From Candidatus Latescibacterota bacterium (lineage in GTDB: Bacteria > Latescibacterota > UBA2968), in contig OZ240241.1 of the NCBI GenBank assembly GCA_965198115.1, forward strand, positions 3,136,001 to 3,200,000: DNA of 64,000 nucleotides, in the 5' to 3' direction. The position numbers and the translations under genes are program-made. The notes beneath the pieces are model-generated. The model was not told the DNA's origin, did no database searches, and was given only the letters and a program-made list of their open reading frames with translations. Positions 1 to 64,000 of this stretch are shown in pieces (the first letter of the stretch is position 1; every line of letters begins with the position of its first letter).

Positions 1-256
1 GCGGTGTCGCGCGCTGGAAGCCGGCGACGGGCGCTGGTTTTGGCGGTTTGAGGGTCCGGTGTGTGGAGGGCTCTGCGTGGCCCTTCCGGCGCGGCGCGGC
101 GGCGTTGAGTTGAGTGAGGTTCGAGCCGGTGACGTATCCATGCCGCAACGCAGAGAGTTCCGATTCGGCCGGGATACGGCACTGGTCGATCTGCCCGAGG
201 CGGCCGACGTCGAACTGGAAGCTCGCTATGGATCCCCTGAGACAGGACAAACGTAG
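1..256 (+). CDS. 3' end of a gene running in from the left edge, function unknown
   Basis: Frame open from position 2 (RCRALEAGDGRWFWRF...) to TAG at 254-256, which overlaps the next GTG start. Confidence 0.55.
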   Translation, partial: RCRALEAGDGRWFWRFEGPVCGGLCVALPARRGGVELSEVRAGDVSMPQRREFRFGRDTALVDLPEAADVELEARYGSPETGQT

Positions 257-2334
257 TGGTTTCTGTTTTTGGGACCGTGCGTACAAACACCGGCAGACCG
301 TGTAGAGGCATCCCGGTAACCAACGGTGAAGAGATCGTCTCAACCGACTCGAACGGGAAGTTCAAGATCTCCGTAGATCCGTCTTCTCATTCGTTCATAT
401 TTGTCACCCGTGCAGGGGGATTCTCCAGAGATCGATGGTTCCTTCCCATCGCTGATGCGGGCGAAACGGCAGAGTTGGAGATCTCTCCACCAGAACGGAA
501 ATCGTCGCCACATCGAACCGTTGCCATTGGGCATATAACCGACATTCATCTGGATGAGGGGTTATTCGGTATCGTCACGAAGCGGATGTTGCTCCGAGAC
601 CTGCGTGAACTCCACACACGGTGTCCCGAGTTGGATCTCGTTGTGGCTTCCGGCGACATGACAGATTCGGGGGATATCAAGAGCCTGCGGGCGTTTCGCA
701 GCGCGATCGCTACGAGTCGTATTCCAGTACTTCCGTTTTTCGGTGCCCATGACGGGAATGAAGAAGGATACATGAACGCGCCTTTCCCACATACCCGGAA
801 CTGGGAACGAGTGTTGGGACCACCGTACTATTCGGTGGAAATCGGTGGCTGGCATGTTGTCGCGTATCCTGACGAGGATTGGACCTTTGGGCAGAAGCAC
901 GCAGCGATGAAACGTCGCTGGCTCGAAGCCGATCTTGCCGGAGCCCGGGGAAGGCCCGTCTTACTGGCACAGCATTCCGCTCCCTCGGATACATGGCTCG
1001 AGTTTCTTGCCGAACACGGTGTGAAGGTTGTGCTGTTTGGGCATTTTCATGCCTCGAAGTGTTACCGTCAGAGAGGAGTGCTCGTGTATAGTACCGCACC
1101 CCTCGTGTACGGAGGGTATGACAGCACGCCGAGGGGGTTCCGCGTGATGATGCTGGGACGGAACGCGATACGCAGCCGTTATGTAGCCTTCAGCAAATCG
1201 CGCCCTCAGCAGCAGAATAAAGGAGCCCGTCTTAAGATCGCATGGCAGGCAAAAGCTCCGTCCTGTCTGTGCCGAAGCCAGCCGCTCGTCTCTGGTACGC
1301 ATGTGTATGTTCCCGTATCGGATGAAGAATACCGCGGTTCGGCAGGCATTCTCTGCCTCGATGTGGATACCGGCCGGCGGAAGTGGTTCACAAAAACAGA
1401 GGATTCGGTGCGAGGGACGCTGGCAACGTCGGGTGATCTCCTCGCTGCGGTCACCCAACCAGGGGAGCTGTACGTCTGTGACTGCTCATCCGGTAGCATC
1501 CTGTGGTCTCGTAGACTCACTGGGTACCCAGAGCGTTGGATTCATACGGGTCCCGCCGTAGCCCATGGAACGGTCATAGCGGGAACCGGCTCCGGTGGTA
1601 TTGAGGCATTTGCGTTGGAGACCGGCGAGGCGCTCTGGAGTTGGACCCATCCGAACGGAGCCCGAGACGGCTGGACCCACTACAGCAGTCCGGTAGCCGT
1701 GGGCGAGAGATTCCTGATCGTCGTTGCCCGTATAGGAGTATCCTGTCTCACGGCAAAAGACGGAACGCTCTGCTGGCACTATGATTCGCACTATGAGTAT
1801 ATGCTCGCTCCCGTAGAACTGGCTGCCGGGAGAGTCTTCGTTCCGGACAATGATAGGTTTTATGCGGTAGATCCGGGTACTGGCAAACACCTGTGGATGA
1901 GACCGACACTGGCAGGTGAGATTCTCTCCTGGGCAGCCGACGATGATCTTCTCGTCATAAACACGGCCGATGGACGGTTCTACGGCACCAGCGATTGTCG
2001 GTTGGAGCGCGTAAAGAGCGGGGTGGCTCAATTTCGCAATCCCACAACCGGCGCACCGTTGTTTGAGGTGAGTTACGGCGAGGAGCTTGCCAGCATGGTC
2101 TCATACCGCCGCGACAGTGCACATGCCCTTGCGGCACCGATTCTGTCGCAGTACGGTGTATACCTCGCCGGCTTAGATGGTCGAATCTCTGTGGTAGATC
2201 GGGGACGGGGTGACGTGGTCTCGACTATGAATGTAGACGAACCGATCGTATCGTGGACTCAGATCGATGAACATTCGCTTGTCGCATCTACGTATCCGGG
2301 CTCAGTCTTGCGTATCGATGACGCCGCGGTTTGA
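256..2334 (+). CDS. Calcineurin-like metallophosphoesterase fused to a C-terminal PQQ/BamB-type beta-propeller
   Basis: Motifs HITDIH, SGDMT, FGAHD, GHFH; repeated LDxxTGxxxW propeller motifs in the C-terminal half. Confidence 0.85.
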   Translation: MVSVFGTVRTNTGRPCRGIPVTNGEEIVSTDSNGKFKISVDPSSHSFIFVTRAGGFSRDRWFLPIADAGETAELEISPPERKSSPHRTVAIGHITDIHLDEGLFGIVTKRMLLRDLRELHTRCPELDLVVASGDMTDSGDIKSLRAFRSAIATSRIPVLPFFGAHDGNEEGYMNAPFPHTRNWERVLGPPYYSVEIGGWHVVAYPDEDWTFGQKHAAMKRRWLEADLAGARGRPVLLAQHSAPSDTWLEFLAEHGVKVVLFGHFHASKCYRQRGVLVYSTAPLVYGGYDSTPRGFRVMMLGRNAIRSRYVAFSKSRPQQQNKGARLKIAWQAKAPSCLCRSQPLVSGTHVYVPVSDEEYRGSAGILCLDVDTGRRKWFTKTEDSVRGTLATSGDLLAAVTQPGELYVCDCSSGSILWSRRLTGYPERWIHTGPAVAHGTVIAGTGSGGIEAFALETGEALWSWTHPNGARDGWTHYSSPVAVGERFLIVVARIGVSCLTAKDGTLCWHYDSHYEYMLAPVELAAGRVFVPDNDRFYAVDPGTGKHLWMRPTLAGEILSWAADDDLLVINTADGRFYGTSDCRLERVKSGVAQFRNPTTGAPLFEVSYGEELASMVSYRRDSAHALAAPILSQYGVYLAGLDGRISVVDRGRGDVVSTMNVDEPIVSWTQIDEHSLVASTYPGSVLRIDDAAV

Positions 2335-2343
2335 GGAGGACCT

Positions 2344-2508
2344 ATGATTCGAGTATCCGTAGGAGTGGGCGACCTCTCAGACAGGTACCTGAGGCGAGAA
2401 GCTCCAGCGCGTAGTTCTCATAACCGGCGAGTCTCCGCCGCTGTAGACCGGGACCGTCAGCAGCAGACAGAGGATGGTGGCATAGGTGCGCATCGCAACT
2501 CAAGATAG
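2344..2508 (+). pseudogene. Short ORF (54 aa) with a strong RBS, probably the stub of a truncated operonic gene
   Basis: GAGGAGGA RBS directly after the upstream stop; MIRVSVGVGDLSDRYLR followed by unprotein-like sequence. Confidence 0.3.
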
Positions 2509-2558
2509 GGCGGGCAAGGAGCAGGTCGCAAGGAAGGCTGAAACGACCCCTATATTAA

Positions 2559-3976
2559 GGCTCTATCCGGGTTTCTCAACGGTGAAACTATAGAATGACA
2601 AGGTCATAGATCGTTCCCTACGCTTGGTTGTGTGTGTAGGACAATCAAAGCGAAGGGGGTGCGACCTATGACCGGGAGCAGATTACTATCGAAACTGCTG
2701 AGATTCAAGGGGTTCCGTGTTGTCAGCTGGTGGTTTGAGGGGAGAAGCTGTTTCGTCATCGCCGTAAAGCCACATAAGAATGGTTGTTGTTGTCCGGAGT
2801 GCGGCCGTCGAGGTAAAATCGTCCGCACAATGCCCCATCCGCGTCGGTGGTGTGACATTCCGGTGTGCGGGTGGAGGGTCTGGCTTCTCTACCATCCTCG
2901 GGAGATTCGGTGTCCTACCCACGGTCGTGTGGTCGAGGAGATTCCGTGGGCGGAGCGGTTCTCTCGGGTGACGTATCGCTTCGAGTATGCCATGCTGCGC
3001 TACTGCCAGACCATGACGCAGAAGGCGGCGTCCGAGTTACTGCGCATCTCTGCCTCGACGCTGTCGGATCTCCTTCACCGATCCATCACGCGGCTTCGTG
3101 AAGGTCATCGTATCCGAGGGCTCAAAACCATCGGGATCGACGAGATCTCCTACGCCAAGCGTCACAGGTACGCCACGCTCGTTTACGATCTGGACCGCTC
3201 CTGCGTGGTGTGGGTTGGCCGCGGCAGGGCGCGTAAAACGATCGATCGGTTCTTCACAGAGGCTCTCAGTCCCTACCGGAGATCCAAGATCGAGTGGGCC
3301 TGCTGCGACATGAGCGAAGCTTACATCGGAGCCATCCAGGAACACTGTCCGAATGCCAAGCTGGTCCTCGATCGCTTTCACATCGTCAAGGCTCTCAATG
3401 CCGCCGTTGACGAGGTCCGTAAGGACCAGTGGCGTAAAGCTGCCCCGGATGAGCGCAAAGCCATGAAGGGCCTCCGATGGCTCCTCTACCGGCACTCAGC
3501 GACACGCTCCAGAGGGGATACTCGGACACTCAAAGCACTGGAGAAGGCGAACTACCGAATCTATAGAGCCTGGAGACTCAAGGACGAGTTCGAGCAGTTC
3601 TGGGAATACAAAGCGCCCTGGGCTGCCGAACGCTTCCTGAAATGCTGGACGACGTCCGCACTCAGAAGTCGACTTGAACCCCTGCGAAAGTTCGTCAGGA
3701 CCCTGCGACAGCACTTCTTCGGCGTCCTCGCATTCGTGAACACGCGTCTTACCAACGCCATCGCCGAAGGCCTCAACCGAATCGTCCAAATCGTCAAGAA
3801 CCGAGCCAGCGGATTCCGCACACTCGACGCATTACGATATGATCTTCCTTACCGTCGGAGACATAAACATCCCTGAGCAGATTCCGAAGAGGTTCCGCAC
3901 ACTCTAACCGCGCCCCCATGCCAGGAACCACGGCACCTTCACCCACTTCATCTCGTTGAGAGATCCGGATATAGCC
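2559..3976 (+). mobile_element. ISL3-family IS, copy 1 (1418 bp)
   Basis: Terminal IRs GGCTCTATCCGG...CCGGATATAGCC; 8-bp TSD TATATTAA at 2551-2558 and 3977-3984. Confidence 0.95.
2668..3876 (+). CDS. ISL3 transposase with the C-terminus altered by a 2-bp deletion near 3833
   Basis: CPECG zinc finger, GIDEIS, CCDMS, DRFHIV, NAIAEGLN; GACGCATTACG here versus GACGCATTCAACG in copies 3-5. Confidence 0.9.
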   Translation: MTGSRLLSKLLRFKGFRVVSWWFEGRSCFVIAVKPHKNGCCCPECGRRGKIVRTMPHPRRWCDIPVCGWRVWLLYHPREIRCPTHGRVVEEIPWAERFSRVTYRFEYAMLRYCQTMTQKAASELLRISASTLSDLLHRSITRLREGHRIRGLKTIGIDEISYAKRHRYATLVYDLDRSCVVWVGRGRARKTIDRFFTEALSPYRRSKIEWACCDMSEAYIGAIQEHCPNAKLVLDRFHIVKALNAAVDEVRKDQWRKAAPDERKAMKGLRWLLYRHSATRSRGDTRTLKALEKANYRIYRAWRLKDEFEQFWEYKAPWAAERFLKCWTTSALRSRLEPLRKFVRTLRQHFFGVLAFVNTRLTNAIAEGLNRIVQIVKNRASGFRTLDALRYDLPYRRRHKHP

Positions 3977-3985
3977 TATATTAAG

Positions 3986-5403
3986 GGCTCTATCCGGGTT
4001 TCTCAACGGTGAAACTATAGAATGACAAGGTCATAGATCGTTCCCTACGCTTGGTTGTGTGTGTAGGACAATCAAAGCGAAGGGGGTGCGACCTATGACC
4101 GGGAGCAGATTACTATCGAAACTGCTGAGATTCAAGGGGTTCCGTGTTGTCAGCTGGTGGTTTGAGGGGAGAAGCTGTTTCGTCATCGCCGTAAAGCCAC
4201 ATAAGAATGGTTGTTGTTGTCCGGAGTGCGGCCGTCGAGGTAAAATCGTCCGCACAATGCCCCATCCGCGTCGGTGGCGTGACATTCCGGTGTGCGGGTG
4301 GAGGGTCTGGCTTCTCTACCATCCTCGGGAGATTCGGTGTCCTACCCACGGTCGTGTGGTCGAGGAGATTCCGTGGGCGGAGCGGTTCTCTCGGGTGACG
4401 TATCGCTTCGAGTATGCCATGCTGCGCTACTGCCAGACCATGACGCAGAAGGCGGCGTCCGAGTTGCTGCGCATCTCTGCCTCGACGCTGTCGGATCTCC
4501 TTCACCGATCCATCACGCGGCTTCGTGAAGGTCATCGTATCCGAGGGCTCAAAACCATCGGGATCGACGAGATCTCCTACGCCAAGCGTCACAGGTACGC
4601 CACGCTCGTTTACGATCTGGACCGCTCCTGCGTGGTGTGGGTTGGCCGCGGCAGGGCGCGTAAAACGATCGATCGGTTCTTCACAGAGGCTCTCAGTCCC
4701 TACCGGAGATCCAAGATCGAGTGGGCCTGCTGCGACATGAGCGAAGCTTACATCGGAGCCATCCAGGAACACTGTCCGAATGCCAAGCTGGTCCTCGATC
4801 GCTTTCACATCGTCAAGGCTCTCAATGCCGCCGTTGACGAGGTCCGTAAGGACCAGTGGCGTAAAGCTGCCCCGGATGAGCGCAAAGCCATGAAGGGCCT
4901 CCGATGGCTCCTCTACCGGCACTCAGCGACACGCTCCAGAGGGGATACTCGGACACTCAAAGCACTGGAGAAGGCGAACTACCGAATCTATAGAGCCTGG
5001 AGACTCAAGGACGAGTTCGAGCAGTTCTGGGAATACAAAGCGCCCTGGGCTGCCGAACGCTTCCTGAAATGCTGGACGACGTCCGCACTCAGAAGTCGAC
5101 TTGAACCCCTGCGAAAGTTCGTCAGGACCCTGCGACAGCACTTCTTCGGCGTCCTCGCATTCGTGAACACGCGTCTTACCAACGCCATCGCCGAAGGCCT
5201 CAACCGAATCGTCCAAATCGTCAAGAACCGAGCCAGCGGATTCCGCACACTCGACGCATTACGATATGATCTTCCTTACCGTCGGAGACATAAACATCCC
5301 TGAGCAGATTCCGAAGAGGTTCCGCACACTCTAACCGCGCCCCCATGCCAGGAACCACGGCACCTTCACCCACTTCATCTCGTTGAGAGATCCGGATATA
5401 GCC
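3986..5403 (+). mobile_element. ISL3-family IS, copy 2 (1418 bp), tandem with copy 1
   Basis: Same IRs; TSD ATATTAAG at 3978-3985 and 5404-5411. Confidence 0.95.
4095..5303 (+). CDS. ISL3 transposase with the same 2-bp C-terminal deletion
   Basis: Near-identical to copy 1. Confidence 0.9.
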   Translation: MTGSRLLSKLLRFKGFRVVSWWFEGRSCFVIAVKPHKNGCCCPECGRRGKIVRTMPHPRRWRDIPVCGWRVWLLYHPREIRCPTHGRVVEEIPWAERFSRVTYRFEYAMLRYCQTMTQKAASELLRISASTLSDLLHRSITRLREGHRIRGLKTIGIDEISYAKRHRYATLVYDLDRSCVVWVGRGRARKTIDRFFTEALSPYRRSKIEWACCDMSEAYIGAIQEHCPNAKLVLDRFHIVKALNAAVDEVRKDQWRKAAPDERKAMKGLRWLLYRHSATRSRGDTRTLKALEKANYRIYRAWRLKDEFEQFWEYKAPWAAERFLKCWTTSALRSRLEPLRKFVRTLRQHFFGVLAFVNTRLTNAIAEGLNRIVQIVKNRASGFRTLDALRYDLPYRRRHKHP

Positions 5404-5612
5404 ATATTAAGGACCGCCCCGCCGGCGTGTGCCAGCGGGGCCCGTTTATTGTCCATAATGGGGCTTTAAGACAACACAATCTGGCAGCCGTTGCGTCCCT
5501 AGGAGGTGTTGGGAGCCTGATTTTGCGACGCTTCGGTTAACGGACAGCCAGCTACGACGCCTGCCGTGCCGAAGGCCTGGGGCGCGGCTAGCGTCTTTTG
5601 CCGAGACCACTG

Positions 5613-5954
5613 CTACTTCCCTTGCTCTTCCTCACGGAACTGGTCCATTTGGCTTTCGAGGCCGATGGCACGATCAACGGGAATCACGAAGGCGATGCCG
5701 GTGCCCGGTTTCTGGAACTCACCGGCGCGGTTTATGGCCTTCAGAACGGGATCGACGAAAACTTCCGTCAGCAGGAACAAGAGCAAGTCCGATTGGGCTT
5801 CGAGCGCCAAGCCAAAGAACGTCTTCGCTTCGTGCACTCCGACACCGCGCGCGGGAATGATGGTCGCGCCGGTCGCGCCGGCGGCCTTGGCCGCATCGAT
5901 GACGTTGTCGGTGTGGTCGGGTTTCACGATGGAGACGATGAGGTAGAACTTCAT
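5613..5954 (-). CDS. P-II family nitrogen-regulatory-like protein
   Basis: 113 aa, MKFYLIVSIVKPD...AGATGATIIPARGVG...GTGIAFVIPV; RBS AGGAGGAG. Confidence 0.9.
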   Translation of the reverse strand: MKFYLIVSIVKPDHTDNVIDAAKAAGATGATIIPARGVGVHEAKTFFGLALEAQSDLLLFLLTEVFVDPVLKAINRAGEFQKPGTGIAFVIPVDRAIGLESQMDQFREEEQGK

Positions 5955-5986
5955 TGCGAATCTCCTCCTTCCTGATTCACATACGA

Positions 5987-6775
5987 CTATCCCGGCTTCG
6001 GGGACCGGGAACGTCGTCTCCGGGACATCAGCGTGGCCAGTTGCCCGTAGCCCAGGACCGCCATGATCGGAAACAGCGAGGCGAAAGCGATGAGGCCGAA
6101 CCCGTCGAGTGCCGGGTTCCTGCCGGGAATCGTGGCCGCCAGCCCCAGGCCCAGGGCGGTTACCAGCGGCACGGTTACGGTCGAGGTGGTGACCCCTCCG
6201 CAATCGTAAGCCAGCGGGACCAGGTTTTTCGGTGCGAAGGTGGTCTGCACGATAATGATGAGGTAGCCGGCGGCCATGAACCCGTGCAGCGTCGTACCGG
6301 AAACGATGCGTAGGACGCCGAGCGCAACTCCGACGCCTACGCCGATTCCAACGGCGACCCGCAGCCTCCGCTGCCGGACGGCGCCAGCAGACACTGTCTC
6401 GGCCTTCAGGGCTACGGCGATGAGCGCCGGTTCCGCGACCGTGGTGGCGAAGCCGAGGAGGGCGGCGAACACGTAGATCGCGAAATAGGCGCTCCACGGC
6501 GGATCCTGCGGAACCACCTCCGTGCCGAAAACGAACGCCGGGTCGGACAGTTGCTGGGCCATCGCCCGGCCCAGGGGGAAGAGCGCACCCTCCAGTCCGA
6601 TCAGGAAGAGGGCGAGGCCCGCCAAGACACAGAACCCACCGGCGAACAGGCGTCGCAGGTGCGGAATCGGCCGCCGGAGCACGAAGAGCTGGAACACCAC
6701 CAGGACGGCGACGATCGGCAGCAGGTCACGAGCCATCGTGAGCAGTGTGTGTCCCATGTCCGCAAACAGCAGCAT
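5987..6775 (-). CDS. DUF1538 family membrane protein
   Basis: GLEGALFPLG, GFATTVAEPAL, AYDCGGVTTSTVTVP, DGFGLIAFASL. Confidence 0.88.
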   Translation of the reverse strand: MLLFADMGHTLLTMARDLLPIVAVLVVFQLFVLRRPIPHLRRLFAGGFCVLAGLALFLIGLEGALFPLGRAMAQQLSDPAFVFGTEVVPQDPPWSAYFAIYVFAALLGFATTVAEPALIAVALKAETVSAGAVRQRRLRVAVGIGVGVGVALGVLRIVSGTTLHGFMAAGYLIIIVQTTFAPKNLVPLAYDCGGVTTSTVTVPLVTALGLGLAATIPGRNPALDGFGLIAFASLFPIMAVLGYGQLATLMSRRRRSRSPKPG

Positions 6776-6777
6776 CG

Positions 6778-7581
6778 TCACCCTCCTGCTCCCAGTCCGA
6801 AAACAAGCATCCCGTAACCGAGTACGAAGAGAATGGGCAAGAGCGAAGCGAAGGCGATGAGGCCGAAACCGTCGATCAACGGGGTGCGGTTGCGGATGGC
6901 CGAGGCTAGCCCGATGCCAAGCGCCGTCACCAAGGGAACGGTCACCGTCGACGTGGTCACACCGCCCGTGTCGTAAGCGATACCGACGATTTCCTGCGGT
7001 GCCACCAGGGTCAGCAAGACGACGAGGATGTAGCCGCTCATGATGATCAGGTGGATGGGCCAGCCGAGGAGGATGCGCACTACGCCCAGGGACACCGCGA
7101 CGCCGACGGAGACGGCAACCGTGAACCGCATCCCGAGGGCGTAGCGACCCGTGGTGCCCGCCTCGATCAGACCGGCATCCGTGGCGACCTCGGCCGCCTC
7201 CTGTGTGACGGCGATCAGCGCCGGCTCTGCCGCCGTGGTGGCGAAGCCGAGCACGAATCCGAACGCCAGGAGCCAGAACGCGCTGCCTTTGCGAGCGAAC
7301 TCGTTGGCCATTGATTCGCCGAGCGGAAACAGTGCCAGCTCGAGGCCTTCGACAAACAGGGCCAGGCCGGCGATCACGGCGCACATGCCGATCAGAACGT
7401 CGAGAAAATCAGGGAGCGGTTGGCGGAGCACGGCGAGTTGAAAGACGGCGATGAGGAGGAACACTGGCAGGAGATCCCGCCCCGCCTCCCTGACCCTGCG
7501 GGCGACAATCGCCCGCAGGGTCCGCCCGGGTCCACCCCGAACCTCGCTACCGGCGTCGGAAGTGGCTGGCGGTTGCTTCAT
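6778..7581 (-). CDS. DUF1538 family membrane protein (paralog)
   Basis: GLELALFPLG, GFATTAAEPAL, AYDTGGVTTSTVTVP. Confidence 0.88.
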   Translation of the reverse strand: MKQPPATSDAGSEVRGGPGRTLRAIVARRVREAGRDLLPVFLLIAVFQLAVLRQPLPDFLDVLIGMCAVIAGLALFVEGLELALFPLGESMANEFARKGSAFWLLAFGFVLGFATTAAEPALIAVTQEAAEVATDAGLIEAGTTGRYALGMRFTVAVSVGVAVSLGVVRILLGWPIHLIIMSGYILVVLLTLVAPQEIVGIAYDTGGVTTSTVTVPLVTALGIGLASAIRNRTPLIDGFGLIAFASLLPILFVLGYGMLVFGLGAGG

Positions 7582-7796
7582 CGGCGGATGTATAGGGTGC
7601 TAGCGCAACCCTCCCATGAGTATGATGTCAGCCTCGTGCGGTATCTGCAAAGAGTCTGCCTGTCCAAATTTTCCGTCCACCTTCAAGGGGAAGCTGGTAG
7701 CTCTCACGCTGCCATACGTTACGCTGTTCCACGATCAGAGGCGGGTATCGGCGAGCCATCGCTCAATCTCGGCGTCCAGGTGGACAGTGAGGGTCC

Positions 7797-9806
7797 TCAA
7801 CCCCCGTGGACGTAGTGGCCGCCATCTGGGAACCAGATCAGGTCTACGACGCACGCACACGCGACGGCGAAGACGAACCCGACGATCATGCCATAACAGC
7901 AGGGCTTCGCTTTTCGGTACAGCCCAATACCACCCAGACGTAGGATCATCACCTTCGCCAACCACACGATGAAAATGCCGACCGTGTTGACCCGAACGGG
8001 ACTGTCGAACATCATCAGCAACCCGATCGGGTGCCACGGCCACCACGTCACACGCGCCTGAAGCAGAGTGGCCGCGCCCGCGGCACCCATGCCGACCAGC
8101 CACACAGCAATCTTCCCGGGGTCCGGCACGGTGCGTGGTCCGGCGATGACGGTTGCGATCCCGTTGTACATCCCCCGAGGCGCTCCCAGGAGCGACCAGG
8201 TGTTGAAGGTCGCGCCGCCTTCCTGATAGCACAGGTGAATCGTGTAGCCAGCTCCCGCGAGGAGACCTGTCAATGTCGCCATTGCGATGAATCGCGTCAC
8301 CGTGTTTTTCCGCCCGATCATTCGCTCGACGTGCGGAAGGGCGGGAGGCAGTCGCCAGCCCGCAAGCAATCGCCATCTGGCAACGCCCGAACCGACGAGC
8401 GAGGCGTCGCTCAAGGCAATCGTGCCTGTCCACATCGTGGGGATTTCGGTGACCCCGATCGGGTTCGGGCTCGTGGCCGTGGTCCCGAATTTGGGGAAGA
8501 GGTAGGCGAACCCGCTCGCCGACAAGAATTTCATGACGAGGAAAATGCTCGCCCAGAACAACACGATCCAAACGGCGGCGAGCCAGAGCTCAAGACCGGC
8601 GGCGTAGAGCCAGAAAGTCATGAACGTGCCCCCGGCCGCGATAGCCAGGAGCGCACCCCGGGGCGTGAGGAAGACCGTGTGGCCGGGCTCTCCTTCACGC
8701 GCTTGACGCCAGATGCGGCGGAGATGTCCGCGCGCCGTCCAGAACGACCAGATGACCAGCCCGATCATCACCCCGTGAATGAAGAGACCCGTGATCTCGG
8801 TGGGGTTGGCCTCCTGTCCCGCGAGGCCGACGGAGAAGCCGACCCGCCCCATCGCGTATTGAGCCACCAGGCCGACCAGGTACAGCGACCAGATGCTGAA
8901 CAGGATGTTCACATCGCAAAGGAACGTGAACCCCATCACCGTAGGGAGCAGACGATACGAGAATTCGCGCACATAGCGTGAAATGATGATGGCGCGCATC
9001 CCGAACCGACTGTGGAAGGGATCGAAGATCGCGATGCGTGGAAACGCGGTGACGAAATACTCGATGATATTCCACATCAGGGGGAATGCGGCGATCGAGA
9101 ACCCGAGCCAGAAGATTCGGTTCTTCAGGAAGGGTGGCCAGCCGCGCTCACGGTCGAATCCGGCGGTCAACGCAATCGGTACTTCGGCAAGCGGGTAGGT
9201 GAGCCGCTCGTGATCCGCCCAGTGACGTTGGAAGATAGCGGTGACGCCGACCCCGATGCTCATCATCGCCAGCCCGGATGTGCACGCCCAGAAAATCGGC
9301 GTGATCCACGCAGGCCACAGGAAGCCAGGATCGTTGGTTCCGAGATAAAAATGTTCCTCGACCCCGGGCAGATTGGTCGGGTACATCCACCACGGGAGAT
9401 GATCGAAGAAGAGCTCAGCCCAGCGGTTTTCCGGAGACGCGTAGTAGCGAGGCGCGACCATCGTGCCGACCCACTGCGTCGCCCAGTTGTAGCCGGCGAA
9501 AGAGCCGCCCACCCACAGGACGGAGAGCAGTGTGCGGAGCTCAGAACTCGTGAGGGAAGCGGATGGAAGAAACCGCTTGAGAAGGACGTTGATACCCAGC
9601 CCGACGACGAAGGGAATCAGGACCACCAGCGGAAGGTTGGACATCGCCAGGTGGGCCGAGCGCGTCTTGAATTCAAGGTAGGTGGCGAGGACGCACGATC
9701 CGACCAGCGCGGCGAAGGCCAGGAGCACCACCGGCGAACGCACGCGATCGCGAGCACCCGGATCAACCTGCTCCTGTTGATCGGCGATGTCGGTAGCGAG
9801 ACTCAA
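7797..9806 (-). CDS. Polytopic membrane protein, DUF6785/DUF6784-like (OPT peptide-transporter related)
   Basis: Many TM helices; HWADHERLTYPLAEVP, WWPWHPIG, ILRLGGIGLYRKAKP. Confidence 0.75.
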   Translation of the reverse strand: MSLATDIADQQEQVDPGARDRVRSPVVLLAFAALVGSCVLATYLEFKTRSAHLAMSNLPLVVLIPFVVGLGINVLLKRFLPSASLTSSELRTLLSVLWVGGSFAGYNWATQWVGTMVAPRYYASPENRWAELFFDHLPWWMYPTNLPGVEEHFYLGTNDPGFLWPAWITPIFWACTSGLAMMSIGVGVTAIFQRHWADHERLTYPLAEVPIALTAGFDRERGWPPFLKNRIFWLGFSIAAFPLMWNIIEYFVTAFPRIAIFDPFHSRFGMRAIIISRYVREFSYRLLPTVMGFTFLCDVNILFSIWSLYLVGLVAQYAMGRVGFSVGLAGQEANPTEITGLFIHGVMIGLVIWSFWTARGHLRRIWRQAREGEPGHTVFLTPRGALLAIAAGGTFMTFWLYAAGLELWLAAVWIVLFWASIFLVMKFLSASGFAYLFPKFGTTATSPNPIGVTEIPTMWTGTIALSDASLVGSGVARWRLLAGWRLPPALPHVERMIGRKNTVTRFIAMATLTGLLAGAGYTIHLCYQEGGATFNTWSLLGAPRGMYNGIATVIAGPRTVPDPGKIAVWLVGMGAAGAATLLQARVTWWPWHPIGLLMMFDSPVRVNTVGIFIVWLAKVMILRLGGIGLYRKAKPCCYGMIVGFVFAVACACVVDLIWFPDGGHYVHGG

Positions 9807-9891
9807 GACGGGCGTTTCTCGGGATTTCGACCGGGATGCTAACCGGCGTTGGCGGTCGGGCCACGCCGCCTTTTCTGACTTCTGACGCCTG

Positions 9892-9922
9892 CCCGCCGGA
9901 GCCGCACCGCGGCGAAGGTGGG
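9892..9922. repeat. REP-like imperfect palindrome inside a short heptamer run
   Basis: CCCGCCGGAGCCGCACCGCGGCGAAGGTGGG flanked by TTCTGAC TTCTGAC GCCTG and ACTGAC GCCTGAG. Confidence 0.4.
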
Positions 9923-9956
9923 ACTGACGCCTGAGAACTGCGGCCGCTAGGCCGCC

Positions 9957-10892
9957 CTACCCCTGGACGAATGTATCCGAATGCGTCTTCAGTGAGGGGA
10001 GCCAATCAAGATCAGGCCGGACGACCCCGCCTTCATCGACTTCCAGGTAGGGCCCATCGGTTTTAGGCTGTGAGGAGGGACCGTACATGACGGCACGCTG
10101 TTCCGGCGTCATGCCCTCGAGGATCTCGGCGTCCCATTGCTGCTCTGGGTCGACATCATGGATCGCGGATCCCCGCCGAGCGGCGGTGCGGCACGCATAC
10201 TTGAAGAGAACCGTCCTCCGCGGATGTGCGGCCTTCCAGGGTCGGGCGCCGTGGGTCTGCGCCCCATCCATGAAGAACAGGGCGTCTCCTGCTTTGACTT
10301 CGGGCGTTTCGACGCATCCCATCTCATCTTCCATCGTGCGAACGCCGGGCGGGATGGGATAACGGGACTTGTGGCTCCCGGGTACACAGGTGAACCCGCC
10401 ATCGTCGGGTCCCGCGTCGGCCAGGAGGTAAGCGACTGTGACACCCCCCGCGAAGAAGGTTCCGTTCCGCGCATCATAGGAGACGTAGGGTTTATGGGGT
10501 TCGCCAGCTCCGTGCAGCATGTGGATCGGTGTCCCGACAATACCTCCGATGAACACGGGGCCGCTGTCGAGGCGAAACCCGGCGCCGCACATCTCGCGCA
10601 GCCGTCCCACGATTTCCCGATGGATGAGCATCTTCCGAAACGGCTCGCAGTGGGGTGGCTCGAGCATCAGCAGCCATGGCGCATTGGCGTGCGTACGGAC
10701 GAAATGGCCATCGAGCCAGGCCGCGTTGGCGGTTTGGCGGAGGAAATCCGAGTAGGCATCCTTGCCGTTCGCCATCCGATCATCAGCGTGGTCCAGGGCT
10801 TCATTCGCTGCGGCGACTTCGTCGGGCGTCAGGACACCCGGTAGGACGAGATGGCCTACGAGGTCCCAATAGTAGCGTTCTTTGTCAGTCAT
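9957..10892 (-). CDS. Phytanoyl-CoA dioxygenase (PhyH) family protein
   Basis: WDLVGHLVLPGVLTPDEV, GGFTCVPGSHK, KAGDALFF, THGARPW. Confidence 0.88.
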   Translation of the reverse strand: MTDKERYYWDLVGHLVLPGVLTPDEVAAANEALDHADDRMANGKDAYSDFLRQTANAAWLDGHFVRTHANAPWLLMLEPPHCEPFRKMLIHREIVGRLREMCGAGFRLDSGPVFIGGIVGTPIHMLHGAGEPHKPYVSYDARNGTFFAGGVTVAYLLADAGPDDGGFTCVPGSHKSRYPIPPGVRTMEDEMGCVETPEVKAGDALFFMDGAQTHGARPWKAAHPRRTVLFKYACRTAARRGSAIHDVDPEQQWDAEILEGMTPEQRAVMYGPSSQPKTDGPYLEVDEGGVVRPDLDWLPSLKTHSDTFVQG

Positions 10893-11046
10893 GGTGTCCT
10901 CGTAGTAGCAGGTCGGCACATTCCCCAGATCCGTTTGGAAATTTGCCTCGTTTTTGCCACCCCAACCTCCAGTGGTTAGACGAACAAGATGCGACGGCGA
11001 GGAACGGCGGGCAAGAGATGCTGATGGAGGGGATAAGGCAGAACAG

Positions 11047-11084
11047 GAAAGCCCCGCCGATCTGATAACCGGCGGGGTCTTTTC
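11047..11084. terminator. Bidirectional intrinsic terminator-like hairpin
   Basis: GAAAGCCCCGCCG-loop-CGGCGGGGTCTTTTC. Confidence 0.65.
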
Positions 11085-11444
11085 TGACCGTTCGGGCCAT
11101 TCACACACTTCCTACGTCAGGCCACCGATTGCACGCCCGACAGGTAGTTGGGCCAAACGATCTCGGTCACACGCCTCACGCTGCAGTCGGGGACCAGAAC
11201 CAGTTCGATGCGAACGATCGGAAGGGTGCTTTTCAAGCGACTCCCCTCGGGGAGTCGAACCCCCGTAAGTCTGGACGGCCGTAGCCTGCGCCCCTCAGCA
11301 AGTCCCACGCGACAGCTGCCAGACCGCGGCTTTCTGCTTCCCAGGCGGTAACTTGACAAGATCTCTCAACCTGCGCTCCGATAGCCGCTTTAGCGCAGGG
11401 TCACTGTCCCTTAGTACTCCTGTTCGCAAATACGGTGACGTATT

Positions 11445-12048
11445 CTAAGCAGACTTTGCCAAGGGCGTATCGTAGAACCTGAGTTTGTCGATCATCTCCG
11501 CGAGATCTGTTCGTGTGAACTTCCATTTGAAGGGTGTGGCGATACGTCCGTAGCGTTCCTGAAAACCGAGGATTCTTGCCTCAAGCTCTTCGAGCGATGC
11601 AAATTCGATAGGTGTCAGAGCCTTGCGTTTGAGGATCGAGAAGTAGATCTCGATCTGATTGAGCCAGCTTGCGTGGATCGGAAGGTGAACGGGGTGGATG
11701 TTTGGCCACTTCCCCTGGATACGGTCGATGCATGTTTGCCCTCGGTGCGAGGAGCCATTATCCACGATGAGGTAGACTTTCTTTGCCGAGCAATAGGGTT
11801 TCCGGCTCATGATCAGGCTCAGGAGCCGGTTGAAGGGCTCGATACCCGAAGAAGACTCACAGAGACCGAAGATTCGACCATTGTGCACGTCGAGAGCAGC
11901 CAGATAGGCCAGGGCTCCTTTCCGCTCGTATTCGTGTTTCAACGCGTGCCGCTCTGTTCGAGGCTGGCGGTAGGGTAACGTGCTTGCGAGCTCGTGCTTG
12001 AATACTGGTCTTTTCGTCGGCAGAAAGTACATATTCCCTCGGCCCTAA
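11445..12048 (-). pseudogene. IS630 transposase, C-terminal DDE part
   Basis: HEYERKGALAYLAALDV, HLPIHASWLNQIEIYFS; one extra base near 11938. Confidence 0.8.
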
Positions 12049-13342
12049 GGGTTCGCGAATAAATAAACGGTCGATCTCAATGTTGAGCCATTGGCCGGAT
12101 CGTGTAGTTCCAGTCGCCGTGGAAATCGTGCGGAGTGAGATCGATTTGGGTCATCTGTTCATCGGTCACCTTGACCCCGTTAGGGTAGGGTCGCTTGTCG
12201 ATCTCGGAGCGTACTCGGAGACCGGCTTGAGTGGTCGTTCCGGCAATGAGATTCACGGTTGCAGCCAGGCTGACCAGGGGCTTGCCTCGCCAGTTCATAG
12301 CGATGAAGGAGAACAGGCGATGTTCGATCTTGTTCCACTTACTAGTGCCAGGAGGGTAGTGGCATACGGTGATCGTCAGGCCAGTGCGATTCGCAAAGCG
12401 CTGCAGCTCCCACTTCCACAGCCGCGTCTTGGCGCCGTTGCTGCCGCCTGCGTCCGCCGTGATTAGCAGATGCGTCGAAGTGCCGTAGGCGGGCCGTCCC
12501 ATGTTCTTCCACCAACTTCGGATCGCATTCACGGCGAAGCTGGCCGTGTCGTGATCGATACCGACACTTACCCAGCCTTCATCACGGCTCAGATCATACA
12601 CTCCATAAGGGATCGCCTTGCCCTGAGCAGGCACTATGAAATCGTGTACCTTCACACGCTCCGGGTCTCCCTTGGGTCGCCATTCTCGGCCAGGATTCTT
12701 GAAGTCGCCGATCAACTCTTTCTTCTTGGTGTCCACCGAGATAACGGGAAGGCCCTGCTGCTGCTGCTGGCTAATCCGATCATCGAGGTAAACGAACTGA
12801 GCGTCCCGATCCGGGTGTGCAGATCCCTCCCTTGTCTTCCGATTCGCCTGCAGCGTGTAATCGTGTTCGTGCAGGAGATTGGCAACGATCCTGGGGCTCA
12901 CCGAATGCCCCATCGCTTGCAACTCGGCGGCCAGTTTGCGAGTGCTCTTCGATGTCCATCTCAGAGGATTGTCGTCAGGCGACCCCGCAGTCGTTGGCTC
13001 GACCAGATCATTCAGGTCCTGCCACAGCGTCGGGTCCGTGTCGGCCTTCCGCTTACGACCGCCGCCTGGACGCCGGATGCGAGCCGGGTCCAAAGGTTCG
13101 TCCGACCTCAACTCCTGAATGCCACGAAAGATCCGCTCTCTGGACATTCCTGTCGCCAGAGCCACAATCGCGATCCCACCGTGACCCAACGCTTCGGCTT
13201 CCGTGGCGGCCCACAGACGACGCGTGCGTTCCGTCAGCACCGGAGCCAAGGCTTCATACTTCGTTCGGAGAGTTTCGACGTCCACACTCCGAGCGTAAGA
13301 TCATTACCTTGAAAAGTGCAGCACTTATTTCGTGGCAAACCC
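12049..13342 (-). mobile_element. ISAzo13-family IS (1294 bp)
   Basis: IRs GGGTTCGCGAATAAATAA and GGGTTTGCCACGAAATAA; 3-bp TSD TAA at 12046-12048 and 13343-13345. Confidence 0.9.
12077..13285 (-). CDS. ISAzo13 family transposase, intact
   Basis: ISVDTKKKELIG, ITADAGGSNG, PPGTSKWNKIEHRLFS, FHGDWNYTI. Confidence 0.92.
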   Translation of the reverse strand: MDVETLRTKYEALAPVLTERTRRLWAATEAEALGHGGIAIVALATGMSRERIFRGIQELRSDEPLDPARIRRPGGGRKRKADTDPTLWQDLNDLVEPTTAGSPDDNPLRWTSKSTRKLAAELQAMGHSVSPRIVANLLHEHDYTLQANRKTREGSAHPDRDAQFVYLDDRISQQQQQGLPVISVDTKKKELIGDFKNPGREWRPKGDPERVKVHDFIVPAQGKAIPYGVYDLSRDEGWVSVGIDHDTASFAVNAIRSWWKNMGRPAYGTSTHLLITADAGGSNGAKTRLWKWELQRFANRTGLTITVCHYPPGTSKWNKIEHRLFSFIAMNWRGKPLVSLAATVNLIAGTTTQAGLRVRSEIDKRPYPNGVKVTDEQMTQIDLTPHDFHGDWNYTIRPMAQH

Positions 13343-13892
13343 TAAAGGCTTTCCTTGCCATTGGCGGTGATACAGATCAAGGACTCTACCTGCTTTGGTT
13401 TGGAAGTCCGGGTCCCGTGGGAAAATCCAGGAGCGATGATACCAAGGACGAATCGCGTCCTCGTTCAACCAGCGCCAGACAGTGGCGCCGCTGATCTTGG
13501 CAACGAAGCCCCTTTGCACTGCCTCGGCGGCAATCTCGGAACAGCTGAACCGCGAGAGCGGTATCCCGCTCTCGCTCGGTAGTTCACACGCCAGCGCCTT
13601 GATCTGAACGACCACCTGAGGGGGGAAAACCGGGCGGGCGCCCGGGACGAGATCTATCTTCGAGTCCCGAAAGACGCTCTTCGAAAAAGCGCTTACGCCA
13701 TTTGCTTACGATCGGACGCGGGACATCCAACCGTTGGGCGATAATCTTGTTGGATAATCCCTCGGCGGCGAGAAGCACGATTTTCGATCGGATCACTTGA
13801 TAATACGATAACGTATATTGTCCAGCCATTCGCTCGAGGTCGACCCGTTCCTTCTCAGACAGTAGCACCACATAAGGCGAACGTCTTGGCAT
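13343..13892 (-). CDS. IS630 transposase N-terminal HTH part (orfA plus start of orfB across a slippery site)
   Basis: IVLLAAEGLSNKIIAQRL..VSKWRKRF..DRSRPGRP; TTTTCCCCCC at the orfA/orfB overlap near 13621-13630. Confidence 0.8.
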
Positions 13893-14276
13893 TGTTCTCC
13901 TCCTTTTGAAGGAGAACATAAGCTACAAATAATGTTCAGAACATACGTAATAATGTTTATGAAACCATGCACTTAGTCCACACACGAAGGCTTCAACATC
14001 GGTGTCCAATCTCAATAGGGCGAGCAATTGTGTGATCCTGGCGCGGGAGACGCCTTCGCGTCTGGAAAGCTCCGCCTTGCTTGCTACCTTGCCCTCATCC
14101 AAGAGAAGCTGATATGCCCTGGCCTTCTTGAGATGGTTCGGATAAGATGGCAGTGATGCGTCGGGAGGCAGTCCGATGAGGATGACTGGCGCCCTTTTTC
14201 TTTCCTGATGTATGGGACAGGTGTCCCGAACAATACGTTTTTCAGCGAGAGTAGCAGTTGGGGAAACCAATTGACA

Positions 14277-14308
14277 AGGGGCCAGACGCTAGTCTGAGCC
14301 CCTTTTTT
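14277..14308 (+). terminator. Intrinsic terminator
   Basis: AGGGGCCAGACGCTAGTCTGAGCCCC followed by TTTTTT. Confidence 0.6.
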
Positions 14309-14382
14309 ACGTAAGAGAGTGCGCGAAGCAGGTCAAGGTCCATAGAAGCAATGTCTTCGCTGCCCAGAGCGTCGCTAACACC

Positions 14383-15339
14383 GTGCGTGAGCGGATGCAG
14401 CACTTAAGCGGAGCTGTCGTCCTTGCCTCTAAGAATTCAGAACTCCGACGTCTCTTGGAGATCTACAAAAGATCAGGTTGGGAGGAATCCGACCGGCAGG
14501 TTATGCAGAATCTTCTGCATAGCGTTCAGAGTGACTACGACTCGGACAGCGGCTTCATGTGGTCAAAGGAGAACCCGTTTGTGACCTGGTTCGTCCTGGA
14601 CACCACAGGCACCGTTCTGGCCCATTCTCAGCAGTCCGTTGTCGATTCGAATTTCGGGTGGCGCAACTACCTGGAGAGAGCTCTCGAAATGGGCCGTACT
14701 TCTCACGACCAATCTGCAGGAATCGGGCGCGTTTACAAGGCCTACAAGACGGACGAGAAGCTCTACAAGTTCCCGGTTTTCACGCCGGTCCGATCTGGAA
14801 CGGACCCTGGCACTCTACTCGGCGTCATAGTAGCCACGGTTACAACCGAATCGACCGTAGGCACACTTCTAAGAAGCGATGCCCAACTCAAAGCCGTGCT
14901 CGTTGGGAGAGGAGATCGAAGTCAGCCGCGGGATGCGAAGGTTCCGCTTCCCTCGGAAAACCTCATTGTGGGGCACCCGGCCTTCCAGCGTGGAGACGAG
15001 GCAGTTCCCATCTCGCACCATATGCTCCACGACGTCAGCGAGCGGAGGCTGCAAGCTGACGAACTTGTGGACGACGACTATCGGGATCCCGTCTCGAGGG
15101 TCGACGATCCGCTCTATCGAGATTACGGCGGACGATGGATGGCAGCATTTGCGCCGGTTGACAATGCCGAGTTCCTCGTCATTGTCCAGCAACGGTACGA
15201 CCAGGCTGTCGCCCCGATGAAGACCCTGAACAGGGTCTGGGTCTTGTGGGGCGGAATCGCTCTTTTCACGCTCGTAGGTGGTTTCATTGTCTGGTATTCG
15301 ATTCGACTCGGAATCAAACGCCGGTGGAGCGCACTTTAA
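14383..15339 (+). pseudogene. 5'-truncated Cache-type extracytoplasmic sensor domain with a C-terminal TM helix
   Basis: WFVLDTTGTVLAHS, NFGWRNY, WMAAFAPV..FLVIVQQ; frame open upstream (SNVFAAQSVANTV) with no proper start or N-terminal TM. Confidence 0.6.
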
Positions 15340-15902
15340 CTCACCATTCGAGAAAATTAGAAGTTAGGTGAGGTGTAACGAGGGCTACCCGGAGCTGCAC
15401 GGGGCACTCAGATCGTCAGGTCCAGACTCCCTCCCATAGCTCCTTCCTTCGAACGAGATAGACTGATGGCCATGGACTTCCACTCTGCTAACAGCAGGCA
15501 CGTCTATGCAGATCGACACGCCCACACTTCATGGGCCGATCATTTGTCTCGCTGCGTTGATTTCAGGGGCAAGCAGGTTGTTGACATCGGTTGTGGGGGT
15601 GGGATCTATTCCCGTGCCCTAGCAGACTTGGGAGCTGCTCACGTTTTTGGTATCGATTCATCGGATGCGATCTTGCAAGGGGCCGTGGACACATCCGGTG
15701 GTTATCCGCAGATTTCCTTTTCAAGAGGTGACGCCTGCGCGACGGGACTCCAGGCAGAGACCTGCGACATCGTCGTGGAAAGAGCTCTGCTACATCACTT
15801 GAATTCCTTGCCCGCAAATTTCGTGGAGGTGTTCCGAATCCTGCGCCCTGGAGGAAGCTGCATCATTCAGGAGAGAACGATGGAAGATGTTCTCCTGCCC
15901 CC

Positions 15903-17276
15903 GAGCTCAGGTCAATAGGTGTGTAAAAGAAATCAGGCGGCCATCTTCCCGGCTTCGACCTGCGGTCCGGTTGAGTGTTTCTGATCGTAGACTTGTTGTA
16001 GCAAGTGTGGCGCGGTGAGTTTCCTGAATCGGCTCTCTGCGACCTTGAGCGTACGCCAGATGAGAGTCGTGGCGTTCCTGACTTTCTTGAATCGCCTGGC
16101 GGCGTTTGTGCGAAGCCGAACGGAAGCAAAGGGGCTCTCGACGACGTTCGTGGTTCTCAGGTGTTTCCAGTGTTCCTTCGGGAAGTCGTAGAACGTGACC
16201 ATCCGATCCCAGTCTCTTTCGAGCGTCTCCACGGCGGCAGGGAACTGTGAGCGATACCGTGCGGCAAAGCGTTTCCGGAGCTTCTCGGCCTCCTTTTTCG
16301 TGCCGGCATAGGGGATCTGGACGAGCAGTGCGCGGGCTTCAGCCTGTGCACGCTTGGCGACCTTGTCGAGCACGTTGAGGATCTTGTGGTTCCAGCACCG
16401 TTGTTGCCGGCTCTCTGGCCAGACCTGATCAACGGCCGCCCAGATGCCCATATTCCCGTCCGCGGCGATCAGGACAGGATGTTCGAGCCCGCGATCCCGG
16501 AGATCCCGGAGCACCGTGAGCCAGGATTCTGTAGACTCTCGATAACCGGGTTCTATCGCCAGGATCTCCTTGCTGCCGTCGCTCATCGCGCCGATCACGA
16601 CCAGCAGACACGCCTTCTCGCGCTCGAGCCCGGCTTTGACGTAGATGCCATCAGCCCAGGCGTAGACCAGTTCGCGATTATCCAGACGCCTTTCTTTCCA
16701 GTCCTGGAAGTCGACCTCCCACTTCCCTCGAAGACGAGCGATCGAGGTCGGCGAAAGCGGCGCGCCATCACCGAGCAGCGCACGCAAAGACAACTCGAAG
16801 TCGCCCTGGGAGAGACCGTGGAGATAAAGGTCGGGAAGCAGATCTCCAATGGCCCTGGTTCTCCGGGCGAACAGGGGGAGGATGCGGCTTTCAAACCGCT
16901 CTTCCAGACCACGAACCCGGGGACGCCGGACCTTGATCGTTCCGCAGCTCGTCGAGAGACGCCGGGGCTTGCCGTAGCCGTTCCTGTAGCCCGTGGAGCT
17001 ATCGACCTCGGCTCGGCGCTCATACCACGACCGGCCCAAGAACGCGGTCGCCTCCTCCTCCAGAATGGACTGGAACCGGCTCTGGATCTCTTCACGGATC
17101 CAATCGTCAACCGTCTCCCACGTCGGCATGGACTTCAATGGGGTTCTATGCGTATGTTCCTTCACGGCGATCCTCCTTCCCAACCGGGCCTCTCACCCGG
17201 TTTTGTGTGAATCAACTATCTCACGGGAAGGGTAGGGTCGCCCTTTCTCTTTTTCCACACCTTTTGATTATAGCTC
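15903..17276 (-). mobile_element. IS256-family IS (1374 bp)
   Basis: IRs GAGCTCAGGTCAATAGGTGTG and GAGCTATAATCAAAAGGTGTG; 8-bp TSD CTGCCCCC. Confidence 0.92.
15933..17165 (-). CDS. IS256 family transposase, intact
   Basis: GYRNGY, WADGIY, QRCWNHK, LRTTNVVES; GTG start after GGAGG. Confidence 0.92.
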   Translation of the reverse strand: MKEHTHRTPLKSMPTWETVDDWIREEIQSRFQSILEEEATAFLGRSWYERRAEVDSSTGYRNGYGKPRRLSTSCGTIKVRRPRVRGLEERFESRILPLFARRTRAIGDLLPDLYLHGLSQGDFELSLRALLGDGAPLSPTSIARLRGKWEVDFQDWKERRLDNRELVYAWADGIYVKAGLEREKACLLVVIGAMSDGSKEILAIEPGYRESTESWLTVLRDLRDRGLEHPVLIAADGNMGIWAAVDQVWPESRQQRCWNHKILNVLDKVAKRAQAEARALLVQIPYAGTKKEAEKLRKRFAARYRSQFPAAVETLERDWDRMVTFYDFPKEHWKHLRTTNVVESPFASVRLRTNAARRFKKVRNATTLIWRTLKVAESRFRKLTAPHLLQQVYDQKHSTGPQVEAGKMAA

Positions 17277-17628
17277 CTGCCCCCTTCTCCAAGACACATT
17301 CGTGGCTACTTTTTCTCGGAGTTTCCTCGATTGAAGGATGTTGAATGGAAGCGGCGTCCATCTTCTGACGCTGTCGCTCTAGCGTTGGAGAAATCGGGAT
17401 TCAGAGAAATAGCAGCGCGTTCGCTGTGGGAAGTTCGGAGAGAGTATGATGACTTCAGTTCGTTGGCGGACGATCTTACCGCAAGATCGGGGCGATCGAT
17501 CTTGCACGAACTAGACGACTCGGAGTTACACAGACTGATCAGCCGCATTCGGAGGGACTGTGAGGCTCAGGTGCGCTTTGTGGACAAGGACAGATGGACG
17601 GTGTGGATTGCGCGAAAGCCACTAGGTA

Positions 17629-17668
17629 GCTGAACCGCGCCTACATCTGCTGAACCGCGCCTACATCT
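17629..17668 (+). repeat. Perfect 20-bp tandem duplication
   Basis: GCTGAACCGCGCCTACATCT twice, overlapping the methyltransferase stop. Confidence 0.85.
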
Positions 17669-17686
17669 ATGGAGACAAGAAAAGGC

Positions 17687-19074
17687 GGTGTTGTGCCTAT
17701 CGTAGTTGAAACTTAGAGGGCTCCAAACTTACGTTGGGTAGACGTGTAGGAGCGTATACCCGTAAGAAAGGAGCCCAGATGGAGAAGCTATTTGTAGGCG
17801 ATGGTGAAGTCAAGGTTGAGGGCGATGTCATCGATTTGGAGACGCGTTTGTCGGTGATCCAGGCGTTGATCCCGTTGGGTCTGGAGGCAGTGGCAGACCT
17901 CCTCCAGCAGGAGGTCGAGCAGCTCGCAGGCGTTCGGTATGCGCGCAAAGGTTCGGAGCAGGCGCATCGTCGGTGGGGAAGCCAGAAGGGATCCGTGTAT
18001 CTGATGGCCAGAAGCTCCCGTTAGACGTTCCCCGGGTGCGCGACGTCGAGGCCGACGCAGAGGTTTCCCTGGCTGCATACCGGGCTCTACAGACGCCCAA
18101 GAAGACGGACGAGGGGCTGTTGCTTCGTGTTCTCAAGGGGATCTCGTGCCGCAACTACAAGGCCTGTGCCGAATCGGTTCCAGAAGCGTTTGGTATCTCA
18201 GCGTCCTCCGTCTCGCGGCGGTTCATCAAAGCCACCGCGAAGAAGCGGAAGCAGTTCCAGGAGCGTCCCCTCGACGACTACGGCTTCGTGACCCTGTTCA
18301 TTGACGGAAAGAGCTTTGCCGACGAAGAGATCGTGATCGCTCCGGGGGTCACGATGGACGGCCAGAAGATCCCCCTGGGCTTCGTCGAATCGGCGACGGA
18401 GAACGAACGGATCTGCCGCCAGCTGATCCAGGACCTCATCCGGAGAGGCCTGTGCTACGACCAGGGCCTTCTCGTTGTGCTTGACGGCTCAAAGGGACTC
18501 CGCAGTGCTGTCACCAAAGCCCTCAAAGGGTATGTGCGCGTGCATCGCTGTCAGTGGCACAAGCGCGAGAATGTCGTCAGCTATCTCCCGGAGAGGGAAC
18601 GTCCAAGAGTTCGACGGAAGCTCCAGAAAGCCTATGACTGCGACACCTACGAGGAGGCAAAGGCCGCACTCGAATCACTTAAACCCGAACTGAAGCTGAT
18701 GAATCAGTCTGCCGTAACGAGCCTCGAGGAAGGCCTGGAGGAAACCCTGACCCTCCACCGGCTGGGTATGCTCCCATTCCTGAAACGAAGCTTCCGAACC
18801 ACCAACTGCATCGAAGCCCTCAACAGCAGGACCGGCGAGCTCACTCGGAAGGTCAGACGCTGGAACAACTCTCCCCAGAGACACAGATGGGTGGCTGCCG
18901 CACTCCTCGACATCGAACCTCGCCTGCGACGCGTGAGCGGATACAAACATCTTCCCCTACTCAGGCAAGCACTGAACAAAGATCTGAATCTCGACAACGA
19001 ACAGAATGCTCAAAAGAGAGCCTGACCAAACTACGGGGCCCGATGAGTTTTCAACTGACTATGGGACTTGACCC
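17687..19074 (+). mobile_element. IS256-family IS (second type) with a frameshifted transposase (17779-19025)
   Basis: Imperfect IRs sharing AGTTGAAA; near-TSD AGAAAAG(G)C; FIDGK, HRCQWHKREN, RTTNCIE; frameshift near 18000. Confidence 0.85.
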
Positions 19075-19562
19075 AGAAAAGCACCTCGACGCCCCTTGAT
19101 CTTGTGACACCAGCATCAGGATTGGTGCCTTCTGTTGCTCAGCCGGTAGCTTCACCAACTCCCGGAGTTTCCGCTCGTCACCGTCTCAATTCTGGCTCCC
19201 CGGTCGACGTCTCGCAGCCCACCACCCACAGCCGACCATCTACCTCAATAGAAGTGAAGCCGTCTCTGTCTTCTGTCCTCCGGTTTCGTGTACCGTCTAC
19301 CGCCTCTCCCCCAGCTCCCAGCCCCTGTCTTGCCTATCCCAACAGCCATCCCGCCTCCACCATCTCACCGTTCAGGTAATGCCCCCGCTCAGCCACACCC
19401 ACCAGAGCCCGTCCCCTATAGAAGACGTCCGCAATATATCGTCCGTAGGAGTTGCGGCAACGTGGCTCCGTTCGTAGGCTTAAGTCGCACTCCGCGACCC
19501 ACAGGGACACACCTCTCCCGGTCGCTTGCAAGGCGCCAGAAGAAATCGATACGGAAGTCTCT

Positions 19563-21227
19563 ATGAAGCTGACGGGTTCACATTTAATCGCTCGCGCCTT
19601 GAGGGCGGAAGGCGTGGAGAAGGTCTTTGCCCTGGCCGGCGACCACACCCTGCACCTGATGGATGTGATGGCGGATGAGGGATTCCAGTTCATTGACAGT
19701 CGACACGAGCAGGGCGCGGTGGACATGGGGACTGCCTGGGGAAAAATCACGGGCTCTCCCGGGGTCTGTATGTTCACTTCGCCGGGGCTCGCCAACGCCA
19801 TTCCCGGATTGGCCTTTGCCCAGCATATGGAATCACCCGTCGTGAACATTCTCGGCAGTGCGGCCCAGGACAGATTGGGCCAGGGTGTTTCCGCGCAGGA
19901 GCTCGACCAGATCGGCATGGCGAAACCCGTAACGAAAGGCGCGCGGTTTATATCGGACCCCTACCGCATCCCGGAGATCTTCGCACGGGCTTTCAGCACG
20001 GCTCTCGCGGGCAGACGGGGCCCCGTTCACTTGACGATCCCGGTTGACGTTCAGGCCGCTGAGTTGGAAGAGGCCAGAGTGCATTCTCCTTCACCTGGCT
20101 CTTACCACGGGGGTCAGGCGTTGGGCGATCCAAGGCTTGTCAGAGAGGCGCTCGAACTTCTCCACTCTGCGCGTTGTCCGATGATTGTGGCTGGGAACGG
20201 CGCTTACTCCGTGGATCGAGAAGATTTGGAGCGACTCCTGGACGTGACTCAACTGCCCCTATTCACGGAAGAAGCAGCCCGTGGCATCGTTCCCGATAAG
20301 CACCCGTGCTGTTTTGGAATCGCGGACGGACGGGTCAGCCTTGTCGCACGACATTTGAATGCAGCAGATGTGGTTCTATTTCTGGGCAAGAAACTCGACT
20401 TCACCCTGTCCTTTGGTGGACCTCCTTCCCTTGCCCCAGATGTGCGGATCATCCAGGTCGAGCCTTCGTCCGAGTGGATCGGCCTCTCACGCGGCGTGGA
20501 TGTCGCCATCGTGGGGGATGTCGGCGCGGTCGTGAAACAGATGGCCCAGGAGGCAGAGGCGATTCGATGGAGTGCACCACCCGTGCGTGAAGAGCTGGAG
20601 GCTCTGGCGAAAGCACAAGTGGAAAGCCTGGAAAGCAAGGCCGAAACGGTGCCTTTGCACGCGATGTCTGTCCACAAAGCCTTGTGCCCACTCCTGAACG
20701 ATGATGCGTGTGTCATTTTCGAAGGAAGCGACTTCTCCTTCTATGGAATACCCTACTACCCCAGCCATAAACCGAACCGTTGGCTTACGAACGGAACGCT
20801 GGGGATGATCGGATGGGGCGTTTCTTGTGGGGTTGGCGCCCAAGTCGCGCTGCCAAACTCGAAGGTCGTCGTTCTTACGGGTGATGGCGCTTTCGGATTC
20901 AACGGGATGGAACTCGACACGGCAGTGAGACACAATCTGCCCGTGGTGGTCGTGGTCGGGAATGACAGCGTCTGGGGGATCGACTATCACCAGCAGCAAC
21001 AGATCTTCGGGAAGACGATTGCGACCGAACTGCTGCCCACACGGTATGACAAGTTGGCCGAAGCGTTGGGCGCACACGGAGAATATGTGGAGGAGGCAGG
21101 AGAATTGCCCGGCGCACTGGAACGCGCCTTGAATTCGGGCAGGCCGTCGCTGGTAAACGTCCGGATTCAGCCCTCTCCAAGTCCCCTGACGGAATACGTC
21201 ATCGAGCAGAAGAGTGCTTTCGATTAG
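19563..21227 (+). CDS. Thiamine pyrophosphate-dependent enzyme (acetolactate synthase / 2-hydroxyacyl-CoA lyase-like)
   Basis: RHEQGA, SPGLAN, GPVHLTIPVD, GDGAFGFNGMELDT..GND. Confidence 0.9.
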   Translation: MKLTGSHLIARALRAEGVEKVFALAGDHTLHLMDVMADEGFQFIDSRHEQGAVDMGTAWGKITGSPGVCMFTSPGLANAIPGLAFAQHMESPVVNILGSAAQDRLGQGVSAQELDQIGMAKPVTKGARFISDPYRIPEIFARAFSTALAGRRGPVHLTIPVDVQAAELEEARVHSPSPGSYHGGQALGDPRLVREALELLHSARCPMIVAGNGAYSVDREDLERLLDVTQLPLFTEEAARGIVPDKHPCCFGIADGRVSLVARHLNAADVVLFLGKKLDFTLSFGGPPSLAPDVRIIQVEPSSEWIGLSRGVDVAIVGDVGAVVKQMAQEAEAIRWSAPPVREELEALAKAQVESLESKAETVPLHAMSVHKALCPLLNDDACVIFEGSDFSFYGIPYYPSHKPNRWLTNGTLGMIGWGVSCGVGAQVALPNSKVVVLTGDGAFGFNGMELDTAVRHNLPVVVVVGNDSVWGIDYHQQQQIFGKTIATELLPTRYDKLAEALGAHGEYVEEAGELPGALERALNSGRPSLVNVRIQPSPSPLTEYVIEQKSAFD

Positions 21228-21334
21228 GGAAGACGGATCCTAGTCACGAATTAGTCAGGAGCCTAACAAGATTCGAGAAAAGCTGGGTGATCATTCCGAC
21301 CCACCTTCGCACGGTTCAGCGCTTTTTCGACATT

Positions 21335-24206
21335 TCAGTTGTTTTCACGAGTCGAACCTCGGACTCGCCAGCTCAAAGCGGCAACTTGCCCCTGTCGTGC
21401 GTAGTCCACGGCCTCACCCAGAATCCTCGCCGCTTCCTGCGGTGCGTGAAACCCCATCGAATTTTCAGCAGCGATGAAGTCCAGACGCCACTGAGCCTTA
21501 CGTTGAAGGTCCAGGGCTCTCTGCAGGTCCCGATCTACCGCTCCTTCATCCCTTGCGTGATTGATCGCGTCGAGCTGATCCATCAACGCTGCTCCAGCTC
21601 GCTGCAGAAGATCGAAATTTCGTTGCTGAATGCCGTCGACCCGTTTAAGGATTTCTTCTTCAGGAAAATGGTGGCAGACCTGACAAGCACGATTCACGTT
21701 CAGCAACGGACTTCTTACCCAATGATCCGACACCTTCGTCGCACCGTCACGCATATACGGCATGTGACAGTCGGCACACGCCACGCCGCTTCGTGCGTGG
21801 ATTCCCTGACTCCATAGCTCGAATTCCGGATGTTGCGCCTTAAGGATCTTGGCTCCCGTTTCCCCGTGCGTATAGTCGAAAAATCGGGTCCCGTCAGGAA
21901 ACTTCGTCTCGTCCCAAAACTTCTCCGCATCCTCCATCTTCAGCCCGTTTCCCCAGGGAAACGTCAGCGGCATGTTCGATGCGCAATAATACGGCTCTAT
22001 CCGGGTTTCTCAACGGTGAAACTATAGAATGACAAGGTCATAGATCGTTCCCTACGCTTGGTTGTGTGTGTAGGACAATCAAAGCGAAGGGGGTGCGACC
22101 TATGACCGGGAGCAGATTACTATCGAAACTGCTGAGATTCAAGGGGTTCCGTGTTGTCAGCTGGTGGTTTGAGGGGAGAAGCTGTTTCGTCATCGCCGTA
22201 AAGCCACATAAGAATGGTTGTTGTTGTCCGGAGTACGGCCGTCGAGGTAAAATCGTCCGCACAATGCCCCATCCGCGTCGGTGGCGTGACATTCCGGTGT
22301 GCGGGTGGAGGGTCTGGCTTCTCTACCATCCTCGGGAGATTCGGTGTCCTACCCACGGTCGTGTGGTCGAGGAGATTCCGTGGGCGGAGCGGTTCTCTCG
22401 GGTGACGTATCGCTTCGAGTATGCCATGCTGCGCTACTGCCAGACCATGACGCAGAAGGCGGCGTCCGAGTTACTGCGCATCTCTGCCTCGACGCTGTCG
22501 GATCTCCTTCACCGATCCATCACGCGGCTTCGTGAAGGTCATCGTATCCGAGGGCTCAAAACCATCGGGATCGACGAGATCTCCTACGCCAAGCGTCACA
22601 GGTACGCCACGCTCGTTTACGATCTGGACCGCTCCTGCGTGGGTGTGGGTTGGCCGCGGCAGGGCGCGTAAAACGATCGATCGGTTCTTCACAGAGGCTC
22701 TCAGTCCCTACCAGAGATCCAAGATCGAGTGGGCCTGCTGCGACATGAGCGAAGCTTACATCGGAGCCATCCAGGAACACTGTCCGAATGCCAAGCTGGT
22801 CCTCGATCGCTTTCACATCGTCAAGGCTCTCAATGCCGCCGTTGACGAGGTCCGTAAGGACCAGTGGCGTAAAGCTGCCCCGGATGAGCGCAAAGCCATG
22901 AAGGGCCTCCGATGGCTCCTCTACCGGCACTCAGCGACACGCTCCAGAGGGGATACTCGGACACTCAAAGCACTGGAGAAGGCGAACTACCGAATCTATA
23001 GAGCCTGGAGACTCAAGGACGAGTTCGAGCAGTTCTGGGAATACAAAGCGCCCTGGGCTGCCGAACGCTTCCTGAAATGCTGGACGACGTCCGCACTCAG
23101 AAGTCGACTTGAACCCCTGCGAAAGTTCGTCAGGACCCTGCGACAGCACTTCTTCGGCGTCCTCGCATTCGTGAACACGCGTCTTACCAACGCCATCGCC
23201 GAAGGCCTCAACCGAATCGTCCAAATCGTCAAGAACCGAGCCAGCGGATTCCGCACACTCGACGCATTCAACGATATGATCTTCCTTACCGTCGGAGACA
23301 TAAACATCCCTGAGCAGATTCCGAAGAGGTTCCGCACACTCTAACCGCGCCCCCATGCCAGGAACCACGGCACCTTCACCCACTTCATCTCGTTGAGAGA
23401 TCCGGATATAGCCAATAATACTCGACGTGACATTGCCCGCAGACGTACGACCTCATCTCCGTGCGGGAAGCATCCGCGTTCGGATCGTAGGGCCGTGGTG
23501 GCTTGTCTTGCCTCCATCGCTCGATCGAGGGCAAGTGCGGAACCGGCTCGTCAGAACTTGCGAGCATCTGGATGCCATTGATGAAACCAGGACGCGTAAC
23601 ACGAAGCTTCATGTTTTCAGGCTCGTGGCAGTCTACACACGAGACCGGATGACCGTGTCCCATTTCGTGTAGCATCCCGCTGAGCTCCTTATAGGAGTAC
23701 GCGTACGTCTTCTCGAACCCCTTCATCGCATTCCCATCGCCCAGCTTTCTGTAGAGGGGCATGATCGCCGCATGACAGTGCAAACACGATCCTGATTGCG
23801 GTTTCGACTGCCTTTCTGTGTTCTCCTGATCCCGCAACATGTAAGCGTGACCCCGTCTATCGCGATAGTCGACCGAAAACGCGTATCCCAAGAACATCCG
23901 TTTCAACCAGGGATCCCTCTCGATTTTCTGCTCCGGGAGGGCCTCGCTGCCACCGTGTCCGCCGAACCGAGTACGCGTCGCCTCGGCAGTGCGTCTGTAA
24001 GTGTCATACTGTCGAGGCCAGTTCGCTGCCCACTTCTCCAGATCCGTATCGTCCTCTCCGACCTCGACAAGCCTGGTATAACGATTCCTGGCTTCGTCCT
24101 TTCGCTCGACGATGTTGGTCAGGAGCGCCAGGACGAGTCCAGTGGCCGCTGCAACCACGACAATCAGAAGCCAAAATACAGGTTTGAATCGATTTACCCT
24201 TGGCAT
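21335..24206 (-). pseudogene. nrfA: Cytochrome c nitrite reductase NrfA (CXXCH heme-1 variant) interrupted by ISL3
   Basis: Five heme motifs CLHCH, CVDCH, CGQCH, CADCH, CQVCH; [23 protein letters not shown]; rejoined reads [17 protein letters not shown]. Confidence 0.92.
21993..23413 (+). mobile_element. ISL3-family IS, copy 3 (1421 bp); transposase 22102-23344 has a +1 frameshift near 22640
   Basis: Same IRs; TSD AATAATAC at 21985-21992 and 23414-23421. Confidence 0.95.
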
Positions 24207-24209
24207 CCA

Positions 24210-24716
24210 TCATCTCCTTGTGGCATCCGCAACACCCATGGCGCCACCTAACCCGACTGCATCACCGTGTCCGACGGTTGCGTGGCAACGAAGGCATCGG
24301 AATTCGCGTTTCCGTGGAGTAATCTCGTGAACAAGATCCCCGTGGCACACGAGGCAGTTCTCCAGCAGGACCACACGATTCTTCCGGTTGATGACGATTG
24401 GTTCAGCAAAGTCCTGCAGCGTAAATCCTTTTGAATGATTGTAGCCGTTTTCTGCTTTCGCAATGTACTTGGCCAGGAAATCCTGTGGCAGGTGGCAATC
24501 CACGCAGGTCGCAACAGTGTGGTGACTGGCTTTCTGCCACGATTCGAACTGTGGCTCCATGATGTGACAGTTCGTGCACGCCCGCGGGTTCTTGCTGAAG
24601 TAGGAGGCGCCTTCTCCGTAGTACATCGTGAAAATCCCGGCGCCGGAGAGAACACCAACAGATATTGCAAGGATCGTTACGGAGGAATTCAGACCCATGG
24701 ACATCAGGCGCCCCAT
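24210..24716 (-). CDS. nrfH: Cytochrome c nitrite reductase small subunit NrfH
   Basis: N-terminal TM; CTNCHIM, CVDCHLP, CLVCH, CLRCH; directly upstream of nrfA. Confidence 0.93.
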
Positions 24717-24794
24717 CAGAGGTTGAGTCGAGCAAGAAGACGAACGCGGCCGTGCAATCCCGAGGGGAATCCGATGTCGCGGATTCCTGAACTA

Positions 24795-25916
24795 TCAATC
24801 GATGATGAAGAGCTGTTCTGTATCCATCACCGTCGTCAGGATTCTGGGTTCACCCTCGGTGACCACGAAAAGATCTTCCAGGTGGTAGAGAAAACCTCGC
24901 GAGTCCTTAACTGCCGGCTCCACACACAACACCATACCCGGCTGCAGTTCCGATTCCTCGTTGGCGTGAAGAACGGGAAACTCGTGCATGCCGATGCCGA
25001 GCGAATGGCCGACGGCCTGGCTCGTGATCGACAGTCCCTTTTCTGCAAGCGCGCGTTTACACGTCAGGTAAACGTCACAGGCCCTGGTTCCCGGACGCGC
25101 CGTCGCGATCGTTTCGCGCTGCGCTTCCCGCAGACGCCGGTAGACGGATGCCTGCTCATCGTCGATTCCACCGATCGCCGCTGTCCGAGCCAGGTCGGAC
25201 TGGTAGCCCTCGAAGACACCGCCCACATCGACCCTCAGGATTTCCCCTTTTGTCAATGGTTTGGAACTGGGAAAGGGATGGTTGATGGCCGTGTTCTCCC
25301 CGACGGCCAGGGTGATCCAGAACGAAGTCGACCCTGCTTCTACGACCCTCCTGGACATGTCGTCGGCGACTTTCTTCTCCGTGTCTTCCGGCCGGGCCGC
25401 CTCGAAGGCATTCATCAGGGCTGTTTCTGTCGCCTGAGCGGATGAGGTCAGGATCTCGACTTCATCTGGCGTCTTGATCGCCCGGGCGGCATCAAACACG
25501 CGGTCTCCTCCGACCAGCGTTGCTTCGGGCATGGCTTCGGCCAACGCCTCCACGTAGCGAGCGGCCAGGAAGCTCTTCTCGATTCCAATTCGCGCCCCAC
25601 CGAGTCCTCGTTGTCTCAGGTGTTCGGCCAGGGCACCCATCGGAGTTTCCTGAAACTCCAGATACGTGTCGATATCGGTAATCCAGGAATCCTCACGCGT
25701 CTGAAGCTCCTCGCAGTAACAGACCACGGCCGATGGCTCCCCATCCAGAGGCACCACAGCCATACACAGCCTCCCCGGCAGAATCGTCTGCGAAAGCAGG
25801 AACGTCTGCATCACGTAGGTGAAGTTCTCCTGCGATACCCCGATCAGAACGTCAATCCCTTCCGCTTCCATCTCCCGCTTCAGAAGCGGCATGTTGACCC
25901 GCAAATGAGTTTCCAT
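24795..25916 (-). CDS. M24 family Xaa-Pro peptidase / creatinase-like protein
   Basis: RAIKTPDE; ligands D..GYQSD, GHSLGIGMHE, VEP, LED. Confidence 0.88.
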   Translation of the reverse strand: METHLRVNMPLLKREMEAEGIDVLIGVSQENFTYVMQTFLLSQTILPGRLCMAVVPLDGEPSAVVCYCEELQTREDSWITDIDTYLEFQETPMGALAEHLRQRGLGGARIGIEKSFLAARYVEALAEAMPEATLVGGDRVFDAARAIKTPDEVEILTSSAQATETALMNAFEAARPEDTEKKVADDMSRRVVEAGSTSFWITLAVGENTAINHPFPSSKPLTKGEILRVDVGGVFEGYQSDLARTAAIGGIDDEQASVYRRLREAQRETIATARPGTRACDVYLTCKRALAEKGLSITSQAVGHSLGIGMHEFPVLHANEESELQPGMVLCVEPAVKDSRGFLYHLEDLFVVTEGEPRILTTVMDTEQLFIID

Positions 25917-26072
25917 CGGTCTATCCTCTTCGGAGGGCGATCGAAAAACGTGTTCCGCGTTCAACACAGTATCTGCACCTTGTGGCCTGAACTCAAGGAC
26001 GGAGCTGAGCCCGAGAGGCGCTCCAGCCGGGTCTGTATTCCATTGAATCGGCCGATTCCGGAGGAAGGAAGG

Positions 26073-27512
26073 ATGAGCGATCTAACGCTGACCGCCGGTG
26101 TGGATCGGATCGACATTACGCCGCCCGTCGGCTTCAGAATGCAAGGCGCGATGCGGCGAACCGAGGGTTCCGTCGGAATCGAGTCGCCCCTACTGGCCAC
26201 GGTTCTGGTTCTGGCTGATGAACCCAAAGTCGTCATCGTGGACTGCGATCTGATCGGGTTCGATCTCCCCCTCGCCGAGCGTATTCGGCAAACGATCGGT
26301 GATCGTGTCGGAACGCCACGGAGCCACGTGACCGTCGGCTGCACACACACGCACAACGGTCCGTGTACAGCTAGAAGCGCGCTTGGCGGGGTCCACGATG
26401 TGGGTGGCGAACCGGCCGAACGAGAGGCGTTGGATGCCTACATCGAAAACCTGGTGGGTCAGCTGGCCGGCGTCGCCGAGCTGGCTGGCAAAAATCGACG
26501 ACCCGCCCGAGCTGCCGGGGGGCGTGGACAGGCACCCGTAGCGATCAATCGCGAGGAACTCAACGACGATGGACGCATCCTGGTCGGGCGCAATCCGGAG
26601 GGAACGACCGATCACAACGTGGACGTGCTTCGTGTGGACGATCTGGAGGGCCACCCGATTGCTGTGCTGACGAGTTATGCGGCCCATCCGGTGGTGATGG
26701 GCTACCACACCTATCTGCTCAGCTCAGACTACCCCGGCGTGGTCCGTCGGATCGTTGAACAGGTCACTGGAGCAACCTGCCTGTTCTTAACGGGTGCAGC
26801 TGGTAACCAGGCGAGTCTTTCGTTCCTTCAAAGCGATTGGGGCGAACAGGAGCGCATGGGCGGCCTGATCGGCTCAGAGGCAGCCAAGGTTTTCTTCGAT
26901 ATCGAGACGCGTCCCCACGAAGTGGCGCGAGAGGTCGACGTTTCCCTCTCAAACATCGCGCTCTACCACAAAGCATTCCACGACGGCCCGACCCATCGTC
27001 TCCTGAAAGTCGCCCACCGAGAGGTGTCGGTGCCCCTCCAGCCCCTGCCGTCGATAGAGGAGGCCGAAAAAGCTCTCGCCGAGGCCAGCGCCCACCGGCA
27101 GACACTCGAGGATCAAGGCGCACCGACCACGAAGACCTACCCTGCCCGTCTGGTCGAGCGATGGGCTGAGGGTGTGGCCGAAAAGGTTCGGTCGGGTATG
27201 ACGCAGGAAAGCTTGTCGTTCGAGATCGTTGGATACCGGCTGGACGAGTTCGTGCTGGTGGCCATGCCGGGCGAGCCATTCGTCGAAATCGGCCTGGGCG
27301 TCAAGCAGCGGTCGAAGGCCAAACACACGATGTTCGCCGGCTACGGCAACGGTGTCCTGGCGTATTGGCCGACGGCCGAAACGGTCGAGCAGGGAGGCAT
27401 GGCGGTGGAGGCGTCGATCAAATCCTACAACATCTCCGCGCCGCCCGAGGCCGCAACGGTCGCCCGCATCGTTGACGCCTTCGGCGAACTCTTGAGCGAT
27501 CTCGATTTGTAG
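26073..27512 (+). CDS. Neutral/alkaline ceramidase-like hydrolase
   Basis: DITPPVG, CTHTHNGP, YAAHP, SSDYPG, GAAGN, MPGEPF. Confidence 0.82.
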   Translation: MSDLTLTAGVDRIDITPPVGFRMQGAMRRTEGSVGIESPLLATVLVLADEPKVVIVDCDLIGFDLPLAERIRQTIGDRVGTPRSHVTVGCTHTHNGPCTARSALGGVHDVGGEPAEREALDAYIENLVGQLAGVAELAGKNRRPARAAGGRGQAPVAINREELNDDGRILVGRNPEGTTDHNVDVLRVDDLEGHPIAVLTSYAAHPVVMGYHTYLLSSDYPGVVRRIVEQVTGATCLFLTGAAGNQASLSFLQSDWGEQERMGGLIGSEAAKVFFDIETRPHEVAREVDVSLSNIALYHKAFHDGPTHRLLKVAHREVSVPLQPLPSIEEAEKALAEASAHRQTLEDQGAPTTKTYPARLVERWAEGVAEKVRSGMTQESLSFEIVGYRLDEFVLVAMPGEPFVEIGLGVKQRSKAKHTMFAGYGNGVLAYWPTAETVEQGGMAVEASIKSYNISAPPEAATVARIVDAFGELLSDLDL

Positions 27513-27587
27513 CGTCGTTTTGTTGATCATCAGCCGGTATCGCCTTCGGTGCTTCAAACCCGAGCATTCTTTCGATAGAAGTGAGCT

Positions 27588-28715
27588 ATGAAGATCAAAA
27601 GCGTTCAGGCCTATCCATTGGAATACCCGGAGCCCCATTACAAGGGGATGATCCGATACATCACGCTTGCCCGGGTTGAAGCGGAAGACGGGACCGTCGG
27701 CTGGGGAGAGTGCATCTCACAATTCGCCGAGTCCTCGTTGGCCACGAAGATGATCATCGAGCAGGGATACGCGCCCCTGCTGGTCGGCCAGAACGCACTC
27801 GACGTTGAAAGCATGTGGCACAAGATGCTCGAACGGATCTGGTGGTACGGGCCTGAAGGGATTGCCGCCTTCGGCGTCAGCGCCGTAGACGTGGCCCTGT
27901 GGGATCTCAAGGGCAAGCTGCTCGGATTGCCGGTCGCGAACCTACTCGGCGGTCGGCTTCACGACCGGGTCGTTGCCATGGCCTCGATCATATTCGACAT
28001 GGAGAATTTCGACTGGACCCTCGACGAATTCCGCTGGATGGTTGACAACGGCTACACAGTCGTCAAAGCGGGATGGGGCATGCGCCCCGAAGTGGTCTTC
28101 GGAATGAACCGCCAGCAGGATATCGAAATCGTTCGACGCGTTCGGGAAGTGATCGGAGACGACCTCGACCTGATCGTCGATACACCCGGAGTCTGGAACA
28201 TCTGGGACGTTCCGACGGCAATTCAACGTTTTCGGGATCTCGAACCCTACAATCTCAGGTGGATCGAACAGCCTCTGCTGCCGAGCGATCTGGAAGGGCA
28301 CGCGCGCTTGCGGGCTGCTGTGGCGACGGCCATCGGGACGGGCGAGGACGAATGGAACGTCGAAAGCTACAAACGTCTCATTCAGTCTGGAGGAGTGGAC
28401 GTGATTCAGATGGATCCCGGTCGCTGTCACGGTATTACGGGGTGTCGGCACGTGATCAAACTGATCGAAGCAGAGAACCTGCAATGGAGCGCCCATACCT
28501 GGTCGAGCGCCATCAACACGGCCGCCAGTGTTCATCTGATGGCCAATTCGACACACGGCGCCGCCATGGATTTCAAACCGCACGAATCACCAATGCAGCA
28601 CGAACTGGTCAGCGACCCGTGGGTACAAGAAGACGGATACCTGGAAGTGCGTGACGCCCCTGGACTCGGGGTGAATGTCCGAGAAGACATCGTTGAGAAA
28701 TATCTGTATTCGTAG
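27588..28715 (+). CDS. Mandelate racemase / muconate lactonizing enzyme family protein
   Basis: SAVDVALWDLKGK, WIEQP, TGED, APGLGV. Confidence 0.9.
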   Translation: MKIKSVQAYPLEYPEPHYKGMIRYITLARVEAEDGTVGWGECISQFAESSLATKMIIEQGYAPLLVGQNALDVESMWHKMLERIWWYGPEGIAAFGVSAVDVALWDLKGKLLGLPVANLLGGRLHDRVVAMASIIFDMENFDWTLDEFRWMVDNGYTVVKAGWGMRPEVVFGMNRQQDIEIVRRVREVIGDDLDLIVDTPGVWNIWDVPTAIQRFRDLEPYNLRWIEQPLLPSDLEGHARLRAAVATAIGTGEDEWNVESYKRLIQSGGVDVIQMDPGRCHGITGCRHVIKLIEAENLQWSAHTWSSAINTAASVHLMANSTHGAAMDFKPHESPMQHELVSDPWVQEDGYLEVRDAPGLGVNVREDIVEKYLYS

Positions 28716-28733
28716 GAGGAATAGGAGCTGAGT

Positions 28734-29540
28734 ATGGGATCTCAATCAGCACGCAAGGCGCTCATCACCGGTGGAGCCAGCGGCTTTGGTCTGGCCACGG
28801 CGAGGGCGCTGCTGGAACAGGGCAACCAGGTGGCCATCGGTGATGTCGACACCCATCAGCTGGATAAAGCAGCCGCGGACCTGAACGACGAGAGACTTCT
28901 CGCATTGGAGCTCGACGTGACGTCCAAACCGTCAGCGGAAGCAACCGTCGCCGCGTGCGTCGATGCCTTCGGTGGTCTGGACACGTTGGTCAATTCGGCG
29001 GGCGTGCTCGATTTCGCGCTTCTGGACGACATCCAGGAGGAGAATTGGGACAGGGTCATCGACGTGGATCTGAAGGGGGTCTTCCTGTGCTGCCAGGCAG
29101 CTGCGCCGCACCTGCGGGACAGCGGCCGCAAGGGCCGAATCGTCAACATCGGATCCGACGCCTCCAAAATCGGTTGGCCGACGATTGCTTCGTACGTGGC
29201 AGCCAAGTTCGGCGTCGTCGGCCTGACCAAATCGTTCGCCGGCGAGTTCGCCCCTTCTGGTGCGACTGTCAACTGCGTTTGTCCGGCCGGCGTTTCAAAT
29301 ACCGGAATGGGCCGCTTCGTACTCGACTACAAGGAAGAACTGACGGGACAGGGGTCCGAAGAGATCCTGGCGGCGACGGCCGCGGAGATCCCGCTTGGGA
29401 GAAACCCGACAGTGGACGATGTGGTCAACGCGATCCTATTTTTTCTTGCGGACACGTCTGATTTCCTCACGGGCGTGGCATTGGACGTCGAAGGCGGCCT
29501 GACCAGCACGAGGGCCGGCATTCCCGGGGAACGAGATTGA
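28734..29540 (+). CDS. SDR family oxidoreductase
   Basis: TGGASGFG, NSAG, YVAAK. Confidence 0.92.
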   Translation: MGSQSARKALITGGASGFGLATARALLEQGNQVAIGDVDTHQLDKAAADLNDERLLALELDVTSKPSAEATVAACVDAFGGLDTLVNSAGVLDFALLDDIQEENWDRVIDVDLKGVFLCCQAAAPHLRDSGRKGRIVNIGSDASKIGWPTIASYVAAKFGVVGLTKSFAGEFAPSGATVNCVCPAGVSNTGMGRFVLDYKEELTGQGSEEILAATAAEIPLGRNPTVDDVVNAILFFLADTSDFLTGVALDVEGGLTSTRAGIPGERD

Positions 29541-29619
29541 ACTGATCGAATATCGATCCGCCTTCGCTAAAGCTTCGGCGGACAGGAAATCGAGAGTTGA
29601 AGAATTGAGGGATATTGCG

Positions 29620-29952
29620 ATGGAACGAGTTGCGTTTGTGATGAAAGCCAAAGCTGGCCACGAGGAAGAGTATGTGCGGCGTCACAAAGAGGTCTGGCCC
29701 GAGGTGTTGTCGGACATGAAAAAGGCCGGCATCCACAAGATGAGCATCTTCATGCAGGGTCGTGAACTGCTTTTGTACATGGAAGTCGAGAATTACGCAG
29801 AGGCGGCGCGCGTGTTGGAGGACAGTCCTGAGTCCGCGCGCTGGGAAGAGTACATGGCTCCGATCATGGAGAATGCGGCAGGCGAGGCGTATGATCCGGA
29901 CAATGCCTATCCGGATGGATTGCCAGAAGTCTTCTACTGGGAAGCGAGTTGA
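29620..29952 (+). CDS. L-rhamnose mutarotase family protein
   Basis: EEYVRRHKEVWPEV, GIHKMSIF, LPEVFYWE. Confidence 0.88.
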   Translation: MERVAFVMKAKAGHEEEYVRRHKEVWPEVLSDMKKAGIHKMSIFMQGRELLLYMEVENYAEAARVLEDSPESARWEEYMAPIMENAAGEAYDPDNAYPDGLPEVFYWEAS

Positions 29953-29990
29953 TCTCGGCAGCAGGGGACGCGAACAGCGGAGGATGAGCA

Positions 29991-30827
29991 ATGGATGAAA
30001 GCAAACTGGCCGGAGCCGCGTGGTCATTCGTCGGCACGGACCTCGTCGAATCAGCCAACATCTGGCGTGCGCTGGGGATCGAGTCCATGGACTTGCTCGC
30101 GATTCCGGGCGCGCCGATCGACGCCGAAGAGATCGACCGAGATCCGCAGGGACAGGCGCGACGATTCAAGGACTCGGGCATGAACCTGAGCAACCTGCTC
30201 TACCTATTCGGCGCCGATTTCGCCGATCGTGCTATCAATTCGTCCGAAGCCTCGGTCCGGGCCAGGAACGTGGAATCCCTGAAGAACGTCCTGGACTGTT
30301 GCACGGCTGCCGACATCCCCTCGCTGCTGATTCTCCCTGGCGTTGACCAACCCGGAATGAGTCACGACGACGCCCTTACTCTATCGGCTGAGGTCATGAC
30401 GGAAATGACGGCTCTGGCCGAAGAGGCCGGCGTGCTTCTGATTTTCGAGCCCCACGTGGAGTCGATTCTGGAGAGTCCAACCGAGACGTTGGCGTTCATG
30501 AGGGCCCATCCTGATCTGAAGATCGCGTTGGACTACGCGCACTTCATCGCCCAGGGATATAAAACGTCTGATGTGGATCCTCTCGTGCCCTACACGGGCC
30601 ATTTCCACCTGCGTCAGGGTGCCAACAAGCAGCTACAGGCCCGATGGGAGGAAGGCGAGATCGATTTTGTGGATGTCGTGGGAAGGCTTCGGGAAGCCGG
30701 CTACGATGGGTATCTGACCCTGGAGTACGAACACGAGCCCGCGTGGATGGACATGGACAAAGTGGACGTAATGACCGAAACCATCAAGATGCGCGACACG
30801 GTCAAGCCCCTGTTGCGGGAGAAGTGA
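29991..30827 (+). CDS. Sugar phosphate isomerase/epimerase (xylose isomerase-like TIM barrel)
   Basis: FEPH, LDYAH, HFHLRQ, GYDGYLTLEYE. Confidence 0.85.
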   Translation: MDESKLAGAAWSFVGTDLVESANIWRALGIESMDLLAIPGAPIDAEEIDRDPQGQARRFKDSGMNLSNLLYLFGADFADRAINSSEASVRARNVESLKNVLDCCTAADIPSLLILPGVDQPGMSHDDALTLSAEVMTEMTALAEEAGVLLIFEPHVESILESPTETLAFMRAHPDLKIALDYAHFIAQGYKTSDVDPLVPYTGHFHLRQGANKQLQARWEEGEIDFVDVVGRLREAGYDGYLTLEYEHEPAWMDMDKVDVMTETIKMRDTVKPLLREK

Positions 30828-30836
30828 GGTCAAGTC

Positions 30837-31940
30837 ATGTCCAACAAGGCCAGGATCGCGGTGATCGGTACCGGTTGGTGGGCAACATACGCACACATTC
30901 CGACGCTGAAAGCGCACCCTGACGCGGAGCTTGTCGCCATTGCCGACGTCCGGCCGGATATGCTGGGCAGGGCGGCCGAAAAGTATGCGATTGACGCCGC
31001 ATACACAGACTTTCGTGAGATGCTGGAGAAGGAATCTCTCGACGGGGCTGTCATCGCTGTCTGGCACGCCGCACACTACGAGGTAGCCCGCGCCTGCTTG
31101 GAACACGGCCTCCACCTCGTGTTGGAAAAGCCCATGGTGCTTCACGCCGTTCAGGCTCGGGAACTGTGTGACCTGGCCCGGGATCGAAAGCGGGAAATCA
31201 TTATGGGCTACCCCTGGCACTTCCTCACGATGACAGCGCGGGCGCAGGAAGTGGTACAGTCAGGCGCGTTGGGCGATATCCACTTTGCGTCGAGCCTGTT
31301 TTCCTCCGCCGCCTACGACCTCTACCGCGGAGAGGACAACGCGGGGCTCCCCGAGATGGCCGCCGTTTACCCGATGACGGGACCGGGCGACGTCTACAGC
31401 GATCCGGCGCGATCGGGCGGCGGGCAGGGTCATCTCCAGGTCACGCATTCGGCGGCCCTGCTGTTCTTCATCTCGGGTCTGAAGCCGGTATCGGTAATCG
31501 CACAGATGGACAACCTGGATGTGCCGGTCGATGTGGTCGATGCATTCATCGTCCGAACGGACCAGGGTGCGCTGGCCACCGTGAGCAGCACCGGCGCGGT
31601 GGCAGGGGGCGATGGCAAACTTGACATTCAGATCTACTGCAAGAAAGGTTGGGTCGATCTGGACTACATCGAGGGCACGGGAACGATCCACCACGCGGAT
31701 GGATCCGAAGAGAACCTGACGCCGGATTCAAACAGTGGCGACGTGAACTACGAGGATGTCGAGGGGTACATCTATCCCGCTCACGCCCCGGCTACCAACC
31801 TGGTGGAGATTATCCTTAAAGGTGCGGCTAACCGTTCACCTGCTGAAACAGGATGGCGTACGGTGGAACTGCTAGAGGCGGCCTACCGTTCGGCAGCTGC
31901 GGGCGGACGGGCAATTGATGTTGCTTCACTCTACGAGTAG
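30837..31940 (+). CDS. Gfo/Idh/MocA family oxidoreductase
   Basis: IAVIGTGWWA, HLVLEKPM, SGGGQGH. Confidence 0.9.
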   Translation: MSNKARIAVIGTGWWATYAHIPTLKAHPDAELVAIADVRPDMLGRAAEKYAIDAAYTDFREMLEKESLDGAVIAVWHAAHYEVARACLEHGLHLVLEKPMVLHAVQARELCDLARDRKREIIMGYPWHFLTMTARAQEVVQSGALGDIHFASSLFSSAAYDLYRGEDNAGLPEMAAVYPMTGPGDVYSDPARSGGGQGHLQVTHSAALLFFISGLKPVSVIAQMDNLDVPVDVVDAFIVRTDQGALATVSSTGAVAGGDGKLDIQIYCKKGWVDLDYIEGTGTIHHADGSEENLTPDSNSGDVNYEDVEGYIYPAHAPATNLVEIILKGAANRSPAETGWRTVELLEAAYRSAAAGGRAIDVASLYE

Positions 31941-31986
31941 GTGACCTCAGACTCAATGGGATGACTCGCCTGTGCAAGCGGGACCT

Positions 31987-32619
31987 TCACCACGTTGAAG
32001 GCTTCTTGAAGCTTCCTTTTGAATCGCTAATTTCCTTTGGGAACTGAGATGCACCTAACACACCAGAACGAATCGGTCGCTGGTGTGTCGAGACCTGCTT
32101 AAGGGCTGGATGGAGCGTTCTCCTCGCGCCGGCCTGTCCGGTGGGATACAAAATCCACATCTCCTTCCCCAGGTTGTTCTTCACAACCCCCATCGGGTTC
32201 TTCAGATCAGAATCGTTCGTGACGACCACCGCGGCATCGAACCTGTCACTAAACCCATCGATAAGCAGATGCGTAGCTAGATTCACATCTGAGCCTTTCT
32301 CTTCGATTTTGACCACCTGAACGAACGGATTCTGGCCCTGCCCGGGCGCAGCAAGTTTCATTGTTGTGGGGTGGCTGGTGAAATTGCCCAGGATGATCTC
32401 GAGGTTCGGTATGGTATTGAGCGCCCGCGAGTAGATGGTTTGTCGCGCTCTCTTGACACTACCGGTCACTCTCGCAGTGAAATACTTGATACCATCGATT
32501 TGGTAGTTCTCCGGCAAGAGAGCGACGAACATTCGGGAGATGTCCAGCCACCTATTGGGAGTGCCCTTCACCGACCCATAGTAGAGATTAAACCCGTCGA
32601 CATAGCAGACGGTTTTCAA
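31987..32619 (-). CDS. NYN (LabA/DUF88, PIN-fold) domain putative ribonuclease
   Basis: YVDGFNLYYG, EEKGSDVNLA, VVTNDSDL; TTG start after TAGGAGG. Confidence 0.9.
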   Translation of the reverse strand: MKTVCYVDGFNLYYGSVKGTPNRWLDISRMFVALLPENYQIDGIKYFTARVTGSVKRARQTIYSRALNTIPNLEIILGNFTSHPTTMKLAAPGQGQNPFVQVVKIEEKGSDVNLATHLLIDGFSDRFDAAVVVTNDSDLKNPMGVVKNNLGKEMWILYPTGQAGARRTLHPALKQVSTHQRPIRSGVLGASQFPKEISDSKGSFKKPSTW

Positions 32620-32639
32620 GTAACCTCCTACATAAAAAA

Positions 32640-34059
32640 GGCTCTATCCGGGTTTCTCAACGGTGAAACTATAGAATGACAAGGTCATAGATCGTTCCCT
32701 ACGCTTGGTTGTGTGTGTAGGACAATCAAAGCGAAGGGGGTGCGACCTATGACCGGGAGCAGATTACTATCGAAACTGCTGAGATTCAAGGGGTTCCGTG
32801 TTGTCAGCTGGTGGTTTGAGGGGAGAAGCTGCTTCGTCATCGCCGTAAAGCCACATAAGAATGGTTGTTGTTGTCCGGAGTGCGGCCGTCGAGGTAAAAT
32901 CGTCCGCACAATGCCCCATCCGCGTCGGTGGCGTGACATTCCGGTGTGCGGGTGGAGGGTCTGGCTTCTCTACCATCCTCGGGAGATTCGGTGTCCTACC
33001 CACGGTCGTGTGGTCGAGGAGATTCCGTGGGCGGAGCGGTTCTCTCGGGTGACGTATCGCTTCGAGTATGCCATGCTGCGCTACTGCCAGACCATGACGC
33101 AGAAGGCGGCGTCCGAGTTACTGCGCATCTCTGCCTCGACGCTGTCGGATCTCCTTCACCGATCCATCACGCGGCTTCGTGAAGGTCATCGTATCCGAGG
33201 GCTCAAAACCATCGGAATCGACGAGATCTCCTACGCCAAGCGTCACAGGTACGCCACGCTCGTTTACGATCTGGACCGCTCCTGCGTGGTGTGGGTTGGC
33301 CGCGGCAGGGCGCGTAAAACGATCGATCGGTTCTTCACAGAGGCTCTCAGTCCCTACCGGAGATCCAAGATCGAGTGGGCCTGCTGCGACATGAGCGAAG
33401 CTTACATCGGAGCCATCCAGGAACACTGTCCGAATGCCAAGCTGGTCCTCGATCGCTTTCACATCGTCAAGGCTCTCAATGCCGCCGTTGACGAGGTCCG
33501 TAAGGACCAGTGGCGTAAAGCTGCCCCGGATGAGCGCAAAGCCATGAAGGGCCTCCGATGGCTCCTCTACCGGCACTCAGCGACACGCTCCAGAGGGGAT
33601 ACTCGGACACTCGAAGCACTGGAGAAGGCGAACTACCGAATCTATAGAGCCTGGAGACTCAAGGACGAGTTCGAGCAGTTCTGGGAATACAAAGCGCCCT
33701 GGGCTGCCGAACGCTTCCTGAAATGCTGGACGACGTCCGCACTCAGAAGTCGACTTGAACCCCTGCGAAAGTTCGTCAGGACCCTGCGACAGCACTTCTT
33801 CGGCGTCCTCGCATTCGTGAACACGCGTCTTACCAACGCCATCGCCGAAGGCCTCAACCGAATCGTCCAAATCGTCAAGAACCGAGCCAGCGGATTCCGC
33901 ACACTCGACGCATTCAACGATATGATCTTCCTTACCGTCGGAGACATAAACATCCCTGAGCAGATTCCGAAGAGGTTCCGCACACTCTAACCGCGCCCCC
34001 ATGCCAGGAACCACGGCACCTTCACCCACTTCATCTCGTTGAGAGATCCGGATATAGCC
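32640..34059 (+). mobile_element. ISL3-family IS, copy 4 (1420 bp)
   Basis: IRs; ATAAAAAA at 32632-32639 and 34060-34067. Confidence 0.95.
32749..33990 (+). CDS. ISL3 transposase, intact
   Basis: Full frame ending GFRTLDAFNDMIFLTVG...RTL. Confidence 0.92.
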   Translation: MTGSRLLSKLLRFKGFRVVSWWFEGRSCFVIAVKPHKNGCCCPECGRRGKIVRTMPHPRRWRDIPVCGWRVWLLYHPREIRCPTHGRVVEEIPWAERFSRVTYRFEYAMLRYCQTMTQKAASELLRISASTLSDLLHRSITRLREGHRIRGLKTIGIDEISYAKRHRYATLVYDLDRSCVVWVGRGRARKTIDRFFTEALSPYRRSKIEWACCDMSEAYIGAIQEHCPNAKLVLDRFHIVKALNAAVDEVRKDQWRKAAPDERKAMKGLRWLLYRHSATRSRGDTRTLEALEKANYRIYRAWRLKDEFEQFWEYKAPWAAERFLKCWTTSALRSRLEPLRKFVRTLRQHFFGVLAFVNTRLTNAIAEGLNRIVQIVKNRASGFRTLDAFNDMIFLTVGDINIPEQIPKRFRTL

Positions 34060-34067
34060 ATAAAAAA

Positions 34068-35487
34068 GGCTCTATCCGGGTTTCTCAACGGTGAAACTAT
34101 AGAATGACAAGGTCATAGATCGTTCCCTACGCTTGGTTGTGTGTGTAGGACAATCAAAGCGAAGGGGGTGCGACCTATGACCGGGAGCAGATTACTATCG
34201 AAACTGCTGAGATTCAAGGGGTTCCGTGTTGTCAGCTGGTGGTTTGAGGGGAGAAGCTGTTTCGTCATCGCCGTAAAGCCACATAAGAATGGTTGTTGTT
34301 GTCCGGAGTGCGGCCGTCGAGGTAAAATCGTCCGCACAATGCCCCATCCGCGTCGGTGGCGTGACATTCCGGTGTGCGGGTGGAGGGTCTGGCTTCTCTA
34401 CCATCCTCGGGAGATTCGGTGTCCTACCCACGGTCGTGTGGTCGAGGAGATTCCGTGGGCGGAGCGGTTCTCTCGGGTGACGTATCGCTTCGAGTATGCC
34501 ATGCTGCGCTACTGCCAGACCATGACGCAGAAGGCGGCGTCCGAGTTACTGCGCATCTCTGCCTCGACGCTGTCGGATCTCCTTCACCGATCCATCACGC
34601 GGCTTCGTGAAGGTCATCGTATCCGAGGGCTCAAAACCATCGGGATCGACGAGATCTCCTACGCCAAGCGTCACAGGTACGCCACGCTCGTTTACGATCT
34701 GGACCGCTCCTGCGTGGTGTGGGTTGGCCGCGGCAGGGCGCGTAAAACGATCGATCGGTTTTTCACAGAGGCTCTCAGTCCCTACCAGAGATCCAAGATC
34801 GAGTGGGCCTGCTGCGACATGAGCGAAGCTTACATCGGAGCCATCCAGGAACACTGTCCGAATGCCAAGCTGGTCCTCGATCGCTTTCACATCGTCAAGG
34901 CTCTCAATGCCGCCGTTGACGAGGTCCGTAAGGACCAGTGGCGTAAAGCTGCCCCGGATGAGCGCAAAGCCATGAAGGGCCTCCGATGGCTCCTCTACCG
35001 GCACTCAGCGACACGCTCCAGAGGGGATACTCGGACACTCAAAGCACTGGAGAAGGCGAACTACCGAATCTATAGAGCCTGGAGACTCAAGGACGAGTTC
35101 GAGCAGTTCTGGGAATACAAAGCGCCCTGGGCTGCCGAACGCTTCCTGAAATGCTGGACGACGTCCGCACTCAGAAGTCGACGTGAACCCCTGCGAAAGT
35201 TCGTCAGGACCCTGCGACAGCACTTCTTCGGCGTCCTCGCATTCGTGAACACGCGTCTTACCAACGCCATCGCCGAAGGCCTCAACCGAATCGTCCAAAT
35301 CGTCAAGAACCGAGCCAGCGGATTCCGCACACTCGACGCATTCAACGATATGATCTTCCTTACCGTCGGAGACATAAACATCCCTGAGCAGATTCCGAAG
35401 AGGTTCCGCACACGCTAACCGCGCCCCCATGCCAGGAACCACGGCACCTTCACCCACTTCAGCTCGTTGAGAGATCCGGATATAGCC
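34068..35487 (+). mobile_element. ISL3-family IS, copy 5 (1420 bp), tandem with copy 4
   Basis: IRs; ATAAAAAA at 34060-34067 and 35488-35495. Confidence 0.95.
34177..35418 (+). CDS. ISL3 transposase, intact
   Basis: Differs from copy 4 by a few substitutions. Confidence 0.92.
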   Translation: MTGSRLLSKLLRFKGFRVVSWWFEGRSCFVIAVKPHKNGCCCPECGRRGKIVRTMPHPRRWRDIPVCGWRVWLLYHPREIRCPTHGRVVEEIPWAERFSRVTYRFEYAMLRYCQTMTQKAASELLRISASTLSDLLHRSITRLREGHRIRGLKTIGIDEISYAKRHRYATLVYDLDRSCVVWVGRGRARKTIDRFFTEALSPYQRSKIEWACCDMSEAYIGAIQEHCPNAKLVLDRFHIVKALNAAVDEVRKDQWRKAAPDERKAMKGLRWLLYRHSATRSRGDTRTLKALEKANYRIYRAWRLKDEFEQFWEYKAPWAAERFLKCWTTSALRSRREPLRKFVRTLRQHFFGVLAFVNTRLTNAIAEGLNRIVQIVKNRASGFRTLDAFNDMIFLTVGDINIPEQIPKRFRTR

Positions 35488-35526
35488 ATAAAAAAGCAGA
35501 GGCCGCCCCGTTAGGAGCGGCCTCGC
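35488..35526 (-). terminator. Intrinsic terminator originally just upstream of the NYN gene RBS
   Basis: Minus strand GAGGCCGCTCC-TAAC-GGGGCGGCCTC then TGCTTTTTTAT. Confidence 0.75.
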
Positions 35527-35587
35527 GGCCCTGACTTCGAGGAGCCAGGGTTGGTTCTTCTAATAGAATACGACACCATCGAGCTCT

Positions 35588-35615
35588 AGTATAGCGATTT
35601 ATATGTGAGTTGCAA
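35588..35615 (-). promoter_or_regulatory. sigma70-like promoter for the NYN leader
   Basis: TTGCAA-N16-TATACT on the minus strand. Confidence 0.55.
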
Positions 35616-35789
35616 CCTTCCAAGCGAAGAATGGCCGCTGGGTGGGCCTCATTGGTGTCCGGATAGGCGATCGAGAATAGATGTAGACGCCTATTTGCGT
35701 TCGTTCGATCAGGTGTTCAGAGCATCGTAGTACGACCGCCTGCTGGTACGGCACAGCCGCTCAAGCTCCGACCGCAAGGGGCACCTGCG

Positions 35790-35826
35790 TTAAAGAATTT
35801 TAATGTTCGCTTAATCCTCCTTTAAT
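35790..35826 (+). promoter_or_regulatory. Phased TTAA direct repeats, candidate OmpR/PhoB-family binding site
   Basis: TTAA at 35790, 35800, 35811 and 35822, upstream of the PepSY gene. Confidence 0.45.
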
Positions 35827-35891
35827 CCTATCTCCGTAGGCTTTCTCATCAGATGATTTCCGCCCGGGGAGGGTCAACCTTTGGAGGTAGA

Positions 35892-36271
35892 ATGATCAAT
35901 CGCAGAGTCACCCCCACGCTGTTCGCCGCCCTTCTCGGGACCTGGCTTGTCGGATGTTCATCAATCCGCTCTCTTCGGCCGATCCCACCACCGCCAAGCA
36001 AGCCCAGTCATCGCAAACCCAGGATGGAGATCTGCTAATCCCCTTGGATTCTGTGCCTCAAGCGGCAATCGACGCCGTTATGGCAGCAGAGCCCGGTGGC
36101 ACCATCACGGCCGCCGAGCGCGAGATCGAAAAGGGTGTGACTGTCTACGAATTGCACGTCCAACGTGCGAACGGCAGCGTTGTCGAAGTCGAAACCGACG
36201 CCCAGGGCAATATTCTGGAGACCGAAGCCGCCGAGCGTGGCCGCCCAGGATCGACAACCATCGGAAACTGA
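35892..36271 (+). pseudogene. PepSY-domain lipoprotein with a frameshift just after the lipobox
   Basis: MINRRVTPTLFAALLGTWLVGC then, in another frame, VPQAAIDAV..PGGTITAAERE..VYELHV..EVETDAQGNILE. Confidence 0.7.
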
Positions 36272-36299
36272 GTTGGCTGACGTCAAACGGCGAAAAGTG

Positions 36300-36697
36300 A
36301 GTCCGCCACACTTCGTAAGGCCGAGAACCAACTGGAGAAGTTCTCTGTGAAGTGGGACAACACCTACTCGATGATCGGTCGGTCCTGGCGTGAACACTGG
36401 GAGCACATCACCCCGTTCTTCGCCTACCCACCAGAGATCCGGAAGGTGATCTACACGACGAACGCCATCGAGTCAATGAACGCATCGCTCCGGAAAGTCA
36501 CGAAGAACAGAGGCGCGTTCCCGAATGATCAGGCCGCCATCAAACTCCTGTATCTGGCGATCCGAAACATCTCCAAACGATGGACCCGGCCACTGAACGA
36601 TTGGAATGGGGCCATCAACCGGTTCGCCATCATGTTCGAAGATCGTGTCCCGTTAAAGTAATCGTGTCACCAGTTACACAAATCTCTGGACACACCC
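36300..36697 (+). mobile_element. 3' remnant of an IS256-family element
   Basis: PFFAYPPEIRKVIYTTNAIES..GAFPND; terminal TTACACAAATCTCTGGACACACCC. Confidence 0.8.
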
Positions 36698-36701
36698 GAG
36701 T

Positions 36702-36733
36702 GGGGTCAGGTCCATATCTTCGGATCTGACCCC
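36702..36733. repeat. REP-like hairpin
   Basis: GGGGTCAGGTCC-ATATCTTC-GGATCTGACCCC. Confidence 0.5.
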
Positions 36734-36777
36734 ATACTTATAAGCTACCTTTTCCACTTCTCCTCTTCTACGCTTCT

Positions 36778-37263
36778 CTACTTCTTCGTCATCGTCCCTT
36801 CCCACTCTGCCATGTGCTTTCCATCAGGCCACTCTGCACTTACTTCGGCCGTGCCACTCGCTTCGGGGCCCTCAAACTTGCCGGTACCGCCCATGCCCTT
36901 CCACTGGATCTCGGTTCCGGACGCCTCGACCGTGAACCAATAGATATCCCCTTCAGGACTGATCAGGTTACAACTGCCGTGGCCCTGGACCAGCGAGTCG
37001 CTGGCTGTGAACTCGTAGGCCGCGAAACAGGTCTCGTTCCCAAGGTGGAACGGATTCGAGGAATCGTTTGCTGTGACGCTGAGTTCGAAAAAGATGCGCC
37101 TCAGCGATCCACCGCTCGGCAAATCGAAGGAGCTGACTACCTTCTGCGTGCCAGTCACCATCCCAGAAATCTTCTCCGTTTCCTGCGAGACGGCTGTCTG
37201 CGGAGCAAGACCGACGAACAGGATGGTGAGTGCACCTGTTACCAGCAGCGTAAAGCGTCTCAT
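36778..37263 (-). CDS. Secreted hypothetical beta-rich protein
   Basis: Signal peptide MRRFTLLVTGALTILFVGLAPQTAVS; GGTGKFEG motif; RBS CAGGAGG. Confidence 0.7.
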   Translation of the reverse strand: MRRFTLLVTGALTILFVGLAPQTAVSQETEKISGMVTGTQKVVSSFDLPSGGSLRRIFFELSVTANDSSNPFHLGNETCFAAYEFTASDSLVQGHGSCNLISPEGDIYWFTVEASGTEIQWKGMGGTGKFEGPEASGTAEVSAEWPDGKHMAEWEGTMTKK

Positions 37264-37427
37264 CGTAACCTCCTGACTTGGTGTGAACCGAGATGCACGT
37301 ATCGATGATCTGCCCAAACCCCACCTGCCTGATGACCTTCTTGGCTGCGTGGTTACTATTCGTTCCGGATTTCGACCTGGATACACATCCGTTCTCCCGC
37401 TCTGTCGTCTTTCACGGGTATTCGGTC

Positions 37428-38080
37428 TCAAACATTGTTTTCCTCACCCACGCTCGATGTCCCGATGAGCCGTGCGATGAGAATCGCGACGTAAAGAACC
37501 CCGATCGTGCCTTCCAGAATCGCAAGTGAGCGTGTGGCGTCCGTCGCGGGAGAGATATCCCCGTAGCCAACGGTCGTCAACGTCATGAAGCTGTAGACAG
37601 CAGTTGAGACCAACCCAGTCGCTCCCCTTCCGCGAGGCTCGCGAAGAATGAACCCGGGTGGAGCGTCTCGATCAGGTCGTAGAGTTGTCCGAACGACACC
37701 CCGACAAGCAGGTAAACAGATACGGCACCGGACAGCGTGTCCGCCATAAATCGACGTGTACGGAGGATCTCGGCGCCGATGGCCAGGGTGATGAAAGCGT
37801 AGAAAAGGAAAAAAGCGCCCTCGACGACCGGGTGTCCCGTCACCCCGCGGATCATCGTGGCGATGTGTATCGCGCCCACGATCACCGCCAATACACACGC
37901 CCCAGCGAAGATTCGTCGATTCGTGTGGACGGCATACACGCCCGGCACCAGCATGGCGAGGGCGATCAGAGCGCCAACGTGACGTCCCCAGTACGGATAG
38001 CCTGCGAGCAGGATCGTGAGCGCGATCAGAAGAAAGTAAAAGCGATTGTCGCAACCAACTGGACTGCGAAGTAGATCCAT
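37428..38080 (-). pseudogene. Potassium channel family (Ion_trans_2) membrane protein, frameshifted near 37597
   Basis: TM helices in one frame; YSFMTLTTVGYGDISP pore loop in the next frame. Confidence 0.82.
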
Positions 38081-38176
38081 GCCGCGACTCCGTCACCTAT
38101 TCCTTAGGCGGCTCATGTAGCTTTATCGATCTTCCGATATGCTCCTGGCCCCATCACACACATTGCTCAGTCGACG

Positions 38177-40465
38177 TCAAGGGATTGCTGTCGCGCGAGG
38201 TTCCGAGCCGTTTTCCTTCTCCGTCTGTCCAGACCCATCCGGTGTGAAAGCCAGGACGTCCATCGGGCAGACGGTCACGCAGATCCCACATCCGATACAC
38301 GACGAATTGCTGTTGTCGAGAGTCTCCTGCTTCAGCGCGTGGGACATGACGTCGATGCCGACGAGACAATTTCGCGAACATTCGTGGCACCCGATGCACT
38401 TATCGTTCGACCCGATATGGTAGCGGCTCACACCTATTCGCGTGTATAGAGACGACATCAGGTCCATCATCTTGGCCAGCGGACACCAGTAGCGACACCA
38501 GATCTTGCCCCCCAAAAACGGGTAGAGAGTGACGGGCAGGATTCCAATCAGCCAGACGTCGATGGCGAGTCGATAGATACCGATCGACCAATCCGCCTCC
38601 GCACTGAGCAGCCCCCACGCATCCTTGATCAGCAGCATGAACGTCACGACGACAGCCAGACCCAGGACCCCGAGGCTCATCTTTTCCAGAGCAATGGCCG
38701 TCTTGCCTTTTGGCGCGAGGTGCCGCCATCGGTCCCCGAAGGTCTCCGCGAGTCCTCCGCACCCGCATATCCACGAGCAGTAGCGTTTTCCGTGAAACAG
38801 CACGAAGATCGGGATGATTACGAAGGTCAGAAGCACACCCCAGATGACCCAGATGTGGTGCGGGTTATAAAAGAAAGTGTAGAAGAACAGCGGCCACGCG
38901 TAGATGATGCCGTAGCTGCGCCACGCCTGATCCGCGAACACGGGATCCTTCGCGAGTGCGCCCACCCACTGGTAGGCCACCGCCCACTGGAACAGGAACT
39001 CCGGAACGACGAAGAAGAAGACCCACTGAAAACCCAGCAGACTCACAAACCGCCACGTCTGGAATCGATCTTTCCTGTCGAGCCCCCACCGCTTCAGGGC
39101 TTCGATCCCGAACGCGGTCATCAGGCCGGTATAGATAACCGTGTACCAGAAACTCCACGGTCTGTCCCAGAGCGACAGAGCCGAATAGCCCCAGTTCCGG
39201 AATGGCCAGAACTCTTCCCCCTTCCCGACCTTGACGCCATACACCGTATACCACACCAGGAAGGAAACGCCCAACCACGCCCAGCGATCGCCTCGTTTGC
39301 CGAACATCAGCAGCCCCACGAACGAGAACACCGTGAGCATCCAACCGACCCACGCGACCGTAACCGTCGTCGATCCCGTAACGATGCCCGTCTGCCCGCC
39401 GGCGAGCCAGAGACCGAAGAGCGTTGCGAAACTCAGCGCAGCGCTCCGCGTGAGCGACCCGTCCCACTCGTTCTCCATCCGAATCCCCAGCGACTTGAGG
39501 AAGTCGACAGGCACATCCGAGCCGATCAGCACGAAAGCGTGATCACACGGAATCGTCTGTGACTCATCCCCTACGGAAAGGACAGCGTGGTCCTCGGAGA
39601 ACGCGTTCACCGTGCTGTTCAGGATCACACGCACCTTTCCGTCCGCAACCGCTTGTTGCAATCGCTCGTCGTTGTCTTTGAACAGACGCGAGAACGCCGC
39701 GCCGCGATAAGAAACCGTGACGCGGTTCTCGTCCGACAACGTGAGGGCGGCTTCGATGGCGCTGTTCCCACCCCCCACGACCAGGATGTCCTCGTTGACG
39801 TACGACCGGGGGTCGTAGAGCCGGTGATAGACGCGTTCCTGGTCCTCCCCCTCGCAGCCGAGCTTGCGTGGATTGCCCCTCTGGCCCGTCGCGAGCACCA
39901 TCCGTTTGCAACGATAGGTACCTTTCGGCGTCGTGACGGCGAAAACGCCCTCTGTCTTCTCCAAACCGGTCAGGGGCTCCTCGGTCCTCACATCCAGCTC
40001 GTTGTCCCGAACGATCTGCCCCCACCGGTGGACCAGGTCCTCCTTCGTCGCCCCGTCGAGCCACAGCTTTCCCTTGGCGGGCCTTTCGTCCGGCTCTGCG
40101 TAGACCCATTTTCCCTCGGGGAAGTTCTCGATCGTGTTCGCGATCTTGCCCTTTTCAAGCACCACAGCCGACAGCCCTTTGTCCCTGGCGGCCAACGCGG
40201 CGTTCAAACCCGCTGCCCCGGCCCCGACGATGATCAGATCCAGGGGCTCGGACGGCGCTTCAATGTCGGGAAGCTGCGAGATGTGTTCGATGACTTCATA
40301 GCCCTGCTCCATCGCGAGCTTGATGACCGGGGCACCGGCGAGGTCTCCGACGATGTAGAGGCCCGGTACGTTGCTCAGGTTGTTCACATCGAGTTGTGGC
40401 CTACGGGTTGCTCCATCGGCACTCGCAAACACGGTGTCCTCAAGCCACGTCTGCATCCGCCCCAT
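38177..40465 (-). CDS. FAD/NAD(P)-dependent oxidoreductase (TrxR/YpdA-like) fused to a NapH-like membrane Fe-S domain and a 2[4Fe-4S] ferredoxin
   Basis: GAGAAG, LATG, VGGGNSA; YCSWICGCGG, WCRYWCP; CIGCHECSRNC and CIGCGICVTVCP. Confidence 0.85.
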   Translation of the reverse strand: MGRMQTWLEDTVFASADGATRRPQLDVNNLSNVPGLYIVGDLAGAPVIKLAMEQGYEVIEHISQLPDIEAPSEPLDLIIVGAGAAGLNAALAARDKGLSAVVLEKGKIANTIENFPEGKWVYAEPDERPAKGKLWLDGATKEDLVHRWGQIVRDNELDVRTEEPLTGLEKTEGVFAVTTPKGTYRCKRMVLATGQRGNPRKLGCEGEDQERVYHRLYDPRSYVNEDILVVGGGNSAIEAALTLSDENRVTVSYRGAAFSRLFKDNDERLQQAVADGKVRVILNSTVNAFSEDHAVLSVGDESQTIPCDHAFVLIGSDVPVDFLKSLGIRMENEWDGSLTRSAALSFATLFGLWLAGGQTGIVTGSTTVTVAWVGWMLTVFSFVGLLMFGKRGDRWAWLGVSFLVWYTVYGVKVGKGEEFWPFRNWGYSALSLWDRPWSFWYTVIYTGLMTAFGIEALKRWGLDRKDRFQTWRFVSLLGFQWVFFFVVPEFLFQWAVAYQWVGALAKDPVFADQAWRSYGIIYAWPLFFYTFFYNPHHIWVIWGVLLTFVIIPIFVLFHGKRYCSWICGCGGLAETFGDRWRHLAPKGKTAIALEKMSLGVLGLAVVVTFMLLIKDAWGLLSAEADWSIGIYRLAIDVWLIGILPVTLYPFLGGKIWCRYWCPLAKMMDLMSSLYTRIGVSRYHIGSNDKCIGCHECSRNCLVGIDVMSHALKQETLDNSNSSCIGCGICVTVCPMDVLAFTPDGSGQTEKENGSEPRATAIP

Positions 40466-41103
40466 CACGTCCGGCCCCCGATGCGCTGAGACTCCGCCTC
40501 GGCCGCCGGCGTCAGGGCCGCCCCGCAAGACGAGCAGCTGGCTGCAGCGGGATGATTGCCCCTCCCGCACGTCGGACACGGCAGGGGCGCGTGGGTCGCG
40601 TGCGGCTTGAACAATCCAGTCAGAACGGGCGCGTCGGGCGTCGTCCTCCGTGTGTAGATGGCTGCGAGCGCGGCCACATTCGCAATCAGACCGGCCGCGA
40701 ACCACAGCAACGCAGAGTACCCCTTGCGAATCGCGATGTGGCTGGCCAGCGCGCCCGATGCCAGGCCGACGCACATCCATACACCTACGTAGAGCCAGCC
40801 GAGCCCGAGCGACCACGTTTCGTCCTCCTGGAACAGGGCACCTCGCGGCTGTAGGCTGGAAAAGAAATCCTGGGGGGCGCTGAAAAACATGCCGACGGCA
40901 TCCTTGTGGACCGTCACGCGCCTCCCTCGATGGAGGAACGCCACCCCGTCCTTGTCCGATAGAAACACGCCGGAAATGAGGCAGCGGTCGCCTTCCCGAA
41001 TAGACATCGTCACAAGGTTGTCCGGTACAGCCCCCTCGGCGGCGCCGGGACACGCGACCACAAGGGCAAGACCCAAGACGTACACTCGTAGAGAGGATGG
41101 CAT
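40465..41103 (-). CDS. Membrane protein with a signal peptide, degenerate YHS-like domain, 2 TM and a C-terminal zinc ribbon
   Basis: GDRCLISG..HRGRRV..FFSAPQDFF; CPTCG..CSSCG; TGATG coupling to the downstream gene. Confidence 0.6.
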   Translation of the reverse strand: MPSSLRVYVLGLALVVACPGAAEGAVPDNLVTMSIREGDRCLISGVFLSDKDGVAFLHRGRRVTVHKDAVGMFFSAPQDFFSSLQPRGALFQEDETWSLGLGWLYVGVWMCVGLASGALASHIAIRKGYSALLWFAAGLIANVAALAAIYTRRTTPDAPVLTGLFKPHATHAPLPCPTCGRGNHPAAASCSSCGAALTPAAEAESQRIGGRT

Positions 41104-41105
41104 TC

Positions 41106-42044
41106 TCATCCTGACACCTCTCCGGATCTGTACAGTGTCTTCAGACGTCTGATGTATTCCCGATCTCGTTTCTCGATCGCTTCGTCGAACTTTTCAGGAT
41201 CCACGAACCAGGGTCTCTTTTCCGCCATCCGCGCCCGGATCTTCTCAGCGACCTCATCCTCCGGGTCTGAACTTCGTCCCGACCCGGCATCGGCCGGCCA
41301 CTTCCAGAGACCCGCCAGGTCGTAGTGCATGAATGGTCCTTCGTGCGGCATCCGGAAACCGAACGTGGTCTGCACACCCAACTCGATGTCTTCAGCAGTC
41401 GCCATCCCCTCCGCCCACAGACGCGCAGCCTCTCGACCCGCAGCCCCTTGAATCCGATTCAGCAAGTAGCCGGGCTTCTCCTTGAGAAGCCGGATCGGGA
41501 TCCGGCCCGCCTTTACCATCACCTCGCAGATGAGCTCATAGGTCTCATCACTCGTGCCCGGTCCTTTTGCTACTTCGACACCCGGCACGATGTGGGGCGG
41601 CGCAAAGTAGTGTGTCAATCCGATCTTGTCCTGCCGCTTCACACCTGCACCGATTTCACTCATCACGAAACCGGACGTATTGCTTACCAGTGTATGCGTC
41701 GGACACGATGCGTCCAGCCTGTTGAAGAGTTCCTGCTTGTCTTCCAGGCGCTCGACGATCGCTTCCGTGACGAAATCGCTCTCCGTAGCGAGCGTGTCGA
41801 GATCCGTGGTCAGCCTCATTCGATCCACTGCCGTTGTTGCCTCTTCCTCGGTGACAAGTTCCTCTTCCACGAAGAGGTCAAGCGATTTGCGGACTTCCCT
41901 TCGTGTGCCGTCAAGGGCCTCCTCGCTCACGTCGTTGACAATCGTCATGTAGCCACCTAGCGCAAAGTTGAGGGCTATCCCGAAACCCATCGTACCGCCA
42001 CCGACCACGCCGACCGTCTTGATGTCAGATAGATTCATCAGCAT
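41106..42044 (-). CDS. 3-hydroxyacyl-CoA dehydrogenase family protein
   Basis: GGGTMGFGIA, EAIVERLEDK, SNTS, THYFAPP, GYLLNRIQ. Confidence 0.92.
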   Translation of the reverse strand: MLMNLSDIKTVGVVGGGTMGFGIALNFALGGYMTIVNDVSEEALDGTRREVRKSLDLFVEEELVTEEEATTAVDRMRLTTDLDTLATESDFVTEAIVERLEDKQELFNRLDASCPTHTLVSNTSGFVMSEIGAGVKRQDKIGLTHYFAPPHIVPGVEVAKGPGTSDETYELICEVMVKAGRIPIRLLKEKPGYLLNRIQGAAGREAARLWAEGMATAEDIELGVQTTFGFRMPHEGPFMHYDLAGLWKWPADAGSGRSSDPEDEVAEKIRARMAEKRPWFVDPEKFDEAIEKRDREYIRRLKTLYRSGEVSG

Positions 42045-42099
42045 TCCGCATCTGTTGTGATCGAGGAGAGGGGGCGTTCTACGGCACCGGGGAAGGTTG

Positions 42100-42244
42100 G
42101 ACGCGAAGGCTCAAAGACGCGAAGACGCTAAGGAACGGAAGGTAGAATCGAGTCACCTGGTGAAATGTAGAAGATGTCCGCAGACCTCTCGGACTCCCCA
42201 TCCCTATGTTTCCTTCGTGCCTTGGAGTCTTCGCGCCTTCGCGT
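42100..42244. repeat. Mini-element of two inverted arms built from 8-bp units (YCTTNGYG)
   Basis: GACGCGAA GGCTCAAA GACGCGAA GACGCTAA GGAA ... TT CCTTCGTG CCTTGGAG TCTTCGCG CCTTCGCG T. Confidence 0.75.
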
Positions 42245-42346
42245 TCCCACTCCCCCCGAGTTCGTCAAAACCGCGTAACGTTCCTCACAATGACACTCGT
42301 CTCCTACCTCGTATGGCCTCGTACCCCGTTCTCTGCGTTGACAAGT

Positions 42347-44020
42347 TTACGACGGGAGCCACGCTCTGGGGGCGATGCCTTCTAGATGGGTCTTCACATC
42401 GACGACGGCCGGCTTGCCGGAATCGAACGCCTGGTCGAGCGCGCTCGAGAGCTCGTTTGGTTTGTTGACGGTGATGCCCAGACATCCCATCGACTCGGCC
42501 ATCTTCGCAAAATCGGCCTCGGGGAAAAGCCATAGTTCGTCCGAACCTTTAGTCCGACCGCCATAGACGCCCTCGACGCCGCCCTGCTCCTGATTCAGCG
42601 AGTGGTTGTTGTTGACAACCGTGACTGTGTTGATGCCGTTCTTCATGGCCGTGTCGAGCTCGGTCATGTGATACCAGATGCCGCCGTCACCCGTGAAGCA
42701 CAGCACCGGCCGATCCGGCTGTGCGCACTTCGCACCGATGGCCGCCGGCAATCCCCATCCCAATGAACCCGCACAACGCAGGAAGGTCTGATCGGGATGG
42801 CTGAAGTCGAGCATCGTACCGGTCCAGATGCCGGAGTGCCCCGTATCCGACACGAGAATCACGTTCGACGGAAGATAGTCGGTCAGCTCCTTGCACAACC
42901 GCTCCGGCCGCATCGGGACCTCATCCGAATCCACCTTGTCCTGGACGCTCGCCCTCCACTCGGCCACGAGCTCGTGAACACGGCCGATCCACTCGCTCCG
43001 CGGCTCGGCCGCATCCGCCTGCTCGACCATGCGTCGGAGAGAATTTCGAACGTCGCCCTGCATCCCGAGTTGGATCGAATAATTTCGTCCCAGTTCTTCA
43101 GCGTTGATGTCGAGTTGGATGACCGGCGTTCCCTGCGGCGGTATGCGATACTGATGGGTCACTTGGCCGCCCGCGTGACTTCCTATGAAGAAGACGAGGT
43201 CCGCTTCGCAAAGGGCTTTGTTCGTACAGAAGCGCGAGTAGTTGCCCGGTGTACCCAGCGCCAGCTCGTGATCGGTCGGAAACATCGCCTTCGCGTTCAG
43301 CGAGGTCGCTACCGGAATCGACAACTTCTCTGCGAGCGCAATCAGTTCTGCCCGAGCACTCGATGTCGTCACCCCACCGCCAGCCACAATGACGGGGCGC
43401 TTTGCCTCGGCCAGTAGCTTGAGGGCTTTCGCCACTGCCTCTGGCTCAACTTCAGGCCTGAAGGGCGGCACGCGGGCGAACACCTCTTCGACTATTCCGT
43501 CGAGATCTGCTTCCTGATCCACTACGGCCGCTCCACTCAACGCTTCGAGATCCAAATGCGCGGGGCCCGGCGTGCCCGTGGTCGCCGCGCGAAAAGCCTG
43601 GCGTAGGTAGACCGGCAACTGCTCCGGCGTGGCCACGTCGGCGCTATACTTGGTCACGGCTGAGAAGGGATTGACGTGGTCGACTTCCTGGTAGGCGTGG
43701 CGCTGCTGACTGATATGAGTTTCGCGCCCCGTAATGGCGACGACCGGGGAGCAAGCCAGATACGCGTCCTGCAACCCCGCGGCGAGATTGACCGCCCCAA
43801 CCGACTGTGCCATGCACAATCCGGGGCCTCGACTCACGCGAGCATAGGCATCCGCCATATACGCGGCAGCTTTCTCGCCGTGCGTCTGAATGCGCTTCAT
43901 CCCGAGGTTCTCCATCTCCATCAATGCCCTTGGGGCGATGTAGGGCATGAAGAAGACGTGCGTAATCCCCAAACCGTGAACGGAATCAGCCAGAAACTTC
44001 GCGCCAGTCATTTTTGGCAT
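42347..44020 (-). CDS. Thiamine pyrophosphate-dependent enzyme (acetolactate synthase-like)
   Basis: HGEKAAAYMADAYAR, GSLGWGLPAAIGAK, GDGGIWY..NNHS. Confidence 0.9.
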   Translation of the reverse strand: MPKMTGAKFLADSVHGLGITHVFFMPYIAPRALMEMENLGMKRIQTHGEKAAAYMADAYARVSRGPGLCMAQSVGAVNLAAGLQDAYLACSPVVAITGRETHISQQRHAYQEVDHVNPFSAVTKYSADVATPEQLPVYLRQAFRAATTGTPGPAHLDLEALSGAAVVDQEADLDGIVEEVFARVPPFRPEVEPEAVAKALKLLAEAKRPVIVAGGGVTTSSARAELIALAEKLSIPVATSLNAKAMFPTDHELALGTPGNYSRFCTNKALCEADLVFFIGSHAGGQVTHQYRIPPQGTPVIQLDINAEELGRNYSIQLGMQGDVRNSLRRMVEQADAAEPRSEWIGRVHELVAEWRASVQDKVDSDEVPMRPERLCKELTDYLPSNVILVSDTGHSGIWTGTMLDFSHPDQTFLRCAGSLGWGLPAAIGAKCAQPDRPVLCFTGDGGIWYHMTELDTAMKNGINTVTVVNNNHSLNQEQGGVEGVYGGRTKGSDELWLFPEADFAKMAESMGCLGITVNKPNELSSALDQAFDSGKPAVVDVKTHLEGIAPRAWLPS

Positions 44021-44072
44021 ATGGTTTCCCTATTGTGATGCATTGGTCGTTGTCGTTGACCTGTCATGCCCG

Positions 44073-44142
44073 TCGAATGTCCAACACCGAATGTCGATCG
44101 CCTGTTCGGCATCCCGAGTTCGATGTTGGACATTGGGCGTTG
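44073..44142. repeat. Inverted repeat made of 7-bp periodic units
   Basis: CGAATGT CCAACAC CGAATGT versus TTCGATG TTGGACA TTGGGCG. Confidence 0.65.
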
Positions 44143-44152
44143 TCCCTCCACA

Positions 44153-45850
44153 TCAGACCAGCCGGAAGGGCTTCGCTGGACGTCCGCCTTCGGGCAACCC
44201 AAGGGGCAATTTCACATCCAGCAGCATCGGCCGCTGCTCTTTCGTCACGACGTTCAGTCCGCGATCCAGCGCGTCGGCCAGGTCGGATTCCTCTTCTACG
44301 CTCGCACCTTCGACGCCGAATCCCTCGGCGATCTTGACCGGGTCAATATCTTCGAGGACAACACCAGCGTATTCACCCGTCTCCTTCATGACCCCATCGG
44401 CCCGCGCAAACGCCCCCGACACGACGCCGTAGGACTGGTTGTTCGAAATCACGTAGAGCACCGGTATCCCGTGGTGCACCGTTGTCCACACGCCCGAATC
44501 GGAATAGTACATCGACCCATCTCCAACTAGCCCGATGACCGGACGGTCAGGAGCCGCCAGCTTGAGGCCCACGGTGCCGCCAATGCCGTAGCCCTCCGAA
44601 CCTCCCGCAGCGCGTACGTATGTATTCTTGCCGCTGGGTTCGGCCACGCCGTCGAGCGTCACCGCATACTGTTCCACCATGACGTAGCCGCCTCCAGCGC
44701 GCGCCAGGGCTTCGTCCATCGCGTTCGCCAGCACCCACGGACGGACGCGTCCAGGAACAGGCCCAAGGCTTTGCGCCGACTCGACCCGTTTCGCGCGAAG
44801 CGTTTCGGCCTTCGCCAACGCCCACGCTCGACGGTCGTCGAACCGCTCTGACTTGGCCTGACCTTCCAGTCGCTCGAGCATGCGACCTTCGTCAGCCAGC
44901 ACTGCGAGGTCCAGCCCAGGTATGTTTTTGAGATTGTCCACGTCGGAGCCAATCGCAATCAGGCGTTCAGCCTTCGAGATGGTCCGGAAGTCGTTTGGTG
45001 ACCCCCGCCCACTCATTCGAACGCCAAGGCAGACAACCAGGTCCGGCTCAAGCCCCGCCACAGCTTCGTCGAACCGTCCACAATGCAGCGGGTGGTCCTT
45101 GTGTACGCGCTTTTCCACCCAGCCTCCAGAAATGGCGGTGCCATAGCGTTCGGCAAAGGAAACCAGGTGAACGTCTGCACCGCTCTTCCACACACCGTCG
45201 CCCGCGTAGATCAGAGGCCGTTCTGCATCGTGGAGTGCGCGTGCTACCGCTTCAACGTCGCTGTCTGAGGGATAGCCCGCCTTCAGGTCGGGAATCGGTC
45301 CCTCGATCAACTGGGTGGTCACCTGCCGATCGTCCAACAACCGATCGTAGACGGCCAGGTGCACCGGGCCGACCGGGGGCGTCTTTGCAACCAGCAGCGC
45401 CCGGTAAATCGCCTGCGGCAGCCCATCCGGTTCGATCACTGCCCAACTCGCCTTGGTAAAGGGTCCGGCGATCGACGTCGGACCCACGTTGTGGCTGAGG
45501 TCCAGACCGATCTTGTCCCCATAGCTTCCCGTATCCCCTGCAAAGGTGATGACCACGACCGGTAGACTGCCGCTCCAGACGTTGATCAGCTGTCCCAGGC
45601 ATTGTGACAGACCGGCGCCCAGGTGCACTGACATCACGGCCGGGTCCAGATTGACTTGCGTGTATCCTCCGGCCATGGCCGCCACGCTTCCCTCGTGCAG
45701 CGCCAGGATGCCGTCGATATCAGGATGCACGTGAAGCGCATCGAAGAAACGTGCCTCGCGCGAGCCAGAATTGTAGAACAGATACTTCACACCCGATGCA
45801 GCCAGCTGCTCGACCATGATCTGAGATGGATTGCCTGTGATCGGCCTCAT
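44153..45850 (-). CDS. Thiamine pyrophosphate-dependent enzyme (benzoylformate decarboxylase-like)
   Basis: NSGSRE, ALHEGSVAAMAGGY, GDGSMYY..SNNQSYG. Confidence 0.85.
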   Translation of the reverse strand: MRPITGNPSQIMVEQLAASGVKYLFYNSGSREARFFDALHVHPDIDGILALHEGSVAAMAGGYTQVNLDPAVMSVHLGAGLSQCLGQLINVWSGSLPVVVITFAGDTGSYGDKIGLDLSHNVGPTSIAGPFTKASWAVIEPDGLPQAIYRALLVAKTPPVGPVHLAVYDRLLDDRQVTTQLIEGPIPDLKAGYPSDSDVEAVARALHDAERPLIYAGDGVWKSGADVHLVSFAERYGTAISGGWVEKRVHKDHPLHCGRFDEAVAGLEPDLVVCLGVRMSGRGSPNDFRTISKAERLIAIGSDVDNLKNIPGLDLAVLADEGRMLERLEGQAKSERFDDRRAWALAKAETLRAKRVESAQSLGPVPGRVRPWVLANAMDEALARAGGGYVMVEQYAVTLDGVAEPSGKNTYVRAAGGSEGYGIGGTVGLKLAAPDRPVIGLVGDGSMYYSDSGVWTTVHHGIPVLYVISNNQSYGVVSGAFARADGVMKETGEYAGVVLEDIDPVKIAEGFGVEGASVEEESDLADALDRGLNVVTKEQRPMLLDVKLPLGLPEGGRPAKPFRLV

Positions 45851-46040
45851 GCGGGCACCGCTCCTTCCTTCGGGAGATTCTTCAGGTTGTGCAGATCCAT
45901 TAGCATCGTGACCTTCATGATTGGGACAAACCGTGTGACGCGCTACTGTCGAAAGCACCTTTCAGCCAGGCGCAAGACTTGAACGTTCCTTTCGCTCCCC
46001 AGTAGACTCCTCTGCAGCCCAGAGTCTTGACTTTCAAGCA

Positions 46041-46684
46041 GTCATGACCTCCGGCAAAGCCGGAGGCTTGAAAACTTGTGAACCGCTCAAAGCGGTTGGA
46101 AACCAAGCGCCACCTAAAGGTGGCGATTACCTGAAAATGTTGAGCTGGTCGAGACGCCGGTCCTCCCGCTCCTGGTTCTGGATATACTCCCGAACCGTCT
46201 GTTCATCCTTGCCAACGGTGGAGACCCAGTAGCCTCTTGCCCAGAAATGCTGCCCGGTGAAGTTCGACCTAACCTACGTCCCAGATAGTTCCGAGCAATG
46301 TGAATCGCACTCTTTCCTTTGATGAACCCTACCGTCTGAGCTACTGAGTGCTTCGGCGGGATCGAAATCAACGTGTGCACATGGTCGGATCGCAGGTGAC
46401 CCTCTTCCACACGGCATTCCTTCTGTGCGGCCAGATCCCGAATCACCTCCCAGATAGCGACGAATTTCACCATACAACACTTTTCTACGATACTTCCGAA
46501 CCCAAACAACGTCATACTTGCACTCCCATACCGTGTGACGTAGACTCCTTACGTTGTTCATTAGAGAGCCTTCCTTCCGTGTGCTTTGAGCGGTCCACGG
46601 CAAGGGAGGCTCTTACATATTTCTGGAACTGTCAAACTCTGGGAGTCTCCCCGGCAGAGCCGGGGGCTTACCAAGGTTTAGTTA
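46041..46684 (-). mobile_element. IS200/IS605-family IS (TnpA only), copy 1, frameshifted
   Basis: Subterminal hairpins CCTCCGGCAAAGCCGGAGG and CCCCGGCAGAGCCGGGG; indels relative to copy 2. Confidence 0.9.
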
Positions 46685-46808
46685 GCTCATCCGCTCGTCC
46701 AGGCACGACGATTGCCCCATCCACGACTGATCGTATTCATACAACAACTTCAGAGTTGAAAACCACACGTTAAGGATTTAGCTTCTATCTAGTTAGATGA
46801 GGATCTCT

Positions 46809-47234
46809 ATGTCGGATGAATATGGAACACGCGATGTCTTCGAACAGGTCGGGACACGACTGAGCAATGTCGAGCAGGATATACGTACTCTGAGAACTGA
46901 GTTGAACGAGGGATTCGAAAGGCAGGATGCACGATTCGACTCCCTGCGGAATGAAATGAATGAGGGATTTGGAAGACAGGATTCACGACTGAATGAGGGG
47001 TTCGTGAGGCAGGACTCGCGACTCGAGGCCTCACGGAATGAAACGAGCGCAGGGTTCGTGAGGCAGGATTCGCGGCTGGATGCCCTCCGCAATGAAATGA
47101 AGGAAGGGTTCGCTAGGCAGGACTCACGAACTGATGCCCTGAATACAAAGGTAGACCTACATTTCCGCTGGCTCATCGGAATCCTGTTCGCCAGCTGGCT
47201 CTCGATTATGGCATCCTTCTGGCTCAAACCGTAA
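46809..47234 (+). CDS. Small coiled-coil repeat protein with a C-terminal TM (DUF1640/CCDC90-like)
   Basis: Repeated (LRNEM)NEGFxRQDSRL units; ends VDLHFRWLIGILFASWLSIMASFW. Confidence 0.7.
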   Translation: MSDEYGTRDVFEQVGTRLSNVEQDIRTLRTELNEGFERQDARFDSLRNEMNEGFGRQDSRLNEGFVRQDSRLEASRNETSAGFVRQDSRLDALRNEMKEGFARQDSRTDALNTKVDLHFRWLIGILFASWLSIMASFWLKP

Positions 47235-47307
47235 CTCGGGGTTAAGTAAGGATCCACGCGCAAGAGGGTCGCGACAGATGTCGTGACCCTTTCGTTTTGC
47301 CTCCGAT

Positions 47308-48666
47308 ATGGAGCAATTGGTAGCTCAGCTCACCTATTCAATGCCTCAGCTCACCTACCGCAGACTCCTCTCCCTCTTCCTGCCTCTGGCACTCAGCGGC
47401 ATCCTCTACCCGATTTCGCGACCGATCATCAACGCCGCGTTGGCGCGCTCTCCAGATCCGATCACCGCGATTGTAGCTTTTGCCGTAGCCTACAGCATCA
47501 GCATGCCCCTCCAGTCCCCGATGTTCGGGTTGCGCCAGATCATCACCGCCCTTGCGGTGGATCGCCAGATGCTCCGCATCGTGTCGCGTCTCAATCTCAC
47601 GATCGGAATCGGCTCCACACTCGCTGTTCTGCTCGTCGCCCTCACGCCGCTCTACAGATACATCGTCGAGGGGCTCATGGACATCCCATCCAGCATCGCT
47701 CGCGTCGGGCCGCTTGTGTTGGTCGTCATCGCCACCGGTCCTTTGATTACGGCAGGCAGGGGCTACTATCAGGGCATTCTCGTCCGACACGGAATCAGCA
47801 TTCCCGTGGGCGTGGGGGCACTCGGCTTTCTGATCGTTGGGTCGACGCTGCTCTGGGCGGGCGTTCTTTGGACGGAGTGGGAAGGGGCGCTGTTGGCCGC
47901 CATCTCGATGATGTGCGGTCAGCTGGTTTACCTGGCGTGCGTTTGGCGGCCGGCCAGGCCGATCATTCGGGATCGCATACCCGAACACAGCCCTTCGATC
48001 CAACCCGAACAGCGATCGACTAACTACGTCTTCCGCTTCTATCTCCCTCTTGCCGTGTCGACCCTACTGATGACGCTGGTCGAACCGGTGATTCAGGGGG
48101 CGATGGCGCGGTCGCCGCAGGCGGAGGCATCCCTTGCGGCCTATTCCGTGTGCATCTCCTTCATCTGGCTCGCGGGAGCACCCCTTTGGAACCTTCAACA
48201 GGTGGTCATTTCAGAGGTAACCGGGCGTCAGTCTCTGCAGGTCGTTCACAGGTTTTCGATCCTCGTCAGCGCAGTCCTCACGCTCCTCCTGGCGATGCTG
48301 GCGCTGCCACCCGTTGCCAGTTGGCTATTTGGGTCGGTCATCGGTGTGACGGGCGAGGTGAAAACAGTGGCGGTGGATGGCTTCAAATGGCTCGTACCTG
48401 CGGGACTGTTTATGGGTCTGCGCAGCCTTTATCACGGTGTTCTCACGTGCCGGGGAAAGACGGGTGGTATCCAGACGGCCTCGTTTGTGCGCACGGGAGC
48501 GCTGGTAATCGCTTTGGTCGGTGGTGTTTCGTGGGGTAAGGTGAACGGATTCCTGATCGCTGCCGGAGCTCAGGTGATCTCAGCGATCGTTGAAGTGGCC
48601 TTCCTTCGACGGTATACCAAGGATCTGGATTGGGAGGATGAGAACGAATCCGGTTCCCTGGACTGA
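47308..48666 (+). CDS. MOP/MATE-superfamily transporter, ANKH-like
   Basis: About 12 TM with internal duplication FLPLALS..INAALAR / YLPLAVS..IQGAMAR. Confidence 0.7.
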   Translation: MEQLVAQLTYSMPQLTYRRLLSLFLPLALSGILYPISRPIINAALARSPDPITAIVAFAVAYSISMPLQSPMFGLRQIITALAVDRQMLRIVSRLNLTIGIGSTLAVLLVALTPLYRYIVEGLMDIPSSIARVGPLVLVVIATGPLITAGRGYYQGILVRHGISIPVGVGALGFLIVGSTLLWAGVLWTEWEGALLAAISMMCGQLVYLACVWRPARPIIRDRIPEHSPSIQPEQRSTNYVFRFYLPLAVSTLLMTLVEPVIQGAMARSPQAEASLAAYSVCISFIWLAGAPLWNLQQVVISEVTGRQSLQVVHRFSILVSAVLTLLLAMLALPPVASWLFGSVIGVTGEVKTVAVDGFKWLVPAGLFMGLRSLYHGVLTCRGKTGGIQTASFVRTGALVIALVGGVSWGKVNGFLIAAGAQVISAIVEVAFLRRYTKDLDWEDENESGSLD

Positions 48667-48687
48667 TTCGGTTGTGACTTCGGATGG

Positions 48688-48921
48688 ATGTGGAGAGTGA
48701 ATAGCGGCGAGGCGCTTGTTCTGGACGTGTTGGTAGACGACTCGGTGATCTGTGAACTCAAGTCGGTTGAACAGATGTTGCCAGTGCACGAAGCCCAGAC
48801 TCTGACCCAGCTTGGTATGTCAGGTAAGCACCTGGGATTCCTGATCAATTTCAATGTCGCCCTGATCAAGGACGGAATCCGAAGATTCGTCAACTCCGAT
48901 CTCGGATTGCACCGGGACTGA
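48688..48921 (+). pseudogene. C-terminal remnant of a GxxExxY (PD-(D/E)XK) protein
   Basis: LDVLVDDSVICELKSVE..PVHEAQ..GFLINFNVALIKDGIRR; N-terminal GxxExxY half absent. Confidence 0.8.
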
Positions 48922-48960
48922 ATGTCACCCATCTCCTGACGTTTTTCTACCTGCCCCTCG

Positions 48961-49005
48961 TTTCCTTGGCGTCTTCGCGTCTTAGAGTCTTCGCGCCTTA
49001 GCGTC
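48961..49005. repeat. 8-bp-periodic repeat arm downstream of the GxxExxY remnant
   Basis: CCTTGGCG TCTTCGCG TCTTAGAG TCTTCGCG CCTTAGCG. Confidence 0.8.
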
Positions 49006-49072
49006 TCCACTACCCCCCGACCAGGCAGCAGCAACCAACCCGGCCGCACACGTCACCCCTCTGTTCCTCCCA

Positions 49073-50251
49073 TCAGAAGTCAATCTCCCGCAGCTCGGTC
49101 GTCTCCGTCGTCATCTGCTCCGACCCGTCTTCCGTAATCACGTGGACGTCTTCCCACGTGAATTGAACGTCTCCCGATTGAACCCCCGGTTCCGTGCTGA
49201 TCACCATACCGGGCTCCAGCTCCGTGTCATCTTCAGGGCAAATGCTAGGGGGTTCGGTCACCATCAAACCTTGTCCGTGTCCCATCCGGACCTGGCCGAA
49301 CCACTCCAGTCCGGGCATTCCCGACGCGACCTCCTCGACCGCCTTCCGGCTCTCGTCAAACAGGCTCGAACACGATAGACCGGGCTGCAGCGCCTCGGTC
49401 ATACGTTGACTCACTTCGATGGATGCGGCGTGAACGCTCTTCTGAAGTTCGTTCGCCTCCCCGAGTGTGGCCATTCGTACGTAGTCGATCGTATGCGTCC
49501 CCACGTAAGCGCCTGCGTCGAGTGCGAGCACGCTTCCCCGCTCTAACCGCCGATCGTAGTGGAACGGATTGCTGCTCCCCGGTAGGCCTCCTTGCAGGAT
49601 GACGAAAGACGTTCTGTCACCTCCCTCCTCCGCAATCAGGCGACGCATCGAACGGGCCACATCCCGTTCCGTCATCCCTTCGGAGATCGAATCGAACAGT
49701 CGCTGCCTCGCTCTCCCCGTGATGTCGGCGGCCTGCCTCATGCAAGCCAGCTCTTCGTCCGACTTGACCATCCTCAGAGCGATCAAGACTTCCGCGGCGT
49801 CCACGAACTCGCGCGTGGGCAGTGCCTCCACGAGACCCAGATAAGCACCCAATGGCATGCCCATCCGCTGCTCGAGGCCCAATTCCGCCCCGATTCGACC
49901 CGACCGTCGATCGATATCCTCGAGCGTTCCTCGTGTGAGCCCAACCGGGAAAGAGAAGAGATCCGTGTAGGGACGGATGTCGTCGACATACGTACCCAGC
50001 GCGATACTGTCGGGACTTTGCGTGATGATGATCGGCTCCTCGTCTAATGGGAGGATGAACACAGACGGTCGCGTGACGGAATAATGGAGAGCAATGCTCG
50101 CCGTTGTGCCGGTGAAGTACTGGAAATTCTCCTCGCCGCTCACGATCAGGGCGTCGAGCTCTCGAAGACCCATCAGGTCCTTGGCTCGGGCATATCGATG
50201 CTCCATCTCCTGCAGCGAGAAAAGCGCATAGTCCAACGTTTCGGATTTCAT
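49073..50251 (-). CDS. M24 family Xaa-Pro peptidase-like protein
   Basis: RMVKSDEE, LDAG..IDYVR, GHGQG, TEPG, WED. Confidence 0.85.
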   Translation of the reverse strand: MKSETLDYALFSLQEMEHRYARAKDLMGLRELDALIVSGEENFQYFTGTTASIALHYSVTRPSVFILPLDEEPIIITQSPDSIALGTYVDDIRPYTDLFSFPVGLTRGTLEDIDRRSGRIGAELGLEQRMGMPLGAYLGLVEALPTREFVDAAEVLIALRMVKSDEELACMRQAADITGRARQRLFDSISEGMTERDVARSMRRLIAEEGGDRTSFVILQGGLPGSSNPFHYDRRLERGSVLALDAGAYVGTHTIDYVRMATLGEANELQKSVHAASIEVSQRMTEALQPGLSCSSLFDESRKAVEEVASGMPGLEWFGQVRMGHGQGLMVTEPPSICPEDDTELEPGMVISTEPGVQSGDVQFTWEDVHVITEDGSEQMTTETTELREIDF

Positions 50252-50265
50252 GATTCCTGATCCTC

Positions 50266-51483
50266 TCAGAAATGATCCGGTCCCCAATAGACGACCTCGC
50301 GCCGCGGGAAGAGGATCGTCATGAAATCTGAAACCGCGGAATTCACAGAAACGCCTGTTGCCCGCAGCGCGGGAAGTGCTCCCTGCCAGCCCGGCTGACC
50401 GAATACAATCCGCCAAAACAGACTGGCCGGCAGCGCGAGTCGAGTGGCTGTTCGATCTGTTGCACGAATCTCGAGATTCGCGGAGTCACCGCGACGAAGG
50501 ATGCAGTGCTGGTCGTTCGTTTCGAAACGTATCGAGAAAGAACCACCCTTCGGAAGTCCCTCCAATCGGGATTCCAGCTCGGGTAGCAAGCTCTGGAACA
50601 AGCTCTGCAGATTGGCTGGATAGAGCATCGCCTGATCGTTTCCGGTCAGCGTAAGATCCCCACCCCACCTCTCCAGGATTAGATGCACGAACGGGTGTGT
50701 GTGCGGAATCTCACCGTGGATCTCCTCGATCTCCCGGTCTTCGCAGCTCTGGACAAGGGCTTCAACGAGACTCACAAGAACTCCGGAATCCTCCTGATCG
50801 GACGCCACTTCGTGTACAATCGCAGCCCCCTCGACTGAATCGAAATTCAGGTATCCCCCAACGCCATGATCGCGTCTGGCCACGACTGTGGGCAGAATGC
50901 CTCGCAGCCTGGCTGGTGTCGTGTCCCAGTAGGATCTGGGTCGCACGAGAGTCCCACTCTGATCGGCATTGCACTCATTGTAGAGAGTCGCCACCTGTTC
51001 CAGGTCTCGTCCTTCCTCGAAAGGTTCAGCCTCCCACGACAATGGTCTCGTCTCAGCCGGTGCTCCTCTTCGAATCTGAAAACCCTCCATGGGAAGGCTC
51101 CCCCATCCCAGCTTTCCATAGAAGCTGCACGGCAGGATCGAAAAGAGCATCCCGACATCGTAGCCCGCCTGCTGCATATGCTCTGCCGTGCCCCGCATCA
51201 GGGCCGAGGCATACCCTCGACCACGATGATCCGGATGAGTCCCAACGCCCCCGATCCCCGCCATCCGGACACTGCTAGATCCGACACGAAGCCTCCGCTC
51301 CCAGATCCGCAGCGTCGAAACAATCCGTCCACCGACCAAAACGACGCGGGTCTGATCCAGCCGGTAGCTCGAATCACCTCTGATGTATTCCGAGTAGCGC
51401 TCGGAACCATCCGATCGAAACACCAGACACTGAAGCGCGATCATTTCATCCAATTCGGATTCACGAACGGCTCTGACTTCCAA
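50266..51483 (-). CDS. GNAT acetyltransferase, Eis-like
   Basis: GIGGVGTHPDHRGRGYASALM, FYGKLGW, tandem GNAT layout. Confidence 0.85.
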   Translation of the reverse strand: MEVRAVRESELDEMIALQCLVFRSDGSERYSEYIRGDSSYRLDQTRVVLVGGRIVSTLRIWERRLRVGSSSVRMAGIGGVGTHPDHRGRGYASALMRGTAEHMQQAGYDVGMLFSILPCSFYGKLGWGSLPMEGFQIRRGAPAETRPLSWEAEPFEEGRDLEQVATLYNECNADQSGTLVRPRSYWDTTPARLRGILPTVVARRDHGVGGYLNFDSVEGAAIVHEVASDQEDSGVLVSLVEALVQSCEDREIEEIHGEIPHTHPFVHLILERWGGDLTLTGNDQAMLYPANLQSLFQSLLPELESRLEGLPKGGSFSIRFETNDQHCILRRGDSANLEIRATDRTATRLALPASLFWRIVFGQPGWQGALPALRATGVSVNSAVSDFMTILFPRREVVYWGPDHF

Positions 51484-51703
51484 GTTTTCTCACTCCGTTT
51501 CCCACGACACTGCTCCCCTTTGCTCGCGGCATCTTGACGTATCGCGGATCGTCAGGACGCCTTCTTGAACTGATCATTGTGCCATGATAACCGTGACACC
51601 GCACGGTCGCAAAAATTCAGCGGACGAGGATTCGTCGCGTTAGTTTATTACAGCATCCAGCCTCCACACGAACCTGATCTGTGGAATCAAACGGAGCGAA
51701 CCT

Positions 51704-52549
51704 GTGGATGAAAAATTGACCGACTACCTTTTCGATCTGCACGGATATCTCGTGCTCGAGGACGTCATCGATCCGACCGACCTGAATGAAATGAATGCGT
51801 GGGTCGATGAGCACTGGGAATACGTCGAACGTCCGTGGGATGGAGAGGGAGAGAGCAAACAAAACAGGTGGATCGGCCACATCGAAACGCACCGATACGG
51901 AAACCACGACGGCGTGAACTTCCAGAACATCGTCGAGGCTGGTGCTGTGTTCGAACGGTTGATCGATCACCCCGGCTGGATCGATCTGATACGCAAGTAC
52001 CTCAATCCCATCAACCGCGTATCAATCCACGAGAATCTTCTGAACATTCGCGGCAAAGGTGAACACATCTACATGCATTCAGGCGGCCACTCGCCCATTT
52101 GCTACCAGACGTTTCGGCAGCGCAACACAGGCGAGTGGATGGTCGGCCAGATCAACGTGATCGTAGCACTCAACGACATCGGCCCAGGAGACGGGGGTAC
52201 GGTCGTCGTCCCGGGAAGCCACCAAGTCACAGATCTACATCCGCGTCTGGAAGTCGAGCTCGCACCGAGACGAGAAATGCCAGGCGGCACTGCGCTCGGC
52301 ATGGAGGAAGTTCATCTGAAGGCGGGAGATGCGGTCTTCTTCACGGATTCCATATCGCACGGGTCGGCCGAACGGACGAACGATGGCTATCGACGCACCG
52401 TGCTCTATCGGTACTCGCCGCGCTTTATTCGATCGCGGTTCAACTACGCGATGTCTGAGGGACTACGCGCTCGGTTGACGCCTGAACAGCTGGAGATTCT
52501 GGATCCGATCGAGAAGAGATCTCCGCCTACGGAAGGAGAAATCGACTAG
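51704..52549 (+). CDS. Phytanoyl-CoA dioxygenase (PhyH) family protein
   Basis: YLFDLHGYLVLE, GGTVVVPGSH, LKAGDAVFF, SHGS. Confidence 0.88.
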   Translation: MDEKLTDYLFDLHGYLVLEDVIDPTDLNEMNAWVDEHWEYVERPWDGEGESKQNRWIGHIETHRYGNHDGVNFQNIVEAGAVFERLIDHPGWIDLIRKYLNPINRVSIHENLLNIRGKGEHIYMHSGGHSPICYQTFRQRNTGEWMVGQINVIVALNDIGPGDGGTVVVPGSHQVTDLHPRLEVELAPRREMPGGTALGMEEVHLKAGDAVFFTDSISHGSAERTNDGYRRTVLYRYSPRFIRSRFNYAMSEGLRARLTPEQLEILDPIEKRSPPTEGEID

Positions 52550-52594
52550 CACTGGGGCGCCGGATGCGAAACATCCGATCGTTGTGTGGCCATT

Positions 52595-53674
52595 TCACTT
52601 TGCCGGCAGCGAAATGCGGAAACGGGTGTCTTCATCCGGCTGACTGACAAGTTCGATTCTCCCGCCGTGGTCGCTCAGGATCCTGCGAACGGTTGCAAGA
52701 CCCAGTCCGATGCCCTCGTCATTCGCCTTGGTGGTGAAAAAGGGTTCGAAGACTCGATCCCGTTCGTCGGCAGAGATACCCGACCCATTGTCTTGGATTT
52801 CCAGGATGTGCTCGTCCGAGTCGTTTGCTGTCACGGATATGGTGATCGTTGCATCGCGTTTTTCGGCAATGTTCTGCCGGAGAGCATCGCTACTGTTCGT
52901 GAACACGTTGATCAAAACCTGCTGGAGCATGACAGGGTCCCCGAAAACGACTGCCTTTGCATCCGGCAGTGTCGTCTCGATCTTCAAATGCTCGCCGACG
53001 GCAGGACGCGTGATGGTGAGAACCTCCTCCACGACTTTTCGAAGGTCCGTATCGACTTTCTGAGCTTCCCGAGTTCCCGCAAAGATTGCAAGTAGATCGA
53101 AGATGGAGATGACCCGGTCCGCTGCATCGTGGGCCTCCTGAAGCAAACTGGCTTCCTGTTCAGTGACGTTGGCTGCGGCAAGTTCAATGTTTAGCCGCAT
53201 GCCGTTAAGTATGTTCACCACGTTGTGGAACAGACCCTCCGTGAGCCGACCGATCGCCTGGTGTCTATGAAGCCCCACAAGCCGACTTTCAAGTCGTTTC
53301 CTCTCGATACCGTACTGAATCGCCTTGTTCAGCGAATCGGCGTTCACCTGGCCCTTTACCAGGTAGTCTTGCGCCCCGAACCTGAGGGACCGAAGTGCAA
53401 GCTCCTCGTCATCCTGGCCCGTGAGGACGATGATCGCCGATCGGGAAGATCGCTTGAAGATCTCGCTGAATGTTTCAATGCCGTGACTATCGGGCAGCGT
53501 CAGGTCCAGCAGAATAAGTTGGAAAGAATTCTGTGCAGCCAGCTCAAGGGCTGATTCGAGCCGATCTGTTGTCGTGATGTCATACTGAACCCGCGACGAC
53601 GATCCAAGTTGCTCCTGGAACAGCCTGGCATCGCCGGGGTTGTCTTCTACGAGAAGAATCGGTATCGAATCCAC
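52595..53674 (-). CDS. Receiver-histidine kinase hybrid
   Basis: [21 protein letters not shown]; H-box FHNVVN; DNGSG, FFTTK, GIGLGL. Confidence 0.88.
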   Translation of the reverse strand: MDSIPILLVEDNPGDARLFQEQLGSSSRVQYDITTTDRLESALELAAQNSFQLILLDLTLPDSHGIETFSEIFKRSSRSAIIVLTGQDDEELALRSLRFGAQDYLVKGQVNADSLNKAIQYGIERKRLESRLVGLHRHQAIGRLTEGLFHNVVNILNGMRLNIELAAANVTEQEASLLQEAHDAADRVISIFDLLAIFAGTREAQKVDTDLRKVVEEVLTITRPAVGEHLKIETTLPDAKAVVFGDPVMLQQVLINVFTNSSDALRQNIAEKRDATITISVTANDSDEHILEIQDNGSGISADERDRVFEPFFTTKANDEGIGLGLATVRRILSDHGGRIELVSQPDEDTRFRISLPAK

Positions 53675-53692
53675 GGTCCGTCCTCGTCGCCG

Positions 53693-54787
53693 TCAGAGGC
53701 TGAGCGACCTGAGGGCAATAGCGATCTGGCTAACGATGAGTATGGCCACGTGTTCACTTTCCACCGGAATCCCGTCCGGCCTGGTGTGGCAGAGTGTCAG
53801 AACTCCGACGGTCCCGCCCTCTATCCGAAATGGGATACACAGGAGAGACCCGATGGCCTCCTCCGAGTCACTCTCGACGTCTTGCGGAAGGCTGGGCAGG
53901 TCAGGAGCCGAAAGCAACGTGCCAGAATCATCCAAATCTGGATAAACTCGAACAACGGCCCTCGTGGCCACACTTGGTACTGCTATGGGTTGAACGTTTC
54001 TGGTCACCCACGAAGCGATCCCCTCCTCGTTGACAACTGGTTGAGATCCTACGATGACCTGTAGGTACTCACAGAGGGATGCGTCCCCGCCGCGTGAAGC
54101 GGCGACGTCGAAACCAGGAGGATCGCCGCGGAGAAACATGACCGCGCAAAGATTGCCTCCGGTTTCTTCGAGCAGCGTGTCGCAGGCCGTGTTGAGTACA
54201 TTGGCGCTATCCTCAGCGTCCTCGATCCCGGCGATGACACTTCGAATGATGGACAACTCACGAACCTTCCCCTCGAACTGATCGACCGTCTTGGCGAGAT
54301 CGTCTGCGAAGACATCGCTCAAACGCCGGAACCGGTTTTCACTCGCCTTCAGCTCGTCGTTCTTTTTCTGCAACTCTGCCCGATGCCTGTGGCGCTCCAC
54401 TGCGTATCTCAGAACCCGATCGACCGCATCTCCCGTAATCTTTCCTTTCACCAGATAGTCCTGCGCGCCCATCGCAATGGCTTCTGCCGCCACCTCACGG
54501 TCGTCGAAACCCGTCAAGACGATGACAGGGACATTCAGCGACTCACTGCTAAGCGTTTCGAATGTTTCCAGCCCTTGACCGTCCGGTAGAGAAAGATCCA
54601 GTAGAATGGCATCGTAGGAAGACTCCGAAAGCATCTGCAGACCCTCTGAGAGACGTCCGGCGCAGTCCATCTCCATTCGAAAGGTGCCGACCCCCCGCAA
54701 CATATTCTCGAAGAGGGCGACATCCGCCGGATTGTCTTCGATCAGAAGAACCCGATGAGTGTCGGCAGCCGAGCTTTCCTCTGTCAT
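53693..54787 (-). CDS. Response regulator receiver + coiled coil + GAF domain protein
   Basis: LLIEDNPAD, LLDLSLPD; GIASWV, SLLCIPFRIEGGTVGVL, SQIAIAL. Confidence 0.8.
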   Translation of the reverse strand: MTEESSAADTHRVLLIEDNPADVALFENMLRGVGTFRMEMDCAGRLSEGLQMLSESSYDAILLDLSLPDGQGLETFETLSSESLNVPVIVLTGFDDREVAAEAIAMGAQDYLVKGKITGDAVDRVLRYAVERHRHRAELQKKNDELKASENRFRRLSDVFADDLAKTVDQFEGKVRELSIIRSVIAGIEDAEDSANVLNTACDTLLEETGGNLCAVMFLRGDPPGFDVAASRGGDASLCEYLQVIVGSQPVVNEEGIASWVTRNVQPIAVPSVATRAVVRVYPDLDDSGTLLSAPDLPSLPQDVESDSEEAIGSLLCIPFRIEGGTVGVLTLCHTRPDGIPVESEHVAILIVSQIAIALRSLSL

Positions 54788-54984
54788 TTCCGGACTCGCA
54801 TAAACGACGTAATTCCTTCTCTATCCTACACACGACTATGATCTTGACTGGACTGTCGCCTCGAAACTTTATCGATCCACCCCAACGACCGTGGACGACT
54901 GTGATGGGATCAAAAGTCTCCTCCGCCTGCCTGCGCAGCGCCCAAGGGAACACATACGCCTGCCCTTGTTCCTTTGCCCAAGAT

Positions 54985-55704
54985 CTATGTCTCTGACTCA
55001 GCGCCTTCCTCGTCAGCCGCAGCATCGAAATCCACCATGTCCGGACCACCCGCGTACTTAGTCGTCACAAACTTCCGCACCTGAAACATCTTCTGGATGA
55101 TTGTATTGATCCTGTCGCTGGCCTCAACGATCTCTTGCAACATCTCAGATCTCTTCTGTTCGTCCATCCTGCCCATTCCCAGCAGCTCTGCATTACCTTT
55201 CAGTAGGGTCAAAGGCTGCCTGATCTCGTGGGCGGCTCCAATCGCCGTAGCAGCAGCTGCATGGACGCGTTCTGCCTCCAGCAGCTTTTCCTGGAGCTCG
55301 AGCAATTCGAGCCTTTGGCTGTTGCGTTCGATCGCGTAGCGTAACGCACGCGCAATAAGCTCACCGTCGCCCTGCCCCTTGACGAGGTAGTCCTGCGCGC
55401 CTTCTTCGACCAGTTTCATACCAAGCATCTGATCGTTGAGACCGGTCAGGATGACAATGGGAAGATCAGTGGTCGTCTCGCGAACGGCCTCGTACGTCTC
55501 CGTTCCTTGGCTGTCAGGGAGGGAAAGATCCAGCAGAATCACATCCCAGGTCGCCTGGCCGATGCACTCGATCGCGGCCGCCAGGGATTCCGCAACTTGA
55601 ACGTCATACGCGCCAATGGATTGATCACGCAGCAGCTCTTTCAGTAGCCGGGAATCAGTGGGGCTGTCCTCGACAAGGAGGACCTTGACAAGATTCGTGT
55701 TCAT
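54985..55704 (-). CDS. Receiver + HisKA (DHp) protein with no ATPase domain
   Basis: LLVEDSP, LLDLSLPD; AAHEIRQPL; ends without N/G boxes. Confidence 0.82.
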   Translation of the reverse strand: MNTNLVKVLLVEDSPTDSRLLKELLRDQSIGAYDVQVAESLAAAIECIGQATWDVILLDLSLPDSQGTETYEAVRETTTDLPIVILTGLNDQMLGMKLVEEGAQDYLVKGQGDGELIARALRYAIERNSQRLELLELQEKLLEAERVHAAAATAIGAAHEIRQPLTLLKGNAELLGMGRMDEQKRSEMLQEIVEASDRINTIIQKMFQVRKFVTTKYAGGPDMVDFDAAADEEGAESET

Positions 55705-55715
55705 TGTGGGTCAGC

Positions 55716-56165
55716 TCATTCCGACGGAAGCTTCACGATGGACAGCCAGAAGCTTTCGATCAACTGGACAACCTCGATGAATTGCTCAAAATCGACGGGC
55801 TTCGTGATGTAGCAGTTCGCGTTGAGGTCGTAGACCTTGAGGATGTCGGCCTCCGCGGCGGAGGTCGTCAAGATCACGACCGGGATCCGCTTCAGGTCCG
55901 GATCCGACTTATACTCTTCCAGAACTTCACGGCCATCTTTCTTGGGCAGATTCAGATCGAGCAAGATCAGGTCCGGACGAGGAGCATCGGCGTACTGGCC
56001 TTGTTTTTTCAAGTAGCTCAGGGCTTCCACACCGTCATTTACGATGGCCAGGTTGTTGCACACCTTACCTTCTTTGAGTGCCTCCTGCAGAAGCCGTACG
56101 TCACCCGGGTTATCCTCGACGAGTAAGATCTCTATCGGCCTTCCTAGTGAGTTCATCGGTGCCAT
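55716..56165 (-). CDS. Single-domain response regulator, Rcp1-like
   Basis: [43 protein letters not shown]. Confidence 0.92.
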
Positions 56166-56283
56166 CGGCTTTCCCTGTTTTGGATCAAAGGATTTCGTTC
56201 CTACGGATCTTGTTCAAGCTACACACCACAATTTCTGACTGGTCACAGATCTCCTCGATCGACACTATCTATCGGTAGAATAA

Positions 56284-56924
56284 GTCATGACCTCCGGCAA
56301 AGCCGGAGGCTTGAAAACTTGTGAACCGCTCAAAGCGGTTGGAAACCAAGCGCCACCTAAAGGTGGCGATTACCTGAAAATGTTGAGCTGGTCGAGACGC
56401 CGGTCCTCCCGCTCCTGGTTCTGGATATACTCCCGAACCGTCTGTTCATCCTTGCCAACGGTGGAGACCCAGTAGCCTCTTGCCCAGAAATGCTGCCCGG
56501 TGAAGTTCGACCTGCGTCCCAGATAGTTCCGAGCAATGTGAATCGCACTCTTTCCTTTGATGAACCCTACCGTCTGAGCTACTGAGTGCTTCGGCGGGAT
56601 CGAAATCAGCATGTGCACATGGTCGGATCGCAGGTGACCCTCTTCCACACGGCATTCCTTCTGTGCGGCCAGATCCCGAATCACCTCGCCCAGATAGCGA
56701 CGAATTTCACCATACAACACTTTTCTACGATACTTCCGAACCCAAACAACGTCATACTTGCACTCCCATACCGTGTGACGTAGACTCCTTACGTTGTTCA
56801 TTAGAGAGCCTTCCTTCCGTGTGCTTTGAGCGGTCCACGGCAAGGGAGGCTCTTACATATTTCTGGAACTGTCAAACTCTGGGAGTCTCCCCGGCAGAGC
56901 CGGGGGCTTACCAAGGTTTAGTTA
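56284..56924 (-). mobile_element. IS200/IS605-family IS (TnpA only), copy 2
   Basis: Same hairpin ends as copy 1; both copies read TAAC at the minus-strand left end and TGAC at the right end. Confidence 0.92.
56370..56801 (-). CDS. tnpA: IS200/IS605 Y1 transposase TnpA
   Basis: DHVHML (HUH), FWARGYWVSTVG, VREYIQNQE. Confidence 0.93.
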   Translation of the reverse strand: MNNVRSLRHTVWECKYDVVWVRKYRRKVLYGEIRRYLGEVIRDLAAQKECRVEEGHLRSDHVHMLISIPPKHSVAQTVGFIKGKSAIHIARNYLGRRSNFTGQHFWARGYWVSTVGKDEQTVREYIQNQEREDRRLDQLNIFR

Positions 56925-56977
56925 CGCGTACTGCCCCCCGATCAAAAGTTGAGACTATGGGGCAGCGTTGCAACCAG

Positions 56978-59359
56978 TTACGGACCTCCGTGGTCTTCCT
57001 TTGGGAGTGTAAACGTGAACGTCGCACCGTGGCTAGGTTCCGAGTCGACCCAGATCTCGCCGTCGTGCCGTTCAACGATTTTTCTACACATAGCCAGACC
57101 GATGCCGTTTCCGGCATATTCGGATCGTTGGTGAAGTCGTTGGAAAACCTGGAAAATCCTGTCCGAATACGCTGGATCGATTCCGATCCCGTTGTCCCGA
57201 ACCTCGAACTGCCATATCGAGTCGTGCGAGGTGGCCGAGATGTGGATGTGGGGAGGAACCTCAGCTCTGAATTTGATGGCATTATCGATCAAATTCTGGA
57301 ACAATACGGCGAGCTGCTCCTCGTCTCCCACGACCATCGGCAAAGGCTCTCGCTCAACAACGGTTTCGGTCTCGCCGATTTCTTTCTCGAGTTTAGTGAG
57401 TGCCCGATCAAGGACCTCTTCACAGTTCGTGGCCTGGAACGACTCGCCCTTTTGATCGAGCCGTGAGAATTGGAGAAGATCGGTGATGAGTCTCGACATT
57501 CGGTGTGCGCCGTCTGAGGCGAATTCGATGAAATCGAGTGCATCTCCGTCGAGTCTGTTTTTGTATCTCTTCTCCAGCAGGCCGACATAGCTGGAGACCA
57601 TTCTGAGGGGTTCCTGTAGGTCGTGCGAAGCCACGTAGGCAAACCGTTCCAACTCCTCGTTCGATCGCTCCAACTCCCGGGTGTGTCGCTCCAGAGTGGC
57701 GTGGGCCTCCGACAGTTCCTCCGTACGCTCTTCGACCAGTTGTTCGATTCTGGTCGTCCGGCCGGTTACCGTCAGCAGAAAAGCACCGAGCATGCCCGTG
57801 AAGAACAGGCCACCCACCAACACCATCCAGATATCCCAGGAGCGGCGGGAGGCCATGAATTCCTGTGTCGGGACGAGTTGGAGCGACCATCTCCGGCTGC
57901 CCAGGTTAAAGCTGCTCGTCCATTCCAGACCGACGTTGTCATCGTCAGGAATTGGCTCGACAGACTGAACGCCCTCCCTATCCACACACAGCAGCCGCGC
58001 ATCCTCCGGAGCCGAATCGTCGTAGAGCCGTAATTCTACGCCCGATCGATCCAGATTCTCCAAAGAGGCCTTGACGACATCACCTATCCGGAACACGCCC
58101 AACGCGAATCCACGTAAATTCGCTCGACGACCATCGACGGTTTCGGGCCGTTCGTCACTCTCGTAGACAGGAACAAAAACGAGGATCGCGAACTGCCGGC
58201 CACCCTCCTGGACCAACGTAATGCGTGCGGTGGCCACAGGTTCACCCGTGTCTCGCGCAAGGTTCAGAGCCTCCAGACGGGCAGGGTTGGAAGCGAGGTC
58301 GAACCACAGTGCCATTTCGTTGCCGGCGTACGGTTCGACATAATAGACGGGGAAGTACTCACCACGAGAACCGGCACGCACCATCTGACCCTGCTGTTCT
58401 CGCTCCGTGAACTGAAAGCCTTCGTACCCACTACGTCGCGCGGCATCCTCGAACTGCCCACGCTGAGCGTCGGGCACGCTTGGAATCCATTCCAGCGCCT
58501 GAATGCCTGGGTGGCGCTCATAGGGCAGCTGGGCAAAACTTCCGAATGCCGCAGGACCCACTTCACGTGAATTCACGAAGAAGCGTTCGACCGCGTGGAG
58601 GATGTCTACGTAACTGCTCAGGCCCTTCTGGAGGGATAAGGCGAGAACGTCGGCTCGACGTTCGAACTCGAGGCGAGTTCGATTTTGCTCGGTCGAGCTG
58701 GCGAAGAAGAAGGCGACGATCGAAACGGTAAAGGCAAGGAGCATGGGGATGCCAACCGAAAAGCGCCGTCGTCGCCACAGCGCACGAGGTTCTGCAGCGC
58801 ACGTCAATATCAGTGGGGCAAAGATGATCACCCCAACGACATCGCCGACCCACCACGTAAACCACGTAAACGGAAGGTCGGACGCGGGAGTGGCTCCAGC
58901 GAGCGCGAGCGTTGTGGTTCCCAGACTGGCATTGACAGAACACGCAACAGGACCGGCCAGCACCAGAAAGCGAAGAACCTCCTCGACTCTATCCAGGGTG
59001 CTATCGAACCCGACGAATCGCCCGATGAGAGCCCCGCCTGCGACCGCCTGTATGCCTGCCCCCATTCCTATGCTCAACGCGACAACGGCGTTCTTCACCA
59101 TGATTTCGGTCGTTGCTGCGTCGGGAGGCACCGAAACGTTGACGAGAAACGATCCGACGACGACAGCTGGCCAGACACGGTAGCCGAACAGGAGGATGCC
59201 AGCGAGAGCAATACCGGATGGAGGCCATACAGCCGTCGCGTACCCCGGCTCTATGGCCAGCAGCAGTCCGAGCTTCCCAAAAGCAAAGTAGCCAACGGCA
59301 ATGATCGTCCATCGCTGAAGATCGCCCAGCCAAGTCTGATCTTCGATGTCTCTCTTCAC
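56978..59359 (-). CDS. MASE1-CHASE sensor histidine kinase
   Basis: VWPPSGIA, WWVGD (MASE1); ALEWIP, YFPVYYVEP, RITLVQE (CHASE); SHDLQEPLR, DNGIG, GNGIGLA. Confidence 0.92.
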   Translation of the reverse strand: MKRDIEDQTWLGDLQRWTIIAVGYFAFGKLGLLLAIEPGYATAVWPPSGIALAGILLFGYRVWPAVVVGSFLVNVSVPPDAATTEIMVKNAVVALSIGMGAGIQAVAGGALIGRFVGFDSTLDRVEEVLRFLVLAGPVACSVNASLGTTTLALAGATPASDLPFTWFTWWVGDVVGVIIFAPLILTCAAEPRALWRRRRFSVGIPMLLAFTVSIVAFFFASSTEQNRTRLEFERRADVLALSLQKGLSSYVDILHAVERFFVNSREVGPAAFGSFAQLPYERHPGIQALEWIPSVPDAQRGQFEDAARRSGYEGFQFTEREQQGQMVRAGSRGEYFPVYYVEPYAGNEMALWFDLASNPARLEALNLARDTGEPVATARITLVQEGGRQFAILVFVPVYESDERPETVDGRRANLRGFALGVFRIGDVVKASLENLDRSGVELRLYDDSAPEDARLLCVDREGVQSVEPIPDDDNVGLEWTSSFNLGSRRWSLQLVPTQEFMASRRSWDIWMVLVGGLFFTGMLGAFLLTVTGRTTRIEQLVEERTEELSEAHATLERHTRELERSNEELERFAYVASHDLQEPLRMVSSYVGLLEKRYKNRLDGDALDFIEFASDGAHRMSRLITDLLQFSRLDQKGESFQATNCEEVLDRALTKLEKEIGETETVVEREPLPMVVGDEEQLAVLFQNLIDNAIKFRAEVPPHIHISATSHDSIWQFEVRDNGIGIDPAYSDRIFQVFQRLHQRSEYAGNGIGLAMCRKIVERHDGEIWVDSEPSHGATFTFTLPKEDHGGP

Positions 59360-59401
59360 TTCGGCGGATTCCTTCCCATCAAAAATGACGTGTACGGCAA
59401 C

Positions 59402-60124
59402 TCAAAGTTTCAACTTCAGTCCTACGCCGACACCCCACCCGTCGAGAATCGGGTTGGTGTCTTCAAATTCATTGTAGCGTGCTTCGATCACCAGATCGAA
59501 AGCATCGTTCACTCTGATACTGAGCTGCGATTCAGTCACCCAGCGATTAGGCGCATTCTCTCGGACATTCAGATCCGTAAATCCGGCCAGTCCGACTCTC
59601 TCTCCCAGTATGAATGAATGAATCACGCTGGCTTGCCATCCGGAACCGTCTGTCTCTATTGGGTGAACGCGCCACTGGACCCAACTTTTCCCCGATCTGA
59701 CCACCGCGTGTTTGAACGTCACACCTGGCCTCAGCAGATCGTTGCCCTGTCCATTGAAGTCATTGTACTCGATCTCCACTCCCAAGCCGTCAAACAACCA
59801 ATCGGCGACGATCGGTTTCCTTAAACGGAATTCGATGAAGTAACGACTCAGATCGAATCGTTCGTTGCCATCATTCTGGTTGCCGTGAAGATCCACGAAT
59901 CCCCAGAGGTTCATCCCCCCTGGAAGGGCGCGTGGAGTCACAAGAATGTTGAGCGTATTGTAGGATCTCGTGTCGAGATAGTAGGTGAGCGTTGCGGCTA
60001 CCGGTTTCGCTGCCCTGGCCGTTCCGTGAGCAAAGGCCAGGCCCAAGAGCAGGAGCATCATACCGAGGTCAGCCAGACGTGAATCTCTCCTCAACTGGCA
60101 GCCCCGGCGGGGGAGTGCGATCAT
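59402..60124 (-). CDS. Putative outer-membrane beta-barrel protein (Tsx/DUF5020-like), start uncertain
   Basis: Signal peptide ending AHGTARA; alternating beta-strands (WGFVDL, GFTDLN); C-terminal GVGLKLKL. Confidence 0.55.
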   Translation of the reverse strand: MIALPRRGCQLRRDSRLADLGMMLLLLGLAFAHGTARAAKPVAATLTYYLDTRSYNTLNILVTPRALPGGMNLWGFVDLHGNQNDGNERFDLSRYFIEFRLRKPIVADWLFDGLGVEIEYNDFNGQGNDLLRPGVTFKHAVVRSGKSWVQWRVHPIETDGSGWQASVIHSFILGERVGLAGFTDLNVRENAPNRWVTESQLSIRVNDAFDLVIEARYNEFEDTNPILDGWGVGVGLKLKL

Positions 60125-60513
60125 TTATCCAGCCGATTCGAGGCGTATTCGCGCCACCCACCCCACGATGTGATCTCACCCTTCCCACGGCAGATGTGCG
60201 GCTCGCCCAGCACCCCAAGCACTTCCTCTCCATCGGATAACGTGATCCGACCGATGCAGAGTCCGGGGGGCTCCTGCAAGAGCAGCGTGGCCCCACCTTC
60301 GGCGGGCACTTCCCAGATTTCGAGGGCTATCTCAGAACCTCCGGACTCTGTCTTCATCATAGCCGGGTGAACGTCGTCGATGGACCACAGCTGGTAGCAC
60401 GATGCCGTATGGGCTTCGCGGCGGAACTTTGACCCCAGGCTCGTGAGATTCCCATTCAGCGCCAATCCGCGCATCAGTGTTCCGTTCACCGCAAGTTCTA
60501 CGAATCTTTTCAC
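60121..60513 (-). CDS. Stand-alone allophanate hydrolase C-terminal domain (GGCT-like fold) protein
   Basis: LAVNGTLMRGLALN, EIWEVP, EPPGLCIG, EITSWGGWREY. Confidence 0.82.
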   Translation of the reverse strand: MKRFVELAVNGTLMRGLALNGNLTSLGSKFRREAHTASCYQLWSIDDVHPAMMKTESGGSEIALEIWEVPAEGGATLLLQEPPGLCIGRITLSDGEEVLGVLGEPHICRGKGEITSWGGWREYASNRLDK

Positions 60514-60603
60514 AGAGCTCCTCCACCGGACATCTGCCTGAAACTAACAAGTGGCCATTCGATCGAGATCTGCGCTGACAAAAGGCCCCGATGATGGCTT
60601 GAG

Positions 60604-62811
60604 CTAGCCACCAGACCCGACGCCCTTGGGGAGCGTGAAGTAGAATGTCGTTCCTCTCTCAATCTCAGACTCGACCCAGATCTCGCCCCCGTGCCGTTCG
60701 ACGATTTTCTTGCATAGCGCCAACCCGATGCCGCTGCCCTCATACTCTTCGCGCGTGTGTAGTCGCTGGAAGATCTGGAAAATCCGCTCCGCGTGTTTCG
60801 AATCCATTCCGATCCCGTTGTCCTCGACTCTGAAGACCCACCAGGCATCTTCTTCCGTTGCCGAAATTCTGACGCGTGGGCCCTCCTGACCGCGGAATTT
60901 GATGGCGTTTCCGATCAGATTCTGAAACAGTTGCACGAGCTGTCCTTCATCGCCCGGAACGACTGGCAGCGGGTCTCGCTCGACGAGGACGCCACTCTCA
61001 TCGATCGCCAGCGTCAGATTAGCCAGCGCTTGATCCAGAAGGGAGCCGCAATCCGTAGGAACGGGCGGTTTACCGCGCGTACCTACCCTCGACAGTTGAA
61101 GCAGATCGTTGATCAACCCGGACATCCGTTCCGCTCCATCGACGGCGAAGTCTATGAATTCTCCGGCGTCATCGTCCAGCTCGTCCTTGTAGCGTCGTTC
61201 CAGAAGTTGGAGATAGCTCGACACCATCCTGAGGGGTTCCTGGAGATCGTGAAACGCCACCGAAGCGAATTGCTCCAGGTCGGCATTCGACCGTGCGAGC
61301 TCCTCCGTCTGACGCTCCAGATCCCGACTCGAAACTTCCAATCTCTCCAGATCTTCAACTCGCGAAATCCCGACCGAGAAGATTTTGGCCACCTGTTCGA
61401 TCGTCATCAAGTCCGACGTAGAAAATGCACGCGCCTGGACACTGAGGACTGATATGACCCCGTTGGGTATCGGAACCTCTGCGCAGCTGCGGACGGGTAG
61501 CCCGCCGAACTTCTCTTTCAAGTTTTCCGCTTCCTCCGGATAGCCACGTACAAGGTCCTCCTCGTAGGTCAGCTGGCCGTCTTGCCACTGCCGGGTCAGG
61601 GAGGTCGCTCTCCGTTCCTCTCCTGCCGTAAGAGTCCCCTCTTGTCCAACCCTGTAAGTTTGAACAAGGCTCTCGTCCGGATTCAGGATCCTGTGGATCG
61701 CCATGGCGTGGGCATCGACGCCCAATTCCTACATCTCCTTCAGGCAGGTCTGGATGACCTGTTCCAAATCTGCAGGGCGGGCGAGATCCTGGACCGCTCC
61801 GCTGATCCTGACCAAGGTCGCGCCCTGAGTTGAGCATCGACTTCGGCACTTTGTGCCCTCCGCCTGGCCTCTTCGGCGTCCTCCATCATGTTGAGCGCGG
61901 CGGTTCTCGAATCTCTCAGGGACTCGTTCAGAAGCTTCAACTCCTGCTGCGCCTTTTCGCGCTCGGCGATTCCCTCTTCCAGCTCCCGGTTGATCTGTTC
62001 TGTCGCTTCAGCGGACCGTTGGCCTCTTGTGAGGTCTGCCGGAATCGGCTGACGACGAGCCCCAGACCCAGCAGCCCCAATGTTGTCATCGCCGCCAGCA
62101 AACCAACGGTTCCGCTCATGCCCTCTCGATGCTGTGTAGAAACACTCTCCACCGGACGGATGACCTCGAGAACCCCCCGCACGTCACCCGTCTTCCATCC
62201 CTTCTTGGGCGTATCGGGATGCGTGTTGTGACAGGAGACACACTCGGGTCGCATGAGATCAGCCGTTGCATACCGCAGCGAGAGCCGTCCCTCGTATTCC
62301 TCCATACGGTAAAAGGGCACCTCGGGATTCTGCCTCAAGAACGTCAGAGCCTCCTGCTCGAACTGATCTTGAGGGCCGCCTTCGGCCTCCCGCCACGGGA
62401 ACGGGTAGTCACTGTATAGACGGGTGACCCCCCGGTGCCCTTCCCAGCGATGCGATTTCCAAGTAGCATGCTCAGCGTCGCAGGAAGCGGGATCGCCTTT
62501 TCTCGGGTTGCATAGTCGTGAGTGATTTCAACATCGTGACCGACGACCCGAGACACGACCTCGGAGGTATAGAGGGTGCGGAATTCCCTCAACGCCTGGG
62601 AATACAGGTCCGCGTCCTGTATGGCCATCGTTCTGATGAGGTCGGACTGAAGGTCGAACGTGTACCACACCATACCGGCCAATCCCACCATCCCCAGACA
62701 GAACATCGTGGATACGACGAGGACTACCCTTTCCTGGAACAGGCCCAGTATCCTGGACAAACCCGTGGACGTTTCTGTGAGCTACCCCTTGATCCCTTCA
62801 CGATCATTCAT
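60604..62811 (-). pseudogene. Sensor histidine kinase with a periplasmic DUF3365/Tll0287-like heme-c domain and GAF, broken by frameshifts and stops
   Basis: FRTLYTSEVV, IPLPAT, RLYSDYPFPWR, CVSCH..WKTGDVRGVLEV, HDLQEPLR; shifts near 62430, 62020, 61825; in-frame TAG at 62782 and 61729. Confidence 0.82.
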
Positions 62812-63039
62812 TTCGGGCCTCAATGTCCGGTTCCGCAGACGAAAGATCATAGGGGGCCGATCTTCCGGCTTCGGTTGCCAACTCGTTCACTTGCTGCTTT
62901 AGCTCGATCATCTTCAGTTTACGACCGTTGAATTGTTCCAGCTCGGCATTCGATCGACCCAACTCCTCGGCCTGCTGTGCAAACTCGTCTTGCGCCCATT
63001 GTCCTCGATCAGAAGGACCTGAATGTCCGTTGAACTCAT
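62804..63039 (-). pseudogene. Internally deleted response-regulator gene
   Basis: MSSTDIQVLLIEDN joined out of frame to ELGRSNAELEQFNGRKLKMIELKQQVNELATEAGRSAPY. Confidence 0.65.
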
Positions 63040-63080
63040 GAATCCCTCAGTGTTACGGGTCCGTTGCTGGATCGCTAATG

Positions 63081-63096
63081 AGCACCCTTCGTGCCA
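63081..63096 (-). promoter_or_regulatory. sigma54 (-24/-12) promoter
   Basis: TGGCACGAAGGGTGCT about 40 nt upstream of the ATG at 63039. Confidence 0.65.
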
Positions 63097-63170
63097 CTGA
63101 GCACGACCCTCTGAACCAGTCTTAAACGGTGTATTAACAATTACATATACGCTGTTTCTTTACGCAACAC

Positions 63171-63188
63171 GTGGCGGATTTCCGCCAC
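63171..63188. promoter_or_regulatory. Palindrome, candidate enhancer (UAS) for a sigma54 activator
   Basis: GTGGCGGA-TT-TCCGCCAC, separated from the promoter by an AT-rich IHF-like tract at about 63120-63150. Confidence 0.5.
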
Positions 63189-63222
63189 CTGGTCGCCTTC
63201 TGGTGGAGGTAGGCGCACGCAG

Positions 63223-63275
63223 AAAAATGGGGCACGATGCAAACGCTCCGATCAGAGCGCTTCCATTGTGCCCCA
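63223..63275 (-). terminator. Long hairpin plus U-tract
   Basis: TGGGGCACAATG..CATCGTGCCCCA then TTTTT on the minus strand. Confidence 0.55.
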
Positions 63276-63355
63276 ACGACGTGATAATTAACCAGCTTAC
63301 GACGGTGTGTCAAGTCAATTAGGCCCATTCGGGCCCGCGCGTTCTCCTTACTAAA

Positions 63356-63897
63356 TCAGTCGCCTCCACCTCTCCTGAGAGCTTCCCACCGATCCACGGG
63401 GGTCAGGAAACCCGGTCAGGGGTGCTCTGCGGGACGTCAACCCGTGACGAGCCCCAGCACGTGGGGCAGAGCTCGCATCTCTCAGCCAGGGACCGCAAAC
63501 AGCCCTGAAATCAGGAAAGAGGGTCCCAGATGAACCAGGGTGAGGATCACGATCCCCCCAGCCGTCATCCCCAGGGTCGGCCCAGATGGATCTCCCGCTC
63601 TTACCCATTCGGCCAGGGCCGCGGCGATCAGTGCGCCAACGGCCAGCACTCGAATCCGATTTCCCCAAGCCACCCCGTACGCAACGTTGACCACCAAGGT
63701 GCACGCGTAAACGCAGAATACCAGTCCCAGCAAGAAGGGGGCGCTGCGGGAACGCCTTCTGTCATCAGGTGATTGAATCCGCGAGCGGTCATCACGAGGC
63801 CATAGATTGTGGCCAGGCCCATACCAATCCGCAGCGTGCGTCCGATAGGCCCGGGTTTCTGGATGGATCCGGGGGGCAGGAACTGGTCGTCAGCCAC
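63356..63897 (-). CDS. Small membrane protein, candidate selenoprotein with in-frame TGA codons; 1-base frameshift at the G5 run 63737-63741
   Basis: KPGPIGRTLR, about 4 TM, then SFLISGLFAVPG*EMRALPHVLGLVTG*RPAEHP*PGFLTPVDRWE; hairpins follow the first and third TGA. Confidence 0.6.
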
Positions 63898-64000
63898 CTT
63901 ATGTTCTCACACTCATAGTTGGATAGTCCCCTTCGGAGAGCGAACCGACACCAAGACTCTGACGTCGGGGCCTTGCCTGACATCCGCTTTCAAACCCAAC

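Follow-up and report, generated by a model that had tools for sequence, protein, structure and literature searches.

A frameshifted gene copy from Latescibacterota points to an apparently uncatalogued family of membrane proteins with two putative selenocysteine codons

Near the end of a 64,000-nucleotide stretch of DNA from a Candidatus Latescibacterota bacterium (the window; its genome is G000 below), an open reading frame on the minus strand ends at the TGA 63482-63484. The locus raises the question of whether this TGA ends the gene, marks a lesion, or is a selenocysteine (Sec) codon. A sequence-only reading of the stretch had proposed the last of these, a novel membrane selenoprotein with two Sec codons.

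The frame runs on through TGA 63437-63439 and TGA 63416-63418 to TGA 63356-63358, and its tail reads AVPG-stop-EMRALPHVLGLVTG-stop-RPAEHP-stop-PGFLTPVDRWE before the terminal TGA. The final stop is thus also a TGA, a point on which the earlier reading was silent; its claim that the sequence past the first TGA is protein-like is borne out by the match to a family HMM. The N-terminal part, with its GTG at 63895-63897 and a GPIGR motif, is found in a different frame from the C-terminal part. Because the N-terminal half matches HMM positions 5-52 and the C-terminal half positions 50-176, a one-base deletion is placed in the C-run 63737-63741, where one C had indeed been said to be missing from a run of five. 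With this base restored, both halves align without gaps to an intact copy in G005, a genome from the same taxonomic family as the host. The parts of the window copy are as follows.

63742..63897, minus strand: N-terminal part with GTG start, GPIGR motif and the first predicted membrane helix (HMM positions 5-52, E 3.6e-6).
63737..63741, minus strand: C-run with the one-base deletion, a frameshift whose exact base is not determinable; identical in contigs of the runs X1, X2 and X3.
63359..63736, minus strand: C-terminal part with predicted membrane helices two to four and the tail that carries the two Cys/Sec sites (HMM positions 50-176, E 1.2e-36; model of the G005 protein).
63482..63484, minus strand: TGA at conserved Cys site 1 (PG-x-EMR), a putative Sec codon inherited from an intact ancestor.
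63451..63467, minus strand: SECIS-like hairpin 1, loop 63457-63461 (CGTGC), loop start 20 nt after the TGA, G in the second loop position.
63437..63439, minus strand: middle TGA at a variable, mostly Arg/Lys position, a probable nonsense lesion.
63416..63418, minus strand: TGA at conserved Cys site 2 (EH-x-x-PG), a putative Sec codon.
63373..63408, minus strand: SECIS-like hairpin 2, loop 63392-63396 (TGGAT), loop start 19 nt after the TGA, G in the second loop position.
63356..63358, minus strand: terminal stop TGA, about where relatives end.

The read-through C-terminal part used as a query retrieved one homolog, whose outer sites are both Cys and whose middle position is Arg, in keeping with the argument made earlier that two coincidences of Cys and TGA would go beyond chance. 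With the homolog protein as the starting point, 58 genome loci were found, most of them in Gemmatimonadota, Acidobacteriota and Proteobacteria; cultured carriers of a Cys copy include Paraglaciecola arctica, Kordiimonas aquimaris and Kangiella shandongensis. Cys stands at site 1 in 58/58 of these loci and at site 2 in 55/58, the loci having been fetched with six patterns, one of which included the site-1 Cys; TGA 63482 and TGA 63416 thus fall on two conserved Cys, as the earlier reading had proposed. HMMER yielded 310 family representatives at 50% identity. The family is predicted to consist of membrane proteins of about 180 residues with four membrane helices. None of 50 aligned members matches a meaningful Pfam or NCBIfam (20.0) model at E 0.1, and the ESM Atlas gave only unnamed clusters, under 0.9.

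TGA at the Cys sites is also found outside the host genome. In G005 the gene is intact, with TGA as the codon of either Cys site and CGT between them; a six-frame search of 168 genomes of the phylum turned up no carrier besides G005 and the host. A metagenome pattern in which site 1 alone was fixed matched 26 loci; 16 of these were chance matches, dropped after HMM scoring, and in the ten homologs the free site 2 is TGA in nine and TGT in one (L086). Six-frame searches of 401 genomes around each of G168, G171 and G170 added four two-TGA copies (G557, G444, G171 and G597), and G171 also holds Cys paralogs. In total, 14 other intact or contig-cut loci have TGA at both sites and one has TGA and TGT, which is the pairing that the earlier reading had proposed to look for in homologs. 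The six-frame matches of at least 90 bits number 27 (nine weaker matches from the 401-genome searches, including G473 and G1010, were excluded from the stop count). Outside G000 they contain 11 in-frame TGAs, of which ten lie at the two Cys sites, always paired (G005, G557, G444, G171, G597), while the remaining one falls on a Trp-like position of a duplicate copy (G640).

The TGA proteins are mostly 27-56% identical, with one pair at 84%, and in a quick tree the TGA label needs seven changes, only two of them forced by strong branches. TGA members checked by accession look-up stand in protein collections as unnamed truncations of 137-140 residues. Among the 150 of the 310 representatives that were listed, 15 end exactly at the PG before site 1 and three just before site 2; the codons of these shortened proteins are not visible, and at least two duplicate loci already counted. 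A distant subfamily (L102 in G473, L127 in G1010) has a TGA at site 1 (PG-U-E[QR]T) and Cys near site 2, followed by a different hairpin of 7 bp further downstream. Both selA and tRNA-Sec were found in G1010, and neither was found in G473, a 3.1 Mb bin whose relative with the site-1 TGA scores 20 bits. Some members are fused at the C-terminus to a second membrane domain (P0016, P0034, P0057, P0105 and P0107, four of which have a C..RxHC motif) or to a DF-like thioredoxin domain scoring below its cut-off (P0031, P0073 and P0092).

A bacterial SECIS element is described as a loop of 3-9 nt with G in its first two positions, 16-37 nt from the UGA, on a stem of at least 4 bp (PMC13188914). The SECIS-like hairpins that the sequence-only reading had placed after each outer TGA are present and fit this consensus, with loops at +20 and +19 and G second. 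In the family register (loop at +19/+20, with G among its first two positions), a stem of at least 5 bp follows site 1 in 12/12 TGA rows against 6/58 Cys rows and site 2 in 11/11 against 16/55, with a register that was chosen after the first TGA rows had been seen and with rows that are related. It is also found in 4/4 copies found later, against a background of 211/1653 true terminal TGAs. After site 1, the codons CCC CAC GTG NTG GGG are fixed to their third positions in 11, 12, 12 and 12 of the 12 TGA rows, while these third positions are scattered in the 58 Cys rows.

Other measures separate the two classes less well. In the general 16-37 nt window, TGA and Cys rows are not separated at 4-5 bp, and plain MFE folding is too blunt: of the 12 TGA rows 8 and 7 passed it, and of the 58 Cys rows 12 and 11. 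The stability of the window hairpins does not exceed that of shuffles (z 0.44 and -0.25). Across rows, covariation is absent from hairpin 1; hairpin 2 shifts register between rows and covaries in one of two registers only. In L086 a 5-bp stem is scored behind site 2 even though this site is Cys.

The machinery for Sec insertion, which the earlier reading had wished to see confirmed, is encoded in G000: selA, selB, selD and selC (tRNA-Sec) are all found, and selD itself has an in-frame TGA. The five other TGA genomes (G005, G557, G444, G171 and G597) all have tRNA-Sec, together with selB in G005 or selA. Since selA occurs in 19 of 22 genomes, and Sec machinery also in most Cys carriers tested, this co-occurrence discriminates little. 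An alternative genetic code, in which TGA would encode Trp or Gly, found no support: tRNA-Sec is present, 1653 long ORFs terminate in TGA, and it is Cys that aligns with the in-frame TGAs.

The TGAs of the intact copies are almost certainly read as selenocysteine, judging from the pairing at the Cys sites and the hairpins behind them. Each TGA would be recoded by SelB and tRNA-Sec by way of its own in-frame SECIS, the two elements lying 66 nt apart. That the TGAs are instead ordinary nonsense mutations of Cys codons in decaying genes is highly improbable: a single substitution does turn TGT or TGC into TGA, and decay is seen in the family (the TGA at a Trp-like position in G640, a TAG in G168), but the TGAs come as a pair in 14 genes or fragments that are open apart from them and stem from at least three phyla-level searches, and the codons that encode the hairpin are fixed. 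The proposal of a novel membrane selenoprotein with two Sec codons is thus supported by the intact relatives, whose TGAs would be the Sec codons, while the window copy itself has no intact frame.

The window copy is very probably a frameshifted pseudogene of an intact Sec-type gene. With the frameshift, its expected product has 89 residues only. For the middle TGA, two origins had been left open, a lesion and a third recoded codon. The position is variable, never Cys in 57 Cys loci, and an Arg codon in 10 of the 11 TGA-type relatives, which makes a change from CGA to TGA its simplest likely origin; the stem behind it has only 3 bp in the family register, which is no family hairpin, and of the two proposals a lesion is the better reading. 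Weak signs of decay are a branch length of 1.4 against a median of 0.62 in the quick tree and a leave-one-out HMM score that is second-lowest of 26.

The earlier suspicion that the copy is decaying thus agrees with the frameshift and the middle TGA, both of which are present in contigs from two samples. Contigs of the public runs X1 and X2, both from one sample, and of X3, from a second sample of the same study, have neither a substitution nor an indel at the lesion sites and are identical to the window wherever they cover it, including the C-run and all three TGAs, where a check at 63437 and 63737-63741 had been advised; X1 and X2 may be the source data of the assembly, and X3 is shallow (depth 2.4-6.4). 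The comparison is able to see indels, since it reported two about 4.5 kb away. An assembly error as the source of the lesions was rejected, the same lesions being found in contigs from two samples. A TAG reported within EF-Tu was considered as a sign of sloppy assembly and rejected as well, this TAG being the terminal stop. It is hardly credible that the copy is still expressed by means of a programmed frameshift and a third recoded TGA; both outer TGAs and both hairpins are intact and the lesions are identical in two samples, but neither the frameshift nor the middle TGA occurs in any intact TGA-type relative, and the missing hairpin, the long branch and the low score also speak against it.

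The pseudogene has no mer neighbours; next to it are a glyoxalase-like gene and a sensor-kinase region. The glyoxalase-like gene (PF13468) is intact, continues on the minus strand from window 63913-64000 to L097:10609, and ends 15 bases upstream of the pseudogene start. Transposase-like ORFs flank the region on both sides (window 56370-56801, minus strand, IS200-like by eye, and, beyond the window, L097:14328-16703, with two high-copy elements at a contig depth of 700-2800 against 10). No Rfam match was found in window 60000-64000, and a plasmid collection gave no match. Elsewhere in G000, far from the window copy, there is a czcCBA-like efflux cluster with a fragmented czcA; the remnant of a merR behind it breaks off after about 28 codons (G000:C1:6346704-6352014). 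This is a decayed metal-resistance island. The window copy would have decayed along with the loss of its mer neighbours. The genome also encodes a thioredoxin-like protein with a TGA in a UxxC motif (G000:C1:7747526-7747960, plus strand), a homolog of which is found upstream of several Cys family copies, and an array of 20 tRNA genes (G000:C1:2870558-2872531, minus strand).

The sequence-only reading had suggested thiol/selenol redox or heavy-metal handling at the membrane as a role. Gene context favours the latter, and specifically mercury, over redox: a mer-type neighbour (merR, merT, merP, merA, merB or a GDCCVxC-type gene) lies within about 3 kb in 40/58 Cys loci, as scored with neighbour seeds that were taken from the Cys loci themselves and checked in NCBIfam. 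The individual counts are 31 for MerR-like proteins, 27 for MerT, 20 for GDCCVxC, 13 for MerP/HMA, 12 for MerA and 4 for MerB; merA, merT or merB is found within the same distance in 31 loci, and 18 have no mer-type neighbour. The family gene is often the last in a merR-merT-merP-merA order or stands directly before merB. The MerA cut-off is passed by 8 of 13 flanking reductases, and MerB is the best match for both MerB-like proteins. None of 16 MerR-like neighbours passes the MerR cut-off, 13 of them being best matched as MerR and three as CadR or CueR. A neighbourhood control gave 0/300, but this control is weak because it was drawn from G000, where no MerA passes the cut-off and neither merA nor merT was found.

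A mer-type neighbour is found at 5 of 11 TGA loci, several of which lie on short contigs. Their neighbours are often CopZ-type chaperones or MerA-like reductases below the cut-off; the G444 copy has merA and a merT-like gene just upstream, and in G005, which is 89% complete, no MerA passes the cut-off. The GDCCVxC protein (NF041374) that regularly adjoins the Cys loci (20/58, L009-L066) is small, and its family is on record only as a hypothetical selenoprotein. In G005, the gene two places downstream of the intact copy encodes a signal-peptide HMA-domain protein with two TGAs in its CxxC motif (UxxU; L096:5366-5929, plus strand, G005:C639); its match to NF041115 is weak, 30 bits where the cut-off is 95. 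A metal operon that also includes MerTP, ArsR and a chaperone of the CopZ type encodes a 343-residue barrel-like protein with an N-terminal GQ-U-PL-U motif (two TGAs; L081:1641-2669, plus strand), which has no NCBIfam match and is a candidate for a further new selenoprotein.

An AlphaFold2 model of the G005 protein (pLDDT 92) has helices at 17-39, 53-73, 81-101 and 107-134, followed by two tail helices. Hydropathy and positive-inside counts of Lys and Arg favour an N-in/C-in orientation. Among soft-metal ligands, strong conservation is limited to residues 139 and 161, the invariant His159, the near-invariant His123 in helix 4, and Cys30 in helix 1 (61% of rows; G005 numbering). Since both termini are predicted to be cytoplasmic, residues 139 and 161 and His159 would lie in a cytoplasmic tail.

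On this basis, the reading that we somewhat favour is that the family is a two-Sec membrane protein family acting as a membrane-bound mercury relay in mer-type systems. The product of intact TGA members would be an inner-membrane protein of 180 residues, two of them selenocysteines. Together with His159, residues 139 and 161 may form a cytoplasm-facing, two-coordinate Hg(II) site of two thiolates or two selenolates. This site would take Hg(II) that arrives through MerT, is released by MerB, or comes from the membrane, possibly by way of His123 and Cys30, and would then hold it or hand it to MerA. Selenium would raise the affinity of the site for Hg. The affinity between Se and Hg is strong, and it has been argued, in the available text of one preprint, that reliance on selenoproteins for resistance is an odd design (10.1101/2022.07.06.499078).

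A rival reading, in which the family is a membrane thiol/selenol redox protein or a handler of Cu, Cd or Ag and the mer link reflects shared metal-resistance islands, is unlikely. It would account for the TGA copies that stand beside CopZ-N-type chaperones, ArsR, HMA and czc-like genes, for the MerR-like neighbours best matched as CadR or CueR, and for the fusions to a thioredoxin-like DF domain (below cut-off), and most selenoproteins are redox proteins (PMC13188914). The gene is nevertheless often found directly after merA or directly before merB, and the two sites are 22 residues apart and lack a CxxC motif.

It is also tentatively conceivable that mer systems of marine, soil and sediment settings have in this family a core part that went unrecognised, with a membrane fold of its own, the two-Sec form being a selenium-based Hg trap. 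If this is true, two selenolates would lock Hg(II) at the inner membrane, and in some bacteria mercury defence would take place upstream of MerA or without it.

Quite unlikely, finally, is that the two-Sec family takes up mercury by itself, as a transporter that replaces MerT, MerC or MerF and moves Hg(II) or organomercurials across the membrane. It would fit the four predicted membrane helices, the near-invariant His in helix 4, the Cys in helix 1 in 61% of rows, and some loci (L017, L052) that have merR, GDCCVxC, the family gene and merB with no merT nearby; MerE uses His besides Cys (PMC5715351, available text). The first helix, however, lacks the vicinal Cys pair that MerT and MerE need according to the same text, profile similarity to MerT is absent (probability 0.4%), and the gene co-occurs with merT in 27/58 loci.

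The mercury relay favoured here would resemble, in its action, an accessory membrane protein of mer systems, and it can be compared with known families. MerT, MerC, MerE, MerF and MerH (PF02411, NF010314) are, like the family, small inner-membrane proteins of mer operons with Cys and His ligands, and MerC and MerH have four helices (PMC3466566, available text). Sec forms of mercuric transporters (NF045683; 'putative mercuric transport protein' in PMC13188914, Table 1) have Sec in place of Cys, as in the family. Like the MerT-type proteins, the family is encoded in mer operons (31/58 Cys loci), which is not so for the window copy. It differs from them in having a single helix-1 Cys (61% of rows) where a pair is required (PMC5715351, available text), in giving no HMM match for any of 50 members (Pfam and NCBIfam, E 0.1; 0.4% with hhalign to MerT), and in the placing of its two Cys/Sec sites, which stand in a C-terminal tail at a distance of 22 residues and have a hairpin apiece. 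The UxxU metal-binding protein (NF041115) and MbdU (NF045648) likewise have two Sec, inferred metal ligands and a metal-resistance context, but the family is predicted to be integral to the membrane, does not match these models and has no UxxU or CU motif. The GDCCVxC (seleno)protein is uncharacterised, Cys-rich and has Sec forms as well, while it is soluble, about 70 residues long and unrelated in sequence.

The DUF6410-like tail named in the sequence-only reading stands in part. None of 50 family members passes the gathering threshold of DUF6410 (PF19948) or matches it. A bridging group with a PGCEV..C..SPxDW tail does match the N-terminal part of DUF6410, one of four members over the cut-off, and aligns with the family over 145 columns at 97% probability. 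As far as sequence profiles tell, the family is thus a remote homolog of the bridging group, which weakly matches the DUF6410 N-terminal part, and is not a DUF6410 member. No PF19948 members were found in G000, G005 or G557, and DUF6410 is not named in the literature searched. DUF6410-like PGCEV proteins are encoded near the family gene in G784, G700 and G640 (L105, L106, L107 and L112), which suggests tandem paralogs.

A sequence search of solved structures gave a best E of 0.11. In a fold comparison, Foldseek returned nothing with E < 0.4 and the best Z was 5.0 over 65-96 residues, a comparison of helical bundles. The family is not recognisable among the 119 prokaryotic selenoprotein families of PMC13188914, Table 1, and it is not described in the available text of PMC13326102, PMC12013277, PMC13745706, PMC8261052, PMC3466566, PMC5715351 or the Haft and Gwadz preprint. 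It is a real family of membrane proteins, very probably with two Sec, which is tied to mercury-resistance loci and apparently uncatalogued, being absent from PMC13188914 Table 1, NCBIfam 20.0 and Pfam.

The window copy itself is a fossil, and its value lies in its intact relatives. The family would add a two-selenocysteine integral membrane type to the prokaryotic selenoproteins, and a mer-operon gene that is outside the gene lists of two mer surveys, as far as their available text goes. The family occurs naturally in Cys/Cys, Sec/Cys and Sec/Sec versions, and truncated forms beyond these are suggested by 18 database proteins. Because of these natural versions, the family offers a direct test of the part that selenium plays in bacterial mercury handling, where the strong affinity between Hg and Se could either help or poison a relay.
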